Below are positions 1-64,000 of a DNA stretch of 64,000 nucleotides, piece after piece. How positions within the stretch are numbered: position 1 is the first letter of the stretch; every line of letters starts with the position of its first letter. The translations under genes were made by a program, and so were the position numbers. The stretch is from assembly GCA_964521235.1 (NCBI GenBank), contig CAZFRH010000002.1, forward strand, positions 10,025-74,024. Direction: 5' to 3'. The stretch is from an uncultured Gammaproteobacteria bacterium. GTDB taxonomy: Bacteria > Patescibacteriota > Patescibacteriia > 2-12-FULL-60-25. Under the pieces are notes generated by a model that made no database searches, was not told the DNA's origin, and was given only the letters and a program-made list of their open reading frames with translations.

Positions 1-536
1 CGAAGTTTTTGCATGAAGCTCGTGAGGATGCCCGGTTGCAGGACGAATTGGGTGATCAGGTTACCTGCTCCAGCAGCCGTTTTGGCTCGGAGCGCGGCCA
101 AATCATCCCGGTCATCCTGCGATTCCGGATGGCGCTCGGGATAACAGGCAGCGCTGATGTTCAGGTCAGGCGCGATTTCCCGCAGCCCGGCGACCAGATG
201 TGATCCCGTGGGGAAGGGTTCTCCTGCTTCTGCCGATCCATCGCCGCGGATGGCGACCACGGACGTGAGCTCAGAGCGTTTGAGTAGGGCGACCGTTTCT
301 TTCAGGTCTGCCCATCCGTGGCCGCGTCCGGTCAGGTGGGGTGCCGTTGGCCAGCCGAAGTGCTGCTGGATGTCGCGGGCGAGCTCAATGGTTGGGACGG
401 GTCCCATCCGCCGTTTGCTGCAGGTGACCGACGCCCAGGCGATCGGATATGCTTCCGCATAGCTGGCCAAGGTCTGCATGAGCCGTTCCCGTCTAGCGGG
501 GGATTCTTCAGGGTAGACTTCGACGGAGTACCGCAT
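1..536 (-). CDS. metF: 5,10-methylenetetrahydrofolate reductase, N-terminal ~178 codons; the 3' end runs off the window
   Basis: Manual minus-strand translation from ATG 536..534 (AAGGAG just upstream) gives MRYSVEVYPEESP..ASVTCS..PHLTGRG..VVAIRGDG..CYPERHPES..AGAGNLITQF. The frame stays open to position 1. It is absent from the ORF track because no stop lies in the window. Confidence 0.75.
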   Translation of the reverse strand, partial: MRYSVEVYPEESPARRERLMQTLASYAEAYPIAWASVTCSKRRMGPVPTIELARDIQQHFGWPTAPHLTGRGHGWADLKETVALLKRSELTSVVAIRGDGSAEAGEPFPTGSHLVAGLREIAPDLNISAACYPERHPESQDDRDDLAALRAKTAAGAGNLITQFVLQPGILTSFMQKL

Positions 537-568
537 GGCCTCTCCTTAACATGTGAAGGTGCACACCG

Positions 569-601
569 CAAAACCAAACACCCATCCGGGAAAGGATGGG
601 G
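569..601 (-). terminator. Intrinsic terminator forming the expression platform of the metF riboswitch
   Basis: The minus strand reads CCCAUCC-UUUCCC-GGAUGGG followed by UGUUUGGUUUU. It sits between the aptamer and the metF RBS. Confidence 0.6.
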
Positions 602-625
602 TCGCTTGGATCGTTGGATCATGGG

Positions 626-738
626 CCATCTTTCCCCGTGAGGGGCCGAAGGTAGCACCCAACTGAATGGGTTGCTGGATCGGTTTGACGGGTCGGTACC
701 CGTGTACGCCAGGGCGTACTCCCAATCTCTCTTGATGG
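626..738 (-). promoter_or_regulatory. SAM-I (S-box)-like riboswitch aptamer upstream of metF
   Basis: Minus strand: CCAUCAAGAGAG...CAGCAACC-CAUUCAGUUG-GGUGCUACC..CCCCUCACGGGGAAAGAUGG. P1 is CCAUC/GAUGG. AUCAAGAGAG, GCAACC..GGUGC and GAAAGAUG match the S-box core as recalled from the T. tengcongensis metF element. The P2 region is enlarged. Confidence 0.7.
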
Positions 739-765
739 TCTTTAGTTGTGAGGTTCTTTTGTACT

Positions 766-2634
766 TTAGGCGGCTGGTGCGGAGGCGTCAAGCGCAGCTT
801 TTTTGGTGTGCTTCTCGTTCTTCGCTTCAAAGCCGACGATCTTGGGGAACTCGTCGCGTTCGAGGGTTTCTTTTTCGATCAGGTGCTTGGCCACGCGGTC
901 CATGGCTTCGCGTTGTTCGTTCACCACGCGCATGGCGGTCGCGAGCGCTTCCTTGATCAAGCGGTCGATTTCTTTGTCGATCAGCTCGGCGCGGGATTCG
1001 GAGTAGTCGCGGTTCTCGTGGATGTCGCGGCCAAGGAAGATCATGTCTTCTTGTTCGCCGTAGACGCGGGGGCCGAGCTCGTCGGACATGCCCCACTGCG
1101 TGACCATGTTGCGGGCGAGTTTGGTCACCTGTTGCATGTCGCTGGACGCGCCGGTCGTCAGGTCGCCAAAGAAGGTCTTTTCTGCGGCGTAGCCACCAAG
1201 CATGATCGCGAGGTCCTCCACGTATTCCGTACGCGTCCGCATGTGGCGGTCTTCGGTCGGGAGCTTGATGGTGTAGCCGGCGGCGCGGCCGCGGCTCACG
1301 ATCGAGACTTTTTGCACCGGGTCAGCGTGCGGCATGACGTGCGTCACGATGGCGTGACCAGCCTCATGGTAGGCAGTGATCTTACGTTCTTCGTCGTTCA
1401 TCATGTGGCTGCGGCGTTCTGGGCCGAGCATGACCTTTTCGATGGATTCGAGGAGTTCTGTCATGCCAACCTCTTTTTTGTCGCGGCGGGCTGCCAAGAT
1501 TGCGGCTTCGTTCATCAGGTTCATGAGGTCAGCCCCAGAAAAGCCGGGGGTTCGTTCTGCCAAACGGCGCAAACTCACATCGGAAGCCAGCGGCTTGTTC
1601 TTGGCGTGGATGCCCAAGATCTCTTCGCGGTCGCGGATGTCCGGCGGGTCCAGGATTACGCGGCGGTCAAAGCGGCCCGGGCGGAGCAGCGCTGGGTCGA
1701 GGACGTCCGCGCGGTTGGTCGCGGCGATCACGATCACGCCCAAGTTCGGCTCAAAGCCGTCCATCTCAACCAGGATTTGGTTCAGGGTCTGCTCGCGTTC
1801 GTCGTGTGAGCCGCCGAGGCCTGTGCCACGCTGGCGACCGACCGCGTCAATTTCATCAATAAAGACGATGCACGGCGCTTGCTTTTTTGCTTTGGTGAAC
1901 AGGTCGCGGACGCGTGAGGCGCCGACACCGACGAACATCTCAACGAATTCTGAACCGCTGATGTGCAAGAAGGGGACGTCTGCTTCACCGGCAACGGCGC
2001 GGGCGAGGAGCGTCTTTCCGGTCCCTGGGCTTCCCATGAGCAGGACGCCTTTCGGGATCTTGGCGCCAAGCGTCGAGAATTTTTCTGGTTGCTTCAGGAA
2101 CTCCACGACTTCTGACAGCTCTGTCTTCGCTTCACGAACACCAGCCACGTCGGCAAAGGTGACTTTGTCTTTGCTGTCGCGGTTGGTCTCGCGAGCGGAG
2201 GATTGGCCAAACATGAGGGCGCGGTTGTTCTGCCCCTGCACCTGGCGGAAGAAGAACAGCATGAGGACGAACAGGAGCGCGACCGGCAGGATAGCCGGGA
2301 GCAGGACGCCACCCCAATAGCCAATGCCAGAGGTTTCTTTGACGGTCACTTTAATGGTGCGGGCACGCTCTGCATCAACCCCGTAGTTGTTGAGCAGTTC
2401 GGAAAAGGATTCGTTCGATTCTTTTGCGATTTCCGCCTTTGTCCCGTCCGTGAACGTGGCGAGCAGGGTGCGGCTTTGGACTTCGACCTCTGCCACGTCA
2501 CCAGCCTGCACACGCGAGACGAGCGTCCCGACATCCAAGGTCGGCGTCTTGTCGAGGGAGATGGTCGAGAGGGCAACCCCAACCAACACCACGGCTCCGA
2601 TGATGAGGAGAATGTTGCGCCAGGTTGCGTTCAT
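766..2634 (-). CDS. ftsH: ATP-dependent zinc metalloprotease FtsH
   Basis: 622 aa with an N-terminal TM segment, Walker [14 protein letters not shown], an AAA+ core and the zinc motif HEAGHA. Confidence 0.97.
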
Positions 2635-2643
2635 AGGTTTTGG

Positions 2644-3768
2644 TTAGGCGGTTGTGGTTGCAGTTTCTTCTTCCTTCTTTTCGTCTTTTTCTTCTTTGGC
2701 TTTGCGGAGGGACAGGCCGAGGCGATGGCTCTCCGGGTCAATCGAGATGATGCGGAAATCAAATTCATCACCGATGCGTGCCACTTCGTTCACGTCCTTC
2801 ACCGGTTTTGTCCCGAGTTCGCTCACGTGGGCCAAGCCATGGATGTCCGGGTCGAGCTCAACGAACAGGCCAAACGGGTTGATCTTGAGGACGCGTCCTT
2901 TGACCCACTGGCCGACGTTGTATTTGCTCGCGACACTCTTCCATGGGTCGTCCACCAGCTTTTTCATACTCAAGAAGATCTTGGACCCTTCGATGTTGAT
3001 GATTTCGGCACGCACGTGGTCACCGACCTTCAAGACATCGCGAGGGTGGTCAATGCGCTGCCAGGCGATTTCGGAGATGTGGACGAGACCTTCCAAGTTG
3101 TCGTCAAAGCGGACAAAGGCCCCGAAATCGGTCACGGCGGTGACATCGCCTTCGACGGCGCTGCCAACCTTATATTTGGCGATGACCGCTTCTTGCTTGG
3201 TTTCCCAGACAGCCTTTTCGGACACAACGACTTTTTCTTCCTCTTCGTTCACGTCGAGGATTTTGACGTCCACGGTTTCGCCGACGAGCGTCTTCAGCTT
3301 CTCCAGAATCTTATTCTTTTCACCGCCGGCGACGCGCGGGTAGTGGTTCGGGGAGAGCTGGGAGACGGGCACGAAGGCAGGCACGCCTTCGACACGCGTG
3401 ATGAGGCCGCCCTTGTTGGCGTCCAAAATCTTGGCTTGGAGCACGACGCCCTGGGTGTAGAGCTCGCGGATGCGTTCCCAAGAGCGGCGGCGTCCGGCGC
3501 CTTTTAAGCTGAGCTCGAGTTCGCCGAATTCGTTATCCAGATCAATAACTGAGGCCTCGATTTCGTCGCCGAGGCGGAGGTCCAGGTGCTTGTCGAGTTC
3601 CGGGCCGCGGATGAGCCCGATGGCCAGGCCGCCGATGTCGACGCGGATCTCGTTGCGGCCGACGGCAATGACCGTGCCTTTGACCAGGTCTCCAACGACC
3701 GGGTACGCGTGATACGCCGGGTTCTCAAGGAGGGCGGCGATGGCTGAGGAGGGGGCTTGTTCTGACAT
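2644..3768 (-). CDS. rpsA: 30S ribosomal protein S1-like protein with four S1 RNA-binding repeats
   Basis: 374 aa with repeated S1 OB-fold motifs (GxVxxVxxFGAFV, GLVHISE, GLAHVSE) and an acidic/Lys-rich tail. It lies 10 nt upstream of ftsH on the same strand. Confidence 0.75.
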   Translation of the reverse strand: MSEQAPSSAIAALLENPAYHAYPVVGDLVKGTVIAVGRNEIRVDIGGLAIGLIRGPELDKHLDLRLGDEIEASVIDLDNEFGELELSLKGAGRRRSWERIRELYTQGVVLQAKILDANKGGLITRVEGVPAFVPVSQLSPNHYPRVAGGEKNKILEKLKTLVGETVDVKILDVNEEEEKVVVSEKAVWETKQEAVIAKYKVGSAVEGDVTAVTDFGAFVRFDDNLEGLVHISEIAWQRIDHPRDVLKVGDHVRAEIINIEGSKIFLSMKKLVDDPWKSVASKYNVGQWVKGRVLKINPFGLFVELDPDIHGLAHVSELGTKPVKDVNEVARIGDEFDFRIISIDPESHRLGLSLRKAKEEKDEKKEEETATTTA

Positions 3769-3991
3769 AGGTTGTGTGATGAACCAGGGCTCCTACCGTC
3801 GGCTTTCAGCTCCCGTCTTCCAGACAGGCTGGAGGCAGGGAGCAGAGAGCAGATGGCGGTTGGCCTTGGCCCGGATGCCGGAGGTGAAAACCCTCGGTCC
3901 ATCCGATGGGATTGAACGTATGAGGAGGGTAGCAGAATGCCGGGCATAGTCAAGGGGGCGTAACCCGCGGGAATTTGCTACACTGTGCGGC

Positions 3992-4672
3992 ATGCAGGGA
4001 GGATCGCCCGGGCGGGACCCGATCGCCATCGCGGACTTTATGGAGTCTGTCTTGGAGTTTGTCCCAGAGGCTGACCGTGAACCCTACCAAGCGTTGATTG
4101 ATGAGGTGCGCAGCGGCCAAGCCCCAGCGGTGGAGCGGCTGGCAGAAGCGGCAAAGAACCTGGCGGCCGTGACCTGGCCGGCTCGGCGTGGCCTCCAGCG
4201 TTTTTTGTCCGAGATGGGGGCGGAGATCGAGTGGGAAGCCGTGCTCGAAGCTGTGCGTCCGACGACCGCGACCTTGCTCAAGCGTCTGCGTAAACACGTA
4301 GGCGTAAAGACGCTGGATGAGACGTTGGCTGACCCACAAGCGAGTTACGCCATCCATGAGCGCGAAGAGATCGAAATTTCGATGGTGCGCCAAGAGGTCC
4401 AGGGGCATTTGTGGGAAGAGCACCAGGAGGCACTCGCCCCGTTGGTGGATGAAGCCAAGAGTGAATTGGGAGCGTTGCGCAAACGGCTCAAGCTCTTGCG
4501 CGAGCAGGCTCCGGCGATGCGTGGCCAAGAGGAGCTGGCACGCGCGAAAGTCGATGCCTTTGAAGACCGTGTCTATTTTGGTGGGGAAGCCATCCCGCTC
4601 GAAGTCTTGGACGCAGAGTTGGCTTTTGACCGCGAGGACAGGGAGATCCCGGCGACGGATGATGCGCTGTAA
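3992..4672 (+). CDS. Hypothetical protein, helical and acidic
   Basis: 226-aa ATG ORF with a GC3-rich codon pattern. The competing antisense ORF 3950..4771 is Arg/Pro-rich and looks non-coding. No family recognised. Confidence 0.55.
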   Translation: MQGGSPGRDPIAIADFMESVLEFVPEADREPYQALIDEVRSGQAPAVERLAEAAKNLAAVTWPARRGLQRFLSEMGAEIEWEAVLEAVRPTTATLLKRLRKHVGVKTLDETLADPQASYAIHEREEIEISMVRQEVQGHLWEEHQEALAPLVDEAKSELGALRKRLKLLREQAPAMRGQEELARAKVDAFEDRVYFGGEAIPLEVLDAELAFDREDREIPATDDAL

Positions 4673-4678
4673 ATTTTC

Positions 4679-4768
4679 TGTCATCCCGAGCGGAGCAGCT
4701 GCGAAGCCGAGGGATCTCTTCGAAGGGATTCCTCCGCTCGTCGCAGAGCCTCCTCGGTCGGAATGACA
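4679..4768. repeat. MITE-like palindromic repeat, variant A
   Basis: TGTCATCCCGAGCGG....CCGACCGGAATGACA with terminal inverted repeats. Its left half recurs inverted at 53804..53847. Confidence 0.8.
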
Positions 4769-4772
4769 CAAG

Positions 4773-4807
4773 AAACGCTCCCCACATTGGGGAGCGTTTC
4801 CTTTTTG
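4773..4807 (+). terminator. Intrinsic terminator between convergent genes
   Basis: AAACGCTCCCC-ACATT-GGGGAGCGTTT followed by CCTTTTTG. It belongs to the same hairpin family as 21833 and 22875. Confidence 0.8.
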
Positions 4808-4817
4808 TTACGTGATC

Positions 4818-7703
4818 TTATTTCCGGCGGATGCCTTGGACACCGGCCCAGGTGGCGATGCCGCTGCGGTCGATCAGTTTGGCGTCGATTTCCAAGCGGT
4901 CCGTTGACAGGGTTTGGCTTTGCCAAGAGCACATGTCGCTGGAGCAGGTGGCGACGCGGGCGCCGTTTACCCAGAGCTCGAGGCGGTCGGTGCCGCTCGG
5001 CGACCAGCCGCGGGCGGTGACCGTCACGCGTTCACCGTTTACGAAACCGGCGGCGTGGTCCGTCGTGACCTGCACGTAGGGCCCTGGTTCTGGGACGGCT
5101 TCCCAGGTGCGCTTGACGCGCACGCGGTGCACCGGGGTCCAGATGACCATGCCGTTTTGGTCGGTCACGCGGGCGCTGACCGCAACGGATTCGCCATGGC
5201 TCCATTCACGCGCGCTCAAGATGCCAGCGCATTCGAGCGTGCCGGCTCCCGTCCCGCCACAGGAGCGGAGGGTGCGGCCGTTGGCGATGACTTCAACCAT
5301 GCGGATCCCTTGCGGGGACCAGGCGCCGACGCTGTACGTCTGCGTCTGCCCATCCCAAAGTTCTGCGGATGACGGGCTTACCCAGTGCCACGCGGAGAAG
5401 GATCCGTCCGTGGTCGGGGTCGGGGTGACATAGGTCGTGCCGCGCACGGTTACGGACTTAGCGTTGCTCCAGGCGTCGCGGCCATAGTTGTCGATGGCGT
5501 GGGCCATGAAGGTCAGGACCGTACCTTCGGCGATGCTGGCCGTATCCACGACGTGGTCGCAGGTAACTTGGCTGACCGCGGCTCCGAACACGCACTTGCG
5601 TACGATGGCACCGTTCAAGACCAATTCAACGCGGTCCAGGCCGAGCGTGTTGTTTTGTGAGAGCGAGCGGAAGGTGATGACCTTACCGCGTGCCACATCC
5701 GTCACGTTCGGTTCAACGCTGGCCGTGGACTGGAAGACCGGGCCCGTCGTCGCTGGTGTGCTCACGATGACCGTGGGCGTCACAACGACCGGGGCAGCTG
5801 GGCGTTGGACGCGCACAGGGCTGGTCCAGGCGTTCTTGCCGGAAGCGTCAAAGATGTTGGCGTTGGCAAAGATTTCCGTACCCACCGGGTAGTTCGCGCT
5901 ATCGAGCACGAAGCTACAGATACGCGTGTCCTTTTCTTTGTTGAACGTACACGTCTTGGTAGCAGACGCGCTGTTCACGTAGAGCTCGATCTTGGCGAGG
6001 CCGTTTGCGTCGCGGGCGCTGACGTTGAGCGTCGCACGCGTCCCGGCTTGGAGCGCGGTTGTGCTCGGTTCCGTCCAGATGGACCAGGTGATGCCGGACG
6101 CGGCGTCATAGGTCTCCTTGGTGTTTTGTGGTTGTGAGGCTGGCTTTTGGTCGTAGGTGTTCGCGACCGGGTACGCGCTACGATTGTCGGACATGTCGAC
6201 GGTGAGTGTCACGGTCGCGCTGTCGTTGCCGTAGCCGTTTTTGTCGACACCGCGGGCAAAGAATGTGACGGTCTTGGTCGGCGTGCCGTTGGTCCAGTAG
6301 GTCTGGGCGTATTCACAGGCGCTGGCAAAACAGGTCTTCACGCGCGTGCCGTGGACGTAGATGTCCACACGGTCAATGCCGTCAGCGTCCTTGGCTTCAG
6401 CCTTAAAGACGAACGCTTTGCCGTTGCCGATCTTGCCGTCGGTCGGGATGCCGGAGACGGTGACGGTCGGGCCCATGGTTTTGGACAAGATTTCTTTGAC
6501 GAGGTTCGTGACGACCGGGACTTGAGCCGCATCAGTCGTGCGGGACAGGTCTTCGGTCACAGTCACGAGCTTGGCCATGAGCGGGGACGACGCAAACATG
6601 CTGCCGGTTTCTGACACGGCGCCACCGAGCACGATCGTGCCGTTACCATCAGAAGAGATGGTGTGGAACAGGTCGCGGGTCGGGACTTCTTTGGCCATGG
6701 TCGTGCCGTCAAAACGCACGAGCGTCTTGCCGAAGACGATCATCCAAGAGCGGCCGGTCCAGGTGGCTTTTACCTCGCGCGCATCCACAGAAAGCAATCC
6801 GACGGACGCGGCTTGGGAGCCTACGTTTTTCATGGTCGTCCCATCGAACACCCAATAGGCGTCGGCAGCGTAGGGATTGGTGACGGCGCGGCTGGTGGCG
6901 ATCAAGATGCCAGAATCACTCTGCCAGATGCCGCTCACAAATTTGAACTCGGGAAGGTTTGCGATAGCGACGGCGTTCGTCCCATCGAGGCGCCAGATCA
7001 TGCCCTTGGCCGCCTGCAACACGCGGTTGTCAGACGTGCGGCTCTCTGCCGAGCCACCGATGAGGTACCAAGCGCCGTTCGCAAAGACGGGCGCGCCAAT
7101 ACCGGTGCACACCGTGGCGCCGCCTTCGTTCAAACAGCCTGGAGCCAGGTTTGAGAACCCGGACGGCAGGCTCACGGTCGCGGCGTTTTGCGTACCGCTC
7201 ATCCAACGGGAGAGGGTTTGCGTCTTCGGTGCACCGACACGGCCGCGCGTCCAAGCGCGGGCGTACCAGACACCGTCAGCACCGGAGACGTCCAAACCAC
7301 CTTCGCTGTTGCGGAAGGCGCCGGAGACATCCAGCCACTGCGAGCCGGACACGAGCCAGGCACCGCTGTCAGAGCGGCTCACGTCGCGGGTGGTGATGAG
7401 CCAGGACTGTCCATCGGAAGCGAGGGACGAGATGCCCATGATCCCGCGGTTGCGGGCGTCCTTGGTCAGGTCAATGACCGAGCGGCCATCGAACTGCATG
7501 AGGTGGGAGCCGTCAGACATGAGCCAGGAACCCTGGCGTTCTGAAAGCTGCGTGACGGACACGCCGTCGCGGTACGGGAGGAGGACAGACTGGTCCTTCC
7601 AGGTCCACGCGTCGGTGGTTGCGGTGGCGGGAATCGCGACGGCAACGATCAGCGCGGCCAGCAAGCTGGTCAGCGCAAGGGGGAAACGGAGTTTAGCCAA
7701 CAT
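4818..7703 (-). CDS. Large secreted protein with an N-terminal propeller-like region and five Ig-like repeats
   Basis: 961 aa with signal peptide MLAKLRFPLALTSLLAALIVAVAIPATA. Five ~100-aa repeats carry G[IL]xx[VIL]E[LV]xVNGxxxxxC...C. Confidence 0.85.
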   Translation of the reverse strand: MLAKLRFPLALTSLLAALIVAVAIPATATTDAWTWKDQSVLLPYRDGVSVTQLSERQGSWLMSDGSHLMQFDGRSVIDLTKDARNRGIMGISSLASDGQSWLITTRDVSRSDSGAWLVSGSQWLDVSGAFRNSEGGLDVSGADGVWYARAWTRGRVGAPKTQTLSRWMSGTQNAATVSLPSGFSNLAPGCLNEGGATVCTGIGAPVFANGAWYLIGGSAESRTSDNRVLQAAKGMIWRLDGTNAVAIANLPEFKFVSGIWQSDSGILIATSRAVTNPYAADAYWVFDGTTMKNVGSQAASVGLLSVDAREVKATWTGRSWMIVFGKTLVRFDGTTMAKEVPTRDLFHTISSDGNGTIVLGGAVSETGSMFASSPLMAKLVTVTEDLSRTTDAAQVPVVTNLVKEILSKTMGPTVTVSGIPTDGKIGNGKAFVFKAEAKDADGIDRVDIYVHGTRVKTCFASACEYAQTYWTNGTPTKTVTFFARGVDKNGYGNDSATVTLTVDMSDNRSAYPVANTYDQKPASQPQNTKETYDAASGITWSIWTEPSTTALQAGTRATLNVSARDANGLAKIELYVNSASATKTCTFNKEKDTRICSFVLDSANYPVGTEIFANANIFDASGKNAWTSPVRVQRPAAPVVVTPTVIVSTPATTGPVFQSTASVEPNVTDVARGKVITFRSLSQNNTLGLDRVELVLNGAIVRKCVFGAAVSQVTCDHVVDTASIAEGTVLTFMAHAIDNYGRDAWSNAKSVTVRGTTYVTPTPTTDGSFSAWHWVSPSSAELWDGQTQTYSVGAWSPQGIRMVEVIANGRTLRSCGGTGAGTLECAGILSAREWSHGESVAVSARVTDQNGMVIWTPVHRVRVKRTWEAVPEPGPYVQVTTDHAAGFVNGERVTVTARGWSPSGTDRLELWVNGARVATCSSDMCSWQSQTLSTDRLEIDAKLIDRSGIATWAGVQGIRRK

Positions 7704-7789
7704 AAGAGAGGAAAATGGATAAATGATCTCCCGAGTTCAAAGCTAGGAAATCATGTTTGTTTACCAAAAAATGCGGGTTTTGTCAATGT

Positions 7790-8836
7790 TCAGACCCTGA
7801 CGGATATGCGGTCCCAGATGATTTTGGCTGCCTCTGTCCAATTTTTTGGCTGGGTTTGGGTCTGAAAGTTCCATTTATGCTTTAAAATAGCAAGAATACC
7901 TTCTGCCCAAAGATGCGGTTTATGAGGTGGGGCAAATAGAGTTCCAGTCGGTGCCGTTTCGGGGAGGGAGCCGGCGGTGGAGGCGATGCAGGGCGTACCA
8001 AAAAAGGCGGCTTCGTGGAGGGGGAGGCCAAAACCTTCGTACCAACTGGGGTAGAGAAAGGCGGACGCGTGTTGCATCAAGTTTGAGAGTTCACTGTCCG
8101 TCGGCGACGGATGGACTTCGATGCCAGGTTCAGGCGTCAGTTTGCCTGGACCGATCAAGACGAGTTTTAGTTCTGGAGATGTTTTGCGGGCGATGCGCCA
8201 GGCTTGGATGGCGCAGTCAGCGTTTTTGCGGGGGTTGCCGAGGCCGAGAGCCAGCAGATAGGGAGAAGCGTCAGCAGAAGCAGAAGCAGAAGCAGAAGCG
8301 TCAGAAGCGTCAGCAAGAGTCAGCTGGGAGAGAGGTTCAATCCCCATTGGGATAACGGTGATGCGACTTCGATCAACGCCGACCAAGTTTATGAGGTCAG
8401 CTTTTGTTCGTTCGGAGACGGCGAAGAGGTGGGAGGCGTGTTTGAAAAAACGTTTTGGGCGGGCTAACGCGTGCCACCAACGGCTTTTTAGGGAGAACCA
8501 GCGAGGCTCGAGTAAAAAGGAGAGATCGTGGACGACAGCGACGTAGGGCAAGGTCGGCACGCTCGACCAGGCGAGGTTTGGAAAAAAGAGGGCGTCGGGT
8601 TTTGCGGTTGGGAACCAGCGGTCATACGACCGGCCGAGGAGCGCGCTTGCATTGATGATTTTATTCGGTAGGCGTCGGCGGAGGTGCGTGGGGGAGTCGA
8701 CCATCCCGGTCGAAGCCAGGACCAAGCTGTTTGTGTCGGCGGTTTCCGCCATGGCTTGTAGCAACCTTTCCGCGACACGCTTCACCCCACCGGACGATCG
8801 GTCGAGGAGCGGCCGCGCATCCGCGAGCAGGATCAT
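7790..8836 (-). CDS. Glycosyltransferase family 4 (GT-B)
   Basis: 348 aa with the C-terminal motif EGFGLPLHEAAFFGTPCIAS. Its start overlaps the upstream stop as ATGA. An internal ADASDASASASASADAS linker is present. Confidence 0.85.
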   Translation of the reverse strand: MILLADARPLLDRSSGGVKRVAERLLQAMAETADTNSLVLASTGMVDSPTHLRRRLPNKIINASALLGRSYDRWFPTAKPDALFFPNLAWSSVPTLPYVAVVHDLSFLLEPRWFSLKSRWWHALARPKRFFKHASHLFAVSERTKADLINLVGVDRSRITVIPMGIEPLSQLTLADASDASASASASADASPYLLALGLGNPRKNADCAIQAWRIARKTSPELKLVLIGPGKLTPEPGIEVHPSPTDSELSNLMQHASAFLYPSWYEGFGLPLHEAAFFGTPCIASTAGSLPETAPTGTLFAPPHKPHLWAEGILAILKHKWNFQTQTQPKNWTEAAKIIWDRISVRV

Positions 8837-9933
8837 AGGCTGTGGCGTTTTTGGACGGCGGCTTCGATCTGCGTTTTGAGGTTGGTGACGAAGATGGGTT
8901 TGGCGAATTGGGAGGCGCGGGCGCGGACGGCGGTGGGTTTGTAGCGGCTCGGGTCAAAACGGATGACGGCATTGCCGATGTCTTCCCAGCACTGCACATC
9001 AAAAAAGTGCCCGGTCTCGCCGTCGAGGACCGTTTCGCGTGCGCCGCCGGCACCAAAAGCGATGACCGGCTTGCCGGCTGCCATGGCTTCAACCGCCGTA
9101 ATCCCAAAATCCTCCAGTTGCGGATGGAGAAAGGCGATAGCCTCATGGTAGAGCTGGATTTTTGTTTCGTCGTCCACATGTCCCAGGAATTCTGTTTTGG
9201 CTCCGGCCCTGGATTTTAACCGCGTGAGTTCTGGCCCGGTCCCAAATACTTTAAGCGGCAGGTTGAGCTTGGCGAACGCCTGCACGACCAGGTCAAACCG
9301 TTTCCAGGGGACGAGGCGTCCGCCGGTCAGCCAGTAGCGGCCGGCGTGGTCAGACAAGGGGATGCGTTCGATGTCGACGGGTGGCGGCAAGATGGTCGCA
9401 TCGCGGTGGTAGTAGCGGTGGATGCGGGCGCGTGAGGTTTGGCTGTTGGTCAGGAGGACGTCTGGGCGGTTGGCGGCCATCTCATCCCATTGGCGGAGGC
9501 GGTGGAGGAAGGGTGGCAGCAAGCGTTTGATGAAGCGCGGGTGGGGGAGTTCCTCGACGTATCCGTGGCGTTCTTGCCAGAGAAAGCGCGTCGGCGTGTG
9601 CAGGTAGCAGACGTGGGTGGCTTCTGGGGCAGCGATCGCGCCTTTGGCAAAGCTGGAACAGGAGGAGAGGACGAGGTCAAAACCACCCAAGTCAAAACCC
9701 TCTACCGCTTCTGGCATGAAAGGCAGGTACCACTGGTAGTGCTTTTTTGCGAACGGGAGGCGGTTCAAGTCGGACGGGCGGATGTCCGCGTCGCGGAAAT
9801 TTGGATGGGTGTGCTCGGGGTTCCAGAAGAGCGTAAAAATCGGTGCGCGGGGGTAGAGCTCGTGCATGGCGAGGAGCACGCGTTCGGCTCCGCCGTCTTG
9901 GATCAAATAATCGTGGACCAGCGCGATTTTCAT
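8833..9933 (-). CDS. Glycosyltransferase family 4 (GT-B)
   Basis: MKIALVHDYLIQDGGAERV... and EDFGITAVEAMAAGKPVIAF. The start was moved to the ATG at 9933, which is preceded by AAGGTGG. Confidence 0.85.
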   Translation of the reverse strand: MKIALVHDYLIQDGGAERVLLAMHELYPRAPIFTLFWNPEHTHPNFRDADIRPSDLNRLPFAKKHYQWYLPFMPEAVEGFDLGGFDLVLSSCSSFAKGAIAAPEATHVCYLHTPTRFLWQERHGYVEELPHPRFIKRLLPPFLHRLRQWDEMAANRPDVLLTNSQTSRARIHRYYHRDATILPPPVDIERIPLSDHAGRYWLTGGRLVPWKRFDLVVQAFAKLNLPLKVFGTGPELTRLKSRAGAKTEFLGHVDDETKIQLYHEAIAFLHPQLEDFGITAVEAMAAGKPVIAFGAGGARETVLDGETGHFFDVQCWEDIGNAVIRFDPSRYKPTAVRARASQFAKPIFVTNLKTQIEAAVQKRHSL

Positions 9934-9962
9934 CACGCCCCACCTTAGCAAAGTGTCACGCC

Positions 9963-11381
9963 TTATGCACCCTGCTCAACGCCGCGATGCGTCAAGATGG
10001 CCATGGGGGTCCGAAAGAGGATCCAGAGGTCGCGCCACAAAGACCAATGTTCGATGTACCACAGGTCGAGGTTGACCTCATCATCAAAGCTTAAATCAGA
10101 GCGTCCGGAGATTTGGGCGAGGCCCGTGATCCCGGGCTTGATGGCGAGGACGCGGCGCTGGTGTGGTTCGTAGTTGGCGACTTCCTCTGGCAAATGCGGA
10201 CGGGGGCCGACCAGGCTCATGCGTCCAAAGAACACGAGAAAAAATTCCGGGAGCTCATCAATGGACCAGGTGCGGATAAAACGGCCGACGGGCGTCACGC
10301 GCGGGTCGTTCTTGATTTTGACCAAGGGCCCTTTGCGCGTGTCGAGGTGGGCGAGCGCGGTATAGCGTTGCGAATGGACGTTGTGGTACATCGAACGGAA
10401 TTTGAAGTAGCGGAACGGACGACCGTGTTCACCGACACGTTGTACCGGGGAACCGTTTTCAAGACGGCTGAACAAGATCGGTCCGCGTGAGGTGAGTTTG
10501 ATGGCGATCGCGGTCACGATCATGATGGGCGACGTCAGGATGATCAGGATTCCGGACACGACCAGGTCAAACAACCGTTTGGCGATGCGGCCCCACCCGT
10601 CGAGCGGCGTGCGCTTGACTTCGATGACCGGGACGCCACCAGCCGTCGAGATTTCTACACGCTTGAAGGCGCCAGCAAACAGGTCAGCAAGGTAGCGGAA
10701 CTCTAGGTGGTGTTGTTCGGTGAGCGCGATCAGGTCAAGTTCTTGTTCTTTGGTCGCATCCGGATCAGCGAGGACGAGGCCATCGAGCTTGCCCCGTTTT
10801 TGGAGCGAGAGGACGTCTTTTTTTGCTGCCTCGTTCCACTCCTTATACGTTTTTACGACCGTGAACCCGATGATGGGGCGTTCGCGATAGACTTTGGCGA
10901 GTTCTTGTGCGGCGCGTCCGGAGCCGACAATGGCGATCTGCTTATGCCCCCGTCCGTTTTTGAGCATGGTGTGGCGGACGGCGCGGAGCAGCATGCGGAA
11001 GAGCGTGACAAAAAAAATGGCCAAGCCCCATACGGCCAAGACAACGAAACGGGAAGTCGTGAATTCCCGGCCAAAGAAGACGCTCGAGATCACGACCATG
11101 ATGCCCGCGGTGCAGGAGACGATGAGGCGGCCGAATTCGTCCCACGCGGGTCGGCGGCGCAAGGCGTACAGGCCAGCGAGCGCAAAGATCAGCATCCAGA
11201 CCCCGATGAAGATGCAGCTCGTCGCAAAATAGCTGGCGAACGGGATGTCGGTCAGGATCGGGCGGACGGAAATGAATGGTTTGGAAAAACGCAGGGCGTA
11301 CGCGGTCACGGCCGCGCACAAGAGGGCGAGGGCATCGAGTGGGATGAGGAGCGCAACAAAGGTCAACTCCGTCTTACGCAT
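9963..11381 (-). CDS. Polyprenyl-phosphate sugar-1-phosphate transferase (WbaP/EpsB-like initiating enzyme)
   Basis: Five N-terminal TM segments, a central linker and a C-terminal bacterial sugar transferase domain (KRLFDLVVS..PRPHLPEE..GITGLAQISGRSD). The start was set at the internal ATG (MRKTEL); the N-terminal extension in the track looks non-coding. Confidence 0.85.
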   Translation of the reverse strand: MRKTELTFVALLIPLDALALLCAAVTAYALRFSKPFISVRPILTDIPFASYFATSCIFIGVWMLIFALAGLYALRRRPAWDEFGRLIVSCTAGIMVVISSVFFGREFTTSRFVVLAVWGLAIFFVTLFRMLLRAVRHTMLKNGRGHKQIAIVGSGRAAQELAKVYRERPIIGFTVVKTYKEWNEAAKKDVLSLQKRGKLDGLVLADPDATKEQELDLIALTEQHHLEFRYLADLFAGAFKRVEISTAGGVPVIEVKRTPLDGWGRIAKRLFDLVVSGILIILTSPIMIVTAIAIKLTSRGPILFSRLENGSPVQRVGEHGRPFRYFKFRSMYHNVHSQRYTALAHLDTRKGPLVKIKNDPRVTPVGRFIRTWSIDELPEFFLVFFGRMSLVGPRPHLPEEVANYEPHQRRVLAIKPGITGLAQISGRSDLSFDDEVNLDLWYIEHWSLWRDLWILFRTPMAILTHRGVEQGA

Positions 11382-11481
11382 ACAATAGAGGATAGTGTAC
11401 CACGTAAAGACTCGCTCTGCTCGTCCACGTGGCACGCCAAAATGAGAAGGCCGCCTGACAAGATCAGGCGGCCAGGTTCTG

Positions 11482-11985
11482 TCACCGGATGAGCCCGTGA
11501 CGGAAGTAGGTATGGTAGACGAGGTAGCAATCGTGGAAGAGCTGTTCTTCGCCGTAGCCAACAGCAAGCGTTCCATGATCCTGATAGACGTAGCGGAAGG
11601 CGTCGAAGCGGTGGCCGTCGCGTGGCCATGCCCCTTCAGCATGGAAGCGGCGGTGTCGCCCTTTCAGAAAGGCGCGGACCACATTGGCTTCGGGAAGGGA
11701 GGATAGGTCCGTGATCCCGCCAAGGGAACTGGATGCCCAGATAGGTGTCCCTCCAAGGCTGACGAGCTCATGCTCGGTCATCCCCCGGTAGCCGATCGAC
11801 TGTGTGGTGTAGTGGAGGTTTGATGCCACTGGACTGTACGGCGTCTTCCTCCATTCCACCCACAGCGAGGATGTGACGTCGCGCCTCGCTGTCATGCGGC
11901 GCGCTTCCGCGAGGAAGGACGCCAGCTCTTCAGGGGTTGGCATGGGAAGGGCATGGTTTTTGGCGACGCGAGTTGCCCGGATCAT
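11482..11985 (-). CDS. Hypothetical protein, 167 aa
   Basis: Its ATG overlaps the stop of the upstream 146-aa gene as ATGA. No recognisable family. Confidence 0.5.
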   Translation of the reverse strand: MIRATRVAKNHALPMPTPEELASFLAEARRMTARRDVTSSLWVEWRKTPYSPVASNLHYTTQSIGYRGMTEHELVSLGGTPIWASSSLGGITDLSSLPEANVVRAFLKGRHRRFHAEGAWPRDGHRFDAFRYVYQDHGTLAVGYGEEQLFHDCYLVYHTYFRHGLIR

Positions 11986-12422
11986 AGTGTCTCCGATGCT
12001 GGTGCAATGAAGGCTGCCAAGTGTGCGGCACGGAGGGCTATGATCGGGTCGTCGCCGTGGCCGCGTAACGAGATGGTGGTGGTCCCGGAGACGGAGCTCG
12101 CCTTGATCTCCGCCAAGAACTGTCCGGTCGGCGACCGCGCATACCGTACCTGTACGCGATAGGGGACGTATCCCCACCGATAGAGGCGGCAAAACCGGTA
12201 CAAGGTCAGGTGGCTGAGCGCGATATAGGCGGCATCCAGGCGCTCCGTATGGCAGGTCTCTTCCCTTTCGCGGGCAAAGGAGCAGACGAGCAGGTTGGGG
12301 TCGACCTCGTAGACGCTCACCCCGGCTCCCGGGATGAATGATGCCGGGGGCGTTTGGGGGCGCTGGGAAGCGAATGCTGTTAGGAGTGTCAGGATGAGAA
12401 TGTGCAGGATTCCGAAGAACAT
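11982..12422 (-). CDS. Small secreted hypothetical protein, 146 aa
   Basis: ATG preceded by AGGAGG. Signal-like N-terminus MFFGILHILILTLLTAFA. Confidence 0.55.
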   Translation of the reverse strand: MFFGILHILILTLLTAFASQRPQTPPASFIPGAGVSVYEVDPNLLVCSFAREREETCHTERLDAAYIALSHLTLYRFCRLYRWGYVPYRVQVRYARSPTGQFLAEIKASSVSGTTTISLRGHGDDPIIALRAAHLAAFIAPASETL

Positions 12423-12509
12423 TGGGTCCTCCTGGACTAACCTTTGCTGGTTTTGCCCCGGTCGTCAACCGATATTTTCCGACGCACGAAGACGTGGCAT
12501 ACTAGGGGC

Positions 12510-13451
12510 ATGCCCCCCTTGTCTAAGCACCTGCGCACCTTTTTGGAGTATTTGGAGGTCGATAAAGGCCGTTCCGCCCTCACGGTCAGGAATTACGATT
12601 TTTATTTGCGCCGTTTTATTGAGTGGGCCAAGGACCCTGACCCGGCGGCGATCGACCAGGAGCTCTTACATGACTACCGCTTGCACCTGAACCGTTTGGA
12701 GAACAACCGTGACGGGTCATTGAAAAAGAGTACGCAGAACTACCATCTGATCGCCCTCCGTTCTTTTCTGAAGTTTCTAGCCAAGCGCGACATTAAGACG
12801 GTGGCGCCAGAAAAGATCGAGCTTGCGAAGCAAGGGACGCGGGAAGTCTCGTTTTTGGACGCGACGGATTTGGAGCGCCTGCTCGCCGCGCCAGACACGC
12901 TCGACCTTGCGCCGATCGTGAAGGCGCGTGACAAGGCGATCCTTGAGCTCTTTTTTTCATCCGGGATGCGCGTGTCAGAACTGGCGAGCTTAAAGCGCGA
13001 CCAATTGAATTTGAAGCGTGATGAATTTTCGGTGCGCGGCAAAGGCGATAAGGTGCGCGTGGTCTTTTTGTCGCACCAGGCGAAGCACGCACTGCAAATC
13101 TATTTTGACTTGCGCAAGGATGATTCGCCGTACGCCTTTATCCGCCACGACCGTGCGGCGGACAAGCGGAAGTCAGAAGAAAAAAAGCAGGGGCCGATCA
13201 CCTCGCGTTCCATTGAGCGGTTGGTGCGGATGTATGCGGCCGCGGCCGGCATCGTCAAAAAAGTTTCTCCGCATACGCTGCGCCACTCGTTTGCGACGGA
13301 CCTGCTTATGAACGGCGCTGACTTGCGCAGCGTCCAGGCCATGCTCGGGCACTCTTCCATCACGACCACGCAAATTTATACCCACGTCACCAACCAACAG
13401 TTGCGTGACGTCCACCAAGCTTTCCACGCCAAACGGCGCGATGACGTATGA
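12510..13451 (+). CDS. Tyrosine recombinase, XerC/XerD family
   Basis: N-terminal SAM-like domain (LRTFLEYLEVDKGRSALTVRNY) and catalytic region RHSFATDLLMNGADLRSVQAMLGHSSITTTQIYTHV. The start was set at the ATG at 12510. Confidence 0.9.
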   Translation: MPPLSKHLRTFLEYLEVDKGRSALTVRNYDFYLRRFIEWAKDPDPAAIDQELLHDYRLHLNRLENNRDGSLKKSTQNYHLIALRSFLKFLAKRDIKTVAPEKIELAKQGTREVSFLDATDLERLLAAPDTLDLAPIVKARDKAILELFFSSGMRVSELASLKRDQLNLKRDEFSVRGKGDKVRVVFLSHQAKHALQIYFDLRKDDSPYAFIRHDRAADKRKSEEKKQGPITSRSIERLVRMYAAAAGIVKKVSPHTLRHSFATDLLMNGADLRSVQAMLGHSSITTTQIYTHVTNQQLRDVHQAFHAKRRDDV

Positions 13452-13993
13452 CCTCCAAACACCCTGATATCGCCATCAACCTCTTGCCGGTGCGCGATTT
13501 GATCGAACGGCACTCCAAAGACCGCGAGCCGATCATCCGAGCGGCGATTAAGGAACGCGAACTTTTGTTTGCCTTGACCGGGGGCGTGCGCGACACCATG
13601 CGCTGGCAGGTTTGGTCAGCGGTGAAGGCGATCGTGGGGATCAGCCTGATCCTGTTCATCGCGATCTGGACGGTGGGCCAGGTCGCGGCGTTCGCTTCCT
13701 GGGTGCAAGACGTACAAAGGACGGAGTTGGTGTTGCCCGTTCCCTTTTCAAACGGAGCGCGTCTCGCGATCGGGCACCTGGTCCCGACTTCGACGGTCAT
13801 TGCCGCCGCCTCTCGCTTGCCGGCGTTTGGTGGAAACGACGCCTTTGCGATTGCGGCCATTGCCGCGGTCCTGGTCGCGCTCGAGCGGTTGGCGGTGGCC
13901 TTTTTCGCTTGGCGGCGCGTGCGCGTCTTGAAGACCGCGCACCGTCACTTGAGAGGTGAGATCAAAGAGCTCAAGTCTTGGCTTACGCCTTGA
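13448..13993 (+). CDS. Hypothetical membrane protein
   Basis: 181 aa with an ATGA overlap on the recombinase stop and 2-3 hydrophobic segments. Confidence 0.55.
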   Translation: MTSKHPDIAINLLPVRDLIERHSKDREPIIRAAIKERELLFALTGGVRDTMRWQVWSAVKAIVGISLILFIAIWTVGQVAAFASWVQDVQRTELVLPVPFSNGARLAIGHLVPTSTVIAAASRLPAFGGNDAFAIAAIAAVLVALERLAVAFFAWRRVRVLKTAHRHLRGEIKELKSWLTP

Positions 13994-14020
13994 TGTGTGG
14001 TAGAGAGTGCCACAGCCCAA

Positions 14021-14095
14021 GCCCCTGTCGTCCAACGGATAAGACGCCGGACTTCTAAGCCGGACATGTAGGTTCGATTCCTACCGGGGGCACCA
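14021..14095 (+). tRNA. tRNA-Arg (anticodon TCT), CCA encoded
   Basis: Manual cloverleaf: acceptor GCCCCTG/CGGGGGC, T-arm GTAGG-TTCGATT-CCTAC, anticodon loop CTTCTAA. The 31-39 position is an A.G mismatch. Confidence 0.85.
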
Positions 14096-14129
14096 CGTAA
14101 AAACGACAGCAAGCGCTGTCGTTTTTACG
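14096..14129 (+). terminator. Perfect 15-bp hairpin immediately after tRNA-Arg
   Basis: CGTAAAAACGACAGC-AAGC-GCTGTCGTTTTTACG. The U-run lies within the 3' arm. Confidence 0.6.
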
Positions 14130-14213
14130 TGCCCCGTGACACGTAAAGATGCTCAGCATCCACGTGTTTTACGGGGCTCTGTTTCGCTGTCGTTCACGTG
14201 GCACGGCCATAAC

Positions 14214-14240
14214 AAAACCCCGCAACACAGGCGGGGTTTT
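14214..14240 (-). terminator. Intrinsic terminator downstream of the DUF378 gene
   Basis: AAAACCCCGC-N7-GCGGGGTTTT with T-runs on both strands. Confidence 0.7.
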
Positions 14241-14259
14241 GTGAAAAGAAAAAACGGGA

Positions 14260-14481
14260 TTATTTCCCGTCCTTCATGCAGCACTTGTCGCCGAAGAGCA
14301 TGGCGACGGCGGAGACGCCGACGAGCACGTACACGACGCGTTCCACCAAGGCCCATTGCCCAAGGAGCATGTTGACCAGGTTGAGGTTGAACAACCCGAC
14401 CAAGCCCCAATTCAACGCACCGACGAGCACGAGCACCCACGCAATTTTGTGCAAGGTGCACATTTTTTGGCCCATCATCAT
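14260..14481 (-). CDS. DUF378 family small membrane protein
   Basis: 73 aa: HKIAWVLVLVGALNWGLVGLFNLNLV...VYVLVGVSA. This is the typical two-TM DUF378 pattern. Confidence 0.8.
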   Translation of the reverse strand: MMMGQKMCTLHKIAWVLVLVGALNWGLVGLFNLNLVNMLLGQWALVERVVYVLVGVSAVAMLFGDKCCMKDGK

Positions 14482-14635
14482 ATGGAGAAGACTATGACGA
14501 AAAGAATTAATGCTGAAATGATAGCACGTCCTGACTTAGGTGGCGAACGGGGTGTGGGTAAGCGGGTTTGCGTTTTTTACGGTTTTCGCGGAAGCTGGCC
14601 ACGCTGAAACATCAATCCATACGCAGGAGGTCTTG

Positions 14636-15382
14636 ATGATACAGCGAGCTAAAGCGGAGTTGTTGTCCATCTTGGTTCAGACGCCGGGGGTGTTCACCTT
14701 CTTCCCGCCGGGCCAGGAACGTCCCTTGGCCCACCAACGCAGCCAGCGGAAGCCGGACGTGATCTACGCCGGCTCTGTGCCAAGCCCGTACTTTTGCAAC
14801 CTGCGCCTCCCAACCAATGTGGGAGACAAGCAGGGAACCTTGACCGTCGAAGCCGTCGCGCTTGTTGGCGAGTGCCTCTCCGAGCTCGTCCATGCCGAGG
14901 GGCATGTCCGCACGATCGCCGGGATCCCGAATGCGGGGGACCCCTTAGCGGCGGCCGTCGTCGCAGCGTCCGGAGCGAACGGCTATCCGCTCGATCGAAT
15001 ACGCTTTTTGAAGCAGGATGGCCCACGGGGGACGGAGTTCGTCCGCGCGGAAGGACGTGAGGGGCTTGCTGTCGATGTCGTGGTCGATGACGTTATCACG
15101 CTTGCGGACACGAAGGTCCGCTTCCTGAAAGCGCTCGGCAAAAAGCCGGATGCCATCTGCCTCCTCCTCGACCGTGAAGAGGGCGGCGTCCTCATCCTGC
15201 AACGGATGGGATACCACGTCCGTGCGGCCTTCGGCCTCGAAGACATCCTAGCGGCATGCCTCGCCGCATCGCTCATCACGCAGGAGCACGTCGACCGTAC
15301 GCGTGCGTACGCAAAAGACCGCCGCGAGCTCGTGAACCTTTACATGGAGGAGATCCTTGCCGACCTACAAGGAGACCTCTGA
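14636..15382 (+). CDS. Type I phosphoribosyltransferase, PyrE-like
   Basis: ATG preceded by AGGAGG. PRPP-binding loop VDVVVDDVITLADTK and an SPYF.NLR motif resembling orotate PRTases. Confidence 0.6.
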   Translation: MIQRAKAELLSILVQTPGVFTFFPPGQERPLAHQRSQRKPDVIYAGSVPSPYFCNLRLPTNVGDKQGTLTVEAVALVGECLSELVHAEGHVRTIAGIPNAGDPLAAAVVAASGANGYPLDRIRFLKQDGPRGTEFVRAEGREGLAVDVVVDDVITLADTKVRFLKALGKKPDAICLLLDREEGGVLILQRMGYHVRAAFGLEDILAACLAASLITQEHVDRTRAYAKDRRELVNLYMEEILADLQGDL

Positions 15383-15512
15383 CCACTTTTTTCTTTCTCT
15401 GGAGGACTTGCCACGCGGCAGGTCCTCTTTCGTGTTTTTGCCCGCAGCCTTTGCATCAATCCTTGAATGGGCATACTGTAGAAGTATTCATTCACTTAGC
15501 TTCTTTACGCAT

Positions 15513-15758
15513 ATGTCTTTGCTTTGGTTCCTTATCATCGGTGCGCTCGCGGGTTGGATTGCCGGGGAGCTGACAAAGGGCCATGGGTTTGGCCTTGTCT
15601 GGAACATCATCATCGGCCTGATCGGCGCGGTGATCGGTGGGTATCTTTTTGGCCTGCTCGGCATCGCCTCTTATGGCCTGCTCGGCAACCTGGTCATGGC
15701 GGTCATCGGCGCGATCATCCTGTTGTTCTTGGCCTCGTTGGTTCAAAAACGGACATAG
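15513..15758 (+). CDS. GlsB/YeaQ/YmgE family (transglycosylase-associated) membrane protein
   Basis: 81 aa: MSLLWFLIIGALAGWIAGELTKGHGFGLVWNIIIGLIGAVIGGYLF. Confidence 0.85.
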   Translation: MSLLWFLIIGALAGWIAGELTKGHGFGLVWNIIIGLIGAVIGGYLFGLLGIASYGLLGNLVMAVIGAIILLFLASLVQKRT

Positions 15759-15776
15759 GAAAAAGAGGGACAATGT

Positions 15777-15804
15777 AAGCCCGCCGATTGATCTCGGCGG
15801 GCTT
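15777..15804. terminator. Hairpin between convergent genes
   Basis: AAGCCCGCCGA-TTGATC-TCGGCGGGCTT. Confidence 0.65.
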
Positions 15805-15823
15805 TAGATTTTGAGAAAGAGGG

Positions 15824-16039
15824 TCAGCCACGAGGGATGCGGCGGACGGGATGCGCTTCGACCAGCTCGCTCAAGGCAGCGTCGTAGCAGGCTTGGTGCG
15901 CCGGCTTGCCGTCGAGCGTCGGGATCTCGTTCGAGGGCGTGTCCGTGATGGGGAGGGAACAAGCGCCGCAGGTCGGCTTGTCCGTCAGCGTGAAGAGTGA
16001 CAGGTCGACGTTCGCGAATTCTTTGGCCGTGTAGGACAT
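15824..16039 (-). CDS. Small hypothetical protein, 71 aa
   Basis: ATG ORF with normal codon bias and three Cys residues. No family recognised. Confidence 0.45.
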   Translation of the reverse strand: MSYTAKEFANVDLSLFTLTDKPTCGACSLPITDTPSNEIPTLDGKPAHQACYDAALSELVEAHPVRRIPRG

Positions 16040-16079
16040 GGAACCTCCGTCGGAAAAGTAGTGTGAACGGGGGAAGGGG

Positions 16080-17909
16080 TCAAGGAACGTGCTTATTCGC
16101 TTTCAATAAAAACCTGACCAGACGAATTTCGTCGTAGGTATAGGATTCACCGAGGCGGGCGTGGACGGGGGCGAGCATGGTGGTGCCTGCTTGTTCGAAT
16201 GCTTCGGCGATGTGCTCGAAACGATCGATAGATGGAAAGATGACGTGCGATGCGTCCAAAGCCGTGTCTTGTTCCAGCGCTTGCTCCAAGTGCTGGAGGA
16301 TCGTGCCAAGGCTTAAGCCGCGTTCGTGTGCGATGTCTTCTGGTGTTTTTTTGTCTGCAAACAAGCGTGTCGTATTCAATATCGTGTCTGACAACGCGCG
16401 GACGGTGACGGTGCGGCGGAGCGTTTTAGGTGATGCGGTTGGACGCTCTTCTAAACCCTTTCCGCGAGCGTACGCAACCACATCGTCCAAAAAACGTTGT
16501 CCGTATTGTTTGAGCTTTTCTTTGCCGACGCCGAACATCCGGCCCATGCTGTCCATGGATTGCGGATAGCTACGTGCCATGTCTTGCAGCGCGCGGTCGC
16601 CGAAGATCATGTAGGGCGGGACGTGTTTGGCGGCGGCCAAGGTCCGACGGGTGGCACGCAGGGTCTCGAACAGTTCGCGGTCAAAGTCCTCGCTGGTCTT
16701 GGTTTCATGGATGCGTACCGCGCGCGGGGGCAGGCAGACGTCGCAGGCGCCGCAATTCGTTTCAGGGAACGTCTCGCCAAAGTACTGGAGCAGGTACTGA
16801 CGGCGACAGTGAGTGAGTTCGCAATACTGTTTGATATTTTGCAATTGTTGCCGCGCTCGTTGTTGCTCGCGGAAGTCTGTCATCTCGCGGATGAAGAACT
16901 CGTGCTTAAAGCAATCGCCGTTGGAAAAAAAGAGCAGGCAGTCGCTTGGCAAGCCGTCGCGTCCGGCGCGGCCGGTTTCTTGATAGTAGCCTTCGACGGA
17001 TTTGGGCATGTCCATGTGCACGACCAAGCGCACGTCCGGCTTATCAATCCCCATGCCAAAGGCGATCGTCGCGACAATGACCGGTACTTCGTCACGGATA
17101 AAACGTTCTTGGACACGGGTGCGTTCTGGGGCTGTCAGGCCGGCGTGGTAGACCGCAGCTTTGATGCCGTTCGCCCTCAAGTCTGCCGCCACCTTTTCCG
17201 TCCCTTTTCGGGAAAAGCAATAGACAATGATGGCTTCTTCTGGCCGTTCGCGGACTTCTTGCAGGAGTTGGTCGAAGGCGCGTTTTTTGGGTTGGACGCG
17301 GTACGTTAAATTTGCGCGGTTGAAACTGGATTGGAAGACGCGTCCTTTTTCGAGCGCCAGTTGTGCCACGATATCGTCGCGGACGCGGGCGTTCGCGGTT
17401 GCGGTTAGCGCCATGACAGGCGTGTCTGGAAAAAGGGAGCGCAGGTTTTTTAAATGGCGATAGTCCGGGCGAAAGTCATGACCCCATTCGGAGATGCAGT
17501 GCGCCTCGTCCACGGCAAGTAAGCTGATCTGGAGCTTTTTCAAGAATGCCTGCACGCCGGGCATGGAGAGGCGTTCGGGAGCGAGATAGAGCAGCTTGAG
17601 CTCTCTTCGTGTTGCCATTTCTTCTACCCGCGCCAGTTCGATCGCGCTAAGCGAGCTGTTCATGAAGGCAGCGGGGATGCCGTTGCCGCGTAACGCATCG
17701 ACCTGGTCTTTCATGAGGGCGATCAAGGGCGAGACGACGAGCGTCAGCCCTGGAAATTGGAGCGCCGGTAATTGGTAGCACAACGATTTGCCGCCGCCGG
17801 TCGGCATGAGCACGAGCGCGTCCTTGCCCGATAAGCAATGTTCAATCACTTCCGTCTGGAGCGGACGGAACTGCTCGTAGCCAAAGTGCTTTTTTAACAG
17901 CTCCAACAT
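16080..17909 (-). CDS. recQ: ATP-dependent DNA helicase RecQ
   Basis: 609 aa with MPTGGGKS, DEAHCISEWGHDFRP, a RecQ zinc-binding region (four Cys) and RQC/HRDC-like C-terminal domains. Confidence 0.95.
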   Translation of the reverse strand: MLELLKKHFGYEQFRPLQTEVIEHCLSGKDALVLMPTGGGKSLCYQLPALQFPGLTLVVSPLIALMKDQVDALRGNGIPAAFMNSSLSAIELARVEEMATRRELKLLYLAPERLSMPGVQAFLKKLQISLLAVDEAHCISEWGHDFRPDYRHLKNLRSLFPDTPVMALTATANARVRDDIVAQLALEKGRVFQSSFNRANLTYRVQPKKRAFDQLLQEVRERPEEAIIVYCFSRKGTEKVAADLRANGIKAAVYHAGLTAPERTRVQERFIRDEVPVIVATIAFGMGIDKPDVRLVVHMDMPKSVEGYYQETGRAGRDGLPSDCLLFFSNGDCFKHEFFIREMTDFREQQRARQQLQNIKQYCELTHCRRQYLLQYFGETFPETNCGACDVCLPPRAVRIHETKTSEDFDRELFETLRATRRTLAAAKHVPPYMIFGDRALQDMARSYPQSMDSMGRMFGVGKEKLKQYGQRFLDDVVAYARGKGLEERPTASPKTLRRTVTVRALSDTILNTTRLFADKKTPEDIAHERGLSLGTILQHLEQALEQDTALDASHVIFPSIDRFEHIAEAFEQAGTTMLAPVHARLGESYTYDEIRLVRFLLKANKHVP

Positions 17910-17981
17910 AGTGAAGGCCTACTATACACCGTTGTCAGGAAAAGAAGGGGGAGTCAAGGGTGTGCTAGACTGTCTTTCGTT

Positions 17982-18947
17982 ATGACCTCCTTCACTCGCG
18001 CCGTTCTCGTTCTATCAGCTACGTTCCTGTTCCCAGCCGCAGCATTAGCCAAGCCAGCGATCAGCGAAGTCAGCCCGGTGACGGCAGCCGCAGGGACGCC
18101 GGTCACGCTTTCAGCCTCTGTTTCTTCGGCTGTGCCCATAGAGATCTGTCGTTTATATGTCGATTTGGAGGATGTCGGACCCATGACCGTCTCCGCGGGG
18201 CGGGCGAGCGCCCTGTACACCTTCCCATCCGGCGGCTCGCGCATTGCTTTTGTCTTTTGTCGCGATACGAGTGGGGGAGCGAGCTCTGGAGCGACGACCG
18301 CCATCAATGTAAGCGGGGCAAGGCACCCTACAGCGCCCTTGGATGTGTCTGGGACGCAAAGCTCGCCGAGCGTACCCTCCCTCTCACCGTCGGCTCCCCT
18401 CACGATCCCGGTCCTTGTCCCTGTTTACACTCAGAACGTCAGCCTGACGCCGGAGGCCAGCTCTTTCCTTGAGACTCCACCAGTCGCATCCTCACCAGAC
18501 GCCGGAGCTCTCCTCAAAGCGATCTGTCCGCCAGACGTTTCTGCTGACGACCCTTGCCGCGCCGTCTACTACGTCGGCAAAGATGGCAAGCGCCACGCTT
18601 TTCCAAATAGCCGCGTCTTTTTTACCTGGTACGGTGGGTTTGAATCTGTCAGAGAAATTCCGCTTGAAGGGCTCAGCGTCTATCCGTTGGGGCAAAACGT
18701 GCAGTATCGGGCAGGCGTGCGCATGGTGAAGTTCATGACTGACCCCAAAGTCTACGCCGTCTCTCGCGGCGGCGTGTTGCGTTGGATCAAGAGCGAGGAG
18801 CTTGCCCGCGCCTTTTATGGCAATGATTGGAACAAACAGATTGATGACCTGACGGATGCGTTTTATACAAACTATACCTTTGGTCCGGACATCGCTACTG
18901 TCTCCGACTACAACCCAGCAGACGAGATCGCGAACTCGAAGGAGTAG
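17982..18947 (+). CDS. Secreted protein with an Ig-like domain and a C-terminal ~145-aa domain shared with the 1079-aa protein
   Basis: Signal peptide MTSFTRAVLVLSATFLFPAAALA. The C-terminal VYYVGKDGKRHAFPN...[17 protein letters not shown] is paralogous to residues ~398-545 of 42512..45751. Confidence 0.8.
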   Translation: MTSFTRAVLVLSATFLFPAAALAKPAISEVSPVTAAAGTPVTLSASVSSAVPIEICRLYVDLEDVGPMTVSAGRASALYTFPSGGSRIAFVFCRDTSGGASSGATTAINVSGARHPTAPLDVSGTQSSPSVPSLSPSAPLTIPVLVPVYTQNVSLTPEASSFLETPPVASSPDAGALLKAICPPDVSADDPCRAVYYVGKDGKRHAFPNSRVFFTWYGGFESVREIPLEGLSVYPLGQNVQYRAGVRMVKFMTDPKVYAVSRGGVLRWIKSEELARAFYGNDWNKQIDDLTDAFYTNYTFGPDIATVSDYNPADEIANSKE

Positions 18948-18949
18948 GG

Positions 18950-19144
18950 CTACACGTCAAAATACCGCACCCTTCCCACCTCGCCCGTCTCGAGCCTTAC
19001 TTTGATGCCGTTGGGGTGGACGGGGGCGCTGGTTAGGATATCGCGGACCACGCCATAGGTGGCTTTTCCGGTCGGTTGGTCCTCCTTTTGGACGATGGCA
19101 ACCTTGAGTCCTGGGTAGATGTCTTTGCGGATGGTTCCGTCCAT
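18950..19144 (-). CDS. YwbE family protein
   Basis: 64 aa: RKDIYPGLKVAIVQKEDQPTGK..GVVRDILTSAPVHPNGIKVRLETGEVGRV. It closely matches B. subtilis YwbE as recalled. Confidence 0.85.
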   Translation of the reverse strand: MDGTIRKDIYPGLKVAIVQKEDQPTGKATYGVVRDILTSAPVHPNGIKVRLETGEVGRVRYFDV

Positions 19145-19220
19145 AAAAAAAGGCTAACAGAAGCGGGGGCTAAAATCAAACTATTTGGCTTTATTGAGCC
19201 TCATTTTCGCCTTTTTACCA

Positions 19221-19249
19221 TTGACAAAAGGGTGAAAAAATGGTATCTT
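19221..19249 (+). promoter_or_regulatory. Sigma70-like promoter
   Basis: TTGACA-N17-TATCTT, located 16 nt upstream of the ATG at 19265. Confidence 0.6.
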
Positions 19250-19264
19250 CATTCTTCGATCGCG

Positions 19265-19861
19265 ATGAGCGGTCGTTTTGATTCTATGACCAATTACCCA
19301 ATCGTTGGTGGATCTTCCCTCATGCTTTGGCTTGAGAAGGTTTTGGCGGTGCTTTTGCTCGCCGTCCTTGTCCATGGCCATCCGGTGCTCGCCCAAACGA
19401 GCACGGGAGCGGCTGTGGCTGAAGCCGAAGTAGCCCAGGCTGAGCCGGCTTCTGATCAGCCTACCGTGCAGGAAGTTTTGCTGCACGTGTGTGAAGAAAA
19501 CGGGTATGGCGAGGCCTGTGCCAAGACGCTCTTGGGCATGGTGTGGACCGAGTCTTCCAACCGGTCTACCGTCATCGGAGATAACGGCCGTGCGCGTGGA
19601 TACTTCCAAATCCACTATAAGCTCCACAAGATCTCCATTGCTTGTGCGGAAGACCTTGTGTGTTCCGCCAACTGGACGATTAAGTACCTGGAGCGCAACC
19701 AGTATCCGAAGTATGTGAACTACGCCGTCCAGTGCCACAACAGCTGTAACGTCAAAAACGGATATGCGGCCAAGGTGGTCCGTTATGGAAACCAGTTCTG
19801 GAACCAGCCGCTCGCCATCACCCAACCCGCTCCGATTGAGCTTGCGGTGAACGACCGTTAA
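19265..19861 (+). CDS. Secreted lytic transglycosylase (SLT-like) domain protein
   Basis: Signal/TM segment, then the SLT-like motif MVWTESSNRSTVIGDNGRARGYFQIH. The start may be 19265 or 19286. Confidence 0.65.
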   Translation: MSGRFDSMTNYPIVGGSSLMLWLEKVLAVLLLAVLVHGHPVLAQTSTGAAVAEAEVAQAEPASDQPTVQEVLLHVCEENGYGEACAKTLLGMVWTESSNRSTVIGDNGRARGYFQIHYKLHKISIACAEDLVCSANWTIKYLERNQYPKYVNYAVQCHNSCNVKNGYAAKVVRYGNQFWNQPLAITQPAPIELAVNDR

Positions 19862-19924
19862 TCCAAACGACCAAACAAGAACACGGCCCATTCGGGGTCG
19901 TGTTTTTGTGTTACTTGTTCTGCG

Positions 19925-21043
19925 TCAAGTCATAGGCAGATGTTTTTCCGCCCACCAGAGGAGCCGCTCTCCCCAGGTTGCCTGGCTGACGTTTTTTGAG
20001 ATGAGCTGTGCGAGCTCTTTGGTGAGGCTGGAGTCGGCGCCGAAGCGGTTCTTGATGAAGGCTAGTACATCCTCCGGGGTCCGCAGGGGCGCGATGCCAT
20101 GCGTATCGAGGAACGCCCCGAACAGGCGTTGAAAGGGTACGTCGCCTGGCGGCTTTGGCATCTGTGCCAGCTGGTCCGTAAAGGACCGGATCGTCTCCAG
20201 GGGGATGCGCCGCGCCATCAACCCGGCGAGGATGCTGCTCACTCCATGAGGTCGGTCAGGGATGCCGATCCGGCTCGCGAGCAAGCTTTCCATGAAGCAT
20301 TGCGCAAGGAGTTCATCGGTCACGGCTTTGCCGCGCTCCATCCGCCGCAGCACCTCGTTCCCGATGGTGAAGAGGGTGGAGGAACCTGGGAACGAACGGC
20401 TGACGTCCGCCCCCTTTTTCTTCACTAGTTGAGAGAGATGGGAGTGCCCTGATCCGAGGCTCACAAGGACCTGTATATCCGTCTTCTGTTGAAACCGTCC
20501 GCTTTTTTGGATCGCTGCGGGCAAGGATCGTGTGAGCGAATCGATGATGTGACGTTCCCGTTTTTGTTCACCCGCCGCAAACGTTTCAAAAGACGTTCGT
20601 GCGCTCGCGATCGCCTCTGCTAGGCGACCCGATCGGAACAGGCGGGCACTCTCGTCCATTTGGTGGGGGATGTTGGCATGCGTTTCGGTGACGTCCCCTG
20701 CGGGCAGATCGGCGTAGAAGATCAGCTTTTTTGAACCAGCGACAAGCTTCGCTAATTCCCGAAATTTTTCCCAGTCCTGTGGCGTCAGGTCCCGATGGTC
20801 GACACGTGCGAGGTCACCGAATAAGGCGTCCGCCTTCTTCAGCGTGTACGTCCCATCTGACACGCCCTGGAGGATTTGTTGGTCGGCCGTGGTCCAGCCG
20901 ACTAGTTCCGGAACAACGACATCCGCGTCTTTGATCCTTTCCGCGACGTTCCGCATCTCCCCCCAATGTCCATGAGGAGCAAAGGCAAAGTGGTAGTGGA
21001 CATTTTGTTCACGTCGCTCCTTCCGTTCCGGCATCTCATTCAT
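19925..21043 (-). CDS. Hypothetical protein, ~372 aa
   Basis: Long ORF with normal codon bias. The track start at 21061 is TTG; the first ATG is at 21043. No family recognised. Confidence 0.6.
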   Translation of the reverse strand: MNEMPERKERREQNVHYHFAFAPHGHWGEMRNVAERIKDADVVVPELVGWTTADQQILQGVSDGTYTLKKADALFGDLARVDHRDLTPQDWEKFRELAKLVAGSKKLIFYADLPAGDVTETHANIPHQMDESARLFRSGRLAEAIASARTSFETFAAGEQKRERHIIDSLTRSLPAAIQKSGRFQQKTDIQVLVSLGSGHSHLSQLVKKKGADVSRSFPGSSTLFTIGNEVLRRMERGKAVTDELLAQCFMESLLASRIGIPDRPHGVSSILAGLMARRIPLETIRSFTDQLAQMPKPPGDVPFQRLFGAFLDTHGIAPLRTPEDVLAFIKNRFGADSSLTKELAQLISKNVSQATWGERLLWWAEKHLPMT

Positions 21044-21110
21044 ACGCTCAGCATAAACCAAAATTCAACCCCTTCCTAGGTCGGTTTTCGTGGGGGGGTA
21101 ACCGTGTGTA

Positions 21111-21782
21111 TCACCAAGGGATCTGTTTTTTGCCAAACCAGAATCCACCGGTCGCCGGCCGCTTTTTAGCGAAATCAAAAATGCGGGCGGCTGCTTGGCT
21201 AGGGGAAAGGTCAGCGTCGCTCCCTCCCATGCCTGTCCGGACCCAGCCCGGGTGCACTGATGAGACGGCAGGTCCGGTTGCCGCGAGGCGCAGGGCGAGG
21301 GTGCGTGTATACATGTTCAGGGCCGCTTTTGAGATTTTGTAGGATGGATAATGGAGGGGGAAATGGCTCTTTTCCTTATCCACCCATGCCAAGGAACCGG
21401 CGGAAGATGAGATGTTGATGACCTGTCCGTCCTTCTTGATGGCTGGCAACATCCGTTCGGTAAAGTCGATGGTTCCAATGAGGTTGACTTCAAGCGTTTT
21501 GCGGAGTTTTTGGACAATGACAGAGGTCTCATTTTCATCCGCGAGGATGCCGGCGTTGTTGATGAGGATATCAATTTTTTTTCGCGATGCGCAAAGTTTA
21601 TCGGTACAGCGTTTAATGCTCTGTGGGGAGGAAAGGTCAAGCGGGAGCATCGTGAGGTTCGGATGCGCAAACGTTGGTTTCGTCAGGTATGTCCCGATGA
21701 TTGCATGGCCCCTGCGCAGGCCTTCTTCCGCAAGCGCGCGCCCAATGCCTTTGCTGATGCCGGTGATAAGGACAGTCTTCAT
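21111..21782 (-). CDS. Short-chain dehydrogenase/reductase (SDR)
   Basis: MKTVLITGISKGIGRAL, NNAG, and a YxxxK-type YPSYKISKAAL. The start is set at the internal ATG. Confidence 0.9.
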   Translation of the reverse strand: MKTVLITGISKGIGRALAEEGLRRGHAIIGTYLTKPTFAHPNLTMLPLDLSSPQSIKRCTDKLCASRKKIDILINNAGILADENETSVIVQKLRKTLEVNLIGTIDFTERMLPAIKKDGQVINISSSAGSLAWVDKEKSHFPLHYPSYKISKAALNMYTRTLALRLAATGPAVSSVHPGWVRTGMGGSDADLSPSQAAARIFDFAKKRPATGGFWFGKKQIPW

Positions 21783-21832
21783 GCCGAAAGTGTACCTCGT
21801 CGCACATGATCTGTCGCGCAAAAGGCCAGGAT

Positions 21833-21869
21833 CGCAAAACGCTCCCCGTTGGGGGAGCGTTTTGCGTGG
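21833..21869. repeat. Direct repeat copy 1 (terminator-like hairpin)
   Basis: CGCAAAACGCTCCCCGTTGGGGGAGCGTTTTGCGTGG. It is identical to 22875..22910 except for one extra G. Confidence 0.9.
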
Positions 21870-21912
21870 AGCTACCTGTGCATTGCTGTCCGCATTATAA
21901 AGCCTGTGTGTC

Positions 21913-22458
21913 CTAACGAAAGAAGATGGGTAAGAAAATAGTTATGCTCAATATCAGGAGAATGAGGGCGAAGATCGCAACAACTAGATTTAGCTTAGTG
22001 TCTTTATCATGTTCGGATTTATGAATGCGAGCATTTAGTAGATAGGCCAGAGAAACACTCAGCACAACAAGGACGGATGGCAAAATAATCACCAGTAATC
22101 CACTCGCTGGCCAATCAGCAAATCTACCGGAGCTTGAGCCGGGAAAATGATACATGCCGAAGACGCGACACGATTTAACCTCGGAAGCGAGTACGCCTTT
22201 TTCTGCCATGCTGACGGTGAGGCATCGCTGAACATTTATTCCTTGCAAAAGAGCAAAAAGCGTAAGCACGATTGATGCGACTAACAGAGCGCCCATCGTA
22301 TTTTGTGTGGGTCTTTTTCCTGAGATGCCTGAGTGTATGATGATCATACCGATCATCGCTAGTAGGGCGACTGGCAGAAACCAGAATCCGATGTACGGAA
22401 TGAGGAAAACGCATGCCGCGAGGACGGTCACAATGAATACTGTGTGTATTGGTTTCAT
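21913..22458 (-). CDS. AT-rich multi-pass membrane protein, ~181 aa
   Basis: 5-6 hydrophobic segments. Its composition differs markedly from the flanks. The start is set at the internal ATG (MKPIHTV). Confidence 0.6.
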   Translation of the reverse strand: MKPIHTVFIVTVLAACVFLIPYIGFWFLPVALLAMIGMIIIHSGISGKRPTQNTMGALLVASIVLTLFALLQGINVQRCLTVSMAEKGVLASEVKSCRVFGMYHFPGSSSGRFADWPASGLLVIILPSVLVVLSVSLAYLLNARIHKSEHDKDTKLNLVVAIFALILLILSITIFLPIFFR

Positions 22459-22472
22459 ACGAGCATGAAGGG

Positions 22473-22838
22473 TTATCGACCAACGTAACGATAAAAGTAT
22501 TCCGGTGTTGTCGCGTGGCACGTTTTGACGTATTTGGCTTTGTTGATCATTTCATTTGTGAACGAACCATCGCCCCCAGAAGATCCATATCTGATTCCAT
22601 CTTGCCCGAAGTACTCATAGGCGCACATGTCTTCTTGGCATCCAATTTTGACGAGAATTTTTTTTGTTGAGGTCGAGCTCTCGCAGACTTCAAAATTCAA
22701 GTTCTCGACACCAGTCTTATCCCTTTGCAGGATTTGGAATCCGATGGGAACGCCAAATTGCCTCAATGCCATCATTAGCACTAGACCAAATCCAGTGAGG
22801 ATGATAACGATAAGAACAATTCTTCTTGTTTGATTCAT
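22473..22838 (-). CDS. AT-rich small membrane-anchored Cys-containing protein, 121 aa
   Basis: MNQTRRIVLIVIILTGFGLVLMMAL followed by a soluble domain with four Cys. The longer track ORF runs across tRNA-His and is rejected. Confidence 0.55.
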   Translation of the reverse strand: MNQTRRIVLIVIILTGFGLVLMMALRQFGVPIGFQILQRDKTGVENLNFEVCESSTSTKKILVKIGCQEDMCAYEYFGQDGIRYGSSGGDGSFTNEMINKAKYVKTCHATTPEYFYRYVGR

Positions 22839-22874
22839 AGGGATTTCATCCAGGCTATCAGAATGGCCTGAAAA

Positions 22875-22910
22875 CGCAAAACGCTCCCCGTTGGGGAGCG
22901 TTTTGCGTGG
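22875..22910. repeat. Direct repeat copy 2, also the terminator hairpin just 3' of tRNA-His
   Basis: CGCAAAACGCTCCCCGTTGGGGAGCGTTTTGCGTGG. Its last 3 nt are the complement of the tRNA CCA end. Confidence 0.9.
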
Positions 22911-22983
22911 GGTGGCCAATGGGATTCGAACCCATAATAGCGGGACCACAACCCGCTGTGATAACCCTTTCACCATGGCCACC
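22908..22983 (-). tRNA. tRNA-His (anticodon GTG) with encoded G-1 and CCA
   Basis: Manual cloverleaf: G-1 plus GTGGCCA/TGGCCAC, anticodon arm GCGGG-TTGTGGT-CCCGC, T-arm ATGGG-TTCGAAT-CCCAT, discriminator C. Confidence 0.92.
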
Positions 22984-23159
22984 ACGTGCTCGCCTATGCG
23001 ACCTGGGCACTCCGTCCCGCTGCTTGCGGGACTGCATGCCCTGGTCGCGGCTGCGCTTGCTCCGCTATCGCTTCGCAATAGGGACGGCGATGCCTGCGCT
23101 TTGCTCGTCGGACTCGCAAGGGGAATCGCCGTCGCCCCAGAAACCAGCAAAGCGAGGCA

Positions 23160-23188
23160 TTTATAGCGCAGGATAGGGCATTTGGCAA
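23160..23188 (-). promoter_or_regulatory. Sigma70-like promoter reading toward tRNA-His
   Basis: The minus strand reads TTGCCA-N17-TATAAA, about 170 nt upstream of the mature tRNA 5' end. Confidence 0.55.
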
Positions 23189-23191
23189 GTG

Positions 23192-23220
23192 TTGACCGAG
23201 GGCCTATTTCTTGGTATATC
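23192..23220 (+). promoter_or_regulatory. Sigma70-like promoter for the hydrolase gene
   Basis: TTGACC-N17-TATATC, 29 nt upstream of the ATG at 23250. Confidence 0.5.
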
Positions 23221-23249
23221 CTCTCCAGTCCTTTTGAAAGAGGGGGTCC

Positions 23250-23915
23250 ATGGACCATAAGGCAGCGGTGGTGATTCCCGGTGGTGGTTCTCCGTATTCG
23301 CAAGCGTGCTTTCCCGTCTACAAGCTGCTCCGCGATGGTGGGCTGCAGTACGGGTGGGACGTCGCCGTCCTCGACTATCTCCAAGCCGGACAGGGGATGA
23401 GCCAGCCCCTAGGTTGGCTGACCTTTCCCAAGGCGGTCGCCTGCATCCAGTCTGAGATCAGGCCAGCGGAACGTGCGATTGGCCTGTCCTTTGGAGTCTC
23501 GGTGTGCGCCGCGCTGGCCGCCTCCGGCGACCTGAGGGCCAAGCATCTGATTTGGTACGCCCCAATCCCTTGGGAGTCGTATACGAAGCTCTACGCGAGG
23601 CCAAAGGACGTTAAGCGGTTCAACGTAGAAGCTGCCCTCGAGGGGCGTGGAGTGCGGATCGCCCAGGGCTTTCTGGCATCGCTCACCCCCTTGGAGAAGC
23701 TCGTCCGCCAGATGCGTGGCTTCACCGTCACGATCGTAGTCGGGACAAAGGACAGCCTCACGTCCACGGAGTTCGCCCTCTCGCTCATCGAGCAGCTTCG
23801 TGACGCCGGGAATACCGCCCAGCTGCACGTCATCCAGGGAGCGTGCCACGAGATGATGGAAGACAGCGCACCCGAGCACGTGCGCGCAGCCTACCTCGAA
23901 GCCCTGTTTTCGTAA
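23250..23915 (+). CDS. Alpha/beta hydrolase fold protein
   Basis: 221 aa with the nucleophile-elbow-like GLSFG and a C-terminal His region (GACHEMM). Confidence 0.55.
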   Translation: MDHKAAVVIPGGGSPYSQACFPVYKLLRDGGLQYGWDVAVLDYLQAGQGMSQPLGWLTFPKAVACIQSEIRPAERAIGLSFGVSVCAALAASGDLRAKHLIWYAPIPWESYTKLYARPKDVKRFNVEAALEGRGVRIAQGFLASLTPLEKLVRQMRGFTVTIVVGTKDSLTSTEFALSLIEQLRDAGNTAQLHVIQGACHEMMEDSAPEHVRAAYLEALFS

Positions 23916-23931
23916 GTCGACACCTCTCTGC

Positions 23932-24960
23932 TTACCCGAGCCCCACCCTGTGGGGCTCTTGCTTTTCTTTGAGCCCTTCCAACTCCGCGGCAATCATCAT
24001 TTCGATCAACAAAGAAAAGGGTACGCTCGGTTTCCAGCCCAGGATTTTTTCGGCCTTGCTGGCGTTACCGACTTTTGGCAACGGTTCGAGGTCTTTGTAG
24101 AATTCTGCTGCCGTTTCGACGATTTTTTTGCCGTTCCGGTCGTATGCAACCGTTTCAATTCCTGCGCCGTCCCAGGTCAGTTCCGTATCGAGAAATCCGG
24201 CAGCAAGATTGATCGCTTCTTTCACGCTGTGGAGTTCTCCGCTCGCAATCACGAAGTCTTCAGGCGTGCCGTGTTGCAGCATGGCGTGCATGGCGCGGGC
24301 GTAGTCTCCGGCAAAGCCCCAGTCGCGCAACATCTCGACGTTGCCAATTTGGAGCGTCGGTTCTAATCCAGCCTTGATGCGTACGAGCGTGCTCGTGATC
24401 TTACGCAATGCGGCCTTCGGTGACCGGCGGGGGGATTCATGGCTGAACAAGAATGCTGAGCAGGCGAATACCCCAGTTTTTTGCCTCAACTGTTCGATGG
24501 AGTCGCGGTCTGCTTCCATCTTCGCTCTGGCATACGGATTGTTGGTTTCCCAGGCGCGAGAGGCCGCCTCATCCAGAGGCTTCTCGGAAGGTAAAAAGAT
24601 TTCGCTGGAAGATGCTTGGAGAAAGCGGACAGAGGGATTTGCTTTCATGCATTCGTCCAAGAGCTTGGCTACGCTCGTATAGAGTATGTCTCGTGTGCGT
24701 TCAGGAAATGTATAAGCTGTCTTCAGGTCCGTAATGGAAGCCAGATTGTAGACCTCGTCCGGTTCAGAGACTTCGACGATCCGTTGGAGGGTAGCATCAT
24801 CCGTCAGGTCGCCACGGAGCAGGGTGACGCCTTCGGGTACATGCCTGGTATCAGAATCTTCTTTAGCCAAACCAAACACTTCGTAGCCGGCTGGCAGGAG
24901 GAGCTCAGCCAGGTAGGAGCCGTCTTGTCCGGCGACGCCGGTGATCAAGGCTTTTTTCAT
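23932..24960 (-). CDS. gmd: GDP-mannose 4,6-dehydratase family
   Basis: ALITGVAGQDGSYLAELLL, FLFSHESPRR, LRDWGFAGDY and PEDFVIASG match Gmd hallmarks. Confidence 0.8.
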   Translation of the reverse strand: MKKALITGVAGQDGSYLAELLLPAGYEVFGLAKEDSDTRHVPEGVTLLRGDLTDDATLQRIVEVSEPDEVYNLASITDLKTAYTFPERTRDILYTSVAKLLDECMKANPSVRFLQASSSEIFLPSEKPLDEAASRAWETNNPYARAKMEADRDSIEQLRQKTGVFACSAFLFSHESPRRSPKAALRKITSTLVRIKAGLEPTLQIGNVEMLRDWGFAGDYARAMHAMLQHGTPEDFVIASGELHSVKEAINLAAGFLDTELTWDGAGIETVAYDRNGKKIVETAAEFYKDLEPLPKVGNASKAEKILGWKPSVPFSLLIEMMIAAELEGLKEKQEPHRVGLG

Positions 24961-25049
24961 CCCCGGTATCTTGACCTATCCAGTTCTCTATGGCTAGATG
25001 GCGGCCGTCGTTCAGGGGAATAGGCCCCGACCAACCAGGAGGGACGACG

Positions 25050-25637
25050 ATGGGCACAGGAGAAGATCTGACCCCGGTAGAGAAGGCGGAGTACAACCGG
25101 CTCTGCCGTAAGATCTGGGCTGCTTCGGAGCTGCACTGGATTCCGAAAGAGTGCATGGAGGCGTTCCACCATCTTACGGAGACCCCGTTCGCCGAGATGG
25201 TATTCACTCGCAGGCTCTTCACGGAGGGGGAGGAGCCGGAGCTCCTCCTCAAACATCGCGACGATGAGCACTGGCGGGACATGTATCACTTCCCCGGGAC
25301 CAAGCATCGGGTCAGCCAGGAGTTCGGCAACCCGCTCCAGGTCGCGCAAGCGCTGGCAGAGCTGGAGTTCAAGGGGATCCGGATCGCTCGTGCGATCCTC
25401 GTCGGCCACAATCAGTGGAAGCTGCAGTCGGAGGGCGGCGACCACCCGTGGTGTAACGCCCTTTCGCTCGTCACGTTGTGCGAGGTCGAAGAGGGCACCC
25501 TCGAGCTCACGGGCAAGCAGCGCTTCTTCACGTTCGAAGAGGCGAAGCAGCTCAGGATGCCCACACATCATCTCGACTTCTTCGAGTGGTGCCGTGGCGT
25601 TTCGATGACCGGCCGTCCGCACATCTTCACTCGTTGA
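25050..25637 (+). CDS. Hypothetical protein, possibly a degenerate NUDIX-like fold
   Basis: ATG preceded by AGGAGGG. It is more protein-like than the antisense ORF 24957..25673. Confidence 0.5.
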   Translation: MGTGEDLTPVEKAEYNRLCRKIWAASELHWIPKECMEAFHHLTETPFAEMVFTRRLFTEGEEPELLLKHRDDEHWRDMYHFPGTKHRVSQEFGNPLQVAQALAELEFKGIRIARAILVGHNQWKLQSEGGDHPWCNALSLVTLCEVEEGTLELTGKQRFFTFEEAKQLRMPTHHLDFFEWCRGVSMTGRPHIFTR

Positions 25638-25657
25638 TCCGACGCGTTCTTTTTCGC

Positions 25658-25689
25658 AAAAGCCGCGAGACATCTGTCTCGCGGCTTTT
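25658..25689. terminator. Bidirectional intrinsic terminator
   Basis: AAAAGCCGCGAGAC-ATCT-GTCTCGCGGCTTTT, a 14-bp stem flanked by A/T runs. Confidence 0.85.
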
Positions 25690-25693
25690 TCGT

Positions 25694-28069
25694 TTACATG
25701 ATCCTGACTTCTGGGAGCGGGACGATGAATTTTGTGCCTTGGGCGATGAGAGCTTCTTCGCGTTGCCGGAAACCGTTGACGAAGCTGTAGGGGAGGGCGA
25801 GCAGGTAATCTGGTTTGGCGGCGCGCATTTCTTCCTCCGTTTTGATCGGGATGTCTGAACCGATCATGTATTTGCCGGGTTTGAAGGGGTTGCTGTCAGC
25901 GGCGGCGACAATGTCCATGTTGCCCAGGCCACAGTATTGGAGGATGGTGTTGCCTTTGGTCGAGGCGCCGTAGATCCAGACGCTTTTGCCTTCTGCTTTG
26001 ATGCGCTGCAAGAAGATGCGCAGGTCATCGCGTGATTTGGCGACCCGGGCCATGAAGGCGTGGTAGGTCGCGGGGTCAAACAGCCCTTCTTGTAGTTCGC
26101 GGGCGAGGAGCGCACGGCAACGTTCGGTCTGCGGGTGGAGGGTGCTCCCTTTCTTTTTTGCAAAGACGCGGAAGCTGCCGCCGTAGACGTCGTTTTCTGC
26201 GACGTCGAACATTTCGAGGCCAGCCCGCTCGAGCAGCCAGCGCATGTGTTGCGCGGCGTAGTAGCCGGCGTGTTCGTGCACGATGTTGTCGTACATGTTG
26301 GTCCGGATCATGGCTGGGAGGTAGGCCATCTGGATCACCCAGACACCGTCGTCATCTAAACACGCGGCGGCGTCACGGACGAGCTTCAGCGGATCGTCCA
26401 GGTGGTAGAACATGGCGACGCTGAACATGAGCTTGGCCTTTTTTTGCGAGACCGCCTCAAACCGTTCGCGCGTAAAGAAGCCGCGGACGTGGGTGTAGGT
26501 CGGGTTGTCCGCCAGGAGCGACTTTACGTTTTGTGCCGGGTCGATGTTAATGAGACGGCTGCCGGTGTCGCGGAAAAAGGAGAGGAGTGTCGCGTCGTTG
26601 CCACCGATGTCCAAGATCACATCTTGCGAATCAAGCGACACGAGGTCGCGTCCGCTCTTGGCCACGTCTTCCAAAATCTTGCCCATGGAAGAGTTGGTGG
26701 AGCTGGTGTACGGATAGGCGTCGTACATGGCGGTCAGGTCAAAGCGGTGGCCGAGTTGGACTAGGCCACATGTCTCTTCACCGCGTTTGACGCACATCAC
26801 GAGGTCTAAGGGATAACGCGAGGCGTCTTTGCGGTAGGAGAGGTCGGTCGGGAAGACGGACGACAAATACTGCTCGCCGATATCAATACAGGGGACGAGT
26901 TCGGTATTGCCGCACAGGCGGCAGCGCGTGACTTTTTCTGGCTTGTCCGTCTTCTTCCACGTCTGCATGAAAGACACGACGTTGCGCGCGTCTGGAAAGG
27001 TTGGTTCTGGGTTCGTTACTTCTTGGTGGTCAACTTCACCTTCAAACGCGATGTGCAACCCGAGTTCGGCGGCGAGGTCTTTTAAGGCGATGGCGTTACG
27101 TCCGCCCACTTCATGGATCCCGGTCTTGTCCAAGTTCGCGGCGATCCAGCCGACGGACGCGTCCAGCGGCGCAAAACAGTAGCGGCTTTCGCCGGAGACG
27201 AAGACCGGCTTACCTTGTGCCATGTCAGCCAAGACGCCTTTTTGGAGGTTCTCGCTATACATGGGGCCGAGCCGCACGATGAGCGCATCCTTGCCGCACA
27301 GCTGTTCGGCCACCGCTTTGTGACGTCCGTAGACCGTGTCTGGCTGGCTGCGCGCGGAGATCGAGCTGACTTGGATGAACTTTTTGTATTTCCAGCCGTT
27401 CACCAAATCAGCCGTCTTGGTGACCGTTTCGGCAAAATCCCAGGTCGGTTCTTTTTTGGCGCGGAAGCGGGCTGACGGCATGGCACAGTTGATGACGATG
27501 TCATACTCTCGTCCGCTTAACTCGCTAGCCGTGTCTCGCGTGACTGGCACGACCTCGAGGTCGCCGCGCGCGATGAGCGCTTTGCACAGCGCGCTCCCGA
27601 CATAGCCGTTGGCTCCTACGACCGCGACGCTGCGCTTTGGTTGTTCCGGCACCTTTTCGCCCTGGAGAAAATCCACCCGTACGATCGGCGGATGGCAATC
27701 GTCCCAACGTTTGGACAGGAGGGAGATGGCGGTCACGCGGGTGATCGCATAAAAGGTGTGGGATGTGCCTTTGGGCGTCCGCACGCAGGAGCCGCGGCTC
27801 ATGTGGATCTGCTGCTCTGGCTGGTCGGGGCTGTCGCGCCAGACCATGACACCGGACCCGTCTACCACCAAAAAGTACTCATTGAATTCTGGGTGGTAGT
27901 GGTGACCACGCGTCTTGCCGGGACGGAAGTAGAGCATGTTGAACTCCACCAGCGGATCCTGTGGAAGCCAGGTAAAAATGCCGCCCCGCCCGTCGCGGAC
28001 GGTCTCGAGGTTGCAGGAGGGGATCAGGACTTCGATGGGCATAAGTTCATCGAAGTATAGGGAGGTCAA
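25694..28069 (-). CDS. Tri-domain sugar-nucleotide enzyme: FdtA/WxcM-like cupin, NAD-dependent epimerase/dehydratase, and C-methyltransferase with Zn-ribbon
   Basis: The cupin has RGHHYHPEFNEYF. The SDR has VAVVGANGYVGSAL. The Zn-ribbon is CRLCGNTELVPCIDIGEQYLSSVF, followed by a SAM-MT core (VILDIGGNDA) and a C-terminal C-methyltransferase domain. The track start is TTG; an alternative ATG lies at 28042. Confidence 0.75.
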   Translation of the reverse strand: MTSLYFDELMPIEVLIPSCNLETVRDGRGGIFTWLPQDPLVEFNMLYFRPGKTRGHHYHPEFNEYFLVVDGSGVMVWRDSPDQPEQQIHMSRGSCVRTPKGTSHTFYAITRVTAISLLSKRWDDCHPPIVRVDFLQGEKVPEQPKRSVAVVGANGYVGSALCKALIARGDLEVVPVTRDTASELSGREYDIVINCAMPSARFRAKKEPTWDFAETVTKTADLVNGWKYKKFIQVSSISARSQPDTVYGRHKAVAEQLCGKDALIVRLGPMYSENLQKGVLADMAQGKPVFVSGESRYCFAPLDASVGWIAANLDKTGIHEVGGRNAIALKDLAAELGLHIAFEGEVDHQEVTNPEPTFPDARNVVSFMQTWKKTDKPEKVTRCRLCGNTELVPCIDIGEQYLSSVFPTDLSYRKDASRYPLDLVMCVKRGEETCGLVQLGHRFDLTAMYDAYPYTSSTNSSMGKILEDVAKSGRDLVSLDSQDVILDIGGNDATLLSFFRDTGSRLINIDPAQNVKSLLADNPTYTHVRGFFTRERFEAVSQKKAKLMFSVAMFYHLDDPLKLVRDAAACLDDDGVWVIQMAYLPAMIRTNMYDNIVHEHAGYYAAQHMRWLLERAGLEMFDVAENDVYGGSFRVFAKKKGSTLHPQTERCRALLARELQEGLFDPATYHAFMARVAKSRDDLRIFLQRIKAEGKSVWIYGASTKGNTILQYCGLGNMDIVAAADSNPFKPGKYMIGSDIPIKTEEEMRAAKPDYLLALPYSFVNGFRQREEALIAQGTKFIVPLPEVRIM

Positions 28070-28087
28070 CCCCTCCCGTCAAACGCC

Positions 28088-28816
28088 CTAACGGGTGAAA
28101 AAAACCATCTTGAGGAGCTTCCAAAAATAGGCTGGAGCTTGCCGAAAAAAGCTGACTTTTGACTCTCCGGCCAGGCGCGGGGCAAAGGTGACCGGGATCT
28201 CCGTGATCCTCGCGTCCGCGCGCTTCGCTTTGAGGATGACTTCGAACAAAAAGAAGTGCCGGTCCTCGACGGTCGTGAGTTTTTGCCACAGGTCGCGCCG
28301 CATGATGCGGAAGTCCGTATTGTAGTTCTTGAGGCCGATCCCGCACATGATCCCGATGACCAGGTTGGACATGGGGCTGATGATCTTGTTTTCGCACCAG
28401 CCGTGGAAAGAGAAGGCTCCGGGTTTGGCGTCATGCGCCCCTTGGGCGATCTTGTAGCCGAGCACCAGATCAAAGCCCGTTTGGATCTTTTCGTATAAGG
28501 CACGCATGTCACTCGCGGAAAAAGAGCAGTCCGCATCTGATGACAGGATGTATTCGCCGGAAGCCTTGTTGTAGCCGTCACGTAAAGCTGAACCTAAGCC
28601 CAACAAGCCAGCGCGTTCGAGCAGCAGGACGTTCGGGTTGGTTTTACGCATGTCTTCCAGCAGCTCGCGCGTACCGTCATGCGAGCCGTCGTCTACCACG
28701 ATGATCTCGTGGGCGGTGTCTTGGAACTCGGCCAGGATTTGTGGGATGAAGACCGCGAGGTTCTCCTTTTCTTTATACGTGGGCAGGACGATCGACAGCT
28801 TGAGCGGTGTTTCCAT
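28088..28816 (-). CDS. Glycosyltransferase family 2, polyprenol-phosphate sugar synthase (Dpm1-like)
   Basis: LSIVLPTYKEKENL, VVDDGSHDGT and SDADCSF (DxD-type). Confidence 0.85.
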   Translation of the reverse strand: METPLKLSIVLPTYKEKENLAVFIPQILAEFQDTAHEIIVVDDGSHDGTRELLEDMRKTNPNVLLLERAGLLGLGSALRDGYNKASGEYILSSDADCSFSASDMRALYEKIQTGFDLVLGYKIAQGAHDAKPGAFSFHGWCENKIISPMSNLVIGIMCGIGLKNYNTDFRIMRRDLWQKLTTVEDRHFFLFEVILKAKRADARITEIPVTFAPRLAGESKVSFFRQAPAYFWKLLKMVFFTR

Positions 28817-28830
28817 AGGGGAGCCACGGG

Positions 28831-30297
28831 TTACTTACGTTCAAAAATAAGATAACTACCTTGGTGTAAGCTGGTTTGTTTTTGGTAGTTTTCCAACCAG
28901 GGTTGGGCTTCGGTTTCCAGAGCTCCGGCCACGATCACAACATCTGGGACGCCTTTTTGCAACTGGGGGAGCGCTTCCTTCCCAAAGGCGTCATCATAGT
29001 AGAGGAGCTGGAAGTATTGGGAGTAGTTTTCGCCTTTGAAGAAGGTGACGGCCTCGGTTGCGTGATAAAAAAAGACCTGTTGGCTTGGGTCGAGCGCCGT
29101 GAAGTAGGCGGCAAGCTCGCGGGTCCGGGTGTCGTCGTAAGCGTAGGCGACCCAGGAGTTAAAGAGGGTCTGGTGCACTTGGAACAGGATGAGCCCCGTT
29201 AAACCGACCATGAGCATCATTTCCATCCGTTTTTTTGTCAGCCACGCACCTAGGCGTGACGGCACAAGGGTAAAGCAGGCGGCGACAAAATACGGGAAGA
29301 TGATGACCTGGGCTACAAACAGATAACGGAACACGCCTGGCATCTTTAAAAAGTAGGCGACGCTGAGCAGGACAAAGCCGAGCGAGACGTATTCATGCAG
29401 CGGGAGGGGAGATTGGCGTTTCCAGCGGAGACAGACCGAAGCAAGCCAGGTGATGAGAGTGATGAGGAGATAGGCAGGAGTCGCCTGTTGGAAAAAAGAC
29501 GCCAGGTTTTTCAGGACCAGGCCCGGGAGGGTCAGCCCGGTGAGTTTTTCTAGGCCTGGTAAGTTGCCATAACTCGTAAAGCTGGTGAAGATGTCCACGG
29601 AAAAACCGAATTGGATCACCATGTTGATGGCGATGGGGAGGATCAGGGCGCCAAAACAGAGGGAGAGGTCACTCCAGCGGTAGGTGAAGCGTTTGCGTAG
29701 CAAGAGGAACGCGAGGCCGAGGATGGGGATGAGTAGGATGAAACTGGATTTTGTCGCGATGAACAGTCCGGCTACGAATCCCGTCATGATCCAGAGCCAG
29801 GTTTTTGGTTTGGTCTCGCGTTCCAGTTTGGCCAGGAGGAATACAAAGAGGAAAAAATAAAATAGTCCGGGGACTTCTCCTAAAACGTTCTTGCCGTTGC
29901 CGTAGACCGGCGCGTGGGTCGCGATGAGGAGTGTTACCCACAGGGCGTGCCGTGAGTCCCAGGCACGTTTGGTAAAGAAAAACGCCATCGTGACCATGAG
30001 CAGGATGTAGGCCACCATGACGATGCGCGCTTGGAGCAGGCCGATCCCGAAGAGGGCAAAGCTCGCACTCAATGGCGCCACCAATGGAAAGCCAATGGTA
30101 CTGACGACACCAGCTGGGACGAGTTCACTCGGCGAGACGCGTAAGGTGTATCCGTGGGAGAGCGGTACGTTACGCGCGATTTGCAGGAAGATGCCTTCGT
30201 CAAACCAGGTCTTGGGGCTTTCTGATAACTTGTAGGTCGAAAAAAAACCGGCGACGAGGAGGCAGAGGAGAAGACCGATGACCCACTTTTTTCCCAT
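28831..30297 (-). CDS. Polytopic membrane glycosyltransferase, GT-C (ArnT/PMT family 39-like)
   Basis: 488 aa with at least 10 TM segments and an N-terminal DE-containing first loop (WFDEGIF). It lies next to the Dpm1-like GT2. Confidence 0.6.
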   Translation of the reverse strand: MGKKWVIGLLLCLLVAGFFSTYKLSESPKTWFDEGIFLQIARNVPLSHGYTLRVSPSELVPAGVVSTIGFPLVAPLSASFALFGIGLLQARIVMVAYILLMVTMAFFFTKRAWDSRHALWVTLLIATHAPVYGNGKNVLGEVPGLFYFFLFVFLLAKLERETKPKTWLWIMTGFVAGLFIATKSSFILLIPILGLAFLLLRKRFTYRWSDLSLCFGALILPIAINMVIQFGFSVDIFTSFTSYGNLPGLEKLTGLTLPGLVLKNLASFFQQATPAYLLITLITWLASVCLRWKRQSPLPLHEYVSLGFVLLSVAYFLKMPGVFRYLFVAQVIIFPYFVAACFTLVPSRLGAWLTKKRMEMMLMVGLTGLILFQVHQTLFNSWVAYAYDDTRTRELAAYFTALDPSQQVFFYHATEAVTFFKGENYSQYFQLLYYDDAFGKEALPQLQKGVPDVVIVAGALETEAQPWLENYQKQTSLHQGSYLIFERK

Positions 30298-30338
30298 ACG
30301 ATGTGCTGAAAATAGCCCAGACGGACGGTTTTAGCAAA

Positions 30339-30764
30339 TTACCGGCAGGCCACATCAAACGTCTGTATTTCTTTGTTCTTCAGCTTGTCGAGGGTGATCG
30401 GAATGAGCCAGGTGAGGTTGCCGATGATGTTGTTGGGGAGGGCGTCGACGCCGAACCATTCGACGGGTTCGCTTTCTTGCGTTTTTGCATCGTCGGGATT
30501 TCCAAGATAAACGTAAGCGAGGACGTCGACACCCCAGGTTGGTCCGTGCATACAGCCGATGAACGTCCATTGGTTCTTTTCGGTCACGAGGCCAGCTTCT
30601 TCTTTGACTTCACGTGTGATGCAGGACGCAGCGTCTTCACCTTCCTCCATCTTTCCTCCCAAGCCGTTCACTTTACCGGCCTGCCACTCAGGATGGGTCT
30701 TGTGGATCAGCAAGACTTGGTCGAGGTCCGTCGTAAAGACAAAGCCAAGGGTGAAACGCTTCAT
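30339..30764 (-). CDS. NUDIX hydrolase
   Basis: 141 aa with the Nudix box GGKMEEGEDAASCITREVKEEAGL. The upstream part of the track ORF is antisense to msrA and is rejected. Confidence 0.85.
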   Translation of the reverse strand: MKRFTLGFVFTTDLDQVLLIHKTHPEWQAGKVNGLGGKMEEGEDAASCITREVKEEAGLVTEKNQWTFIGCMHGPTWGVDVLAYVYLGNPDDAKTQESEPVEWFGVDALPNNIIGNLTWLIPITLDKLKNKEIQTFDVACR

Positions 30765-30845
30765 GTCCAGAGCATAACAGCGGGAGGGAGAAAGGCAACA
30801 GGAGGTTCCCTTGTCTGATTTGGTGTAGGTCGTTATTGTTTGGGC

Positions 30846-31379
30846 ATGACAATGAGCAATCAATTTGCCGTGTTCGGTGGTGGGTGTTTTTGGTGTACGG
30901 AAGCGGTGTTTGAGCAGCTGAAGGGGGTCATCTCGGTCATGCCCGGGTATGCGGGCGGTACGTCGCCGAATCCGACATATGAATCCGTGTGTTCCGGGAC
31001 GACGGGGCATGCGGAAGTGTTGCGTGTGGAATTTGACCCGTCGGTCATTTCGTATGAAGACCTGTTGACCGTCTTTTTTGCCTCCCATGATCCGACGACG
31101 TTGAACCGCCAGGGGAATGATGTGGGGACGCAGTATCGTTCGATCATCCTGACGACGTCTGACGAGCAGCGGCAAGCGGCCGAAGCGTTCATCAAGAAGC
31201 TGGATGAAGACGGGCCGAAGGTCGTGACGGAAGTGAAGCCCCTCGAAACGTTCCACGAAGCAGAGGCGTATCACCACCACTATTTCCAAACGCATCCGGA
31301 ACAGGCGTACTGCCAGCTGATCATTAACCCAAAGCTCGAGAAAGTGAAAAAGAAGTTTGAACAATTATTTATCAAATGA
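30846..31379 (+). CDS. msrA: Peptide-methionine (S)-S-oxide reductase
   Basis: [13 protein letters not shown] and [12 protein letters not shown]. The track start at 30840 is TTG; the first ATG is at 30846. Confidence 0.93.
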
Positions 31380-31762
31380 CTATGGACATCAAAAAAGACG
31401 AGGAGCTGTCACCGGAGCTGTACCGCGTGGCGCGCGAGAAGGGGACGGAAGCGCCGTTTACCGGCACATATGTGGACAACCACGAAGCTGGGATGTACCG
31501 CTGCGCTGTCTGCGGGACGGAACTGTTTTCGTCAGATACGAAGTTTGATTCTGGGAGCGGTTGGCCGAGCTTTACGGAACCCGCCAACTTGGAACACGTC
31601 GTCTTGAAAGAAGACAACGACCTTGGGATGCGACGGACGGAAGTGACCTGTAAAACATGCGGTGCGCATTTGGGACACGTGTTTGATGATGGGCCGAGCG
31701 ACAAGGGAGGCAAGCGATACTGCATCAATTCCGTCTGCCTCGCGTTCGATAAGAAGGCCTAA
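31376..31762 (+). CDS. msrB: Peptide-methionine (R)-S-oxide reductase
   Basis: [24 protein letters not shown] and [25 protein letters not shown] overlap with msrA. Confidence 0.95.
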
Positions 31763-31765
31763 AAC

Positions 31766-33454
31766 GTGTTATCATACGGCGTGATGACGCCGTTCCTTGA
31801 GATCGGGTTGATCTTTGGCATCGCGACCTTGGTCGCGTGTGTCATGCAACGGTTGAAGCTGCCATTTATTTTGGGGCATATCGTGACGGGTATCGTCGTC
31901 GGCCCCATCGTGCTGAACCTTGTCCATTCCAAAGAGGCGATGGAAGTGTTTGCGCAGCTCGGCATCACCGCGCTTTTGTTCATCGTTGGGATCGGGCTCA
32001 ACCCAAAAGTCATCCGCGACATCGGCAAGGTTGCCGTGGTCACGGGGCTTGGGCAGATCATCTTCACGTCCGTGATCGGTTTTGGGTTGGCGCGCCTGCT
32101 CGGGTTCGCGACCGTGCCGGCGCTCTTTATCGCGACCGCCCTCACCTTTAGCAGCACGATCATCATCATGAAGCTGCTCGGTGACCGCGGGGATGAGGGC
32201 AAGCTGTACGGCCGCATCTCCATCGGCTTCTTGCTCGTGCAGGATTTGGTCGCGACCGTTCTTTTGATCGTGGCCGCCTCGTTGGCGAAGGGTGGGAGCT
32301 GGCAAGAGGCGCTTTCGGGCGTCGGTTTAATGAGCATCTTGCTTGGTGTTCTCGTGTACCTCGTGGCCCGTTTTCTCTTACCGCGTCTTGCACCGTATTT
32401 TGCTCAATCCCAGGAATTCCTGTTCCTCTTTACGATTGGTTGGGGCGTTGGGCTGTCAGCCTTGTTTGCGGCCGCTGGGTTGTCCGTCGAGATCGGCGCA
32501 TTGGCTGCGGGCATCGCGCTCGCGAGTTCGCCGTTCCGCCATGAGATCGGCGCCAAGATGAAGCTTTTGCGCGATTTCTTTTTGGTCATGTTCTTTATCC
32601 TGCTTGGTGCCCGGCTGACGTGGGGCGGGATCGCACAGGTCTGGATGCCGGCGACGGTCTTTTCCGCGTTTGTCCTGCTTGGGAACCCGTTGATCGTGTG
32701 GGTGCTGATGGGGCTCTTAGGCTACACGCGTAAGACCGCTTTTTTTGCGGGGCTGACCGTGGCGCAGATCAGCGAGTTCTCGCTGATCCTTGCGCTCCTC
32801 GGCGTGCAGGGCGGGTTTATCTCCCAAGAAGTCGTGACGTTGCTTACGGTTGTGGGGTTGGTCACGATCGCCGGATCGTCCCTCTTCCTCGTATACGGCG
32901 ACGGCCTGTATCGCCTGGTCGGTCCATGGATCGGGTGGCTTGAACGCGCGGAGACCATTCGTGAACGGCGTAAGAAAGAACAGTATGACGCGATCGTGTT
33001 CGGTTGCCACCGTGTCGGCGCTGATTTTTTGAAGAGCTTGACCAAGCGGGGACTCAAAACGCTGGTCGTTGACTTTGACCCCGGGGTAATCGACCGTCTG
33101 CAGAATGAAAACATGACGGCACGGTACGGCGACGCGCATGACGCGGACTTCATCGACGATTTGGATTTGAAGCGGACGTCGCTCATCGTGAGCACGGTTC
33201 CTGACCACGAGACCAACACTTTTTTGCTCGAGCGCGTCCGCCGCGTGAATGCAGACGCTGTCGTCATGCTCATCGCGTCATCTGCGGACGAAGCTCATGT
33301 TTTGTACGACAGCGGTGCGGACTACGTCATCATGCCGCACTACTTGGGCGGTAACTACGCTGCGATGCTCCTCGAACGGTTTGGGACAAACAAGAAACGG
33401 TTTGAAGTAGAGAAGGGGAAGCACCTCAAGCATTTGGAGGTGCGGGTGGGGTAG
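31766..33454 (+). CDS. Cation:proton antiporter (CPA2/Kef-type) with a C-terminal TrkA-N (RCK) domain
   Basis: 562 aa with about 12 TM segments and a Rossmann-like AIVFGCHRVGADF region. Start is GTG at 31766 or ATG at 31784. Confidence 0.85.
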   Translation: MLSYGVMTPFLEIGLIFGIATLVACVMQRLKLPFILGHIVTGIVVGPIVLNLVHSKEAMEVFAQLGITALLFIVGIGLNPKVIRDIGKVAVVTGLGQIIFTSVIGFGLARLLGFATVPALFIATALTFSSTIIIMKLLGDRGDEGKLYGRISIGFLLVQDLVATVLLIVAASLAKGGSWQEALSGVGLMSILLGVLVYLVARFLLPRLAPYFAQSQEFLFLFTIGWGVGLSALFAAAGLSVEIGALAAGIALASSPFRHEIGAKMKLLRDFFLVMFFILLGARLTWGGIAQVWMPATVFSAFVLLGNPLIVWVLMGLLGYTRKTAFFAGLTVAQISEFSLILALLGVQGGFISQEVVTLLTVVGLVTIAGSSLFLVYGDGLYRLVGPWIGWLERAETIRERRKKEQYDAIVFGCHRVGADFLKSLTKRGLKTLVVDFDPGVIDRLQNENMTARYGDAHDADFIDDLDLKRTSLIVSTVPDHETNTFLLERVRRVNADAVVMLIASSADEAHVLYDSGADYVIMPHYLGGNYAAMLLERFGTNKKRFEVEKGKHLKHLEVRVG

Positions 33455-33458
33455 GGGC

Positions 33459-33487
33459 TTGAAAGACATTATCGTTTGTGTTATAGA
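33459..33487 (+). promoter_or_regulatory. Sigma70-like promoter of the E2-E1-Ubl cassette
   Basis: TTGAAA-N17-TATAGA, then AAGGAG and ATG at 33511/33517. Confidence 0.55.
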
Positions 33488-33510
33488 CCAGGCGGCCCTT
33501 TGACAAGGAG

Positions 33511-34947
33511 ATGGCCATGATCGAGCTCGATCCGGTCCTGGAATTTTCTGCTGGAAAGCCGTTTGCTTTGCCCTGGCACCTGGTGCAGCCGCATGCCGAA
33601 CGGGTTGCTCAGCATCTCGGGTGCACCGTCCGGCCGCGTGAGGCCAAAGTGGAGGGGCTCGTCGTGGACGTGGTCGTTTTCCCTGGAAAGCTCAAGGGAC
33701 GGGAGACGAGTGAGCTCCTGTCCGACCTCGTCCCGGGACCGATGCCCCATCCATCCAACCGAGCCTTCTTTCGAGCAGAGCTCGGAAACAGGTTCTTGGT
33801 CTGTATTGCCGGTGAGCCTTGCAGCGAGATCTTTTTCCAGAAGGAGGCCACGGATGACGAGGAACGGAAGCGCCCTTCGCGTCAGCCGCATGTCCAGGCG
33901 GTGCTGAAGCTGGAGTTGGACCGCGTTGCGTGCCTGACGGGTCAGTTCCTCGTTCTCAACATGGCGTCAGAGTTACCGTGCCCGCCTTTGCCTGTTGAGC
34001 CGGGGAGGGTTGATATCCTCCTCGGTTCCATTCCACCTGGCGAGTACACCCATCGGTACGTGAGAAAGGCGTTTGGCCTGTGTCTCGAGCATGAGGGAAA
34101 GGAAGTCTGGGTACGTAATCCCACGAAGGGACGCGGGGTCGTCGTCAAAGACGACCAGGGTGAGGCGGTGGTGCAAATCATCGACCGCACCGTCTACTTC
34201 CTCTACCCCGTCACTTCCTACTACCACCAGGGTGTGACCGAGGCCCTGTTCCGTCACGGGCTCGTCCGGGCCATGAATGCCTTGCGTGACATGGAGCGCG
34301 GGAAGCTCTTGCCTCCCAAGCCAGAGTTCGGGCTTGCCCCTTTCGTCGCCATGGTACAGGAGGACACGGACGGTCGTGCCGCTCATTTTCGCAAGAGGAT
34401 CAAGGAGGTCGAGACGGAGATCGATTCCCTTCGTAGCCAGCTCGAGAGCCAGTACCGGCAGCTTCTCGAGTTCCGGGCGGCGGCCGCCCAAGAACAAAAC
34501 CAGACGCTCCATGCCGACGTCCTCAAACGTGTTCCGTCAGACTATCGCCGGCTGAAGCGCCTGCCGCTCGTCGGACGGGTGTACATGTGTGAGGGCGGGT
34601 TGCAGGTGGAGACGCGCGAGATCGTCGTTGCCCATGAGGGCGTGCGATATCCCACGGGACGCTTTATCGTCCGGTTTTCCCGGACGGGCGTGCTGTCCAT
34701 CTGGGCGATCGAGACCCGCCACCCGGATGGCGTCCCGCATCCGCACCTACGCAAGTACGGCTCTCCCTGTTTTGGGACGGCGTCCGAAGCCATTTCCCGC
34801 GCAGCTGGCGAGATCCGCTACGCTGATGCGATGGAGCTGATCCTACGTTGGCTGACCGAAGGGTATGCGCCCGAGGTCGCCTCGACGAAAATCGAGACCT
34901 GGCCACGGGAAGAAAACCCTGCGGCAGACAAGGAGGCTGCGGAATGA
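33511..34947 (+). CDS. 478-aa protein: unknown N-terminal region, coiled coil, and a C-terminal E2 (UBC)-like domain
   Basis: The C-terminus reads YPTGRFIVRF...HPDGVPHPHLRKYGSPCFG...ILRWL. HPH-x7-C is in the same register as the eukaryotic HPN-x7-C. A heptad-like region spans residues ~290-340. The start may be 33517. Confidence 0.65.
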   Translation: MAMIELDPVLEFSAGKPFALPWHLVQPHAERVAQHLGCTVRPREAKVEGLVVDVVVFPGKLKGRETSELLSDLVPGPMPHPSNRAFFRAELGNRFLVCIAGEPCSEIFFQKEATDDEERKRPSRQPHVQAVLKLELDRVACLTGQFLVLNMASELPCPPLPVEPGRVDILLGSIPPGEYTHRYVRKAFGLCLEHEGKEVWVRNPTKGRGVVVKDDQGEAVVQIIDRTVYFLYPVTSYYHQGVTEALFRHGLVRAMNALRDMERGKLLPPKPEFGLAPFVAMVQEDTDGRAAHFRKRIKEVETEIDSLRSQLESQYRQLLEFRAAAAQEQNQTLHADVLKRVPSDYRRLKRLPLVGRVYMCEGGLQVETREIVVAHEGVRYPTGRFIVRFSRTGVLSIWAIETRHPDGVPHPHLRKYGSPCFGTASEAISRAAGEIRYADAMELILRWLTEGYAPEVASTKIETWPREENPAADKEAAE

Positions 34948-35600
34948 ACGGATTGAACCGCTCACACCAGTCGGAGCTGTTTGACCCGGCGCACGCACGG
35001 CCGGTCACGGTGCTCGGCGTCGGGTCCGTCGGGAGCCACGTCGCCCTCCAGCTCGCCCTGCTCGGTGCAAGCAAGATCACGGTGTGGGACGGCGACGATG
35101 TCCGTTCCCACAACCTCCCCATGTCCATGGTCTTCGGCATCGGGGACCTAGGACGGCTCAAGGTGGAGGCCGTGGCCAAACGGATCAAAGCCCAGACGGA
35201 CATCGAGATCCGCACGGTGCCGCGTATGTATGCGGGTGAGCCGCTCAAGGGGTCGGTGGTCGCGTGCGTGGACACCATGAAGGCACGGCAACTGATTTGG
35301 GAGGTGGTCCGCAACAACCCAACGATCGACATTTTTGTCGATACCCGCATCCATGAGCGCTACATCGTCGTCTATAGTGTCCGACCGTGCCGTCCGGAGG
35401 ACATGATGGAGTACGAGGCGCACCTGTACCCGGACAGCACGACGCCTCAACGCACCTGTGGGGCGCACGGGATCGTGAATGTCACGACCGTCGCGGCCTC
35501 GCTTGCCACCCATGCCTTGACGCGGATGTGGTCCGGTGATATACAAGCCCCACGCCAGTCTCTCCTCCTCGGGGATGATCGGCTGCACGTGTACGAATGA
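34944..35600 (+). CDS. Minimal ThiF/MoeB-type E1-like adenylyltransferase, 218 aa
   Basis: AAGGAGG RBS and an ATGA overlap with the upstream stop. Motifs VLGVGSVGSHVA, WDGDDVRSHNL, GRLKVEAVAKRI, VDTMKARQLI and TCGAHGIVNVTTVAASLATHAL. Confidence 0.75.
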   Translation: MNGLNRSHQSELFDPAHARPVTVLGVGSVGSHVALQLALLGASKITVWDGDDVRSHNLPMSMVFGIGDLGRLKVEAVAKRIKAQTDIEIRTVPRMYAGEPLKGSVVACVDTMKARQLIWEVVRNNPTIDIFVDTRIHERYIVVYSVRPCRPEDMMEYEAHLYPDSTTPQRTCGAHGIVNVTTVAASLATHALTRMWSGDIQAPRQSLLLGDDRLHVYE

Positions 35601-35611
35601 AGGGAGGATTC

Positions 35612-35845
35612 ATGTCGAAGATGATCGAAGTCGTGGTCGAAGTGGTACCGACGAGCGGGAAGCCGACCATCCAGACGGTCGAGGTGCCGAAGGGGGCCAA
35701 AGTTTCGGACGTCCTCACGGCGGCCGGAGTCACGGCCAAGGATCGGAATTTGACCCTGAACGGCGGGGTCGTCGGAGTCGACGCGAAGATCCCCACACCG
35801 GCCAAGGCCAAGCTCTTCGTCCAGGAGCGCCCTGCCGGTTCCTGA
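35612..35845 (+). CDS. ThiS/MoaD-like beta-grasp (ubiquitin-like) protein, 77 aa
   Basis: AGGGAGGA RBS 4 nt before the ATG. VEVPKGAKVSDVLTAAGV..LTLNGGVVGVDAKI..KLFVQERPAGS resembles ThiS but ends AGS instead of GG. Confidence 0.6.
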   Translation: MSKMIEVVVEVVPTSGKPTIQTVEVPKGAKVSDVLTAAGVTAKDRNLTLNGGVVGVDAKIPTPAKAKLFVQERPAGS

Positions 35846-35880
35846 CACGGCCGCGCTGCTCCATCCGTTCGTTTCTTCTT

Positions 35881-35926
35881 CAGCCGCCGCCTTGCGTCCC
35901 TCGCAAGCGGCGGCTGTTGTGTTTTT
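35881..35926 (+). terminator. Intrinsic terminator of the cassette
   Basis: CAGCCGCCGCCTTGCG-TCCCT-CGCAAGCGGCGGCTG followed by TTGTGTTTTT. Confidence 0.85.
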
Positions 35927-36359
35927 AGAACTTTTTTTCTTTTCGTTTCTTGATGACCAACCGTGTCAGGTCAATGAGAGTAATGATGAGGATTGGGGTG
36001 ATGAACACGGCGCATGCGAGCAAGATGTAGAAGGGGAAAAAATGGACCCCACGCAAGGCCGCGCGGATGATGTAAAAACCCATGAGGATGGTCAACGGGA
36101 CGGTCAAGATGACAACCACGAGCGTGGACAGGAAGTTTTTGTAGAGGTCTTGGGAAAGGTGCTCTTCAAGTAGGGTGTCTCTTGTTGCGTGGATGTGGCG
36201 CGTCCGTTCCTCTTTTGGCAGCCCTTGGGCATCCTGCACACCCTTTTGCATCCGACTGATGGCTGGCCAAAACCGTTTGAGGAGGAGAACAATACTCAAA
36301 ACAAATACAGCTAGGCTGATCAGCGGCTTTGCAACGAGCCACACGTCGGTCCATTCCAT
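35925..36359 (-). CDS. Hypothetical membrane protein, 144 aa
   Basis: Three to four hydrophobic segments and a Lys-rich C-terminus. Confidence 0.6.
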   Translation of the reverse strand: MEWTDVWLVAKPLISLAVFVLSIVLLLKRFWPAISRMQKGVQDAQGLPKEERTRHIHATRDTLLEEHLSQDLYKNFLSTLVVVILTVPLTILMGFYIIRAALRGVHFFPFYILLACAVFITPILIITLIDLTRLVIKKRKEKKF

Positions 36360-36365
36360 AGGGGA

Positions 36366-37055
36366 TTATGTTTGAAGATACCGTTTTTGTTCCTGTTTGG
36401 AAAACTTTTCAATCGCATAGCGCAACATCGTCCTTGGCATTTCGTGCGCGTGTTCGTCTAAAAAGTCACGCAAGATTTTTTCTGAACAGCGTTTGCCGAC
36501 TTCGCGCAGCATCCATCCCGTCGCCTTGTGGATCAGGTCGTGTTCGTCGCGGAGGAAACGTTTTGCGAGACGGAGTGTCTCCCGGCTTTTTCCGCGCATG
36601 ATGTGGTGGGCGGTCGAGAGCATGGCGATACGGCGGTCCCAGAGCAGGGGTGAGCGGGCGAGGCGGTTGAGGAGTGCTGGCGTGCAGAAGGGGCCGACAA
36701 TGTGCGGGGCGGACGTGTCCACCAAATCCCAGTTGTTGATGTAACGCGTGTGCTTCAGATAGAGGTTGAAAATATGTGTGCGTGTTTTTTCATCACCTTT
36801 TTTGTAGCGGTCAACCAACAGGACCAGCGCAATGAACCGCTCTTCGTGGATCGGGCTTTTAAGCAGTTTGGTGATGTCTGCGAGCGGAAGGGCCGGGTAG
36901 CGCTTGGCGATCGAGCGCAGCACCGGTACGGTCACGCCGAGGAAACGGTCGCCTTCGGCGTAATCGCCTTTGCCGGTCTTAAAAAACCCTTGGAGGAGCT
37001 TTGCTTTGGCGGGGTTGGCGTGCCGTTTGATGTCGGCGCGGAGCTTGCTCAGCAT
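36366..37055 (-). CDS. DNA alkylation repair protein (AlkD-like HEAT-repeat family)
   Basis: 229 aa: ANPAKAKLLQGFFKTGKGDYAEGDRFLGVTVPVLR...NNWDLVD...IHKATGWMLRE. Confidence 0.8.
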   Translation of the reverse strand: MLSKLRADIKRHANPAKAKLLQGFFKTGKGDYAEGDRFLGVTVPVLRSIAKRYPALPLADITKLLKSPIHEERFIALVLLVDRYKKGDEKTRTHIFNLYLKHTRYINNWDLVDTSAPHIVGPFCTPALLNRLARSPLLWDRRIAMLSTAHHIMRGKSRETLRLAKRFLRDEHDLIHKATGWMLREVGKRCSEKILRDFLDEHAHEMPRTMLRYAIEKFSKQEQKRYLQT

Positions 37056-37073
37056 GGTGGTATCTTAACACGG

Positions 37074-37109
37074 AAAAACAAAACCCCCGGTCATCTGACT
37101 GGGGGTTTT
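37074..37109 (-). terminator. Intrinsic terminator downstream of the 859-aa gene
   Basis: The minus strand reads CCCCCAGUCA..UGACCGGGGG followed by UUUUGUUUUU. Confidence 0.8.
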
Positions 37110-37120
37110 GGTTCGCGTTG

Positions 37121-39694
37121 TTATTGCGGGAGCGCGAGGCCGCTGTTGGCCATGGCGCGCATGGTGTCCCATTCGGTCGCATTGGCCGGGGTGTGGCCAA
37201 AGATGCGGTGGAAGACGCGGATCGCGGCCCGTTCGTTGGCAAGGCTGCGGACCATTGGGCGGATGCCGTAGGTCATGATGTTGATCGCGGCGTTGTCACG
37301 CGGTTGCGTGCGGTCGGCGTCGCGGCCGTAGATCGTCTTGAAGGTCGCGAGCATCTGGTTCTCGCGTTCCTGGTTCAAGCTCGGGAGCTTGCCGGAGGCG
37401 ATGCGCAGCGCGTCGCGCCATTCACATTCGGTGCGCGGCACGTGGCCGTAGACGGCGCGGTAGGAGTCCACCACACCGGCACGTTCACCGGCGCCCAAGC
37501 GGAGGCCGCCGGAGGTGCCGTAGGCCGTCCAGTTTTTGACCATGTTGCGGAATTCGACAGCGAGCTCGAGCGGAGTGACGCGCGGGACAAGTGTCTGGTC
37601 GAAGAACGTTTCGGTCGGCAGGTTGCGGGTGATGCCGAGTGCGGCCAGGATCTCCTCCAAGGTCCGGATGACAATGCGCGCATCGGGCTCGTCGGCGGAG
37701 CAGGAGCCTTCGGCCGTGTTCACGTCCTCAATACCCAAGACGCGTCCATCAGGGGAACCGCCGCCAAGGTTCAAGAGGGAAGGTTGGCCACCGGACGAAG
37801 CGGGCAGTCCACCGCCACCCCCACCTCCGGAGTTATTATTATTGTTGTTTGAACCACCGCCGGATGAACCGCCTCCTGTTGAAGGGGAGCCTGGGTCATC
37901 GTTGGTGATGATGCACTCCTTGACTTCGCCCGCGGCGATCGTGCCGGAGCAGTTTGAGCCGAGGGATTTGGTGTAGGCGCCAGAAGAGTCTTCGTCCACG
38001 GAGTACGCACCTGGATCAACCGTGATGACGACGCCGTCTTCGTTGCCTGGGAAGGCATCATCAGACGGGTTGGTTGCCGTCACGACCATCAAAAAGTCGT
38101 TGGCATCTGCCTGGCCACGGTTATCGTTCACGACGTGCTTTTTGACGATGAGCGTCCCTTGCGTTTCGCTGCCCTGGATCAGGGTGTTGGTGACGGTGCA
38201 GTAACGTGAGCCGAGCGTGCCGACCGCGACTGCCGTGAGCGTCACTTCCGGTTGTTCCATCACGCCCTCACAGTCTTCGCTGTAGGTCGTGGTGTAGCCT
38301 GGAGCCGCATCCTCGGTCACGTCGTAGCTACCCGCTTCGAGGATGACGTAGGTGCCGTAGCCGTCGTCACCTGGGAAGGTGGTGGTGGACGGGTTGTTGC
38401 CTTCGACATGCAACGTAAACGCGGACGCCGGGGTTTCGCTGCCCACGACGACCTTGCGCACGATGAGCGTACCGACTTCCGGTTCGCTCCCATTTTCCGT
38501 GTTCGTCACCGTGCAGAGGACGTCCTCACCCGGTTCCAACGAGAGCTCGTAGGAACCGCTCTGGGAGTTACCAAAGGCGGATTCCTCGTTGTTGTAGGAA
38601 CAGGAGATTTGGGTGGTGTAGCCCTCGATGGCTGGTTCAGAGATGACGTACGTGTCAGCGTCGAGCTCCATGGTCACGGAGTTTGGCGTGCCATCTTCTT
38701 CCGGAAGGATTTGCTGTTCTCCGTCCAAATACACGGCGTATGACGTGGATTCACCCTGCCACACTTTTTCAACGGTCAGGGTCGCCGGTTCTGGCGCTGG
38801 TTCGTTTTCATCGTTGGTGATCGTGCAGTTCACGACGTCGCCGGAGGAAACCGAGATGCCACCGTTGCTATAGATGTTTCCTTCTTGCTGGTTGCGCGTG
38901 CAGGCAATCGTCGTCGCAAAGTTCGCGATCTCATTTTCCGTCAGCGAGTAGGTGCCGGCTGGGCGGGTGAGCGTCCGGGTGAGCGGCGTTTCGTCGCTGT
39001 CCGGAAGCGCCACACCACCTTCAAACAAGACGGAAAAGCTTGGGGCTTCTGATCCTTCATTCAAGACCCAGACTTTTGTGAGGTTGATGGTGGCGTCGAC
39101 TGGAGGAGGTGGCGGAGGAGGTTCGTCGCCAAACATGACGGTCGTGCTCGCATTGGCGAGGAGTTCCGTGTCATCTTCTGGCCCGTCGGCGCATTTCTGC
39201 GTGACTCCGTTGTGGGGTGTTTTACAGAGATAGAGTTCTGCGTTGACGGTACATGTTCCACTCACGACGCACGCAGCACTTGCATCGTATGTGTGTTGGC
39301 CGATCCAGTCACCGCTATCAAAGCCGTTTAGGCTAAAATCGTACTCTGTTCCATACGGGATTCCATGAAACCACGCATCAACATTTGCCTCAATAAAGCC
39401 TAGAGGGGTATAGCTTGGTGGAATAAAGCTTTCATCAGTCGGTGACCCATCTCCCCAGTTCACGCGGACAAAGATTTGTTGTCCATCGCCGGGACCGCCA
39501 GCGGTTCCATCCAGAGTGACGTAAAAACCACCGCTACCGTTATCGGTGGGGGTGCTGGCTGTAACCGTCATATCATGTCCTTCCACGACCGAGGCGGCTT
39601 TTACGCTGGCGAGTGGGGACAGGCTTCCCAAGACCATGGTGGCCAAGGTTAGGCTCGCGACCCACTGTTTAGGCTGAAAACTCTTAGACTTCAT
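37121..39694 (-). CDS. Large secreted surface protein with four prealbumin/Cna-B-like modules, a Gly/Asn linker and a C-terminal triple-repeat domain
   Basis: Signal peptide MKSKSFQPKQWVASLTLATMVLGSLSPLASVKA. Modules start GTLIV[RK]K/ATLTVEK and end C[TI][IV]TN. The track start is TTG at 39700; the ATG is at 39694. Confidence 0.85.
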   Translation of the reverse strand: MKSKSFQPKQWVASLTLATMVLGSLSPLASVKAASVVEGHDMTVTASTPTDNGSGGFYVTLDGTAGGPGDGQQIFVRVNWGDGSPTDESFIPPSYTPLGFIEANVDAWFHGIPYGTEYDFSLNGFDSGDWIGQHTYDASAACVVSGTCTVNAELYLCKTPHNGVTQKCADGPEDDTELLANASTTVMFGDEPPPPPPPVDATINLTKVWVLNEGSEAPSFSVLFEGGVALPDSDETPLTRTLTRPAGTYSLTENEIANFATTIACTRNQQEGNIYSNGGISVSSGDVVNCTITNDENEPAPEPATLTVEKVWQGESTSYAVYLDGEQQILPEEDGTPNSVTMELDADTYVISEPAIEGYTTQISCSYNNEESAFGNSQSGSYELSLEPGEDVLCTVTNTENGSEPEVGTLIVRKVVVGSETPASAFTLHVEGNNPSTTTFPGDDGYGTYVILEAGSYDVTEDAAPGYTTTYSEDCEGVMEQPEVTLTAVAVGTLGSRYCTVTNTLIQGSETQGTLIVKKHVVNDNRGQADANDFLMVVTATNPSDDAFPGNEDGVVITVDPGAYSVDEDSSGAYTKSLGSNCSGTIAAGEVKECIITNDDPGSPSTGGGSSGGGSNNNNNNSGGGGGGGLPASSGGQPSLLNLGGGSPDGRVLGIEDVNTAEGSCSADEPDARIVIRTLEEILAALGITRNLPTETFFDQTLVPRVTPLELAVEFRNMVKNWTAYGTSGGLRLGAGERAGVVDSYRAVYGHVPRTECEWRDALRIASGKLPSLNQERENQMLATFKTIYGRDADRTQPRDNAAINIMTYGIRPMVRSLANERAAIRVFHRIFGHTPANATEWDTMRAMANSGLALPQ

Positions 39695-39763
39695 ATGCAA
39701 GGGTAGGTAGGGGTGTATTGAATAAAGTATTTATCCACATAGTGGAGAAAGGGCTAGGGTTTG

Positions 39764-39809
39764 TCAAAAAAGTGAAGCGCCCCGGACCTCAGAATGAGGT
39801 ACGGGGCGC
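39764..39809 (-). terminator. Intrinsic terminator downstream of the lipoprotein gene
   Basis: GCGCCCCG..ACCTCA-GAA-TGAGGT..CGGGGCGC hairpin followed on the minus strand by a TTTTTT run. Confidence 0.75.
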
Positions 39810-39842
39810 AGGAGCGTCAGCACGAGCGTGGACGCCGGTGGA

Positions 39843-40700
39843 TCAGGGAGCCGGTGGCGCGGGCGGTACGCAGAGGCCGAAGTTGAACATCCCGGTGAAG
39901 CCGAGCCCTGCCACGTGTACGCAGGAGTTCGGGTAGGGGCAGGGGATGGTCAACGTACCCCACGGTCCGCCGGTAGTCACGACGGACAGGGGCGCGGGCA
40001 CGTAGCACACCGGGTAGCACGCGAGCTCATCGTTCGGGATGGGCGTCGGTGGCGGTGGCGGTGACGTTGTGCTGATCCGAGCGCAGAGCTCGTTCACGCC
40101 GCACGGATCGGTCGATACGCCGCACACCGTCTCCTCCGTGATCGCGAGGGTCACGACCAGATCACCACTGGTGTAGAGCGTTCGCTCGTCACCGTCGCTG
40201 AAGTGGAACGTCCAGTTCAGCGTGGCTGTGTTCGTCGTGCCTGCGAGGACCGGGATCGGGTTCGGCGTGTGCCCGGTGTACGAGCACCCCACCAGGTCCG
40301 TCCTCGTCCCCGTGTAGATGCAGTACGGCATGGTGGCCGCCGCGATGCATGCAGCGTCCGTGGAGGAGCACGCAGGGAGCAGCGTGCCGATCGGCGCCCC
40401 CGGTACCGAAAGGACGTAGGGGCCCAGGTTCAGCTCCGGGAACAGGATCGTGGAGTCTGCTGCAGTCGTGGCCGCGACCACCGGAGCCTGTCCGTCGCAG
40501 CCACCTGGCGAAGGCGGGGACGTGGCGCACGAGGCCATGACCGAGGCGACGACCGAGTACGTGCCGGACGCGATCGTGCCCGTCAGGTTGCTCTGGATCG
40601 CGCCGACCGCGTCGTCGCCTCCGCCGGGACTGCCCTCGACGCTGCATCCTACGTTTACCAGCGCTACGAGCGCTACCAATGAAATGAGCAAGCGATTCAT
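39843..40700 (-). CDS. Cys-rich secreted lipoprotein, 285 aa
   Basis: GAGGAGG RBS. MNRLLISLVALVALVNVGCS has a lipobox-like VGC. The mature part contains many Cys. Confidence 0.7.
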   Translation of the reverse strand: MNRLLISLVALVALVNVGCSVEGSPGGGDDAVGAIQSNLTGTIASGTYSVVASVMASCATSPPSPGGCDGQAPVVAATTAADSTILFPELNLGPYVLSVPGAPIGTLLPACSSTDAACIAAATMPYCIYTGTRTDLVGCSYTGHTPNPIPVLAGTTNTATLNWTFHFSDGDERTLYTSGDLVVTLAITEETVCGVSTDPCGVNELCARISTTSPPPPPTPIPNDELACYPVCYVPAPLSVVTTGGPWGTLTIPCPYPNSCVHVAGLGFTGMFNFGLCVPPAPPAP

Positions 40701-40848
40701 CGCATCCTCCTCTTTCGACCCTTCATCTTTCAGGAGTCCAGGAAATCCAGCCTCTACTGAAAAACGTGTCAGTACCCTATAGGGGATAATGGCTAACGTC
40801 AAGCCCCTGGATCGTTATTGAGTATCCAGCGTGTTCAAATGGCTAATA

Positions 40849-42120
40849 TTAGAGAAAAAGCAGAACCGATGCTAACCCAATAACCGCTAGGCTATGCACC
40901 ACGACTGATGGATGCTGGACCTTGATTTTAACGAAGACGCTGATGAGCAGCGCGGCGCTCAAGAAGACGATGAAGTAGACGTAGGTGCGGCGGACGGTAT
41001 CTTGCAGGCCACTCACGTTGATCCATCTAAACAGTTTGAGCTTGCGTGTGCCGTTGTCATTAAAGAAGAACAGGTCACTTGGTTGTGAGGCTGGGGCGAC
41101 GATGGCGACGGGCTCTTGGGTGGTCTTGCCGTTGGTGCCTTGGACGGTCACGGTCAACGGTTCGCCGTTAGGGGACGAGGTGTTGGGGTTGATGGCCACG
41201 TGGCCGGTCCATTCGTTTGGTTGTGTCTTGGAGCGGGTGAGTGGGGTCGTGTCTGTGCCGAGTTGGGCCGAGACGACCTTGGCATTTTTGGCCGTAACGG
41301 TCACTTCTAGCCCGTCTTTGGACGGTTTCAATGCTGTCGTCGGTTGTGCGGTCGTGGGTTGTGTGGGGACGGTTACGGGTTCGGGTTCCTCGACCGGTTC
41401 GGTCACGCCGAGGACGTTGGGGGGGGAGGAGAGAGAAGCGTCAGGGGGGAGAGAAGCGTCAGAAGCGTCAGTAAGGAGTGTTGGGGTTGGGGGAGCGTCA
41501 ACGGCAGTTGGGATGGGCGTGCCGAAGAGTTGGACCACCATGATGGACGGGGCGCCTTCAAACTCACCGCTCGCAATGCCGATGCCGGTTTCGGTGTAGT
41601 GCGTGTTGACGATGTTTGCACGGTGCGATGCGCTCGCGAGCCAGCCGGCCTGCACGTCTTCGGCTTCAAGAAAGTGGACGGCCAGGTTTTCTCCGGCGTA
41701 GGAGTAGTCATATCCAGCCTCGCGGATCCAGTTCCACGGCCAGCGGCCGGTCGGGCTTTGGTGAGCAAAGTATTGGTTCTTTACCATGTCTTCTGCCTTG
41801 GCTTGCGCTGCCTGGATCAGACGGTCGTTCAGGAGGAGGGGGGCGAGGCCGGCGGTCGAGCGGGCGGCGTTGGTCAGGTCGGCGACGTTCCGGACGGTGA
41901 TCGCACTTGAGTAGAGGCTGCTCGAAGGGAGGGCGAGCGGGGCGACCAAGGCTACGACCTTAAGGGCGATCAAGAAGAAACTGTAGACCAAAAGCGCCCC
42001 GTGACGGAGGACGTACGGGTGGTGGTTATTTCCCGCATGCGGGATCAGATGGTTTTTGAGACGCTTCCCAACCCGCTTGGCATGGCGGGTCACATGTTCC
42101 CGTATCCTTCGGGGTGGCAT
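40849..42120 (-). CDS. CAP/SCP (YkwD-like) domain protein with N- and C-terminal TM anchors
   Basis: AQAKAEDMVKNQYFAHQSP...YAGENLAV...GWLASASHRANIVNTHYTETGIG. Confidence 0.8.
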   Translation of the reverse strand: MPPRRIREHVTRHAKRVGKRLKNHLIPHAGNNHHPYVLRHGALLVYSFFLIALKVVALVAPLALPSSSLYSSAITVRNVADLTNAARSTAGLAPLLLNDRLIQAAQAKAEDMVKNQYFAHQSPTGRWPWNWIREAGYDYSYAGENLAVHFLEAEDVQAGWLASASHRANIVNTHYTETGIGIASGEFEGAPSIMVVQLFGTPIPTAVDAPPTPTLLTDASDASLPPDASLSSPPNVLGVTEPVEEPEPVTVPTQPTTAQPTTALKPSKDGLEVTVTAKNAKVVSAQLGTDTTPLTRSKTQPNEWTGHVAINPNTSSPNGEPLTVTVQGTNGKTTQEPVAIVAPASQPSDLFFFNDNGTRKLKLFRWINVSGLQDTVRRTYVYFIVFLSAALLISVFVKIKVQHPSVVVHSLAVIGLASVLLFL

Positions 42121-42164
42121 ACTATCCTCTAAGTGTACGTCTGAATCGCTTCAACGACAAACCT

Positions 42165-42401
42165 ATGAATGACCAACGACCCGTCCGCTTTGAACCCGAG
42201 TGGCGGCGTATCTATCATTTCTTGCGCAATCCAAAAGCGGACTGGAAGCCGAAGGCCGCCATTTTTTTGGCCGTGCTTTATTTAGTGTGGCCACTCGACC
42301 TCTTGCCTGACATCGCACCGATCATCGGATGGCTAGATGATCTTGGGCTCGGGACCCTCGCGACGCTGTATTTGGTCAGCGCTTCGCGCTCCTCCTCTTA
42401 G
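42165..42401 (+). CDS. DUF1232 (YkvA-like) membrane protein
   Basis: AIFLAVLYLVWPLDLLPDIAPIIGWLDDLG. The start is set at the internal ATG. Confidence 0.8.
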   Translation: MNDQRPVRFEPEWRRIYHFLRNPKADWKPKAAIFLAVLYLVWPLDLLPDIAPIIGWLDDLGLGTLATLYLVSASRSSS

Positions 42402-42511
42402 CTTAAGAGGAGGTAGGGAGGAGTTAAAGACAAATTGGAAGTACTTCCTATTGGTTTTAACCCCCTTTGTCCCCCTTAGGGTAAGGGGGAGATTTACATG
42501 AAGGGAGGCGA

Positions 42512-45500
42512 TCAGTACGCCCCTGGCCGTATCCCGCTCCTGACCTGGTTATCCCGGTTGTAGGTGACGGACGTGTCTGTGTAGCCGGCTGGGACGGCTG
42601 GGCGGGTTGGGGCGTCTGACCAGCTGAAGGACGGGATCGCCATCCCTGTTGGGAGGGCCGTGCCTGTCGGGCGGAAGTCGCCGCCTGCCGGGTTCGTGAG
42701 TTGTGGCTGGAACGAGTTGATGCGGTTGTCGCGGCGGAGCTGGGTTTCGTTGCACGTCGTGTTGCTGGGCTGGCAGCCTTCGCCGTCTTCGATGCCGAGG
42801 GAGAGCGACGTCGGCCCGTTCCAGATCACGTTCCCGGCGATGCGCAAATCGTCATCCGTTCGTGCCGGGCTTGGGATGTTGGTGCCGTTGCTGGGTGTGC
42901 GTGGGCCGTAGATGGCGAAGTGTTGCCACGCGCTTTGGTAGCCGGACGGGTTTAAGAGCAGGTTATTGTAGATGTAGACGTGCTTGTTGGGGATCGGTTC
43001 TTCGTGCCCGGTGCGCGAGGTGCCCCAGCCGCCGGCGGTGATGAAGGCGGCGCACTGCGTCACGTTGCCGTCACAGCCGCGCAAGCCGAAGACGACTTCG
43101 AGGCCGTGGCTGCGGGCGCCCACGCGGTAGAGCGTGTTGTGGGCGAGCAGGATGTTGTAGCCGCCGTTCACGCCCATCCCCGCGCCGTTGGTGTCATGGA
43201 TGACGTTGTTCATGAAGCGGATGCCGTAGGCCTCGTAATGGAGCCAGGGGCTGGTCATGAACTCAAACCCTGTGCCTTGGCCGGCGACATAGCCGCCCGT
43301 GCCGCAGTCGTAGATTTCGTTGCCTTCGATGCGGAAGTACGCTGATCCTCCCTTGGTGTAGAAGCACCAGTCACCGGCGTTGTGGATCTTGTTGTTGATG
43401 ACGTGGCCGTATTGCACGCCGACAAAGTCAATCGCGTTGTCCCAGGCCCCGGAGATATCGCTACCCTCGATGTAGATCTGTTGCGACTGGTTGATCTTCA
43501 GCGTCTCTTGCGGACGGCTGGAGCCGGTGCCTGTCCCTGTGATCGTCACGTTGCGCAGCAAGACGTGGTCGCCGCGTTCGATGTGGAGGACGTCACCACC
43601 GGGGGCGCTCAGGCGCAACCCGATCAAATACGTGTAGCGGACGTTGTAGAAGTTGAGCGGTGGCAGGTTCACGCTTCCGGTTGTTTCTGCCTGGATGATG
43701 ATCGGGAACTGTTGGGTGCCCAAGCGGTCAGCCATCCAACCGTTGGACGGGACTTGGGAAGCGGAAAGCGTGCCCGGACGGATGCGGATGCGGTAGCCGG
43801 TCGTCAGCGTGCGGTTTTCTGGGATGCGTGACCAAGCGGCGGCTAACGTCCGGAGCGGTGCGGCGGACGTGCCGGCGGCCCCGTCGTTCCCGCTCGCCGG
43901 GTCAACCCAAATGTCCGTCAGCGTCGGTGACCCGATGTTGTACGGCTCGCGTGAGGCTGTTGGGGTCGGCGTTGGTGTTGGAGTAGGTGTCGGTGTCGGA
44001 GTGGGGGTCGGAGTAGGTGTCGGAGTGGGAGTGGGAGTTGGGGTTGGAGTTGGGGTTGGGGTTGGGGTTGGGGTTGGGGTTGGCGTCGGAGCAGGAGCGG
44101 GTGTGCCGGTGAGCTGCTTGTCTACGTTGATCGACGTTGCCCGGTCGCGGGCGGCGGTTGGGGAGTAGTCGGCGGTTGAGCTGATCGGACGCCCTTCGCC
44201 GTAGTTGATGAAGAACACGTCAGGGATGTCATCAACCATCGTGTTCCAATTTGTCCCGTAGAGGGAGCGTGCCAACGCCTCGGTCTGCACCCAGCGCAAG
44301 ACGCCGCCTGTATCTACAGCGTACACCTTCGGATCTGTCGTGATTTTCACTAAACGAACGCCAGGGCGGTGGGTCGTGTTGCCGCCGATCGGGATGTTGC
44401 CCAAGTCTGTGTCAGAGATGGTCCGCACGGAGTCAAAGTTGGCGTACCAGGTGAAGTACGTTTTTTCCGTGGGGAAGGTGTAGCGTTTGCCGTTGGCGCC
44501 GTAATAGTAAACGGAGGGGCCGGAGGCTCGGATCAAATCACCCGAACGTATGTTAGAGAGCGGGACGGTCGGTGTCGTGGGCACCGGGGTCGGAGTTGGG
44601 GTCGGGGTGGGCGTCGGAGTCGGAGTGGGTGCCGGAGTAGGCGTCGGAGTAAGTGTTGGAGTTGGAGCGGGTGCTGGGGTCGGTTCTGGTGCCGGGGTCG
44701 GAGTTGGTTCTGGTGTGGGAGTTGGCGTTGGAGTTGGAGCGGGTGCCGGCGTTGGGGTCGGGGTCGGTTCTGGTGCCGGGGCAGGTGTACTTCCTGCATC
44801 AGGCGTGCCGTTATCGATCACGACGCGCTTCACTTTTTCCAACACTTGGATGGCGGTCAGGTTGCGCTGGTTGTAGCCGTAGCGGAGGCCGCTGGTCGTC
44901 AAAATCGCGCCGTCCGACTGGTTTAGGATGTTTGGGTGGACCCCATCGGACGAGATGCCTTGGTTGACCATGGTGGAAGCCTGGAGCGCGAGCCAGTAGT
45001 TCCAGAGCGGGACCTGCTTTGTTTCTGCCACATCAATGATCGTTTGGTTGTAGGCGGCCACGCGGCTGCCGAGCGTTGTCGTATCACGGCGCGGCGGGAT
45101 GGTGCTCAAGACAGGGATCACGCCGAGCGTGACGGCATCGTCTACGAGCGCGGAAAGCTGGGTACGGAATGCGGTGACGTCGTTGTAGCGTTCCAGGTCA
45201 TTCGTCCCATACATGATGAGCGCGATGGCCGGTTTGCTTTGGCGGAGTTCGCAGCGGAACGGCGTGTTGTTTGGTGCAGCGCAGACGGACGTGCTCCCTT
45301 CGAGCATCCCCGTGTCGCGGGCGTCGTTGACCGTCCAACCGGAAATGGCGGAACGGCCTTGGCGCGTAAACGAGTTGGCGATGCCGCACCAGACGCCTGT
45401 GTCAGAGGATGGAAAGGTGGTGCTGCGGAAATAGTTGATCGTGGCCAACAGCGAGCTGTAGCTCCCCAGTTCTTCTGATCCGCAGCCTATGTCCGCCAAA

Positions 45501-45751
45501 AAGGAACCGGATTCGGTGATGCTGTCGCCGATTTTCGCAAAGACCGTCGAGCGGTTGCCCAAGGCTTGTCCGGTCGCGAGGACCGTGCGCAAACGCGTTT
45601 TCATGTCCGCGTTGATAGTCGGTATGATGGGTGCGTCCTGCGCGGTGGCGGCGCGAACCGGCAGCGGGATGAGCAGCAGGTTTTGGAGCGTCAGGGCAAA
45701 AACAACCGCGGTCGAGGCGGTTGTGCGGAACAGGCGGTGGAGGTTGATCAT
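42512..45751 (-). CDS. 1079-aa secreted multidomain protein: SGNH/GDSL hydrolase, PT linker, shared unknown domain, PT linker, right-handed beta-helix (pectate-lyase-like)
   Basis: Signal peptide. The SGNH blocks are [10 protein letters not shown] and YGTNDL. The C-terminal half has NNx[17 protein letters not shown]-type beta-helix repeats. Confidence 0.85.
43961..44104 (-). repeat. Coding (Pro-Thr)n tract, about 24 PT units
   Basis: (GGNGTN)n on the plus strand encodes [11 protein letters not shown]...PTPTPTA. Confidence 0.9.
44561..44791 (-). repeat. Coding Pro/Thr/Ala/Glu-rich tract, about 77 aa
   Basis: Encodes [30 protein letters not shown]...[11 protein letters not shown]. Confidence 0.9.
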
Positions 45752-45782
45752 AGGAGGGGTGAGGAGTGATGTGGTCTGGATG

Positions 45783-46385
45783 TTACGTGTTATGTGTTAC
45801 GTGATGGGGATTTGGGCGGTTCGGGACGGACAGTTCTTCCATAGCTTCGTCCAAGTGTTGCCTACGGTCGCATTCGGAGAGTTCCAGGATTTTTTTGGCG
45901 ACGTTGTTGGGGTGGGGTACCTGTTCAAATTGGAAGCGCACGTTTTCTCCGGCCGTCTGGATTTCGACGTGGCCAAAGTCGAGGATAGTGTGCAGGATGC
46001 CGTGGACGGACGCGGTCACGTCTTGGATGCGGTAGAGGCGGAGTTCTGAAACGCGCCGGCCAAACAGGCCGGTCTGCTCAATGTTCAGGATACGGCGGTC
46101 TGTCACGATCCACATGTCCAAAAAGTAGTCCACGAAGTTTTGGAACAAGAAGAGCCACGAGAACAGCATGAACACCGAGCCGCCCATGACCAAGGTGGCG
46201 CGGAGCGCCTGTGACTCCAACAGGTCGGGCTGGTAGGTGCTGATGATGCTGAAGATGACGATTGGCAGTGCCATCAAAAGCAGGATGCCGACGGTAATGC
46301 CCAAGAGCACGATGGGATGCCTACGCAAAAAATACACGACCCGTTCATTCGGGATGGCGTTGGGGAGGTGGTGGCGGTCAATCAT
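45783..46385 (-). CDS. Bacterial PH-domain (YdbT/bPH_2-like) membrane protein
   Basis: Two TM segments, then [48 protein letters not shown] overlap with the upstream gene. Confidence 0.7.
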
Positions 46386-46630
46386 GGGAAGAGGGAGGGG
46401 GAGGCGGATTGCCAGATGGCGAGGCCGTCGTTCCAATCAACGCCCGCGAGATACATGCCGGAGCCGACAATGATCACCACGGACACGGCTAAAAAAATCG
46501 TGGCGCTAAGCGTCGTCCCAAGCCCGCTTAACCCATACCGTAAACACACGACCACGGTTACAGCTGCCATGGCCGCAAAAATAGCGACCAGGATGAGCCA
46601 AGCCAGCAAAATCCAGAAAAGGGGGAGCAT
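46382..46630 (-). CDS. Small membrane protein, 82 aa
   Basis: Two long hydrophobic segments. Translationally coupled to the PH-domain gene. Confidence 0.55.
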   Translation of the reverse strand: MLPLFWILLAWLILVAIFAAMAAVTVVVCLRYGLSGLGTTLSATIFLAVSVVIIVGSGMYLAGVDWNDGLAIWQSASPSLFP

Positions 46631-46654
46631 TGCGCCCAGTTTACCGCGGAAGGG

Positions 46655-47680
46655 CTACAAGCTCAAACCGGATTGTCTTTCGGGCGGTGGAAAGCCGAAA
46701 TGGGCGTAGGCTTCGTCGGTGGCCATGCGGCCGCGGGGCGTGCGGGACAAAAAGCCTTCTTGCAGAAGAAACGGCTCGATCACGTCTTCCAGTGTCTCGA
46801 TTTCTTCCGCAGTCGCCGCTGCGAGGGTGGTGAGCCCGACCGGGCCGCCTTGGAATTTTTCGATCAACGTCTTCAAAATGCGGCGGTCAGCTTCGTCTAA
46901 GCCGCGGCGGTCAATGTCGAGCGATTCCAGGGCTTGTTCGATCACGTCTGCGTTCATCTGTCCCTCGGCTTTAACCTGGGCGTAGTCGCGGACGCGTTTG
47001 AGCAAGCGGTTGCCGATGCGTGGCGTGCGGCGTGAGCGGTGGGCGATCATCTCGACCGTCGGCCCGTCGATCGTGAGGTTCAAGAGGGACGAGCTGCGCT
47101 TCAAGATTTCCGTCATCTCGTCTGGGCCGTAAAAATCCAAATGGAAGATGGCGCCAAAGCGGTCACGCAGCGGCGCGGACAGCATGGAGAGGCGTGTGGT
47201 TGCGCCGATGAGCGTAAAGCGCTTCAAATCCAAGCGGAGCGTGCGTGCAGACGGACCTTTGCCGATCACGATGTCGAGGGCGTAGTCCTCCATGGCTGGA
47301 TACAGGACCTCTTCGATCGAGCGGTTCATGCGGTGGATCTCATCAATAAAGAGGATGTCGCCTTCTTCCAAGTTTGTGAGGATCGCGGCTAAATCACCGA
47401 CGCGTTCAAGCGCTGGCCCACTCGTCACACGCACCGTCGTCCCCATCTCATGTCCGATGACATGGGCGAGCGTCGTCTTCCCCAACCCTGGCGGGCCGTA
47501 GAGCAGGACGTGTTCGCACGGCTCTTTGCGTCCCTGCGCGGCCTGCAAGAAGATGCTCAAATTTTCTTTCACCTTGGGTTGGCCGATGAACTCGTCCAGT
47601 TTTTTGGGACGCAAGGCCAGGTCGAACGTCTGCTCGGCTTCTTGGACTTCTGGCGAGATGACCCGCTCCTCGTCGCTCAT
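46655..47680 (-). CDS. ruvB: Holliday junction branch migration helicase RuvB
   Basis: [30 protein letters not shown] and the C-terminal winged helix. Confidence 0.97.
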
Positions 47681-48432
47681 ACGTGGACAAACTGCTGCAC
47701 AAGAAGGATGAGGGCGATGCCGAGCACGGTCAGCAACAGGCTTTGCCGGGACGCGCCACCTTCGTGGGCTTCCGGCAGGAGTTCAGATAGCGGAAGGTGG
47801 ATGAACAGGCCGCCTAACCCCGCCAAGAAGAAGGTAAAAAAGGCGGTGGAAGGTTCGAGGACGAAACTCGCCGCCACGCCGAGGAGCGGCGTGCAGATGA
47901 TGCCGATGAGGGCTAAGACGGATTTTTTTCGTTCCCCGTCTTTCTCGTGCTTGCGCATGAGGGTCACGGTCGTCATGCCGTCGGTCAGCTTGTGGAGGGC
48001 GAGCGCAGCCGTGACCAAGATGCCGAGGCGCAGGTCTGCGGCAAACCCGCCGCCTACGGCGAGCCCGTCCAAAAAGCCGTGGAACCCCATGCCGCCCAGG
48101 CGCGTCCAGAGATGCGCGTGGCCGTGTTTGTGGTGGCCATTGTTGCAGGCGTGGTCATGCCCTTCGTGGCCGTGGAAGTCAAAGACCTTGTCGAGGATGT
48201 GGAAAAAGAGGATGGAACCGAGCACGATCCCGCCGACAACCGTCCCTGACCAGCCGACTTCCGCGCCGTGTTCAAACGCTTCTGGCAGCAAATCAAGAAA
48301 GGCGAGGCCGAGCAAAACGCCGCCTGACAGCGAGAGCCAGGGGCGCAGTGACCGAGAAGAACGCAAGACAACCCAACCGCCGAGCAGCGTCGCACAAATC
48401 GGCACCAGGATGGCGACCCAGGAGGGGAGCAT
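47677..48432 (-). CDS. ZIP family divalent-metal transporter (ZupT-like)
   Basis: A His-rich loop ([21 protein letters not shown]) and [20 protein letters not shown]. The stop overlaps the ruvB start. Confidence 0.8.
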
Positions 48433-48494
48433 GGGTGAATAGTGGATGACGTGACGCGAGCCGTCAAACCTGTCATGCTGGCGGCTGAAAAGAT

Positions 48495-49157
48495 ATGTCA
48501 CTCCTTTTTCGCTTCCTGGAATGGTTTCTGCACATTGACCGCCACTTGGGCGCATTGATCCAGCAGTTTGGGGTCTGGAGCTATGTGCTGCTTTTTTTGG
48601 TCATCTTTGCCGAGACGGGGCTCGTCGTCACGCCGTTCTTGCCCGGCGACTCGCTTCTCTTTGCGATCGGCGCTTTTGCCGCGCGTGGTTCGCTTGAGCT
48701 GTGGGCCGTCCTCCTCATCTTAGTCGCGGCCGCGATCATCGGCGACAGCGTGAATTACACCATCGGCCGACGCTTTGGTCAGTGGTTCATCACCAAGACA
48801 AATGGGCGTTTCATCAAAAAAGAACATTTAGAAAAGACAGAAAAGTTTTACGCCAAGTACGGCGCGAAGACGATCGTGCTCGCACGCTTTGTCCCAATCG
48901 TGCGCACCCTCGCCCCGTTTGTCGCAGGCGTCGGCAAGATGGAGTACAAGAAGTTTTTGTTCTTCAACGTATTTGGCGGCATCTTGTGGGTGGTCCTATT
49001 CGTGATCGCGGGCTACCTCTTCGGCAACATCCCGGTCGTGCAGCACAACTTTACGCTCGTCATCTTTGCGATCATCGGCGTGTCGTTGGTCCCGGGGATC
49101 ATTGAATATGCAAGAGCGAAGTGGGGGAAGAAGGATGACAAACCGGTGTCATCCTGA
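48495..49157 (+). CDS. dedA: DedA family membrane protein
   Basis: ETGLVVTPFLPGDSLLFAIGAFA and YGAKTIVLARFVPIVRT. The last three codons and the stop lie in the MITE-like repeat. Confidence 0.9.
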   Translation: MSLLFRFLEWFLHIDRHLGALIQQFGVWSYVLLFLVIFAETGLVVTPFLPGDSLLFAIGAFAARGSLELWAVLLILVAAAIIGDSVNYTIGRRFGQWFITKTNGRFIKKEHLEKTEKFYAKYGAKTIVLARFVPIVRTLAPFVAGVGKMEYKKFLFFNVFGGILWVVLFVIAGYLFGNIPVVQHNFTLVIFAIIGVSLVPGIIEYARAKWGKKDDKPVSS

Positions 49158-49230
49158 GTCAGACGAAGGATCTCAATCCGCTCCGTACGGAGTGAGATTC
49201 TTCACTACGTCGAACTCCGTTCAGAATGAC
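49148..49230. repeat. MITE-like palindromic repeat, variant B, flanked by the direct repeat AACCGGT
   Basis: GTCATCCTGAGTCAGACGAAGGATCTCAATCCGCTCCGTACGGAGTGAGATTCTTCAC..TTCAGAATGAC. AACCGGT occurs at 49141-49147 and at 49231-49237. Confidence 0.8.
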
Positions 49231-49282
49231 AACCGGTAAGACACTTGCGAAAACCCCTATTTGAAGCCATGATATCGCCCGT

Positions 49283-49369
49283 GCCCGGGTGGCGGAACTG
49301 GTATACGCGGAGGACTTAAAATCCTTAACCCGTAAGGGTGTGTGGGTTCGATTCCCACCCCGGGCACCA
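49283..49369 (+). tRNA. tRNA-Leu (anticodon TAA), long variable arm, CCA encoded
   Basis: Acceptor GCCCGGG/CCCGGGC, anticodon loop CTTAAAA, variable arm AACCCGTAAGGGTG, T-arm GTGGG-TTCGATT-CCCAC. Confidence 0.9.
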
Positions 49370-49421
49370 AACAAAAATAAAATGGAGTCACGATTTAGGA
49401 TTAGAAATAGCAATTAAAGTT

Positions 49422-51218
49422 ATGCAAAAATATACAGTAAACCAATATTTTGTAAGTAATATACTGAATTGGGTTCAGGAAAAGGAGATTGCGATACCAG
49501 AAATTCAGCGTCCCTTTGTTTGGGACTCCACGAAAGTCAGAGATTTGATGGATTCATTGTATAGGGGTTTCCCGATCGGCTATATCATCGCTTGGAAAAA
49601 TCCCGACGTCCGTCTTAAAGATGGCACGGTTTCTAATGGAAAGAAAGTATTAATCGACGGACAGCAACGCATTACGGCGCTGCGTGCCGCTATCCTCGGT
49701 CAGAATATTACTAATAAGGATTATAAGGAAGAGAGGATTTTTATCGCCTTTCATCCGTTATTGGAAGAATTTGCTACGCTCACTCCCGCCATTTCAAGAG
49801 ATAAGGCGTGGATACCGGATATTTCAAAACTTATGGCGAAAGAGGGAGGGTTGTTTGAGGACGTAACGGATTATTGCGATAAAAATTCCGAAGTTGACCG
49901 AAAACTTATTGAAAGAAACATTGAAAGATTGCTTCAAATCAAAAGTAAGCAGATAGGTTTCATTGAGCTTGACGCGAATTTGGACATAGAGACGGTTACG
50001 GAAATTTTTATCCGTATTAACTCCAAAGGCGTTGTTTTGAGTCAGGCTGATTTTGCTATGTCCAAAATTGCGTCTTACGACAAGGAGGATAATTTCGGTG
50101 TCAATCTGCGAAAGTGTATTGACTACTTCTGCCATCTCTCGCGTGAGCCGCAATTTTATAAGCATATCAGCGAAAATGATACCGAATTCAAAAATACGAT
50201 GTATCTTTCAAAAATTGCGTGGCTGAAAGATGAGAATGACGATTTGTACGACCCGGATTATTCCGATGTTTTGCGCGTAAGCTTCACGAAACAATTTGAG
50301 CGCGGGAAAATGGCTGATTTGGTTGGCTTGCTTTCCGGTCGCAATTTCGAGACGCGTAGTTTTGAGCAAAATATTATGGACGAGTCATTCCAAAAATTAC
50401 GCGACTCGGTTTTGGACTTTGTCAGCGAGACGAATTTCAAGCGTTTCGTAATGATTATAAAATCGTGTGGCTTTACCTCAAACGATTTAATTAATTCCCA
50501 AAACGCTCTTAACTTTGCGTATATCCTGTTCTTGAAATTGCGTGAAAAAGGAGAAAATCCTAGCGTTATAGAAAAATGTGTTCAGCGCTGGTTTGTCATG
50601 TCCCTTTTGACCGGACGCTATTCGGGTTCACCGGAAAGTCAATTTGACTTTGACATCAAACAAGTTTCCAAAGACGGTGCAGAGAGGATCTTACAATCCA
50701 TTGAGGACGCACAGCTCTCGGACGCATATTGGAACGCTCAGCTGATTCAAGAACTGGATAAGGCTAGCGTCAATAATCCATTCCTTAATCTACTTTTTGC
50801 TGCTCAAATCAAGGCTAATGACAAGGGTTTTCTTTCAACTGATATTTCCGTAGGCAACATGATTAACCACCGAGGCGATATTCATCACTTGTTCCCGAGA
50901 GAGTATCTGAAAGCAAACGGCTTTGAGCGCGGCGATTACAATCAAATTGCAAATTTTGTTTATGCGCAATCTGAAATAAACATTAAAGTCGGCAAGAAAG
51001 CACCAAAAGATTACATGTCGGAAGTTATCAAGCAAACACGGGGCGGGGAACTCAAATATGGCGGTATTACCGACGGGGGCACCCTCGCTGAAAACTTGAA
51101 GCAAAATTGTATTCCGGCTGGATTTGAGGAAATGGAAGCGGGCGATTATGAAGATTTTCTTAAAGCGCGTCGCAAGCTAATGGCGAAGAAAATAAAGGAT
51201 TTTTATTTCAGTTTGTAA
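49422..51218 (+). CDS. GmrSD-type (DUF262 plus DUF1524/HNH-like) putative modification-dependent restriction endonuclease
   Basis: N-terminal IPEIQRPFVW and LIDGQQRITAL. C-terminal GDIHHLFPREYL...NFVYAQSEINIKVGKK. Strongly AT-rich relative to the flanks. Confidence 0.8.
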   Translation: MQKYTVNQYFVSNILNWVQEKEIAIPEIQRPFVWDSTKVRDLMDSLYRGFPIGYIIAWKNPDVRLKDGTVSNGKKVLIDGQQRITALRAAILGQNITNKDYKEERIFIAFHPLLEEFATLTPAISRDKAWIPDISKLMAKEGGLFEDVTDYCDKNSEVDRKLIERNIERLLQIKSKQIGFIELDANLDIETVTEIFIRINSKGVVLSQADFAMSKIASYDKEDNFGVNLRKCIDYFCHLSREPQFYKHISENDTEFKNTMYLSKIAWLKDENDDLYDPDYSDVLRVSFTKQFERGKMADLVGLLSGRNFETRSFEQNIMDESFQKLRDSVLDFVSETNFKRFVMIIKSCGFTSNDLINSQNALNFAYILFLKLREKGENPSVIEKCVQRWFVMSLLTGRYSGSPESQFDFDIKQVSKDGAERILQSIEDAQLSDAYWNAQLIQELDKASVNNPFLNLLFAAQIKANDKGFLSTDISVGNMINHRGDIHHLFPREYLKANGFERGDYNQIANFVYAQSEINIKVGKKAPKDYMSEVIKQTRGGELKYGGITDGGTLAENLKQNCIPAGFEEMEAGDYEDFLKARRKLMAKKIKDFYFSL

Positions 51219-51229
51219 AGACGAGGATC

Positions 51230-51493
51230 TTACCGATAAATATCTTTGCGGTGCGCGACGTGTAAAAGTTGGATGCAGTCAGCATCTAAAAATTGAAAGA
51301 GGAACCTCCAGTCCCTCGTGATGCGGCAGGAATGGATCCCCGCGAGGGGGCCGGTCAGGCGTTTGGTATGTAACTTAGGATCAAAGGGGTTTTTGCTTAG
51401 GCGTTCGACCTGGTGGGCGAGAGCCGTTTGGAGCGCTTTAGTCAACCGTTTTGCTTCACGGAGAAACGATCCGTGATACACGACGCGGATCAT
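51230..51493 (-). CDS. Type II toxin, RelE/ParE superfamily
   Basis: 87 aa: LTGPLAGIHSCRITRDWRFLFQFLDADCIQLLHVAHRKDIY. ATGA overlap with the upstream small gene. Confidence 0.7.
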   Translation of the reverse strand: MIRVVYHGSFLREAKRLTKALQTALAHQVERLSKNPFDPKLHTKRLTGPLAGIHSCRITRDWRFLFQFLDADCIQLLHVAHRKDIYR

Positions 51494-51711
51494 GCGCGTC
51501 GTAGGTCCTCAAGGAAGTTCTTCGCTCCCTTGAACGTTCGTTCCGGTTTTTCCGTCGTCGCTTTGAGGATCCGCGCGACGAATGCTGGGCGGTAGGCTCC
51601 CTCATCGTCTTTGCCGAGCAGGCTGACTAAAGCCGAGCGTAGACGCATAAGCTCGGCTTCCATGGGTGAGGATGCCGCTTGTGTTTTGGAGCGCGTTTTG
51701 GTCGTTTGCAT
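51490..51711 (-). CDS. Putative cognate antitoxin, 73 aa
   Basis: Small ORF translationally coupled upstream of the toxin. No family recognised. Confidence 0.5.
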   Translation of the reverse strand: MQTTKTRSKTQAASSPMEAELMRLRSALVSLLGKDDEGAYRPAFVARILKATTEKPERTFKGAKNFLEDLRRA

Positions 51712-51750
51712 GCCTCTACCTTAAAGGCTCTTTCTTGTCCCGTCCAGTTT

Positions 51751-52668
51751 TTACGCCCTCCCCGCACTCCCAAACAATTTCATCTTGTGTTTCGCGAGCG
51801 CGGTCATGTCTGCGATGGCGGGGGCGAGGAGTTTGCGGGGGTCGATCTGGCTGCGGTCGGTTGCTAGCGCTTCGCGTACGCCAGCCGTAAAGGCCATGCG
51901 GAGGTCGGTGTCGATGTTGATTTTGGCGATGCCGTTCCTGATCGCGGCGCGGATGTTTTCGTCGGAGACGCCGTGTGGGTGGTCGAGTTTGGCGCCGTAG
52001 CGTTTCGCTTTTTTGACCAGGTCTTGCGGGACGCCAGAGGCACCGTGCAAGACGAGCGGGATGGAAACGCGTTTAGCGATCTTGGCGAGGCGTTCGATAT
52101 CCAACCATGAGCGCTGCAAGAATTTGAATGCGCCGTGGGAAGTCCCAATCGCGACGGCGAGCGCATCACATCCAGTAGCTTTGACGAAGTCTTCAGCTTC
52201 TTTGGGGTCGGTCAGGGCCGCGTCCTGTTCATCCACGCTGACCAAATCTTCGATGCCGGCGAGTACGCCGATCTCGGCTTCGACGGAGATGCCGGCGGCG
52301 TGTGCTAAGCGTACGACCTCGCTTGTTTTGGCGATGTTTTGTTTGTCTTTGAGGCTGGAGCCGTCAAACATGACACTGGTGTAGCCCGCGGCAATTGCTT
52401 TGCGTACGGTGGCGAGATGCTTGCCGTGGTCTAGATGGAGGACGACCGGGAGCTTTCCTTCGGTTGCGGTGCGGACCATCGTGACCAGCATGTCCATCCC
52501 GGCGTATTCGATCGCGCCTTCTGACGTCTGCAGGATGACGGGGGAGCGCATCTCTTTGGCCGCCGTCATGACCGCGGTCAAAATCTCTAAGTTGTTGATG
52601 TTAAACGCAGGGACGGCGTAGCTGCCGGCGCGGGCTTTTTTGAGCAAAGGAGCGGAAGGGACGAGCAT
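51751..52668 (-). CDS. fba: Class II fructose-bisphosphate aldolase
   Basis: YAVPAFNINNLE, PVVLHLDHG and LVLHGASG. Confidence 0.9.
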   Translation of the reverse strand: MLVPSAPLLKKARAGSYAVPAFNINNLEILTAVMTAAKEMRSPVILQTSEGAIEYAGMDMLVTMVRTATEGKLPVVLHLDHGKHLATVRKAIAAGYTSVMFDGSSLKDKQNIAKTSEVVRLAHAAGISVEAEIGVLAGIEDLVSVDEQDAALTDPKEAEDFVKATGCDALAVAIGTSHGAFKFLQRSWLDIERLAKIAKRVSIPLVLHGASGVPQDLVKKAKRYGAKLDHPHGVSDENIRAAIRNGIAKINIDTDLRMAFTAGVREALATDRSQIDPRKLLAPAIADMTALAKHKMKLFGSAGRA

Positions 52669-52672
52669 ACGG

Positions 52673-53677
52673 TTATGAAACCTGGGACGCTTTGATTTTG
52701 GAAAACTTTTTTAGGATCTTCTTCATTCCGTTCATGTCGAGCAGTCCGGCTTGGGGGCCGATTTTTTGGACGACGCTCCAGCCGTTGGCCGTGCCGTGGC
52801 GCATGGCTTCTGGGATGTCGTGGCCTTGGGCGATGGCGCACGTAAAGGCGGTGCCGTAGCTGTCGCCGGCGCCCGTGCGTTCAACCACCGGGCCTTTGAA
52901 GATGCCGAGCTTCCAGACGCGTGAGCCGTCTGTTGCGAATGACCCTCTGGGTCCATCCGTGATGACCACGACCTTTGCCCCGAGGTGGAAAAAGTTCATG
53001 AGCATGTTTGGGATCGGGCGTTCACCGTCTTCGAGCAGGCGCGCGGCTTCTTCTTTGTTGACGATGAAGACATCACAGCGAGCGATGACGGGTTTGAGGG
53101 CTTTCAACCCGCGGCGCAGTTGCTTCGTACCAGGGTTGAACGCGAGTTTTTGTTCCGGGTGTTTCTTGAGATGGGTGAGGAGCTGGCGCTCAAGCGTCTC
53201 GTGGCCGGGGCCGAGTGAGGTGTAGTAGATCCACTTGGCGCCGTCGAGTTTGGGTAAGCGGTACTTGTGCTGATGCGCGTAGACCAGGATGGTGCGTTCG
53301 CCGTGGAAGTTGAGCACCGTCGAGTAATTCGTTTCATGTTTTGGATCCAAGGTGACGTAACGCGTATCCACGCCTTCGCGCTTCCATCCTGCGCGGATCT
53401 CGTCGCCGACCGTATCCTTTCCTACGATCGCCACGATCGCGCTCTTCAGTCCTAAACGACGCGCGCCGACCGCGGCGTTCGAGGCATTTCCCGCACCCGG
53501 GACTTTGACCACGGCTTCGACCGGGATTTTTTCGGCGTACTCGAGGCAGAGCAGGCACTGCGCGCGGTTGAGTTGGCACGAGACGGTGGCCTCGCTGATC
53601 TGGAGGAACACGTCGAGCGTCGTGTCACCGATGGCGATGAAGTCGAGCGATGGGGTCCGTTGCATGGGCACCATCAT
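52673..53677 (-). CDS. PfkB-family carbohydrate kinase
   Basis: DFIAIGDTTLDVF and a C-terminal GAGDSYGTAF anion-hole/ATP motif. Confidence 0.85.
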   Translation of the reverse strand: MMVPMQRTPSLDFIAIGDTTLDVFLQISEATVSCQLNRAQCLLCLEYAEKIPVEAVVKVPGAGNASNAAVGARRLGLKSAIVAIVGKDTVGDEIRAGWKREGVDTRYVTLDPKHETNYSTVLNFHGERTILVYAHQHKYRLPKLDGAKWIYYTSLGPGHETLERQLLTHLKKHPEQKLAFNPGTKQLRRGLKALKPVIARCDVFIVNKEEAARLLEDGERPIPNMLMNFFHLGAKVVVITDGPRGSFATDGSRVWKLGIFKGPVVERTGAGDSYGTAFTCAIAQGHDIPEAMRHGTANGWSVVQKIGPQAGLLDMNGMKKILKKFSKIKASQVS

Positions 53678-53716
53678 AGCATTGATGAAGGGGGTGAGGA
53701 ATGCGGGTTTATGGGT

Positions 53717-53799
53717 GTCATCCTGAGTCTGACGAAGGATCTCAATCCGCTCCGTACGGAGTGAGATTCTTCACTCCGTAGGACTGCGTTCAGAATGAC
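53717..53799. repeat. MITE-like palindromic repeat, variant B, second copy
   Basis: Near-identical to 49148..49230, with a few substitutions. Confidence 0.85.
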
Positions 53800-53803
53800 A
53801 CAA

Positions 53804-53847
53804 CGAAGAGATCCCTCGGCTACGCTGCTGCTCCGCTCGGGATGACA
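53804..53847. repeat. Half-copy of MITE-like repeat variant A, inverted
   Basis: CGAAGAGATCCCTCGGCTACGCTGCTGCTCCGCTCGGGATGACA matches the reverse complement of 4679..~4722. Confidence 0.75.
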
Positions 53848-53893
53848 GAGCGGAGGTCGCGGAACGTGGGGTGTGCGTGCTAGACTGGGGGTT

Positions 53894-55141
53894 ATGTTGA
53901 AGAAAACGAACCTGGCATTTGATGCGGGAGCGCTCCGTCCCGCCGTGCCAAAGCCCACCAAGGCAGAGGCGCACGCCCTCTCCCTGGCTCACGCGAACAT
54001 CGCGGAACGGGGAAAGACGGGGGAGCTTGGGTTTTTGGACCTGCCGCACGACCGTGTCGGGTTGAAGATGGTGAAGAAGCTGGCGAAGCATTTTCAGCGC
54101 TACCCGACGCTTATCGTCTTGGGCGTCGGCGGTTCGGATTTGGGCGCGCGCGCTGTCTTGCAGGCGTTGCCGCAAAAGCGCCATGTCATCTTCGCCGGCG
54201 ACACGACGGACCCTGTGGCGGTGCACGAGGCATTCAAAGATGTGGACTGGAAACAGACGGCGGTGAACGTCATTTCAAAATCTGGGGGGAGCGTTGAGAC
54301 GCTTTCGGCGTTTGGCATCGCGTATGACCAGTTGTGTCGCGCGTTGGGTAAGAAAGAAGCGGCGGCACGCATCATCGTCACGACAGACGCAGAAGAGGGG
54401 ATGTTGCGGAAGTTTGTGAACGATATCGGATGCGCTTCGTTGGATGTGCCGCACAATGTAGGTGGACGTTTTTCCGTCCTCTCGTCCGTCGGATTGTTCC
54501 CGTGTGCTTGGGCGGGTGTTGATGTCGCTGGTTTGTTGGAAGGTGCGACACAAGCTTCGTCTTCGCCGCTCGCCGTCCACTTAGCGGAAACGCTTATTGG
54601 TGCTTACGCGCAGAAAAAGACGACGTGGGTGTTCATGCCGTACTCGCGGCGGCTGGTCGGTTTTACGTTGTGGATGCGCCAGCTCATCGCCGAAAGTCTG
54701 GGGAAGAAAAAAGGGTCGCGCGGGATCGGGCCGACGCCGCTCGTGTCCGAAGGGCCGACGGACCAGCACTCGCAACTCCAGCTCTATAGGGAAGGACCGG
54801 ACGACAAGCTCTTCCTGTTCTTTACGCTCAAGAACCACGGGATGGATGTGCGTGTCCCTGCTTTGCCGGACATGCTCGCGCCTGCACAGCTTTCCGGCGT
54901 CCGCTTGTCGGAATTGGTCGCTACGGAACATCGGACAACGGTCGAGACCCTTTCATCCGTCCGACGTCCTTCTGCGACGATCCAGCTTGAAAAACTAAGT
55001 GCGAGGTCTCTTGGTGAATTATTGCAAAGTTGCATGCTTGCGATAGCCTACGTGGGAGAAGTTTTGGGAATCAACGCCTTTGACCAGCCCGGTGTTGAGG
55101 ACAGCAAGCGGAGGATCAAGGAGTGGCTGAAACGCCGTTGA
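53894..55141 (+). CDS. pgi: Glucose-6-phosphate isomerase
   Basis: ISKSGGSVETL, GGRFSVLSSVG and EGPTDQHSQLQLYREG. The start is set at the ATG at 53894. Confidence 0.88.
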   Translation: MLKKTNLAFDAGALRPAVPKPTKAEAHALSLAHANIAERGKTGELGFLDLPHDRVGLKMVKKLAKHFQRYPTLIVLGVGGSDLGARAVLQALPQKRHVIFAGDTTDPVAVHEAFKDVDWKQTAVNVISKSGGSVETLSAFGIAYDQLCRALGKKEAAARIIVTTDAEEGMLRKFVNDIGCASLDVPHNVGGRFSVLSSVGLFPCAWAGVDVAGLLEGATQASSSPLAVHLAETLIGAYAQKKTTWVFMPYSRRLVGFTLWMRQLIAESLGKKKGSRGIGPTPLVSEGPTDQHSQLQLYREGPDDKLFLFFTLKNHGMDVRVPALPDMLAPAQLSGVRLSELVATEHRTTVETLSSVRRPSATIQLEKLSARSLGELLQSCMLAIAYVGEVLGINAFDQPGVEDSKRRIKEWLKRR

Positions 55142-55210
55142 CGCCTTTCGGATCGCGCGTGATAATACAGCTGACATTATTCTTTTCGACCACAGGGTCA
55201 CAGAAATCGT

Positions 55211-55528
55211 ATGGCAAAGAAATCCCACATCGGAGCCGGCCTCGCCGCTGGCGCCATCCTCGGCCTCGCCGCTGGCCTCTTTCTCCAATCACGCAAGGGC
55301 AAGGAGCTCACGCGCGACGCGCAAAAGAAGGCGATGCTTTTGCAGAAGCAGGTGATGAAAAAATTGAAGAACGTCACAGAGATGACGAAGGGTGATTACG
55401 AGGAGTTGGTTGACCACGTCCTCGACTACTACACCAAGACCAAAGAGGTGGCGAAAAAGGAATTGCCGGAGATCCGCACGTTCCTTATGAAGCGCTGGAA
55501 GGACATCGAAGGCGAGCTCAAGAAATAA
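55211..55528 (+). CDS. YtxH domain-containing protein
   Basis: N-terminal GAGLAAGAILGLAAGLFL followed by a Lys/Glu-rich helix. Confidence 0.75.
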   Translation: MAKKSHIGAGLAAGAILGLAAGLFLQSRKGKELTRDAQKKAMLLQKQVMKKLKNVTEMTKGDYEELVDHVLDYYTKTKEVAKKELPEIRTFLMKRWKDIEGELKK

Positions 55529-56256
55529 TGAAGCGACATCGGTTCATTGTCCCATTCGACCAGACGCAGACTTCTCTGCGTCTTTTCGAAACGGAGTTGG
55601 TGCGGCAGATCACGTTGGTTTTGAAATTGAAGGTGGGGGAGGAAATCGTGTTGTGTGACGGCAAGGGGAAAGAAGCCGTTGTCCGTCTGACGTCCGTGGA
55701 GAAAAAAGAGGTGACGGGCGAAGTGATCGAACGGATGGAGAATACGAACGAGCCAACGCGCCACGTCGTTTTGTATTGCGCCGTCTTGAAGCGTGAGAAT
55801 TTTGAGCTGGTGGTACAAAAAGCTTCGGAAGTCGGGGTGGCCGAAATCGTGCCGCTCATCACACGTCGCACAGTAAAAACGGGATTGAAGTTGGAACGCT
55901 TGCGCCAGATTGCCAAAGAAGCGGCGGAACAGTCTGGCCGCGGTATCGTCCCCGTCGTTCACGAAGCAGTTGGATTTGAGGAAGCGATTGAGCAAGCGAA
56001 GAAGCTCGACGACGTTTTCTTTTTGGATATGAACGGCGCTGTCATTCCCGTGAAAACGGGAATCCAGCGAAACAAAAAGGTTGCCCTGTTCGTCGGTCCC
56101 GAAGGCGGTTGGGATCCTGACGAAGTCGCTCAAGCAAAACGCGCTGGGTTCACCAGCGCGTCGCTTGGAAAGCTTGTGTTGCGGGCGGAGACGGCGGCGG
56201 TTGTGGGGACGTACTTAATGACGATGAAAAACGTTTTTGATTCTGATCATTCCTGA
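55528..56256 (+). CDS. rsmE: 16S rRNA (uracil1498-N3)-methyltransferase
   Basis: MKRHRFIV, PUA-like N-terminus, LVVQKASEVGV and FVGPEGGW. Confidence 0.9.
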   Translation: MKRHRFIVPFDQTQTSLRLFETELVRQITLVLKLKVGEEIVLCDGKGKEAVVRLTSVEKKEVTGEVIERMENTNEPTRHVVLYCAVLKRENFELVVQKASEVGVAEIVPLITRRTVKTGLKLERLRQIAKEAAEQSGRGIVPVVHEAVGFEEAIEQAKKLDDVFFLDMNGAVIPVKTGIQRNKKVALFVGPEGGWDPDEVAQAKRAGFTSASLGKLVLRAETAAVVGTYLMTMKNVFDSDHS

Positions 56257-57353
56257 ATCCAGCTGGTTTTCCCATCAAAGGTCAATCGGCGTATAAAGAC
56301 CTTTTTTCCCTTAGCGTCTCGTACCGTCAAGAATAAGCCATGGCCAGCATCGAACAGCATGGAAGTTTTTTGAACGCTGAAAACATACGGATTGGTTATT
56401 CCGATGCGTTTGAGCAGGGCTTCGTCAACGGGAATCTGTTCAGCCTTATCGGCCTCGAATTTTTTTATCCAAAGTTGATCCAACGTACCGTCCTCGTGGA
56501 CAACAAAAGCGACAGACTTACCATCTACATCGATTGAGGCGGATGTGATATAGGCTTTCGTCCCTGTCGAGAGTTCAAACAGTAATTTCGTTTCCTCTTC
56601 CGGATGGTATGTTTGCATGGGGAAGGTCAAAATCCTCGCTGTACCGGAGGCAGATGATATCGGTCGTTCAAACCAAACGGCTAGGTTTACTTGGGGGTCA
56701 GCATCTAGGAGAGAACCGTATTTATCAGGTGGATAATAACCGCCATACGGGTTGATGTAGTTAGAGGGGTAACTATTTGGATTATCCACATCGAGACGCG
56801 CCACCCCGCCACCCCGTATCCATCCGTAGACTTGTTCCCAGGACGTTGATTCATCCGGGGTTTCGGCTCCCGATACCAGGTAAAGGGATTTTCCATCGTT
56901 GCTCCAACCTAGAGGAGATAATTCTGTCAGGTTTCCTTCCCCGCGTTCAAACCAATCCAGGTAGATGTATTTGTTGGCCTTGCCTTTTAGGTTGATGAGT
57001 TCTAAGTAGTCATTTCTGTATCGGCTCAACGGTCCAGTGCCTATGGTGAGTGTGCTTAAGAGCCATTCTTCATCCGGGCTGATGAGTGGATGGCCGTTTC
57101 TTTTCGTCGATTGATCAAGTAAGGGCGAAACGATGAGGGACGTCGTCGGAAGCGCCGGAAGCCCTGTTTCTTCATTCGTCGTGGAATTTTCTAGATTTTG
57201 ATTGTTAGCTCCATCTCCAGATTCTTGTTCGGTCGAAACTGCGTCCCAGTAATCCTTTAAGTGCAGTAGATCCGGCCGGATATACACGACGAGAAGGGAG
57301 CTCGCAACGATTATTATTACGAACGCTACAATCAAGAGCCTTCTTTTTTGCAT
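56247..57353 (-). CDS. Membrane-anchored hypothetical protein, possibly propeller-like, lower GC
   Basis: 368 aa with an N-terminal TM segment (LLIVAFVIIIVASSLLVVY). Its composition is more AT-rich than the neighbours. Confidence 0.65.
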   Translation of the reverse strand: MQKRRLLIVAFVIIIVASSLLVVYIRPDLLHLKDYWDAVSTEQESGDGANNQNLENSTTNEETGLPALPTTSLIVSPLLDQSTKRNGHPLISPDEEWLLSTLTIGTGPLSRYRNDYLELINLKGKANKYIYLDWFERGEGNLTELSPLGWSNDGKSLYLVSGAETPDESTSWEQVYGWIRGGGVARLDVDNPNSYPSNYINPYGGYYPPDKYGSLLDADPQVNLAVWFERPISSASGTARILTFPMQTYHPEEETKLLFELSTGTKAYITSASIDVDGKSVAFVVHEDGTLDQLWIKKFEADKAEQIPVDEALLKRIGITNPYVFSVQKTSMLFDAGHGLFLTVRDAKGKKVFIRRLTFDGKTSWIQE

Positions 57354-57495
57354 ATGTGTCTGTTGATGACGATTGTAGCATAATCATATGTAGCACCTTG
57401 CATGGACATTTCGTTAGCCGCCCCCCTATTTTTCACTTTTATGTCCCTTGACGCATGACGCTGTCCGTGGTAGGAAATATATTGAATATGAATAT

Positions 57496-57569
57496 GCACC
57501 TGATTTATTCGGCCAAGCGCGGCACTGATGTGCCGGCGCAGGTTTTGGCATTCCCGTTCCATCAGGTGC
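57496..57569 (+). promoter_or_regulatory. Structured 5' leader element of unknown class upstream of the MFS transporter
   Basis: A 9-bp closing stem GCACCTGAT/ATCAGGTGC encloses GCCAA-GCGC-GGCAC-TGAT-GTGCC-G-GCGC..TTGGC. Confidence 0.45.
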
Positions 57570-57606
57570 TTACAGACTGTTAACCACGGTTTTTAGCTCC
57601 GAATCG

Positions 57607-57631
57607 GCCCGGGAATACCCCCGGGCTTTTT
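57607..57631 (+). terminator. Intrinsic terminator/attenuator 25 nt before the MFS start codon
   Basis: GCCCGGG-AATACC-CCCGGGC followed by TTTTT, then AAGGAG and the ATG at 57656. Confidence 0.7.
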
Positions 57632-57655
57632 CGTCCTTTCGACAAGGAGCGTGCG

Positions 57656-58831
57656 ATGCATCCGGCGCGAGCCTATCTGATCTTCTCGTTCGGCATGGGC
57701 ATGGCGACGTGCTTCTCTGCCACGACCTATGTTCCGTATCTGCGGACACTCGGCCTCACCATGGCTGACGTGACGTTGATCAACGCCGTCTTCTGGGCCG
57801 TGATCACGATCGCCGAAGTCCCAACCGGCCTCTTGGCTGATGCGAGGAGCCGCAGCTGGTCCATCCGTGCAGGGATCCTCCTGCTCTGCCTCTCGTCCTT
57901 CGCGTATGTCTTTTTCGTGAAGGGGATCGTGACGGCGCTGGTCATCGAGCTGAATAGCGGTATCGGATTCGCCTTCCTCTCTGGAGCGCAGACGGCCTGG
58001 GCCACGGATGCGCTCGACAAACGTGGTGAATCCCATCGGCTGCAGCGCACGTTGTCCCATTCCGCCATGTTACGGTCAGCGGGCGCCCTTGTCGGAGGGG
58101 TCGTGGGCGGTTGGCTGGGCACGGTGAGCCTCCGCCTCCCGTTTTTCATCGACGGGATCGTCTGTTTCGTTCTTTTCATCTTCGTCCTTTGTACGATGCG
58201 ATCCGATGGCGAACCAACCGAACGAGAAACGGAACGGAAGGCGTTGTCCGCAAGCCTCCTAGCCTTGAAAGCGCAACCTGCACTGCGTTGGATCCTGGTC
58301 GCGGGCATGCTGGTTGGCTTTGTCCTCCCTTACAACCTCGGATGGGCCGTGTATTCGCGTGAACGGTTTGGGGCTTGGTCCGTCTCGTGGATCTGGGCGT
58401 TCCTCCTCCTCGCCCTGATCGCTGGCGGTTACCTTTCACGCAACCGTAGCATAGCCAAGTCGCGGCTGCTGCATGCGATCAGCTTAAGCCTCGGTTGCAT
58501 GGGCGTCGGCATGGTCGTCGTAGGATCGACGCCAAGCCCCATGTTCTTTTTGGTCGGTGTAGGTATGCATGAGGTCTCTAGCGGAGTCTACGGGGTGGTG
58601 TCAGAAGTATTCGTTCAAGAGCGTATCGGGAGCTCGTACCGCGCAACCTTTGGCTCGCTGAATTCTTTGTTCAGCAAGCTCGGATACGCGCTCGTGTTGG
58701 GAGGCGCGACCCTGCTCTTCGGCAGTTCGTCCGATCCCGCGCATATCCAAGGCGTGTGGATGGTTATGGGCGCCTTGCTCGCTGCCTCGGCCTCTAGCCT
58801 TTGGCTCTTCCGTCCGCGTCTATCTTCTTAA
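57656..58831 (+). CDS. MFS transporter
   Basis: 391 aa with about 12 TM segments and an MFS-like loop GLLADARSRSW. Confidence 0.85.
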   Translation: MHPARAYLIFSFGMGMATCFSATTYVPYLRTLGLTMADVTLINAVFWAVITIAEVPTGLLADARSRSWSIRAGILLLCLSSFAYVFFVKGIVTALVIELNSGIGFAFLSGAQTAWATDALDKRGESHRLQRTLSHSAMLRSAGALVGGVVGGWLGTVSLRLPFFIDGIVCFVLFIFVLCTMRSDGEPTERETERKALSASLLALKAQPALRWILVAGMLVGFVLPYNLGWAVYSRERFGAWSVSWIWAFLLLALIAGGYLSRNRSIAKSRLLHAISLSLGCMGVGMVVVGSTPSPMFFLVGVGMHEVSSGVYGVVSEVFVQERIGSSYRATFGSLNSLFSKLGYALVLGGATLLFGSSSDPAHIQGVWMVMGALLAASASSLWLFRPRLSS

Positions 58832-58833
58832 GT

Positions 58834-58868
58834 AAAGCCCCCACTTCCGTCCTGGAAGCGGGGGCTTT
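58834..58868. terminator. Hairpin between convergent MFS and clpB genes
   Basis: AAAGCCCCCACTTCC-GTCCT-GGAAGCGGGGGCTTT. Confidence 0.8.
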
Positions 58869-58879
58869 CTCTTACTGTT

Positions 58880-61519
<2,640 letters not shown>

Positions 61520-61525
61520 AGGCGG

Positions 61526-61552
61526 TTAGCACTCTCAATAGGAGACTGCTAA
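61526..61552. promoter_or_regulatory. CIRCE (HrcA operator) inverted repeat upstream of clpB
   Basis: TTAGCACTC-N9-GACTGCTAA compared with the consensus TTAGCACTC-N9-GAGTGCTAA gives one mismatch. It lies 6 nt from the clpB ATG. Confidence 0.7.
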
Positions 61553-61578
61553 CAGCATACCCAAGCCTTTGTGACGCG

Positions 61579-62313
61579 TCAATTCCCGTCCGTCGGCGGC
61601 CAAAGGGTGATCTCTTGGTTGAAGTCGCGGTAACGGATTTCGATGGGGCCGGTCGGCGTATCCACGGCGATGAGCGTCGGAAGCTTGTCCGCGATGCAGA
61701 TGCGCGCCGTGATGGTTGTGCCGTCGGCGGCGGCTTGGCTGAAGGTATAGAGGATGCAACCGGACGGGTCATCGCCGACAGACACGATCTTGGCGCTGTC
61801 GAGGATGGTGATGGTCGGGCGTTCTTCATCACCGGCGAGGGCGCTATGGAAGAAGGTGGCGAGACGCGCCCCTTCGCCCGTCAGCCCGACATTCGTCCAG
61901 CTGGAGGTGCCGTTCCGGACGTACACGTCAGACCCAAAGACATAGAGTTCGGATGCCGGAGCGCCGGGGACCGTGAGCGTCCCGTGCCAGCCGCCATCGC
62001 GGTTGACCTCGAGGTCTCCCCGGATGGCCGTTTGTTCTCCCGTCGGGATGGAGAGGTTCGCGCGGAAGGACGTGATGCGTGACAGGTTGGCCAAGGCCTC
62101 GCGCATGAGGGTGACTTCGCGTGGGGTCGGTCGCTCCGTGTCCGGTCGGCGTGGTTCGCGGATGTCCGTCTCCGTTGCAGCGCTGGGCTGGGAGTCGCGC
62201 GCCAAGGGGAGCGGGGGGACGGGCGTCGGTTCTGGCCGACGGCAGCCAAGCCCGAGGAGCGCTAGGGATAACGTCCCAACAACCAATGGCAGGCGCAAAG
62301 CGCTGGCAGTCAT
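61579..62313 (-). CDS. Hypothetical lipoprotein, 244 aa
   Basis: MTASALRLPLVVGTLSLALLGLGC lipobox. The start is set at the internal ATG. Confidence 0.65.
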   Translation of the reverse strand: MTASALRLPLVVGTLSLALLGLGCRRPEPTPVPPLPLARDSQPSAATETDIREPRRPDTERPTPREVTLMREALANLSRITSFRANLSIPTGEQTAIRGDLEVNRDGGWHGTLTVPGAPASELYVFGSDVYVRNGTSSWTNVGLTGEGARLATFFHSALAGDEERPTITILDSAKIVSVGDDPSGCILYTFSQAAADGTTITARICIADKLPTLIAVDTPTGPIEIRYRDFNQEITLWPPTDGN

Positions 62314-62377
62314 GCGCCCATTGTAACACGGCGGCCTCGGCTTCGCTTTTTCGCGTAAAACCTGGTACAACGGGCGC

Positions 62378-63049
62378 ATGTCCGGAACCCTGTACGTGGT
62401 CGCGACCCCGATCGGCAACCTGGAAGACCTGACGCTCCGCGCCCAACGCGTCTTGTCTGAGGTTGGGATGATCGCCTGCGAAGACACGCGGGTCACGTCC
62501 AAGCTTTTGGCGCACCTCAAGATCAAGAAGCCGCTTCTCGCCCTGCACCAGCATTCGGGTGCCGGACACTTCCGTCGCTTGATGGAGGAGTTGGGGCGAG
62601 GGACGGACGTCGCTTATGTGTGTGATGCGGGGACGCCCGGCATGAACGACCCCGGAGGCCAGCTTGTCGAAGCGTGTGCGGAACATGGGATCCCGGTCGT
62701 GCCGATCCCGGGCGCGTCCTCCCTGACCGCAGCGATTTCCGTCTGCGGTTTTCCCATGGATGATTTTACCTACGTCGGTTTTATCCCGCATAAGAAAGGA
62801 CGCGAGACGCTGTTCCGCGAGATCGCCGAGCGGGAAACGCCGACCATCTTTTTGGAATCCACGCACCGCATTATGAAGACCTTGGACCAGCTCGCGTTAG
62901 CCTTGCAGAAAGACCGCAAGGTGTTTGTGGGCCGTGAGTTGACCAAGCTGCATGAGACACTGTACCGCGGCACGGTTGACGAAGTGCGTGTGTCCATCCA
63001 AAGTACCAGTTCGAAAGGGGAATTCATTGTCATTGTCGCGCCAGCCTAA
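62378..63049 (+). CDS. rsmI: 16S rRNA (cytidine1402-2'-O)-methyltransferase
   Basis: GTLYVVATPIGNLEDLTLRA and ACEDTRVTSKLL. Confidence 0.93.
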   Translation: MSGTLYVVATPIGNLEDLTLRAQRVLSEVGMIACEDTRVTSKLLAHLKIKKPLLALHQHSGAGHFRRLMEELGRGTDVAYVCDAGTPGMNDPGGQLVEACAEHGIPVVPIPGASSLTAAISVCGFPMDDFTYVGFIPHKKGRETLFREIAERETPTIFLESTHRIMKTLDQLALALQKDRKVFVGRELTKLHETLYRGTVDEVRVSIQSTSSKGEFIVIVAPA

Positions 63050-63052
63050 CGT

Positions 63053-64000
63053 ATGAAAAACACGTACTACCTCACCACTCCCATCTACTACGTCAACGAC
63101 AAGCCGCATATCGGGCATGCGTACAGCACGATCGCGGCGGATGCGTTTGCGCGCTTCCATCGTTTGAAGGGCGAACCCGTGTTTTTTATCAGCGGCACGG
63201 ACGAGAACAGCCAAAAGAACGTACAAGCCATGGAAAAGGCCGGCGGTTCTGACCTGTCCGCGTATTTAGATGAGATGTCTGGGACGTGGCGCAAGACTTG
63301 GGGCGACCTCAACATCACTTTGGATGACTTCATCCGCACGACCGAACTACGCCACCTGGCCGGGGTCGAGCGGTTTTGGAACGCGGTCAAAGCGAGCGGG
63401 GACTTGTACGAAGGGACGTATGAGGGGTTGTACTGCGGCGGATGCGAAGGGTTTAAGACGGAGACGGATTTGGAAAACGGCCATTGCCCGCTCCACCCAA
63501 ACCGCGAGCTCGACCGGATCAGCGAGAAGAATTATTTTTTCCGTTTGTCTGCCTATCGTGACCAACTTCTTGCGCTGTACGATGAAGCTTCCGAGTTTGT
63601 CATGCCGGAAGCGCGACGCCACGAGATCCGGAACTACGTCGCGGACCACATGACGGATATTTCCGTCAGCCGCGAAGCAAATTCCGTTCCGGTCGGCATC
63701 CCTGTCCCAGGCGATGAGTCGCAACGTATCTACGTCTGGTTTGATGCGCTCGTGAACTATCTGACGGTCGCTGGCTATGGGACGGATGACGCCGTGTTTC
63801 AGGCCCGTTGGCCGGCGGACCTCCACTTGGTCGGCAAAGACATCCTCAAATTCCACTGCGCGCTTTGGCCGGCGATGATCATGAGCGCGGCCAAGAACGA
63901 TCCTTTGCTCGCTGACAAGGCCGGGAAAGCGCTTTTGCCGAAGCGCGTGTTTGCCCACGGTTTTTTTACGATTGACGGCCAGAAAATCTCGAAGTCGCTT
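63053..64000 (+). CDS. metG: Methionine--tRNA ligase, N-terminal 316 codons; the 3' end runs off the window
   Basis: Manual translation gives MKNTYYLTTPIYYVNDKPHIGHAYSTIAADAFARFHRLKGEPVFFISGTDENSQK, with the HIGH motif. The frame stays open to the window end. Confidence 0.9.
   Translation, partial: MKNTYYLTTPIYYVNDKPHIGHAYSTIAADAFARFHRLKGEPVFFISGTDENSQKNVQAMEKAGGSDLSAYLDEMSGTWRKTWGDLNITLDDFIRTTELRHLAGVERFWNAVKASGDLYEGTYEGLYCGGCEGFKTETDLENGHCPLHPNRELDRISEKNYFFRLSAYRDQLLALYDEASEFVMPEARRHEIRNYVADHMTDISVSREANSVPVGIPVPGDESQRIYVWFDALVNYLTVAGYGTDDAVFQARWPADLHLVGKDILKFHCALWPAMIMSAAKNDPLLADKAGKALLPKRVFAHGFFTIDGQKISKSL

Follow-up and report, generated by a model that had tools for sequence, protein, structure and literature searches.

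In the window, that is the whole 64,000-nt stretch of DNA analysed here, two nearly identical repeats of 36 and 37 nt enclose an AT-rich two-gene segment of 1 kb at the 3' end of tRNA-His. The locus raises the question of how this segment came to lie there and what kind of element may have brought it. The explanation that we favour, at a probability of roughly 0.6, is that the segment, next to the tRNA, was the last unit to join a small island that has grown by repeated site-specific insertion, the junctions between its units being attachment-site scars of the large serine recombinase (LSR) family.

The repeat and the segment that it encloses

The anchor of the island (attB side) is tRNA-His (GTG) at 22908-22982 on the minus strand, which was detected by ARAGORN and by the Rfam tRNA model with 60 bits and has both G-1 and CCA encoded. 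Its current terminator is the proximal repeat, H2 (22875-22910, minus strand, 36 nt), composed of the CCA at 22908-22910 and a hairpin of 15-16 bp, followed by TTTT. The distal repeat, H1 (21833-21869, minus strand, 37 nt), likewise consists of CCA and a perfect 15-bp hairpin and has no T-run after it. Both copies carry the perfect 15-bp hairpin CGCAAAACGCTCCCC/GGGGAGCGTTTTGCG plus TGG, and one additional loop base in H1 is the sole difference between them. Read on the minus strand, the TGG of H2 is the CCA end of tRNA-His, and the repeat takes in just these 3 nt of the tRNA gene itself. The two copies and the overlap of the second with the CCA end, both described in the sequence-only reading, are confirmed. 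A search of the whole 0.91-Mb genome yielded no further copy of the hairpin sequence; exact direct repeats of at least 22 nt within 10 kb number about 28 genome-wide.

An assembly artefact, that is a collapsed or chimeric join, had been named as one of the findings that would undo this picture. The genome is indeed a 50-contig metagenome bin whose contig ends carry k-mer-length overlaps. However, the repeat measures 36 nt, not 55, and sits mid-way in a 98-kb contig, and the independent ENA assembly of a related strain, L010, has both copies in the same order with point differences of its own, which rules out an artefact for all practical purposes.

The segment is foreign in composition. The 1,005 bp between H1 and H2 have a GC content of 44.8%, compared with 56-59% in the flanks and 58.2% in the genome, in agreement with the AT-richness previously ascribed to them. 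GC3 is 0.48 in ORF1 and 0.47 in ORF2 against a genome mean of 0.68 ± 0.09, and both genes fall into the lowest 3-4%.

The two genes are of the kind described before, one for a membrane-anchored Cys protein and one for a polytopic membrane protein. ORF2 (22473-22838, minus strand, 121 aa) has one N-terminal TM helix and a domain of ~85 aa with four conserved Cys, ending in TTPEYFYRYVGR; the protein is a member of a small orphan family. The region upstream of ORF2 (22839-22874, minus strand, TTTTCAGGCCATTCTGATAGCCTGGATGAAATCCCT) shares homology with the sequence after the same hairpin in the relative L012. ORF1 (21913-22458, minus strand, 181 aa) has 4-5 TM segments and a conserved loop, QG(L/I)NVQRCL...EKGV.ASE..SCR.FGMY, with two Cys. 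Purifying selection acts on both genes (dN/dS 0.17 for ORF2 and 0.16-0.25 for ORF1), and their products probably act together on the outward-facing side of the membrane. An exclusion or immunity module, the role suggested earlier, is a conceivable one. Neither protein gave a match above threshold in Pfam, PHROGs or PADLOC, and the AlphaFold2 models of both had a mean pLDDT of about 52. A profile search with ORF2 among 1.8 billion representatives yielded no more than three small relatives, all of them remote, and a spurious mucin match, an exact-sequence look-up of ORF2 returned no additional contigs, and protein-based locus searches of metagenome and genome contigs returned no true matches. 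No integrase is encoded between H1 and H2, where these two genes are the only ones, and 'remnant or satellite-type cargo' is a fair description of the segment.

Older units behind the segment

Starting from the tRNA, the order of the locus is tRNA-His, H2-ORF2-ORF1, H1-SDR and H0-378aa. The second unit holds a short-chain dehydrogenase gene (SDR; 21111-21782, minus strand) with host-like GC, which was found in just 3 of 120 other family genomes searched; homologues elsewhere have no preceding tRNA tails, and the idea of the SDR as a common cassette was rejected. The third and oldest unit is a 378-aa gene (19925-21061, minus strand), after which come a bidirectional terminator and a convergent 261-aa gene (19076-19861, plus strand). 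The latter marks the distal edge of the variable region, and its homologue closes the array in L007, L008 and L046. The junction ahead of the 378-aa gene, J3/H0 (21040-21101, minus strand), is made up of ACCCCCCCA, a decayed hairpin (CGAAAACCGACC..GGGTTGAATTTTGG) and TTTATGCTGAGC. This displaced copy of the family-typical tRNA-His 3' flank aligns with the corresponding flanks of G011, G012, G017 and L040, which belong to other genera, including ~15 nt past the hairpin, and is the oldest scar of the stack. Two displaced units of tail and hairpin are thus present, 1.04 and 1.8 kb from tRNA-His. Hairpin integrity drops with distance from the tRNA gene, with fold energies of -28.9 kcal/mol for H2 (z -7.2), -33.2 kcal/mol for H1 (z -6.2) and -14 kcal/mol for H0 (z 0.34). 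The earlier proposal of an integration event stands as far as insertion at the tRNA-His 3' end is concerned, but the event was not a lone one: three units are stacked here, the segment being one of them, and an older tail precedes the 378-aa gene.

We propose a succession of insertions, each placed after the CCA end of tRNA-His and ahead of its terminator. Each arriving element would supply its own hairpin as the new tRNA-His terminator and would shift the previous 'CCA + hairpin' further from the tRNA. H2 would then belong to the ORF2-ORF1 unit; H1, which we read as the previous terminator displaced by that unit, would have arrived with the SDR unit, and the decayed H0 (about 21052-21099) would be the terminator that preceded H1. 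Both units may come from one element family with the hairpin as part of its attachment site, and this shared source would account for the near-identity of H1 and H2, which could alternatively result from gene conversion or homologous recombination at the hairpin.

The insertion is common to L010, whose flanks show differences of 1-13%, and module and flanks have diverged together; therefore, the insertion is not recent, even though ORF2-ORF1 is the most recently added unit of the stack. The genes behind tRNA-His differ among the relatives examined. No empty site was found, and L010, the sole close relative, is filled in the same way.

The co-divergence of module and flanks between the window and L010, together with dN/dS values of 0.16-0.25, would also suit a history in which ORF2 and ORF1 have long adjoined tRNA-His and were inherited vertically. 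Membrane-protein composition and low expression would then account for their low GC, and H1 would be a local terminator duplicate that ends the operon and was homogenised with H2 by gene conversion. In agreement with such a history, the pair adjoins tRNA-His in three lineages, and in L007 and L046 it neighbours the same convergent 261-aa gene. We nevertheless consider it improbable. Amino-acid composition does not set GC3, yet this value is very low as well (0.47-0.48 vs 0.68); the pair is missing in 40 of 40 sampled relatives, and the CCA ahead of H1 would be superfluous in a simple terminator duplication. Moreover, a tRNA-His tail with terminator precedes both the SDR and the 378-aa gene, and therefore each of these once abutted tRNA-His, before the ORF2-ORF1 module.

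Comparison with other genomes supports insertion at this site. tRNA-His was located in 17 relatives from the family or class, 16 of which have a hairpin of the same build and varied sequence against the tRNA 3' end. The ORF2-ORF1 pair adjoins tRNA-His in another lineage (L040-L045), and in L007 and L012 it has been displaced from the tRNA by other units, the junctions there reading each time from a recombinase-tail motif through ACCCCA into a hairpin. The att-like duplication noted earlier is present here and in L010, but a second copy was not seen where homologous pairs adjoin tRNA-His in other lineages. Since the hairpin stems of the window and L012 are identical at 30 of 30 positions although synonymous divergence of ORF1 from the L012 group is saturated (dS 1.4, measured against L011), the sequences suggest that the hairpin is a constrained site. 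Scans of three collections (viral, genome and metagenome contigs) with a hairpin pattern gave no matches.

Recombinase tails at junctions of relatives and possible traces in the window

A conserved motif of 72-75 nt closes the units behind tRNA-His in part of the family. With a tightened search pattern, whose first, degenerate version had mostly matched conserved coding sequence, this junction motif was found in 31 of 127 family genomes and 16 of 33 genera, and the reversed control never matched. At 18 loci the motif is found downstream of tRNA-His, on the strand of the tRNA and at a distance of 0.7-18 kb. Read in reverse complement, it gives W-GHIVEVVRTAIANLPPCSFIPDY-stop, in the frame of the hairpin-encoded peptide, and is the severed end of an LSR, comprising its last ~25 codons. 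The hairpin adjoining tRNA-His in the relatives encodes the ~12 residues before the LSR tail. In G002 and G066 an intact LSR (Resolvase + Recombinase + Zn_ribbon_recom) abuts tRNA-His, and in G064 and G072 one abuts a tail motif; G088 holds an LSR stump of 52 codons. A structured RNA or tRNA-like gene was rejected as the identity of the motif: it had no Rfam match, its folds were weak and inconsistent, and variation at position 4 was uncompensated on the opposite side, the motif being coding on the other strand instead.

In the relatives, the end of the LSR gene spans attP, and the hairpin encodes the residues just before the putative crossover. Integration severs the last ~25 LSR codons, which stay behind at the far junction.

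At the tRNA-His locus of the window no LSR gene or fragment was found. The only LSR of the genome lies at tRNA-Glu, 28 kb away, and nhmmer detected the canonical 75-nt DNA motif nowhere in the genome. Peptides encoded by the hairpins nevertheless fit a profile of the LSR tail. The opposite strand of H2 encodes KTLPVGERFA-W, resembling the penultimate LSR segment (K[TI]P..E.F[SA]-W), and H0 encodes KFNPFLGRFS-W; the scores of these peptides against a profile of the LSR tail were reached by 0 of 1000 shuffles each. Between the ORF1 stop and the distal CCA lies a spacer (21870-21912, minus strand), the plus strand of which reads W-SYLCIAVRIIKPVC... in frame with the TGG. H1 plus this spacer, noticed after inspection of the sequence, scored a weak 2.4 bits against the tail profile, reached by 15 of 1000 shuffles (p about 0.015), and the spacer may be a diverged, severed recombinase tail (element-side arm).

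The view that the repeats arose, att-like, when DNA was inserted at the 3' end of tRNA-His is supported. The repeat begins at CCA. The likely enzyme is an LSR with attP in its own 3' end, as seen in the relatives, from which we infer both the enzyme and the crossover point at this locus. The ORF2-ORF1 unit would have been delivered by such an LSR, since lost or acting in trans, and an excised circle, if formed, would join ...GGTAGCT-CCA-hairpin-TTTTCAGG. Against this reading, serine integrases would need some relaxation of site choice before an attL-type site could be expected to take a further insertion.

An insertion event that involved no site-specific enzyme is an unlikely but not far-fetched alternative, in which a circular or linear DNA carrying hairpin, ORF2 and ORF1 recombined with the resident terminator by RecA at the shared 36 nt. 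The repeat is exactly the stretch that the partners would have had in common (CCA + hairpin), with similarity ending sharply on both sides, the same hairpin is linked with the module in L012, and no recombinase is present at the locus. On the other hand, 36 bp is close to the lower limit for RecA-dependent exchange, and a dedicated site-specific system acts at exactly this junction in relatives. The older scar H0 has a different hairpin, and therefore at least that insertion took place without hairpin homology.

Considerably less probable is an origin by a tyrosine-recombinase or integron-like system, with the hairpins as recombination sites (like attC, dif or pdif) for the Xer-like recombinase encoded at 12444-13451. 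This Phage_integrase-family gene is 9.4 kb off in the window and about 1 kb from tRNA-His in L007, and the size of the hairpin and its perfect inverted symmetry would suit such a site. Yet the Xer-like enzyme is the genome's sole tyrosine recombinase and is syntenic with tRNA-Arg, as expected of a chromosome-dimer resolvase, and the hairpins have no attC-like bulges and matched no Rfam family. In the arrays of relatives, moreover, the hairpins vary from unit to unit, and the invariant part is ACCCCA plus the recombinase-tail motif. For this variation within arrays the hairpin itself was also rejected as a crossover site of the loxP, dif or attC kind. A long target duplication of the Cas1/casposon type was dropped, as no terminal inverted repeats were seen when the segment ends were read and there is no cas1 among the ORFs of the region.

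Related systems and meaning for CPR genomes

The serine-recombinase island that we favour resembles Islander-type tRNA islands (PMC4383910) and the tycheposons of Prochlorococcus (10.1101/2020.12.28.424599) in that insertion takes place at the 3' end of a tRNA gene, the target is restored and a displaced copy is found at the far end. About 97% of tycheposons encode a tyrosine recombinase (10.1101/2020.12.28.424599), whereas the enzyme in relatives of this locus is an LSR. Shared features are also that later arrivals push older units outward, that integrase-less remnants pile up and that the cargo has low GC. Here, however, the duplicated target comprises only CCA and the terminator hairpin and no 3' part of the tRNA body, each unit is tiny, with one or two genes in 0.7-1.3 kb, and the hosts are CPR bacteria with 0.9-Mb genomes.

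Serine integrases with attP/attB/attL/attR systems are known from phiC31, Bxb1 and A118, and staphylococci carry SCC composite islands. As in the relatives studied here, the LSR of serine-integrase systems (Resolvase, Recombinase, Zn-ribbon) lies at the element end by the target, and crossover identity is short; the ccr-less pseudo-SCC units resemble the stacked recombinase-less units with half-sites between them. Unlike in all these systems, the element here targets the 3' end of a tRNA rather than a protein-coding gene, the recombinase gene itself contains attP within its 3' end, and the window locus has neither LSR nor canonical half-site.

A recombination site within the integrase frame is likewise found in archaeal SSV-type 'suicidal' integrases (PMC7253208), where the enzyme's gene is split by integration at a tRNA gene and each junction retains a part of it, and in both cases the splitting tends to trap the element. 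The SSV-type enzymes are tyrosine recombinases split roughly mid-gene (PMC7253208), but the serine recombinase of the relatives loses just its last ~25 codons, for which the tRNA sequence gives a short substitute end (..W-GGQWDSNP-stop).

Integrons and CALINs (attC clusters without integrase) also have cassettes of 1-2 genes in one orientation on a fixed platform, with hairpin sites at the boundaries and the newest unit nearest. In contrast, neither an IntI beside the array nor attC sites with R/L boxes and extrahelical bases were found here; the hairpins at the boundaries are perfect terminators of an ordinary kind, free to vary in sequence, and the conserved boundary element is a linear sequence encoding the recombinase tail. 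As a tentative extension, CPR bacteria of this family might possess a serine-recombinase counterpart of the integron at tRNA-His, in which an LSR acting in trans would capture recombinase-less cassettes of 1-2 genes at the CCA end, stack them and exchange them. A single short hairpin would serve as tRNA terminator, coding sequence for the LSR C-terminal region and half attachment site, and ORF2-ORF1 would be a cassette of a second, diverged recombinase subfamily with the 'W-type' hairpin that is common to L012.

CPR bacteria (Patescibacteria) have tiny genomes with few recognised mobile elements, and how they gain accessory genes is therefore poorly understood. For the window itself the practical value is more modest: the repeat is explained, ORF2-ORF1, the SDR and the 378-aa gene are marked as accessory cargo, and ORF1 and ORF2 stand out as a conserved orphan pair of surface-exposed membrane proteins that deserve tests. 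Together with its relatives, the locus shows a fixed entry point behind tRNA-His at which small foreign units accumulate, their order giving a relative time line. The relatives also display a marked economy: the end of the recombinase gene spans its own attachment site, with the same hairpin doubling as the tRNA terminator. Should recombinase-less units indeed move in trans, this would amount to a gene-capture platform distinct from integrons.

Repeat copies and gene pair at tRNA-His

Both repeat copies that the sequence-only reading had placed at the 3' end of tRNA-His (22908-22982, minus strand) were found. The distal copy H1 (21833-21869) and the tRNA-proximal copy H2 (22875-22910) each consist of a perfect 15-bp hairpin plus TGG, the sole difference being one additional loop base in H1, and the TGG of H2 is the CCA end of the minus-strand tRNA-His. 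Fold energies were -28.9 kcal/mol for H2 and -33.2 kcal/mol for H1 (z -7.2 and -6.2 versus shuffled sequence). The hairpin sequence occurs only twice in the 0.91-Mb, 97.8% complete genome, for which a genome-wide count gave about 28 exact direct repeats of at least 22 nt within 10 kb. Elsewhere in the window, a 45-nt exact direct repeat (GACGAAGGATCTCAATCCGCTCCGTACGGAGTGAGATTCTTCACT; 49162-49206 and 53731-53775) belongs to a dispersed palindromic family present on several contigs (GTCATCC..GAAGGATCTC..GAGATTCTTC).

An independent ENA assembly of a close strain (L010) contains both copies in identical order with its own point differences; thus, the repeat is not an assembly artefact, which settles a concern raised earlier. 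Scans of sequence collections turned up no empty site, and L010 is itself filled. Mismatches between the window and L010 flank H1 on both sides (22 in 300 nt, 21700-21999), with none in H1 and its 43-nt spacer, and this cluster may mark a recombination boundary. The 267 nt upstream of tRNA-His (22983-23249) were 100% identical in the two strains, as fits a constrained leader, and the gene beyond it (23250 onward) showed only 87% identity.

The 1,005 bp between the repeats were as AT-rich as claimed, with 44.8% GC compared with 56-59% in the flanks and 58.2% in the genome, and contained the two genes described from sequence. ORF2 (22473-22838, minus strand) encodes 121 aa, with a single TM helix at the N terminus and a C-terminal domain in which four Cys are conserved, and ORF1 (21913-22458, minus strand) encodes 181 aa with 4-5 TM helices and a conserved loop with two invariant Cys. 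By the positive-inside rule, we infer that the Cys-bearing parts of both proteins face outward. GC3 was 0.47-0.48, within the lowest 3-4% of genes (genome 0.68 +/- 0.09). Pfam, PHROGs and PADLOC gave nothing above threshold for either protein; among 5.8 billion clusters three homologues of ORF2 and six of ORF1 were found, a profile search added three remote ORF2 relatives, and the AlphaFold2 models were poor (pLDDT ~52). The dN/dS values of 0.16-0.25 show that ORF1 and ORF2 are real genes under purifying selection; a role in exclusion, immunity or surface interaction would be a guess.

Units stacked behind tRNA-His

Further units follow the gene pair. Between the stop of a short-chain dehydrogenase gene (SDR), whose named homologues suggest that the genome belongs to the Patescibacteria/Parcubacteria group, and a 378-aa gene, the minus strand reads ACCCCCCCA, then CGAAAACCGACC-TAGGAAG-GGGTTGAATTTTGG, then TTTATGCTGAGC. 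This stretch, which includes the older decayed hairpin H0, aligns with the tRNA-His tail, the terminator and the first ~15 downstream bases of three relatives (G011, G012, G017) and of locus L040, and folds no better than shuffled sequence (z 0.34). The displaced tail and terminator before the 378-aa gene give the order tRNA-His, H2-ORF2-ORF1, CCA-H1-SDR, ACCCCCCCA-H0-378aa. Since tRNA tail and terminator precede both SDR and the 378-aa gene, both once abutted the tRNA, and the ORF2-ORF1 unit was therefore the last to arrive or re-arrive. The att-like insertion proposed earlier agrees with these scars, but it was not a lone insertion, since the SDR and 378-aa units are stacked as well. The arrival of the pair was not recent, its identity to L010 (97.8-99.7%) falling inside the flank range (87-99%).

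The distal end of the stack is formed by the 378-aa gene, a terminator and a convergent 261-aa gene. In relatives L007/L008, too, the array closes with a homologue of the 261-aa gene and, behind it, a DUF2196 gene, so the stretch from tRNA-His to this gene is a variable region.

SCC composite islands are one of the closest described systems. The others are islands anchored at tRNA genes, in which fragments of the target are displaced (PMC4383910), SSV-type integrases, which cut their own gene upon integration (PMC7253208), and tycheposon islands, in which older arrivals are pushed further in by later ones and remnants accumulate (10.1101/2020.12.28.424599). Stacks of serine-recombinase units at the tRNA genes of CPR bacteria did not turn up in a limited literature search.

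Relatives' tRNA-His loci and recombinase tails

A hairpin directly 3' of tRNA-His was present in 16 of the 17 family or class relatives in which this tRNA was located, of the same build (A-run, GC stem, T-run) and variable in sequence, and the genes downstream vary by genus. A box TTTAT(G/T)CTGA(T)GC lies behind the terminator in several genera, whatever the next gene (window 21040-21060; L018; L034); leaderless transcripts may start from it as a promoter, or it may belong to the attachment site. The ORF2-ORF1 pair was found in four further contexts: straight after tRNA-His and a hairpin of other sequence, no second copy of which was seen (L040-L045); behind an additional 345-aa gene (L007/L008/L046); behind four additional units (L012); and adjoining RecO (L011). 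In L007 and L012, a third conserved gene (158-165 aa) lies downstream of ORF1, and of ORF2 no more than the first ~10 codons are left, fused immediately before the start of ORF1 (L007:6509-6545, L012:4157-4192), hence ORF1 can persist without ORF2.

The start of contig L012 reads as the last bases of a tRNA-His gene, with five units behind it, and most of its junctions read ...CCTCGACGATGTGA-CC(CC)A-hairpin. Extending this pattern gave a 72-75-nt tail motif ending in ACCCCA. Of the 127 family genomes, 31 carry it (16 of 33 genera); a reversed control gave no occurrence. Its distance downstream of tRNA-His, on the strand of the tRNA, is 0.7-18 kb at 18 loci, some of which have two copies. Rfam gave no match to the motif, and its folds were neither stable nor consistent. 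Read in the frame set by TGG, which complements CCA, the reverse complement of nearly every copy encodes W-GHIVEVVRTAIANLPPCSFIPDY-stop, and the ~12 residues before this tail are encoded by the hairpin, which fits a reading of the motif as the severed end of a recombinase gene.

In G002, tRNA-His and one tail motif enclose an 18-kb element. Its 538-aa large serine recombinase (LSR), with Resolvase, Recombinase and Zn-ribbon domains, is convergent with the tRNA and runs into it, and the element further encodes a copper-type ATPase and a protein with a Toprim domain. A homologous LSR occupies the equivalent place in G066, those of G064 and G072 lie right behind the tail motif with the full tail restored, and G088 retains a 52-codon LSR stump. 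The relatives show the pattern of a serine integrase with attP within the 3' end of its own gene, in which the hairpin stays at the tRNA upon integration and the tail ends up at the far junction. In G088, tRNA-Arg(TCT) and tRNA-Ile(TAT) lie in the first unit behind tRNA-His, just ahead of a tail motif (L080, G088:C2:12789-13860), so tRNA genes may travel as cargo.

Recombinase and putative tail traces in the window's genome

The canonical tail DNA motif was absent from the window's whole genome. Its sole LSR (511 aa, G000:C2:3204-4739) is convergent with and overlaps the 3' end of tRNA-Glu(TTC) (c4699-4773), 28 kb from the tRNA-His locus; the element (G000:C2:1-4773) lies outside the window on the same contig, ~5-10 kb before the window's start. 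A second tRNA here hosts an LSR element, arranged as at the relatives' tRNA-His. Behind the LSR, 3 kb of cargo with 40-45% GC reach the contig end.

Two other tRNA calls concern the window itself. tRNA-Leu(TAA) is directly followed by a 626-aa gene with 41% GC and a GC3 among the genome's lowest (49283-51218), which may be another tRNA-adjacent insertion. A 101-nt 'tRNA-Lys' called by ARAGORN within a 791-aa fusion-enzyme gene (25947-26047) is probably a false positive.

At the tRNA-His locus, the peptides encoded by H2 (KTLPVGERFA-W) and H0 (KFNPFLGRFS-W) scored above all 1000 shuffles against the profile of relatives' tails. H1 with its spacer (KRSPLGERFA-W-SYLCIAVRIIKPVC) matched weakly, its score being reached by 15 of 1000 shuffles, and its additional loop base puts it in another frame than H2 and L012, as would be expected once a scar has stopped coding. 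The likeness of the copies could alternatively reflect homologous recombination at a shared hairpin, or local duplication followed by gene conversion. Hairpin stems of the window and L012 were identical (30/30) even though ORF1 of the window and that of L012's group have diverged to synonymous saturation (dS 1.4 against L011), which fits a constrained site. Our conclusion is that a single unsampled recombinase subfamily, the enzyme of which we infer, made two insertions here in succession, and that H1 and H2 are their element-borne halves.

Follow-up and report, generated by a model that had tools for sequence, protein, structure and literature searches.

A conserved three-gene cassette of uncultured bacteria combines an E2-like protein, a ThiF-family E1 and a beta-grasp Ubl with no linked peptidase

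The window analysed here (64,000 nucleotides of contig CAZFRH010000002.1, assembly GCA_964521235.1) contains three genes on one strand whose products look like an E2-like protein, an E1 and a ubiquitin-like protein (Ubl), which raises the question of whether they form a complete conjugation system although no peptidase accompanies them. Computation gave us three fold assignments, a set of conserved catalytic residues and an invariant gene order, and showed neither a peptidase nor a sulfur-pathway partner linked to the cassette. On these grounds it probably (roughly 0.6) constitutes a Ubl conjugation pathway that is complete in itself, passes the Ubl from E1 to E2 as a thioester and belongs to a family not named before. 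The parts of the locus are:

33459-33487, plus strand: promoter-like site, weak and putative (TTGAAA, 17-nt spacer, TATAGA; a TGT precedes)
33511-34947, plus strand: gene 1, an ORF of 478 aa, extended at the N-terminus and ending in an E2-like domain
34944-35600, plus strand: gene 2, a 218-aa minimal ThiF/MoeB-type E1 (adenylating enzyme)
35612-35845, plus strand: gene 3, a 77-aa ubiquitin-like beta-grasp protein
35881-35926, plus strand: intrinsic terminator, a 15-bp GC-rich stem-loop at 35881-35916, then UUGUGUUUUU

The ORFs bear out the coordinates and lengths that an earlier, sequence-only reading had given for the three genes, except that public gene calls start gene 1 at its second ATG (33517, giving 476 aa), a likelier start than 33511 because it is better spaced from the AAGGAG at 33505-33510. 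The translational coupling it described is present at both junctions: the ATG of gene 2 and the TGA of gene 1 share ATGA (34944-34947), with AAGGAGG upstream at 34930-34936, and 11 nt separate the gene 2 stop (35598-35600) from the gene 3 ATG, with AGGGAGG in between at 35601-35607. The set is closed, as had been claimed, by a strong terminator (folding energy -30.1 kcal/mol, z = -5.96, none of 200 shuffles equally stable). The proposed sigma70-like promoter is the least secure element: its hexamers are present and match 9 of 12 consensus positions, the -10 box lacking its last T, but a consensus promoter scan passed over the site, and nothing in the region exceeded shuffled sequence. Directly upstream of gene 1, on the same strand, lie msrA, msrB and kef, with gaps of 0-56 nt and no terminator before gene 1, so that read-through from these genes is as plausible as transcription from a promoter of its own. 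The flanks are those described beforehand, namely an antiporter (Na_H_Exchanger and TrkA_N) upstream and, on the minus strand downstream, a 144-aa membrane protein and a DNA_alkylation (AlkD-like) gene. A Pfam scan of genes between 25.7 and 45.7 kb agreed with the earlier reading in finding no JAB, CD-NTase, ParB, ThiG/H, MoaE or rhodanese.

About 40 loci of uncultured bacteria carry the same trio without change. No related locus that we inspected departs from the order gene 1, E1, Ubl: it holds in 12 of 12 GTDB loci and, to the extent that the contigs cover them, in each of the 23 loci from metagenomes. These loci belong to Patescibacteria and to MAGs labelled Gammaproteobacteria and Binatia, and their shared arrangement is far beyond chance. 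No fourth gene is common to all, and none other is shared across 33 distinct loci. Annotated neighbourhoods contain no JAB, DUF6527, CD-NTase, ParB, ThiG/H, MoaE or rhodanese gene, the absence of a peptidase being one in cis only. We also looked for a thiamine or molybdopterin context as evidence against a conjugation system; the homologous cassettes never stand beside such genes.

By its sequence gene 2 is unambiguously a ThiF-family E1, of the minimal ThiF/MoeB type that had been proposed (Pfam ThiF, 2.6e-17; ThiF structure 1zud, 1.2e-8; TIGR02356, 8e-17, which is under the cut-off of that model). Its GxGxxG, D49, D51, K73, D110, R115, DTR (133-135) and one cysteine are invariant among 16 of 16 E1s; C149 is not conserved. 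The invariant cysteine is:

35457-35459, plus strand: E1 Cys172 (TGT), in an invariant C-G-x-H-G motif

In the 1zud alignment Cys172 falls opposite ThiF Cys184, within a collinear but low-scoring second segment, and it is the predicted crossover-loop catalytic cysteine. The nearest relatives of gene 2 are the sulfur-carrier enzymes ThiF and MoeB rather than conjugation-type E1s, and it has no ubiquitin-fold domain for E2 recruitment.

Sequence profile and structure model agree with the earlier assignment of gene 3 as a beta-grasp Ubl. The profile matches SAMP2 (5lda, 1.4e-5), PF1061 (1.8e-5) and RnfH (5e-3), and in Foldseek the AF2 model (pLDDT 81) finds Caldiarchaeum ubiquitin (7e-5), SUMO2, ISG15, NEDD8, ubiquitin and MoaD, with 38 ubiquitin-family structures at E<=1e-3. 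Its C-terminus is likewise conserved:

35825-35845, plus strand: Ubl C-terminal tail E-R-P-A-G-S and stop (family signature RPxGS-COOH)

Of 25 protein clusters nearly all end in RPxGS, as do 18 of the 19 metagenome loci that are complete (the remaining one has EPITGS), with rare variants RPHSS, RAAGS and RPQGG elsewhere. Translation itself sets the final end of the Ubl, one residue beyond the conserved Gly. Since a single residue past the Gly of the Bil Ubl (Gly97-Ala98) blocks adenylation until DUB cleavage (PMC10557695), the terminal Ser might by analogy call for a peptidase that the cassette lacks.

The relatives of the E1 and the Ubl would also suit a sulfur-carrier system, a reading that we consider improbable, in which, after adenylation of the Ubl by the E1, a persulfide passes through the conserved Cys of gene 1 (or one in the E1) and a Ubl thiocarboxylate results. 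This would serve thio-cofactor synthesis or tRNA thiolation, as with ThiS/ThiF, MoaD/MoeB, TtuB/TtuC and Urm1/Uba4, the E2-like domain replacing a rhodanese. The best E1 matches (ThiF, MoeB, TcdA) and the best Ubl sequence matches (RnfH and the archaeal, ThiS/MoaD-like SAMP2) lie in this direction, and the dual-function Ubls Urm1, TtuB and SAMPs manage without a dedicated operon peptidase. Against it, no ThiG, ThiH, MoaE, TtuA/NcsA, rhodanese or cysteine desulfurase gene lies near any annotated locus, no sulfur-pathway gene recurs across the 33 loci, and the NCBIfam sulfur-pathway models all score far under their cut-offs (ThiF 61 bits against 275). The tail is also Gly-Ser where sulfur carriers have Gly-Gly, and the obligate partner is a protein of 450-500 aa with a canonical-looking E2 active site; we know of no UBC fold that acts as a sulfurtransferase.

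Gene 1 matched nothing in Pfam, NCBIfam, PADLOC, PHROG or PDB sequences. Its relatives, 1,383 representative clusters at E<=1e-3, are all metagenomic, and on sequence grounds it founds an unnamed family. The AF2 model (pLDDT 88.5) and family alignments divide it as follows:

33511-33870, plus strand: N1, residues 1-120, hypervariable alpha/beta region, candidate target-recognition module
33871-34305, plus strand: N2, residues 121-265, conserved alpha/beta domain with no assigned fold
34306-34560, plus strand: helical hairpin (coiled coil), residues 266-350 (helices 275-329 and 331-350 by DSSP on the model)
34561-34947, plus strand: UBC/E2-like core, residues 351-478 (by model topology and hhalign)
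34738-34770, plus strand: putative E2 active-site motif H410-P411-H412-x7-C420 (CAT CCG CAC at 34738-34746, TGT at 34768-34770)

Mean pairwise identity among 116 members is 15% in N1 versus 37% in the E2 core; in distant members N1 keeps its length (median 111 residues) with sequences that cannot be aligned. Conservation counts for N2 pick out PPG (175-177), G207-R208-G209, D214, Q222 and Y229, and no conserved Cys, His or Ser nucleophile; hhalign found no similarity of N2 to E2s or to the other gene 1 domains, and its comparison with PDB folds gave no significant match. The hairpin matches only coiled-coil proteins in sequence, and in the model its last helix (331-350) doubles as helix alpha-1 of the E2 fold, which continues with beta strands (354-402), the active-site loop and helices 422-433, 437-450 and 470-477.

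That gene 1 ends in an E2/UBC-like domain, a central claim of the earlier reading, is supported by converging lines of model and profile evidence, each sub-threshold alone. In the confident model the C-terminal 130 aa have UBC topology (helix, beta-sheet, loop, three helices). Aligned by hhalign to six canonical E2s (hand-entered sequences), the family gave P = 4.6e-5 with 40 sequences and 6e-6 with 116, at E2 probabilities of 68-85% (85% with P = 6e-6), over a region from alpha-1 through the catalytic Cys; the best of 40 column shuffles reached P = 0.057 and the reversed alignment 0.68. HMMER against the PDB returned just four chains at E<10, one of them UBE2L3 (E = 1.8) in the correct register. 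The best-ranked Foldseek matches show an enrichment of E2, RWD and Atg10 folds (UbcH7, UFC1, UBE2L6, Atg10 and the Knl1 RWD domain are included), though none of these matches is significant individually, and the best PDB fold match has E = 0.23. No single-sequence search or HMM library detects the domain, and Pfam UBC/Prok-E2 models matched none of 60 full-length or 40 domain-only family members. The active-site loop adds the register of its motif: H410, H412, C420 and G422 are invariant and P411 nearly so among the 116 members, 113 of which carry H-[PV]-H-x7-C-x-G. The HPH-x7-C spacing equals that of HPN-x7-C in UBE2D2, placing Cys420 eight residues past an HPH that stands in place of the canonical HPN, and Cys420, aligned with the E2 cysteine, is the predicted thioester residue.

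The same residues could instead form a metal site (H404, H410, H412 and C420), and we give little credence to the view that the domain is no thioester carrier at all, being either an inactive UBC/RWD-type adaptor or a metal-dependent enzyme with those ligands, perhaps even the 'missing' peptidase, whose task would be to trim the Ser or to undo conjugation. Attachment of the Ubl would in that case fall to the E1 by itself, SAMPylation and urmylation without an E2 being precedents. Such a view draws on the three His and one Cys that are (near-)invariant within 17 residues, on the resemblance of H-x-H to metal sites, on the blindness of HMM libraries to any E2 similarity, and on the cassette having otherwise no means to remove the Ser after the conserved Gly. 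Yet the motif keeps step with the canonical HPN-x3-G-x-[IV]-C position by position, and gene 1 matches no peptidase or hydrolase family in any library searched; to our knowledge no peptidase family is built on a UBC fold. The Cys moreover never varies, a feature of active E2s; it is missing from RWD and UEV domains (PMC1779556).

Taken as a conjugation system, the cassette fits none of the described bacterial Ub-like systems. Every characterised bacterial pathway encodes a peptidase (PMC11601596), which accords with the earlier suggestion of a distinct type. Bil (BilABCD, types I/II) resembles it in having separate Ubl, E2 and E1 genes, a Cys in both E1 and E2, no E3 with the E2 proposed to pick targets (PMC11601596), and a Ubl that may carry one residue after the reactive Gly (Gly97-Ala98; PMC10557695). 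Bil, however, always includes the JAB peptidase BilC, and its E2 motif is CEHH, with His after the Cys, where gene 1 has HPH before it; the cassette also differs in its single-domain 218-aa E1 with a crossover-loop Cys, in the 330-aa N-terminal extension of its E2, and in the lack of PADLOC matches for gene 1 and the Ubl. Bub (6E/DUF6527), especially type II (Ubl, E2-E1 fusion, BubE), shares a compact Ubl/E1/E2 set and a minimal homodimeric ThiF-like E1, and type II usually has no JAB peptidase. Bub differs in using Ser/Tyr oxyesters with no catalytic Cys in E1 or E2 (both Cys are invariant in the cassette), in always encoding the serine protease BubE (the cassette has no DUF6527 protein), in an E2 without the C-terminal helix pair (three helices follow the Cys in the gene 1 model) and, in type II, in the fusion of E2 and E1, here separate. 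With type II CBASS Cap2/Cap3 (and Pycsar and 6A-MBL) the cassette would share a thioester E1-to-E2 relay, and the Rossmann half of its E1 partly matches PADLOC Cap2 'E1-E2' (2.5e-13) and NCBIfam 6A-MBL cap2_3; but in Cap2, a relative of Atg7, Atg3 and Atg10, the E2 and E1 are fused, it acts on the CD-NTase itself and not on a Ubl, and the Cap3 JAB peptidase is present, while the cassette has no fusion, CD-NTase or JAB peptidase.

Outside these systems, archaeal SAMP/UbaA and Thermus TtuB/TtuC likewise pair a small ThiS/MoaD-type beta-grasp modifier (SAMP2 being the best PDB sequence match) with a small non-canonical ThiF/MoeB-type E1 and need no operon peptidase, but they have no E2, which here is an obligatory E2-like partner, and their Gly-Gly Ubl doubles as a sulfur carrier where the cassette tail is Gly-Ser; on the UbaA model gene 2 scores 29 bits, against a cut-off of 450. 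The Caldiarchaeum subterraneum/Asgard ubiquitin operon and UBA5-UFC1-UFM1 keep E1, E2 and Ubl separate, with a canonical HP[N/H]...Cys loop and C-terminal helices in the E2; Caldiarchaeum ubiquitin is the best structural match of the gene 3 model, and UBA5 is a comparably minimal homodimeric E1. The archaeal operon, though, has a RING E3 and an Rpn11 DUB, neither found here, and makes ubiquitin as a precursor; similarity of gene 1 to eukaryotic E2s is visible at profile level only. Finally, ThiS-ThiF/MoaD-MoeB and MccB/PaaA, also an adenylating enzyme with a small partner, include the closest sequence relatives of the E1, but have no E2-like partner and sit in operons with ThiG/H, MoaE or RiPP genes absent from the cassette, and the carriers end in Gly-Gly (for MccB, a short peptide), unlike its Ubl.

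For the preferred reading, that of a thioester conjugation pathway, we infer every chemical step, the part that the N-terminus would play in place of an E3, and what kind of target is modified. The 218-aa E1, probably a homodimer like ThiF, MoeB and UBA5, would bind the 77-aa Ubl and with ATP adenylate the carboxylate of its extended RPxG-S tail; the Ubl would move onto Cys172 as a thioester, be handed to Cys420 of the UBC-like domain, and be discharged by gene 1 onto a target amine with no separate E3. The 330-residue N-terminal extension would stand in for the E3, its hypervariable first 120 residues probably selecting the target, while the conserved middle domain and helical hairpin may hold the E1 and/or dimerise the protein. 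Because the Ubl end is fixed and no peptidase is encoded in cis, either the E1 would accept the Ser directly or an unlinked host enzyme would trim it, and conjugation would either go unreversed or be reversed in trans.

As to what such a pathway is for, one candidate is an anti-phage or conflict system of Bil type, in which the gene 1 N-terminus recognises an invader protein and the E2 tags it with the Ubl, blocking its assembly or function. This is a sub-hypothesis about role, compatible with the mechanism above, and as a specific proposal we hold it rather unlikely. It is encouraged by precedent, all characterised bacterial E1/E2/Ubl pathways being defence-linked or suspected of it (PMC11601596; PMC10557695) and Bil E2s being proposed to pick targets directly without an E3 (PMC11601596), and also by the hypervariability of N1, the patchy distribution of a sharply bounded cassette across unrelated phyla, and structural matches of the gene 1 model to uncharacterised phage proteins (E = 4e-5 to 1e-3). 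Set against this, no PADLOC model fits gene 1 or the Ubl; the genes around the cassettes have ribosomal, metabolic or envelope functions, and no defence island, defence gene or CapW- or CapH/CapP-type regulator is among them; the flanks are vertically conserved within subclades; and phage, plasmid and IMG/VR collections contain no member of the gene 1 family. Given these housekeeping neighbours and that absence, the genomic context lends the biological role no support of its own. We nonetheless lean slightly toward a conflict or stress function over a housekeeping one, because the N-terminus of gene 1 is hypervariable and the taxonomic distribution of the cassette is patchy.

The three open reading frames of the cassette, namely the E2-like gene 1, the ThiF-type E1 gene 2 and the 77-aa ubiquitin-like (Ubl) gene 3, were recovered by ORF calls and by reading of the sequence at exactly the positions that the sequence-only reading had assigned them, within 2.4 kb and ahead of a terminator:

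33511-34947, + strand: gene 1, 478 aa (476 aa from the second ATG, at 33517)
34944-35600, + strand: gene 2, 218 aa, with its own AAGGAGG 7 nt upstream
35612-35845, + strand: gene 3, 77 aa, starting 11 nt past the gene 2 stop, behind AGGGAGG
35881-35916 and then UUGUGUUUUU, + strand: intrinsic terminator, a 15-bp GC-rich hairpin

Public gene calls on identical contigs begin gene 1 at the second ATG, and this is the likelier start because it lies 6 nt after AAGGAG. The proposed translational coupling of genes 1 and 2 is evident, the start of gene 2 lying inside the stop of gene 1 (ATGA), and the strong terminator is a convincing intrinsic one, hairpin plus UUGUGUUUUU folding at -30.1 kcal/mol (z = -5.96). 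The sigma70-like promoter fared less well: TTGAAA and TATAGA are present with a 17-nt spacing, but they match the consensus at only 9 of 12 positions and lack the conserved final T; a consensus scan did not report the site, and found no excess of such sites in the region. Directly before gene 1, and on its strand, come msrA, msrB and the gene of a Kef-type antiporter; no terminator intervenes, so transcription of the cassette may begin further upstream. These genes (30840-33454, + strand; msrA, 179 aa; msrB, 128 aa; Kef-type Na+/H+ exchanger-TrkA_N, 562 aa) run head to tail, their starts and stops overlapping or nearly abutting and no terminator following them, so that they and the three cassette genes may form one six-gene transcript. 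A link between MsrA and Ubl conjugation is known from Haloferax; msr genes are absent from the neighbourhood of every other cassette locus, so the adjacency is probably coincidence.

Gene 2 is, as first read, a minimal ThiF/MoeB-type adenylating enzyme, scoring 63 bits with Pfam ThiF (cut-off 28; E = 2.6e-17) and having E. coli ThiF as its nearest solved relative (1.2e-8). It falls below every curated equivalog cut-off for ThiF, MoeB, UbaA, PRTRC-ThiF and Cap2, with 61 bits for TIGR02356 (cut-off 275), 20-29 bits for the MoeB models (cut-offs 266-450) and 32 bits for the PRTRC ThiF model TIGR03736 (cut-off 144.75); the PADLOC Cap2 models cover only residues 4-118. Cassette E1s are 216-234 aa long, consist of a single adenylation domain and have no ubiquitin-fold domain. 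All 16 of those aligned keep GxGxxG (G25, G27, G30), D49, D51, S-H-N 55-57, K73, C108-V-D110, R115 and D-T-R 133-135, and likewise Cys172, within C-G-x-H-G; the other cysteine, C149, is not conserved. Cys172 is collinear with the crossover-loop Cys184 of ThiF, in a second alignment segment that is weak.

The beta-grasp nature of gene 3 became clear at the level of profile and structure. As a single sequence its matches to RnfH, SAMP2 and ThiS were all below threshold (Pfam, NCBIfam), while a profile of 15 cassette Ubls matched SAMP2 (5lda, 1.4e-5), PF1061 of P. furiosus (1.8e-5) and RnfH (5e-3). Its AlphaFold model (25 homologues, pLDDT 81) has the strand-strand-helix-strand-strand order of the beta-grasp, and gave 38 Foldseek matches at E ≤ 1e-3; among its matches are Caldiarchaeum ubiquitin (7e-5), SUMO2, ISG15, FAT10, NEDD8, ubiquitin and MoaD; the ThiS/MoaD-like assignment of the sequence-only reading thus stands. 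The C-terminus is the most distinctive part of the Ubl: nearly every family member finishes in ...[E/Q]-R-P-x-G-S directly before the stop codon, and so in Gly-Ser, one residue beyond the Gly; the rare variants end -RPHSS, -RAAGS, -RPQGG or -EPITGS. The last of these comes from a divergent cassette locus, L039 (6720-6941 of contig Ga0196963_10000012), where only the terminal Gly-Ser of the usual ...ERPxGS is strictly retained. That the terminal Ser is nearly invariant argues for its having a function and against a disposable cap.

Neither the gene 1 protein of the window nor any of 60 diverse relatives had a sequence match in Pfam, NCBIfam, PADLOC, PHROG or the PDB, apart from some coiled-coil noise. 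Word-indexed searches returned only 4-5 relatives and so made the family look extremely rare, a mistaken picture that an exhaustive profile search corrected: 1,383 representative clusters at E ≤ 1e-3, 167 of them at E ≤ 1e-30, for a family of about 1,400 when counted as clusters at 50% identity. Nearly all members are 430-550 aa and are matched over most of their length. Those that we looked up all came from metagenomes or metagenome-assembled genomes, and the only name attached to them was 'hypothetical protein', in bins labelled Patescibacteria or Parcubacteria. An AlphaFold model (116 sequences, pLDDT 88.5) divides the protein into four parts:

Residues 1-120 (N1): alpha/beta region
Residues 121-265 (N2): second alpha/beta domain
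Residues 275-350: long helical hairpin
C-terminal unit (C-domain): helix 331-350, strands 354-402, a loop, and helices 422-433, 437-450 and 470-477

Conservation varies widely along the protein: mean pairwise identity reaches 37% in the E2 core but is 23% in N2 (residues 121-265) and 15% in both N1 (residues 1-120) and the hairpin. The N-terminal domains resembled neither E2s, nor each other, nor any solved structure by hhalign and Foldseek, and contain no conserved Cys, His or Ser fit for a peptidase. Tandem UBC/RWD repeats were considered and rejected (hhalign of N1 and N2 against E2s, the C-domain and each other, P ≥ 0.07). Weak Foldseek matches of the N-terminus to glutamine amidotransferases and nucleoside phosphorylases were likewise set aside, because the catalytic residues are not conserved. 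The full model had no significant match in the PDB (best E = 0.23). Among the predicted viral structures of BFVD, Foldseek matched it to uncharacterised phage proteins of 420-1146 aa at low TM-scores of about 0.2 (A0A6J5NL39, 4e-5; A0A516KZW4, 1.9e-4; A0A8S5PR93; A0A516LW79), matches for which the long helical hairpin may be responsible.

In the modelled C-domain the elements follow the order of the UBC fold, namely N-terminal helix, strands, active-site loop and C-terminal helices. Invariant across the family are H410, H412, C420, G422 and Y452, and nearly so P411, H404, W447 and L448. The resulting motif, H-P-H-[IVL]-x3-G-x-[PVAI]-C-[FYL]-G (present as H-[PV]-H-x7-C-x-G in 113 of the 116 members), parallels the canonical E2 motif HPN-[IV]-x3-G-x-[IV]-C-[LI] residue for residue, with His in place of Asn and an identical distance between the third motif residue and the Cys. 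Only four chains were matched at E < 10 when the C-domain profile was run against all PDB sequences, and two of them are UBE2L3 (E = 1.8), aligned from helix alpha-1 to the catalytic Cys. Alignment by hhalign to six human E2s gave a probability of 68-71% (P = 4.6e-5) with 40 family sequences and 85% (P = 6e-6) with 116, the E2 sequences having been entered by hand, so that any errors in them could only weaken the signal; the best of 40 column shuffles reached P = 0.057 and the reversed alignment 0.68. Among the best 25 Foldseek matches, none individually significant, were two Knl1 RWD domains, two UbcH7 entries, UFC1, UBE2L6 and two Atg10 entries. The E2/UBC-like C-terminus first proposed for gene 1 is thus upheld by topology, profile alignment and motif, but not by the Pfam UQ_con and Prok-E2 models, which matched none of 60 full-length proteins and one of 40 isolated domains, at E = 0.18. 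On balance a UBC fold is well supported for the C-domain and probably correct, and a role as thioester carrier is a plausible prediction. The three His and one Cys of its conserved cluster might instead form a metal site or a peptidase centre, a reading that the residue-for-residue match to the E2 active site makes disfavoured.

Comparison of gene neighbourhoods showed the same one-strand order, gene 1 followed by the E1 and then by the Ubl, at every locus examined, wherever the contig was long enough, with stops and starts that usually overlap or nearly abut. This order held in the four closest relatives and further contigs with public gene calls, in 12 of 12 GTDB species-representative loci (G+C 45% to 68%; labelled Candidatus Uhrbacteria, uncultured Gammaproteobacteria, Candidatus Binatia and unclassified bacteria) and in all 23 JGI metagenome loci. 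Complete genomes also carry the cassette, one example being the 1.19-Mb chromosome OY970181.1. No other family is common to the neighbourhoods: clustering of ORFs within 4 kb of the cassette at 33 distinct loci found none shared beyond single subclades. As the sequence-only reading had it, a Pfam scan of the flanking genes in the window (25.7-45.7 kb) found no JAB, CD-NTase, ParB, ThiG/H, MoaE or rhodanese; these flanks encode sugar-modifying enzymes, glycosyltransferases, NUDIX, AlkD, and SpaA-like and CAP surface proteins. A six-frame scan of the window for the JAMM motif gave two matches, both in short ORFs judged spurious. Annotated neighbours elsewhere include ribosomal proteins S7 and S12, EF-G, ribonucleotide reductase, transporters and the CCA-adding enzyme, and in no annotated neighbourhood did we find a JAB/JAMM peptidase, a BubE (DUF6527) serine protease, genes for thiamine or molybdopterin, or any gene recognisable as belonging to defence. 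A phage or plasmid origin was also considered and rejected, tblastn giving no match in 50,697 phage records, 72,556 plasmid records or IMG/VR.

A sulfur-carrier role would be in keeping with the nearest relatives of the E1 and the Ubl. Three observations contradict it: no sulfur-pathway partner occurs in about 40 loci, the tail of the Ubl is Gly-Ser, and the E2-like partner is obligate.

Several loci have local features of their own. One or two Exo_endo_phos (EEP nuclease/phosphatase) genes lie directly upstream of gene 1 on the same strand in related loci L001 (5714-8241), L009 (1226-2440) and L021 (8646-9875), and the arrangement recurs in L004, L006, L020 and L030, all of one high-GC subclade in which AAA_28 and NT5C genes lie downstream on the opposite strand. 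We rejected EEP (7 loci) and AAA_28 (8 loci) as a fourth component, since both are confined to this subclade, whose wider flanks are also syntenic, and we ascribe their linkage to shared ancestry rather than to membership of the system. In L001 (GCA_041168945.1) and L021 (GCA_964491475.1) the order is AhpC, TPP enzyme, aldehyde dehydrogenase, EEP, cassette, AAA_28, NT5C, GTP cyclohydrolase II, acetyltransferase and MarC; one of the two is labelled Candidatus Parcubacteria and the other Gammaproteobacteria, and with so extended a common gene order at least one label or binning is probably wrong. A variant cassette at L024 (the same as L010; contig CAZKEE010000003.1, 3111-10328), whose Ubl ends ...QRPQGG rather than GS, has an 877-aa AAA+ ATPase (AAA plus AAA_lid_3) immediately upstream and two uncharacterised genes, of 500 aa and 142 aa, immediately downstream, all on the same strand; this single case could be an elaborated form of the cassette with an unfoldase. 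In the window, a secreted protein of 859 aa (37121-39700, - strand) combines repeated SpaA-type prealbumin-fold domains with a Gly/Ser/Asn low-complexity stretch; a CAP-domain protein (40849-42120) and a GDSL-lipase/beta-helix protein of 1079 aa are encoded nearby. Some of the gene types around the cassette in L023 and L025, two loci of Patescibacteria type, are similar (CAP, NUDIX, glycosyltransferase family 2), which hints that the window may come from a related organism. A 101-nt tRNA-Lys(ttt) called by ARAGORN (25947-26047, + strand) inside a 791-aa methyltransferase/epimerase ORF of the opposite strand is probably a false positive, because Rfam, which finds three tRNAs only, does not confirm it.

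All characterised bacterial ubiquitination-related pathways encode a peptidase, according to the Corbett-lab papers (PMC11601596), and operon types 6a-6e of the 2006 Iyer-Aravind classification are JAB-containing types only (PMC1779556). Unlike Bil (BilABCD), the cassette has no JAB/JAMM peptidase BilC, and its E1 is a single adenylation domain where that of Bil is multidomain (IAD-AAD-CYS). Unlike Bub (6E/DUF6527), it has no BubE, and whereas the Bub E1 and E2 have no catalytic Cys and form oxyesters through Tyr and Ser, it has the invariant Cys172 and Cys420. Type II CBASS differs in its CD-NTase, its Cap3 JAB and the fusion of E2 and E1 in Cap2, which are separate proteins here. Against PRTRC stand the lack of ParB nearby and a PRTRC ThiF score far below cut-off; against ThiS/ThiF and MoaD/MoeB, the lack of an equivalog-level E1 match and of ThiG, ThiH, MoaE or rhodanese in any locus. 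SAMP- and TtuB-type systems have no E2, whereas the cassette has an E2-like partner. In its working it would most resemble Bil, or else a eukaryote-type cascade reduced to its essentials. Since the cassette lacks defining features of every described system, the layout is distinct, as the sequence-only reading had suspected, and we therefore rate it, on computational evidence, as representing an E2 family and an operon architecture that are both new among the bacterial Ubl conjugation systems. A search of the literature available without subscription found no earlier description of the gene 1 family.

From evidence that is computational throughout we infer, as the simplest model using every conserved feature, a classical E1-to-E2 relay. 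The Ubl tail would be adenylated by the E1, form a thioester on its Cys172, pass to Cys420 of the E2 domain and be discharged, without an E3, onto a target picked by gene 1's own N-terminal region; target choice without an E3 has likewise been proposed for Bil E2s (PMC11601596). Because the E1 has no ubiquitin-fold domain, N2 and the helical hairpin are candidates for holding it, and they would perhaps also match its expected dimeric state. The Ubl of E. aridi Bil ends Gly97-Ala98, the extra Ala blocking adenylation until a DUB removes it (PMC10557695), and by analogy the near-invariant Ser after the Gly, with no linked peptidase, poses a real difficulty for the relay. The cassette E1 may accept a C-terminal Ser, an unlinked host enzyme may trim it, or the chemistry may depart from the canonical scheme. 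A role against phage would be compatible with the relay and would suit the hypervariable N-terminus of gene 1 and the patchy phyletic spread, although the housekeeping character of the neighbouring genes and the lack of matches in mobile elements do not favour it.

We put at somewhat under even odds (roughly 45%) the reading that the cassette is a fourth, undescribed and most minimal class of bacterial ubiquitination-like system: three genes, chemistry through true Cys thioesters, an E2 that in its active site and C-terminal helices stands nearer to the canonical eukaryotic type than do the described E2s of Cap2 and Bub, an E3-like targeting region of its own, no dedicated peptidase, and a Ubl activated through or despite its Gly-Ser end. 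Protein conjugation by bacterial E1/E2/Ubl pathways (CBASS Cap2, Bil, Bub) has been shown only recently, and these pathways are used in reconstructing the origin of eukaryotic ubiquitination. A conserved family without a peptidase would show the irreducible core of a Ubl conjugation system and would pose the question of whether the E1 activates a C-terminal Ser or a host enzyme is recruited for its removal; at 2.4 kb the cassette is small enough for direct reconstitution in E. coli. It would also add a new and sizeable E2 family, of about 1,400 clusters, missed entirely by current domain libraries. The cassette occurs mainly in uncultured bacteria, Patescibacteria (CPR) included, for which we found no description of a protein-tagging system in the literature searched; its occurrence in reduced genomes labelled Patescibacteria would point to protein tagging in organisms about whose regulation and defence hardly anything is known.

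What the first reader, a model, noticed from the sequence alone, without database searches (positions are those of the whole stretch)
34603..34947. E2-like active site: HPH-x7-C in the same register as eukaryotic HPN-x7-C
Residues ~379-447 read YPTGRFIVRFSRTGVLSIWAIETRHPDGVPHPHLRKYGSPCFGTASEAISRAAGEIRYADAMELILRWL. Compared with a canonical E2 (UbcH5, from memory: [30 protein letters not shown]), several positions coincide. These are the YP start of the beta-meander, the HP[NH] tripeptide, Gly at +5, Ser at +6 and Cys at +8 (HPH-LRKYGSPC versus [11 protein letters not shown]). The Cys codon TGT is at 34768-34770 (residue 420). Such exact spacing is unlikely by chance. It predicts a thioester-forming Cys.
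Basis: partly seen in the sequence, partly recalled or inferred. Interest (0 to 1): 0.8.

Follow-up and report, generated by a model that had tools for sequence, protein, structure and literature searches.

The report
Undescribed bacterial E2-like enzyme with partners
The flagged motif is the conserved active-site loop of a very diverged ubiquitin-conjugating (E2-like) domain, which sits in a three-gene cassette with a minimal E1 and a small ubiquitin-like protein that unusually ends in Gly-Ser; the cassette is common in candidate-phyla-radiation (CPR) bacteria and matched no family or defence-system model and no paper that I searched.

Summary
The core observation holds. HPH (34738-34746) and Cys420 (TGT 34768-34770) lie in a 478-aa ORF (33511-34947). 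H410, H412 and C420 are invariant and P411 is 152/153 across 153 diverged homologues.

Three results place the motif in the register of the E2 HPN-x7-C:
- A profile-profile comparison with human E2s gives E 1.1e-5; the best of the reversed and shuffled controls gave E 0.05.
- A confident AlphaFold model (pLDDT 94) shows helix, beta-meander, active-site loop, two helices.
- The top 16 Foldseek PDB hits are all E2 or RWD folds, although individually weak (TM about 0.5, E at least 0.03).

The bare motif alone is not rare.

Context strengthens the reading. The gene overlaps by ATGA a 218-aa ThiF-type E1 with an invariant crossover-loop Cys. A SAMP2-like beta-grasp protein follows. This three-gene order recurs in about 30 genomes: CPR phyla, Gammaproteobacteria and Binatia.

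The family has no Pfam, NCBIfam or PADLOC model, and the cassette has no JAB peptidase. HPH replaces HPN as in eukaryotic Ube2W. The Ubl ends in ERPQGS, not GG.

Verdict: a real E2-like conjugation cassette, and a new variant of a known kind. The chemistry and the target are untested.

The parts
33511..34947 (+). Gene for the large E2-like protein (478-aa ORF; the real start is probably ATG 33517, giving 476 aa)
   Evidence: ORF. It is identical to the 476-aa P0001. AAGGAG lies 6 nt before 33517. The family profile finds 1383 representatives at E<=1e-3 and 167 at E<=1e-30. No Pfam, NCBIfam, PADLOC or PHROG match.
33511..34320 (+). N-terminal alpha/beta region (residues 1-270) of unknown fold. 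Conserved PPG (175-177), GPTKGRG (203-209) and Q222. Role inferred: target, E1 or regulator binding.
   Evidence: Confidently modelled in the AlphaFold model. Conserved columns. No similarity to E2s by hhalign (E 0.9 and 0.13). No significant PDB fold match.
34333..34560 (+). Long helical or coiled-coil linker (residues about 275-350). Its last helix serves as helix 1 of the UBC-like domain.
   Evidence: DSSP helices 275-329 and 331-350. The only sequence matches in PDB are coiled-coil proteins. hhalign aligns residues 338-352 with E2 helix 1.
34492..34920 (+). UBC (E2)-like domain, residues 328-470
   Evidence: AlphaFold domain model has pLDDT 94.2 and pTM 0.89. The top 16 Foldseek PDB hits are all E2 or RWD folds; best is UbcH7 5udh_C (E 0.029, prob 0.96), TM up to 0.52. 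hhalign against 4 human E2s gives E 1.1e-5, against 0.44 for the reversed control and at least 0.052 for 30 shuffles.
34738..34746 (+). HPH tripeptide (H410-P411-H412), the counterpart of the E2 HPN motif
   Evidence: 153/153, 152/153 and 153/153 conserved. Aligned to H75-P76-N77 of UBE2D2. The same HPH variant defines the Ube2W family (PMC4630614).
34768..34770 (+). Cys420 (TGT), the predicted Ubl-thioester-forming residue
   Evidence: 153/153 conserved. Aligned to catalytic C85 of UBE2D2. Lies in the loop between the last strand and the next helix. Codon read.
34944..35600 (+). Minimal ThiF-type E1 (218 aa). Its start overlaps the E2-like stop codon as ATGA.
   Evidence: Pfam ThiF 3.9e-17, 62.6 bits against a cut-off of 28.1. 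Best PDB match is E. coli ThiF 1zud, 1e-10. ATGA overlap and AAGGAGG ribosome-binding site. Adjacent to the E2-like gene in nearly all loci.
35457..35459 (+). E1 Cys172 (TGT) in the crossover-loop position
   Evidence: 30/30 conserved within 'CG.H'. Aligns with the Cys of ThiF 'erNCrtaGvv'. Coordinates.
35597..35845 (+). Small beta-grasp ubiquitin-like protein. The ORF is 82 aa; the likely start is ATG 35612 behind AAGGGAGG, giving 77 aa.
   Evidence: A profile of 28 orthologues hits SAMP2 5lda_B (7.4e-5), PF1061 1rws (7.9e-5), RnfH, ubiquitin, ThiS and TtuB. Pfam SAMP2 is matched by 15/28 members. Start-site sequence.
35825..35842 (+). Ubl C-terminal tail ERPAGS (family consensus ERPQGS), followed by the stop codon. 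It ends in Gly-Ser rather than Gly-Gly.
   Evidence: R78 is invariant and E77, P79, G81 and S82 are each at least 90% conserved in 28 loci. Coordinates.

Best explanation
The region encodes the catalytic loop of a highly diverged UBC-fold (E2-like) domain. This domain forms the C-terminus of a three-part protein: an N-terminal alpha/beta region, a long helical linker and the E2-like domain. The protein is the first gene of a translationally coupled cassette of E2-like, minimal ThiF-type E1 and SAMP2-like ubiquitin-like protein.

Proposed mechanism (all steps inferred):
1. The E1 adenylates the Ubl C-terminus and probably takes it onto its invariant Cys172.
2. The Ubl passes by transthioesterification to Cys420 of the E2-like domain.
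3. H412, which replaces the Asn of HPN as in Ube2W, helps to stabilise the transition state.
4. The N-terminal region and the helical linker supply target recognition, E1 docking or oligomerisation, so no separate E3 is needed.
5. The Ubl is then transferred to an amine or another nucleophile on a target.

Shown here: homology, fold, residue conservation and gene linkage. Inferred: every chemical step, the target and the biological role. How the Gly-Ser end is handled is unknown. It could be activated directly on the Ser carboxylate or after loss of Ser.
For: - H410, H412, C420 and G422 are invariant and P411 is 152/153 in 153 diverged representatives.
- hhalign against human E2s gives probability 78-82% and E 1.1-1.9e-5 over 83-84 columns. 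These columns cover helix 1, the beta-meander, the Y-x2-G-x-F motif, HP[HN] and Cys.
- Controls were far weaker: reversed alignment E 0.44; 30 column shuffles E at least 0.052; N-terminal regions of the same protein E 0.13 and 0.9.
- Eight of the ten sub-threshold PDB sequence hits of the domain profile are UBE2L3, in the same register.
- The AlphaFold domain model (pLDDT 94.2) has helix, 5 strands, loop and 2 helices.
- The top 16 Foldseek PDB hits are all E2 or RWD folds, and no JAB appears.
- ATGA overlap with the ThiF-type E1. The E1 Cys is 30/30 conserved and aligned to the ThiF Cys.
- The Ubl profile hits SAMP2, ThiS, ubiquitin and TtuB.
- The gene order E2-like, E1, Ubl is kept in about 30 loci from several phyla.
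- A divergent relative (L019) sits in an E2-like, JAMM-motif protein, E1, GG-ending Ubl operon.
- HPH is a functional natural variant of HPN in the Ube2W family (PMC4630614; PMC11649903).
Against: - No Foldseek hit reaches E<=1e-3 and TM-scores are only 0.45-0.52.
- No Pfam E2 model is matched significantly: UQ_con 0.17 and E2-ntca 0.035, each in 1-2 of 83 members.
- The alignment to E2s stops just after the Cys, so the conserved E2 Trp/Pro and the C-terminal helices are not matched.
- The Ubl ends in Ser, which no characterised E1-E2 cascade is known to use (my knowledge).
- The E1 lacks a ubiquitin-fold domain or other obvious E2-recruiting module. It also has 'PMS' where ThiF has 'QRQ'.
- Four conserved His/Cys residues in one loop (H404 at 145/153, H410, H412, C420) could instead form a metal site. 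I had no access to model coordinates to check the geometry.
- No biochemical data exist.
Confidence: 0.72

Rival explanations
1. Metal-binding or non-catalytic UBC/RWD-like scaffold. H404, H410, H412 and C420 coordinate Zn or another metal, for structure or for different chemistry. The domain binds the Ubl or the E1 without forming a thioester.
For: Three invariant residues and one nearly invariant His/Cys lie within 17 residues. The spacing HxH-x7-[C]-x2-[N] also resembles the JAMM zinc motif HxH-x7-S-x2-D (my observation). RWD folds, which are inactive E2 relatives, are among the structural hits. The alignment to E2s ends right after the Cys.
Against: The E2 catalytic Cys and His are matched exactly in register. 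Ube2W carries the same HPH-x7-C motif, and in a Ube2w-family crystal structure the two His occupy the positions of the HPN residues (PMC4630614). H404 is replaceable in 8/153. No JAB fold appears among the structural hits. A catalytic Cys is what the adjacent E1 and Ubl require.
Confidence: 0.1
2. Sulfur-relay system. The small protein is a ThiS/MoaD/TtuB-type sulfur carrier that the E1 thiocarboxylates. Cys420 of the large protein carries a persulfide or accepts sulfur, for tRNA or cofactor thiolation rather than protein conjugation.
For: The closest solved relatives are ThiF for the E1 and SAMP2, ThiS and TtuB for the Ubl. The E1 Cys aligns with a Cys in ThiF's crossover loop; from memory this is the residue that forms an acyl-disulfide with ThiS. 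No deconjugating peptidase is encoded.
Against: The C-terminus is ...GS, not the GG found in the sulfur carriers I know of. No rhodanese, cysteine desulfurase or thiolation enzyme recurs next to the cassette. The partner protein has a UBC fold, which is not known as a sulfurtransferase. The E1 has no rhodanese domain.
Confidence: 0.08
3. Peptide-maturation system of the MccB/PaaA type. The ThiF-like enzyme chemically modifies the C-terminal Ser of the small protein (adenylation followed by cyclisation or transfer), and the large protein is an accessory. The product is a modified protein or peptide, not a conjugate.
For: MccB and PaaA are among the E1's PDB sequence matches (1e-6 and 8e-6). From my knowledge, those enzymes act on non-Gly C-termini. 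The tail ERPQGS is strictly conserved.
Against: The matches to MccB and PaaA cover only the nucleotide-binding N-terminal 70 residues. The E1 is too short (218 aa) to hold an extra N-terminal domain of the kind I recall MccB using to bind its peptide. The 'substrate' is a folded beta-grasp domain. The partner is E2-like with an invariant Cys.
Confidence: 0.05
4. Chance resemblance: the motif match to E2 enzymes is coincidental and the domain is unrelated.
For: HP[HN]-x7-C occurs 3 times in the six-frame translation of the window. No database E2 model is matched significantly.
Against: Invariance across 153 homologues. Profile-profile E 1.1e-5 against controls of at least 0.05. E2-dominated structural hit list. 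Conserved linkage to an E1 and a Ubl.
Confidence: 0.02

Closest known systems
Eukaryotic Ube2W-family E2 enzymes (UBE2W; fungal UbcA1)
   Same: UBC fold, and the identical active-site signature HPH-x7-C in place of HPN-x7-C (PMC4630614). UBE2W is among the Foldseek hits (8a58_A).
   Different: There is no detectable sequence relationship beyond the general E2 profile. This protein has about 330 extra N-terminal residues. The region after the Cys differs: a helix starts directly after it and the conserved E2 Trp is not aligned. Its partners are a 218-aa ThiF-like E1 and a SAMP2-like Ubl ending in GS. Whether it shares Ube2W's N-terminal amine specificity is unknown.
Canonical E2s (UBE2L3/UbcH7, UBE2D2, Ube2S, Rad6)
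   Same: These are the best structural matches (TM 0.45-0.52) and the best profile matches. Helix 1, the beta-meander, Y-x2-G-x-F, HP[NH] and Cys are all in register.
   Different: Below every curated threshold (Pfam UQ_con 0.17 at best). Asn is replaced by His. The C-terminal half is not alignable. The architecture is multi-domain.
Bil (Bacterial ISG15-like) antiphage operons, BilABCD
   Same: A bacterial operon with a Ubl, a Cys-type E2 and an E1, and no E3. In Bil the E2 is proposed to pick the targets (PMC11601596).
   Different: Bil has a JAB peptidase (BilC) and a large tandem-domain E1 (IAD-AAD-CYS), and its Ubl exposes a C-terminal Gly. Here there is no JAB, the E1 is a single 218-aa adenylation domain and the Ubl ends in GS.
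Bub (6E/DUF6527) operons
   Same: A diverged bacterial E1-E2-Ubl set with a non-canonical E2 that lacks the C-terminal helix pair, and a homodimeric ThiF/UBA5-like E1 (PMC11601596).
   Different: Bub uses Ser (E2) and Tyr (E1) oxyester intermediates, has fusion proteins (BubAB, BubCD or BubBD) and has the DUF6527 serine protease BubE. Here both enzymes keep invariant Cys, the genes are separate and no protease is present.
CBASS Cap2 and the 6A-6D E2/E1(/JAB) operons of Iyer et al. 2006
   Same: Prokaryotic UBC-like domains with a conserved His/Cys that work with ThiF-like E1 domains (PMC1779556). The E1 here gives partial hits to PADLOC 'E1-E2' models.
   Different: Those systems fuse E2 to E1 and/or include a JAB, a metallo-beta-lactamase, a polymerase-beta nucleotidyltransferase or an alpha-helical protein. 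Only the E1 part of the PADLOC models is matched, and the large protein matches none.
Archaeal SAMP/UbaA and bacterial ThiS-ThiF/TtuB systems
   Same: The small protein is closest to SAMP2, ThiS and TtuB, and the E1 is closest to ThiF. The E1 is minimal and has a crossover-loop Cys.
   Different: Those systems have no E2 and their modifiers end in GG. Here a UBC-like protein is always present and the tail is ERPQGS.

Membership tests
UBC/E2 fold superfamily | Alpha/beta fold: N-terminal helix, four-stranded antiparallel beta-meander, active-site loop, following helices | tested here: met
   The AlphaFold domain model (pLDDT 94.2) has H4-23, five strands, a loop, then H95-106 and H110-123. The top 16 Foldseek PDB hits are all E2 or RWD folds, TM 0.36-0.52, though all have E of at least 0.029.
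UBC/E2 fold superfamily | Catalytic Cys in the loop after the meander, about 8 residues after the HPN-type motif | tested here: met
   C420 is 153/153 conserved. hhalign places it on UBE2D2 C85 and places HPH on HPN.
UBC/E2 fold superfamily | Statistically supported sequence-profile relationship to known E2s | tested here: met
   hhalign E 1.1e-5 and probability 82%. Reversed control 0.44; 30 column shuffles at least 0.052. This is a pairwise comparison, not a database search.
UBC/E2 fold superfamily | Forms a thioester with a Ubl handed over by an E1 | not testable with these tools
   Needs biochemistry. Only the linkage to an E1 and a Ubl is shown.
Canonical E2 family (Pfam UQ_con PF00179) | Score above the Pfam gathering threshold; conserved Trp/Pro after the Cys and the C-terminal helices | tested here: not met
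   The window protein gives no hit. UQ_con is matched by only 2 of 83 domain sequences, best E 0.17. The hhalign alignment ends 3 residues after the Cys.
Ube2W family | HPH in place of HPN, plus family-level sequence similarity and a disordered C-terminus that gives N-terminal amine specificity | tested here: inconclusive
   The HPH-x7-C signature is shared. There is no specific sequence similarity: UBE2W ranks 34th in Foldseek. Specificity cannot be tested here. This is best read as convergence or an ancient variant, not membership.
Described prokaryotic E2 families (Pfam Prok-E2_A to E, E2-ntca; PADLOC Cap2 'E1-E2'; NCBIfam) | Match to the family model | tested here: not met
   No Pfam hit in 29 full-length members. 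E2-ntca is matched by 1 of 83 domains at E 0.035. No PADLOC or NCBIfam hit for the large protein.
Bil system | Ubl + E2 + JAB peptidase + tandem-domain E1 with a mobile Cys domain | tested here: not met
   No JAB or fourth conserved gene in 32 loci. The E1 is 218 aa with a single ThiF domain.
Bub system | Ser active site in the E2, Tyr in the E1 crossover loop, DUF6527 protease, fused genes | tested here: not met
   Invariant Cys in the E2-like protein and in the E1. The genes are separate and there is no DUF6527. Defining features taken from PMC11601596.
JAB/JAMM metalloprotease (considered because HxH-x7-C-x2-N has the spacing of HxH-x7-S-x2-D) | MPN fold with an upstream catalytic Glu and the Zn ligands His, His and Asp | tested here: not met
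   No JAB or MPN structure among the Foldseek hits. The Asp position holds Asn or Thr (N423 135/153). No Pfam JAB hit.
ThiF/E1 adenylyltransferase family (the neighbouring gene) | Pfam ThiF above threshold; Gly-rich nucleotide loop; conserved Asp, Lys and Asp; crossover-loop Cys | tested here: met
   ThiF 62.6 bits against a cut-off of 28.1. The motifs G.G.VGS, D.D.V.SHN, K and CVD.M..R are conserved, and Cys172 is 30/30. Aligned to E. coli ThiF. The ThiF 'RQ' and CxxC motifs are absent.
Beta-grasp ubiquitin-like modifiers / sulfur carriers (the small protein) | Beta-grasp fold | tested here: met
   The profile hits SAMP2 (7.4e-5), PF1061 (7.9e-5), RnfH, ubiquitin, ThiS and TtuB. Pfam SAMP2 is matched by 15/28 members. 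No structure was predicted.
Beta-grasp ubiquitin-like modifiers / sulfur carriers (the small protein) | C-terminal Gly-Gly (or an exposed Gly) as the activated end | tested here: not met
   The tail is ERPQGS followed by a stop codon in 26 of 28 loci. Only L041 ends in GG.

The most novel reading that the evidence does not exclude
This is a self-contained Ubl-conjugation pathway of three genes, with no peptidase and no E3, that has not been described. It is widespread in CPR/Patescibacteria. Its modifier is activated at, or processed from, a strictly conserved C-terminal Gly-Ser, which would be new chemistry for the E1/E2 world. Possibilities include adenylation of a Ser carboxylate or Ser acting as a leaving group. 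Its HPH-type E2 carries its own target-recognition module. A divergent branch with a JAMM-motif protein and a GG-ending Ubl (L019) would mark the transition from the classical form.
Probability: 0.3. Interest if true: 0.85.

Novelty: new variant of a known kind. Interest (0 to 1): 0.62.

Why it matters
Bacterial E1/E2/Ubl operons (CBASS Cap2, Bil, Bub) have recently become models for the origin of ubiquitin signalling and for antiviral immunity.

This cassette would add a fourth, simpler type:
- Three separate genes.
- Cysteine-based like eukaryotic cascades.
- An E2 that shares the rare HPH signature of Ube2W.
- A modifier ending in Gly-Ser.

It is frequent in CPR bacteria, whose tiny genomes keep few dispensable genes and about whose protein regulation almost nothing is known.

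If the Gly-Ser end is used as it stands, it would break the rule that E1 enzymes activate a C-terminal Gly. If the Ser is trimmed, an unknown processing enzyme exists. Either result can be tested directly with three small recombinant proteins.

Tried and rejected
- **Word-indexed protein search.** It found only 3-4 homologues and made the family look tiny. The exhaustive profile search showed more than 1000 representatives.
- **The search for related loci.** I replaced it with a degenerate DNA pattern for HPH-x7-C[FY]GN[AV]. That gave 49 hits, about 29 of them true by HMM.
- **Viral contigs.** The same pattern gave only 2 chance hits. There is no sign that the cassette is phage-borne, at roughly 60% pattern sensitivity.
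- **JAB/JAMM reading of HxH-x7-C-x2-N.** Rejected on fold.
- **A second, inactive UBC-like domain in the N-terminal region of the window protein.** hhalign gives no support (E 0.13-0.22). A duplicated Cys-less copy is visible only in the divergent L019 protein.
- **Full-length Foldseek against PDB.** Nothing significant for the N-terminal region.
- **'Short' 195-aa homologue P0089.** This is a gene-calling artefact; the ORF in L058 is full length.
- **A fourth conserved gene (peptidase, E3, effector).** None is universal. Sub-clade neighbours were noted but not pursued.
- **Promoter/terminator scan.** Uninformative.
- **Literature searches.** No paper on this family turned up. The library lacks most subscription journals.
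Full report
**1. What is at the coordinates**

- The finding lies in the last 115 codons of a 478-aa ORF, 33511-34947 on the + strand.
- The quoted peptide is correct. H410-P411-H412 are encoded at 34738-34746 and Cys420 by TGT at 34768-34770.
- The likely true start is the second ATG at 33517. It has AAGGAG 6 nt upstream, and the identical database protein P0001 is 476 aa.

**2. Is it more than chance?**

- The bare pattern HP[HN]-x7-C is not rare enough to count. It occurs three times in the six-frame translation of the window against 0.34 expected.
- Conservation is decisive. A word-indexed search found only three relatives. An exhaustive profile search of 1.84 billion representatives found 1383 at E<=1e-3 and 167 at E<=1e-30.
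- I aligned the window protein with 152 of the 153 proteins fetched (P0001 is the window protein itself); they share 20-40% identity with it. H410, H412, C420 and G422 are 153/153 and P411 is 152/153. Y452, W398, H404, W447 and W464 are each above 93%.
S418 ('Ser at +6') is not conserved (18/153).

**3. Is it E2-like?**

No curated model matches the protein: Pfam, NCBIfam, PADLOC and PHROGs all gave nothing, also when 29 full-length and 83 domain sequences were scanned one by one. Three independent tests nevertheless point the same way.

- *Profile-profile comparison.* I compared the C-terminal domain (residues 328-470) with four human E2s. The result was probability 78-82% and E 1.1-1.9e-5 over 83-84 columns.
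  - The reversed alignment gave E 0.44. Thirty column-shuffled alignments gave at best E 0.052. The two N-terminal regions of the same protein gave 0.13 and 0.9.
  - The alignment pairs the preceding helix with E2 helix 1, and Y380-x2-G383-x-F385 with Y45-x2-G48-x-F50. It pairs H410-P411-H412 with H75-P76-N77, and C420 with the catalytic C85.
The 'YP = YPFKPP' equivalence is wrong: it is one strand off, and P381 is conserved in only 19/153.
- *HMM search of PDB sequences.* Ten sub-threshold hits were returned, and eight are UBE2L3 in this same register.
- *Structure.* The AlphaFold model is confident: pLDDT 89.8 for the full protein and 94.2 with pTM 0.89 for the domain alone. It shows helix, five-stranded antiparallel meander, a 19-residue loop with HPH and Cys, then two helices.
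  - The 16 best Foldseek PDB matches are all E2 enzymes or RWD domains: UbcH7, Ube2S, UBE2L6, Rad6b, UbcH8 and Ube2K, plus the RWD domain of Knl1. UbcH5, Ubc13 and Ube2W follow further down the list. About two thirds of the top 50 are such folds.
  - TM-scores are 0.45-0.52 and probabilities reach 0.96. No single E-value is below 0.029, and no JAB fold appears.

**4. HPH instead of HPN**

- The PDB sequence of human UBE2W reads VHPHVYSNGHIC, which is HPH-x7-C.
- The literature calls HPH a unique property of the Ube2w family. Its second His is proposed to take over the oxyanion-stabilising role of Asn. That family ubiquitinates N-terminal alpha-amines (PMC4630614; PMC11649903).
- The variant seen here is thus compatible with catalysis. 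I see no specific kinship to Ube2W beyond the motif.

**5. Surroundings**

- The E2-like stop codon overlaps (ATGA) the start of a 218-aa ThiF-family protein at 34944-35600. This protein scores Pfam ThiF 3.9e-17 and its best solved relative is E. coli ThiF.
- In 30 orthologues the nucleotide-binding motifs and one Cys (Cys172, 35457-35459) are invariant. That Cys aligns with the crossover-loop Cys of ThiF. The ThiF CxxC zinc motifs and the 'RQ' arginine are missing.
- A small ORF follows at 35597-35845. Its likely start is 35612, behind AAGGGAGG.
- A profile of 28 orthologues of the small protein hits SAMP2 (7.4e-5), Pyrococcus PF1061 (7.9e-5), RnfH, ubiquitin, ThiS and TtuB. It is therefore a beta-grasp Ubl.
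- The order E2-like, E1, Ubl is kept in the three closest homologues. It is also kept in about 29 loci recovered from GTDB species genomes with a degenerate DNA pattern.
- Those loci come from Uhrbacteria, Lloydbacteria, Paceibacterota, Saccharibacteria and other Patescibacteria, from nine Gammaproteobacteria MAGs, and from Binatia and Dehalococcoidia.
- No fourth gene is universal, and in particular there is no JAB peptidase.
- The window itself is ordinary chromosome, with FtsH, S1, RecQ, ClpB and PGI. The cassette sits between a Kef-type antiporter and a convergent membrane-protein gene.

**6. The unexpected part**

- The Ubl does not end in Gly-Gly. Its tail is ERPQGS followed by a stop codon in nearly every locus (ERPAGS in the window). 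Arg is invariant, and Glu, Pro, Gly and Ser are each at least 90% conserved.
- One Dehalococcoidia relative (L019) differs. Its E2-like protein has a duplicated, Cys-less copy of the domain. It is followed by a protein with a JAMM motif (HSH-x7-S-x2-D; Pfam Prok-JAB only E 0.028), then a ThiF, then a Ubl ending in VVGG.
- A classical form (JAMM-motif protein plus GG) and a JAB-less GS form therefore exist within one E2 lineage. This supports the conjugation reading and makes the GS tail the most interesting open point.

**7. Mechanism proposed**

- Shown: homology, fold, conservation and linkage.
- Inferred:
  - The E1 adenylates the Ubl C-terminus and probably forms a Cys172 thioester.
  - The Ubl moves to Cys420.
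  - H412 assists catalysis.
  - The N-terminal 270 residues and the helical linker of about 75 residues provide target choice, E1 docking or oligomerisation, because the E1 has no E2-recruiting domain and no E3 is encoded.
- Whether Ser82 is activated directly or removed first is unknown.
- My confidence that this is a functional E2-like conjugating domain is about 0.7.
- Rivals, with rough probabilities: a His/Cys metal site in an inactive UBC/RWD-like scaffold (0.1), a sulfur relay (0.08), MccB-like C-terminal chemistry (0.05) and chance (0.02).

**8. Comparison with known systems**

- It works like an E1-E2-Ubl cascade. At fold and profile level it belongs to the UBC superfamily.
- It fails the membership tests for canonical UQ_con, for the Pfam prokaryotic E2 families and for CBASS Cap2 (fusion proteins).
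- It fails for Bil, which has a JAB and a tandem-domain E1.
- It fails for Bub, which has Ser/Tyr oxyester chemistry and the DUF6527 protease (PMC11601596).
- It fails for the 6a-6e operon classes (PMC1779556).
- Five literature searches found no description of it, with the caveat that subscription journals are largely missing from the library.

**9. Verdict**

I rate it a new variant of a known kind, with interest about 0.6. That would rise if the Gly-Ser terminus proves to be used as such.

Noticed in passing
window 35825-35845; L001, L004, L007-L054 (small gene after the ThiF gene): The ubiquitin-like protein of this cassette ends in a strictly conserved ERPQGS followed by a stop codon (ERPAGS in the window) instead of Gly-Gly. 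Exceptions are L041 (QRPQGG) and L047 (ERPHSS). No processing peptidase is encoded nearby.
   Followed up: partly
L019 4878-7774 (- strand): A divergent relative sits in a classical-looking operon. The E2-like protein has an extra Cys-less copy of the domain ('DHPHVVASKPQW...IDAWPL'). It is followed by a 202-aa protein with the JAMM motif HSHGAGGVYLSVQD (Pfam Prok-JAB only E 0.028), then a ThiF, then a 95-aa protein ending in VVGG.
   Followed up: partly
window 33505-33519 and 35597-35614: Start codons are probably later than the longest ORFs suggest. The E2-like gene likely starts at ATG 33517 (AAGGAG 6 nt upstream; 476 aa as in the database). The Ubl likely starts at ATG 35612 (AAGGGAGG upstream; 77 aa).
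   Followed up: yes
L001, L004, L006, L008, L054 (upstream); L001, L008, L042, L052, L054 (downstream, opposite strand); L014, L034, L038, L045 (downstream): Some sub-clades share extra neighbours. One group has one or two Exo_endo_phos genes just upstream. Another has a convergent AAA_28 ATPase gene downstream. The Gammaproteobacteria MAGs have a TPR protein of about 700 aa downstream. None of these is present in the window.
   Followed up: partly
L001 10256-10522, L004 2959-3222, L008, L029, L052, L054: Many orthologues of the Ubl carry a Lys-rich, probably disordered N-terminal tail (for example MARKKSGSGKKKSGSK). The window's copy lacks it.
   Followed up: no
window 34944-35600: The E1 is unusually minimal at 218 aa. 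It lacks the two CxxC zinc motifs of ThiF and has 'PMS' where ThiF has 'QRQ'. It has no rhodanese, ubiquitin-fold or JAB domain.
   Followed up: partly
window 33511-34947 (whole-protein model): Foldseek against predicted viral structures gave four hits at E<=1e-3 to uncharacterised phage proteins (A0A6J5NL39, A0A516KZW4, A0A8S5PR93, A0A516LW79). TM-scores are only about 0.2. Which part aligns is unknown, and it may be just the long helices.
   Followed up: no
window 37121-39700 (- strand): An 859-aa predicted surface protein with SpaA-type prealbumin-like domains and a Gly/Ser/Asn low-complexity stretch (GGGSSGGGSNNNNNNSGGGGGGG).
   Followed up: no
L058 4002-5585: The 195-aa 'short' family member P0089 in the protein database is a gene-calling artefact. 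The uninterrupted ORF covers the whole family profile.
   Followed up: yes
window 37816 (+ strand) and 61955 (- strand): Two further HP[HN]-x7-C matches occur in the six-frame translation. They are in other reading frames and are taken as chance. They show that the bare motif is weak evidence.
   Followed up: partly
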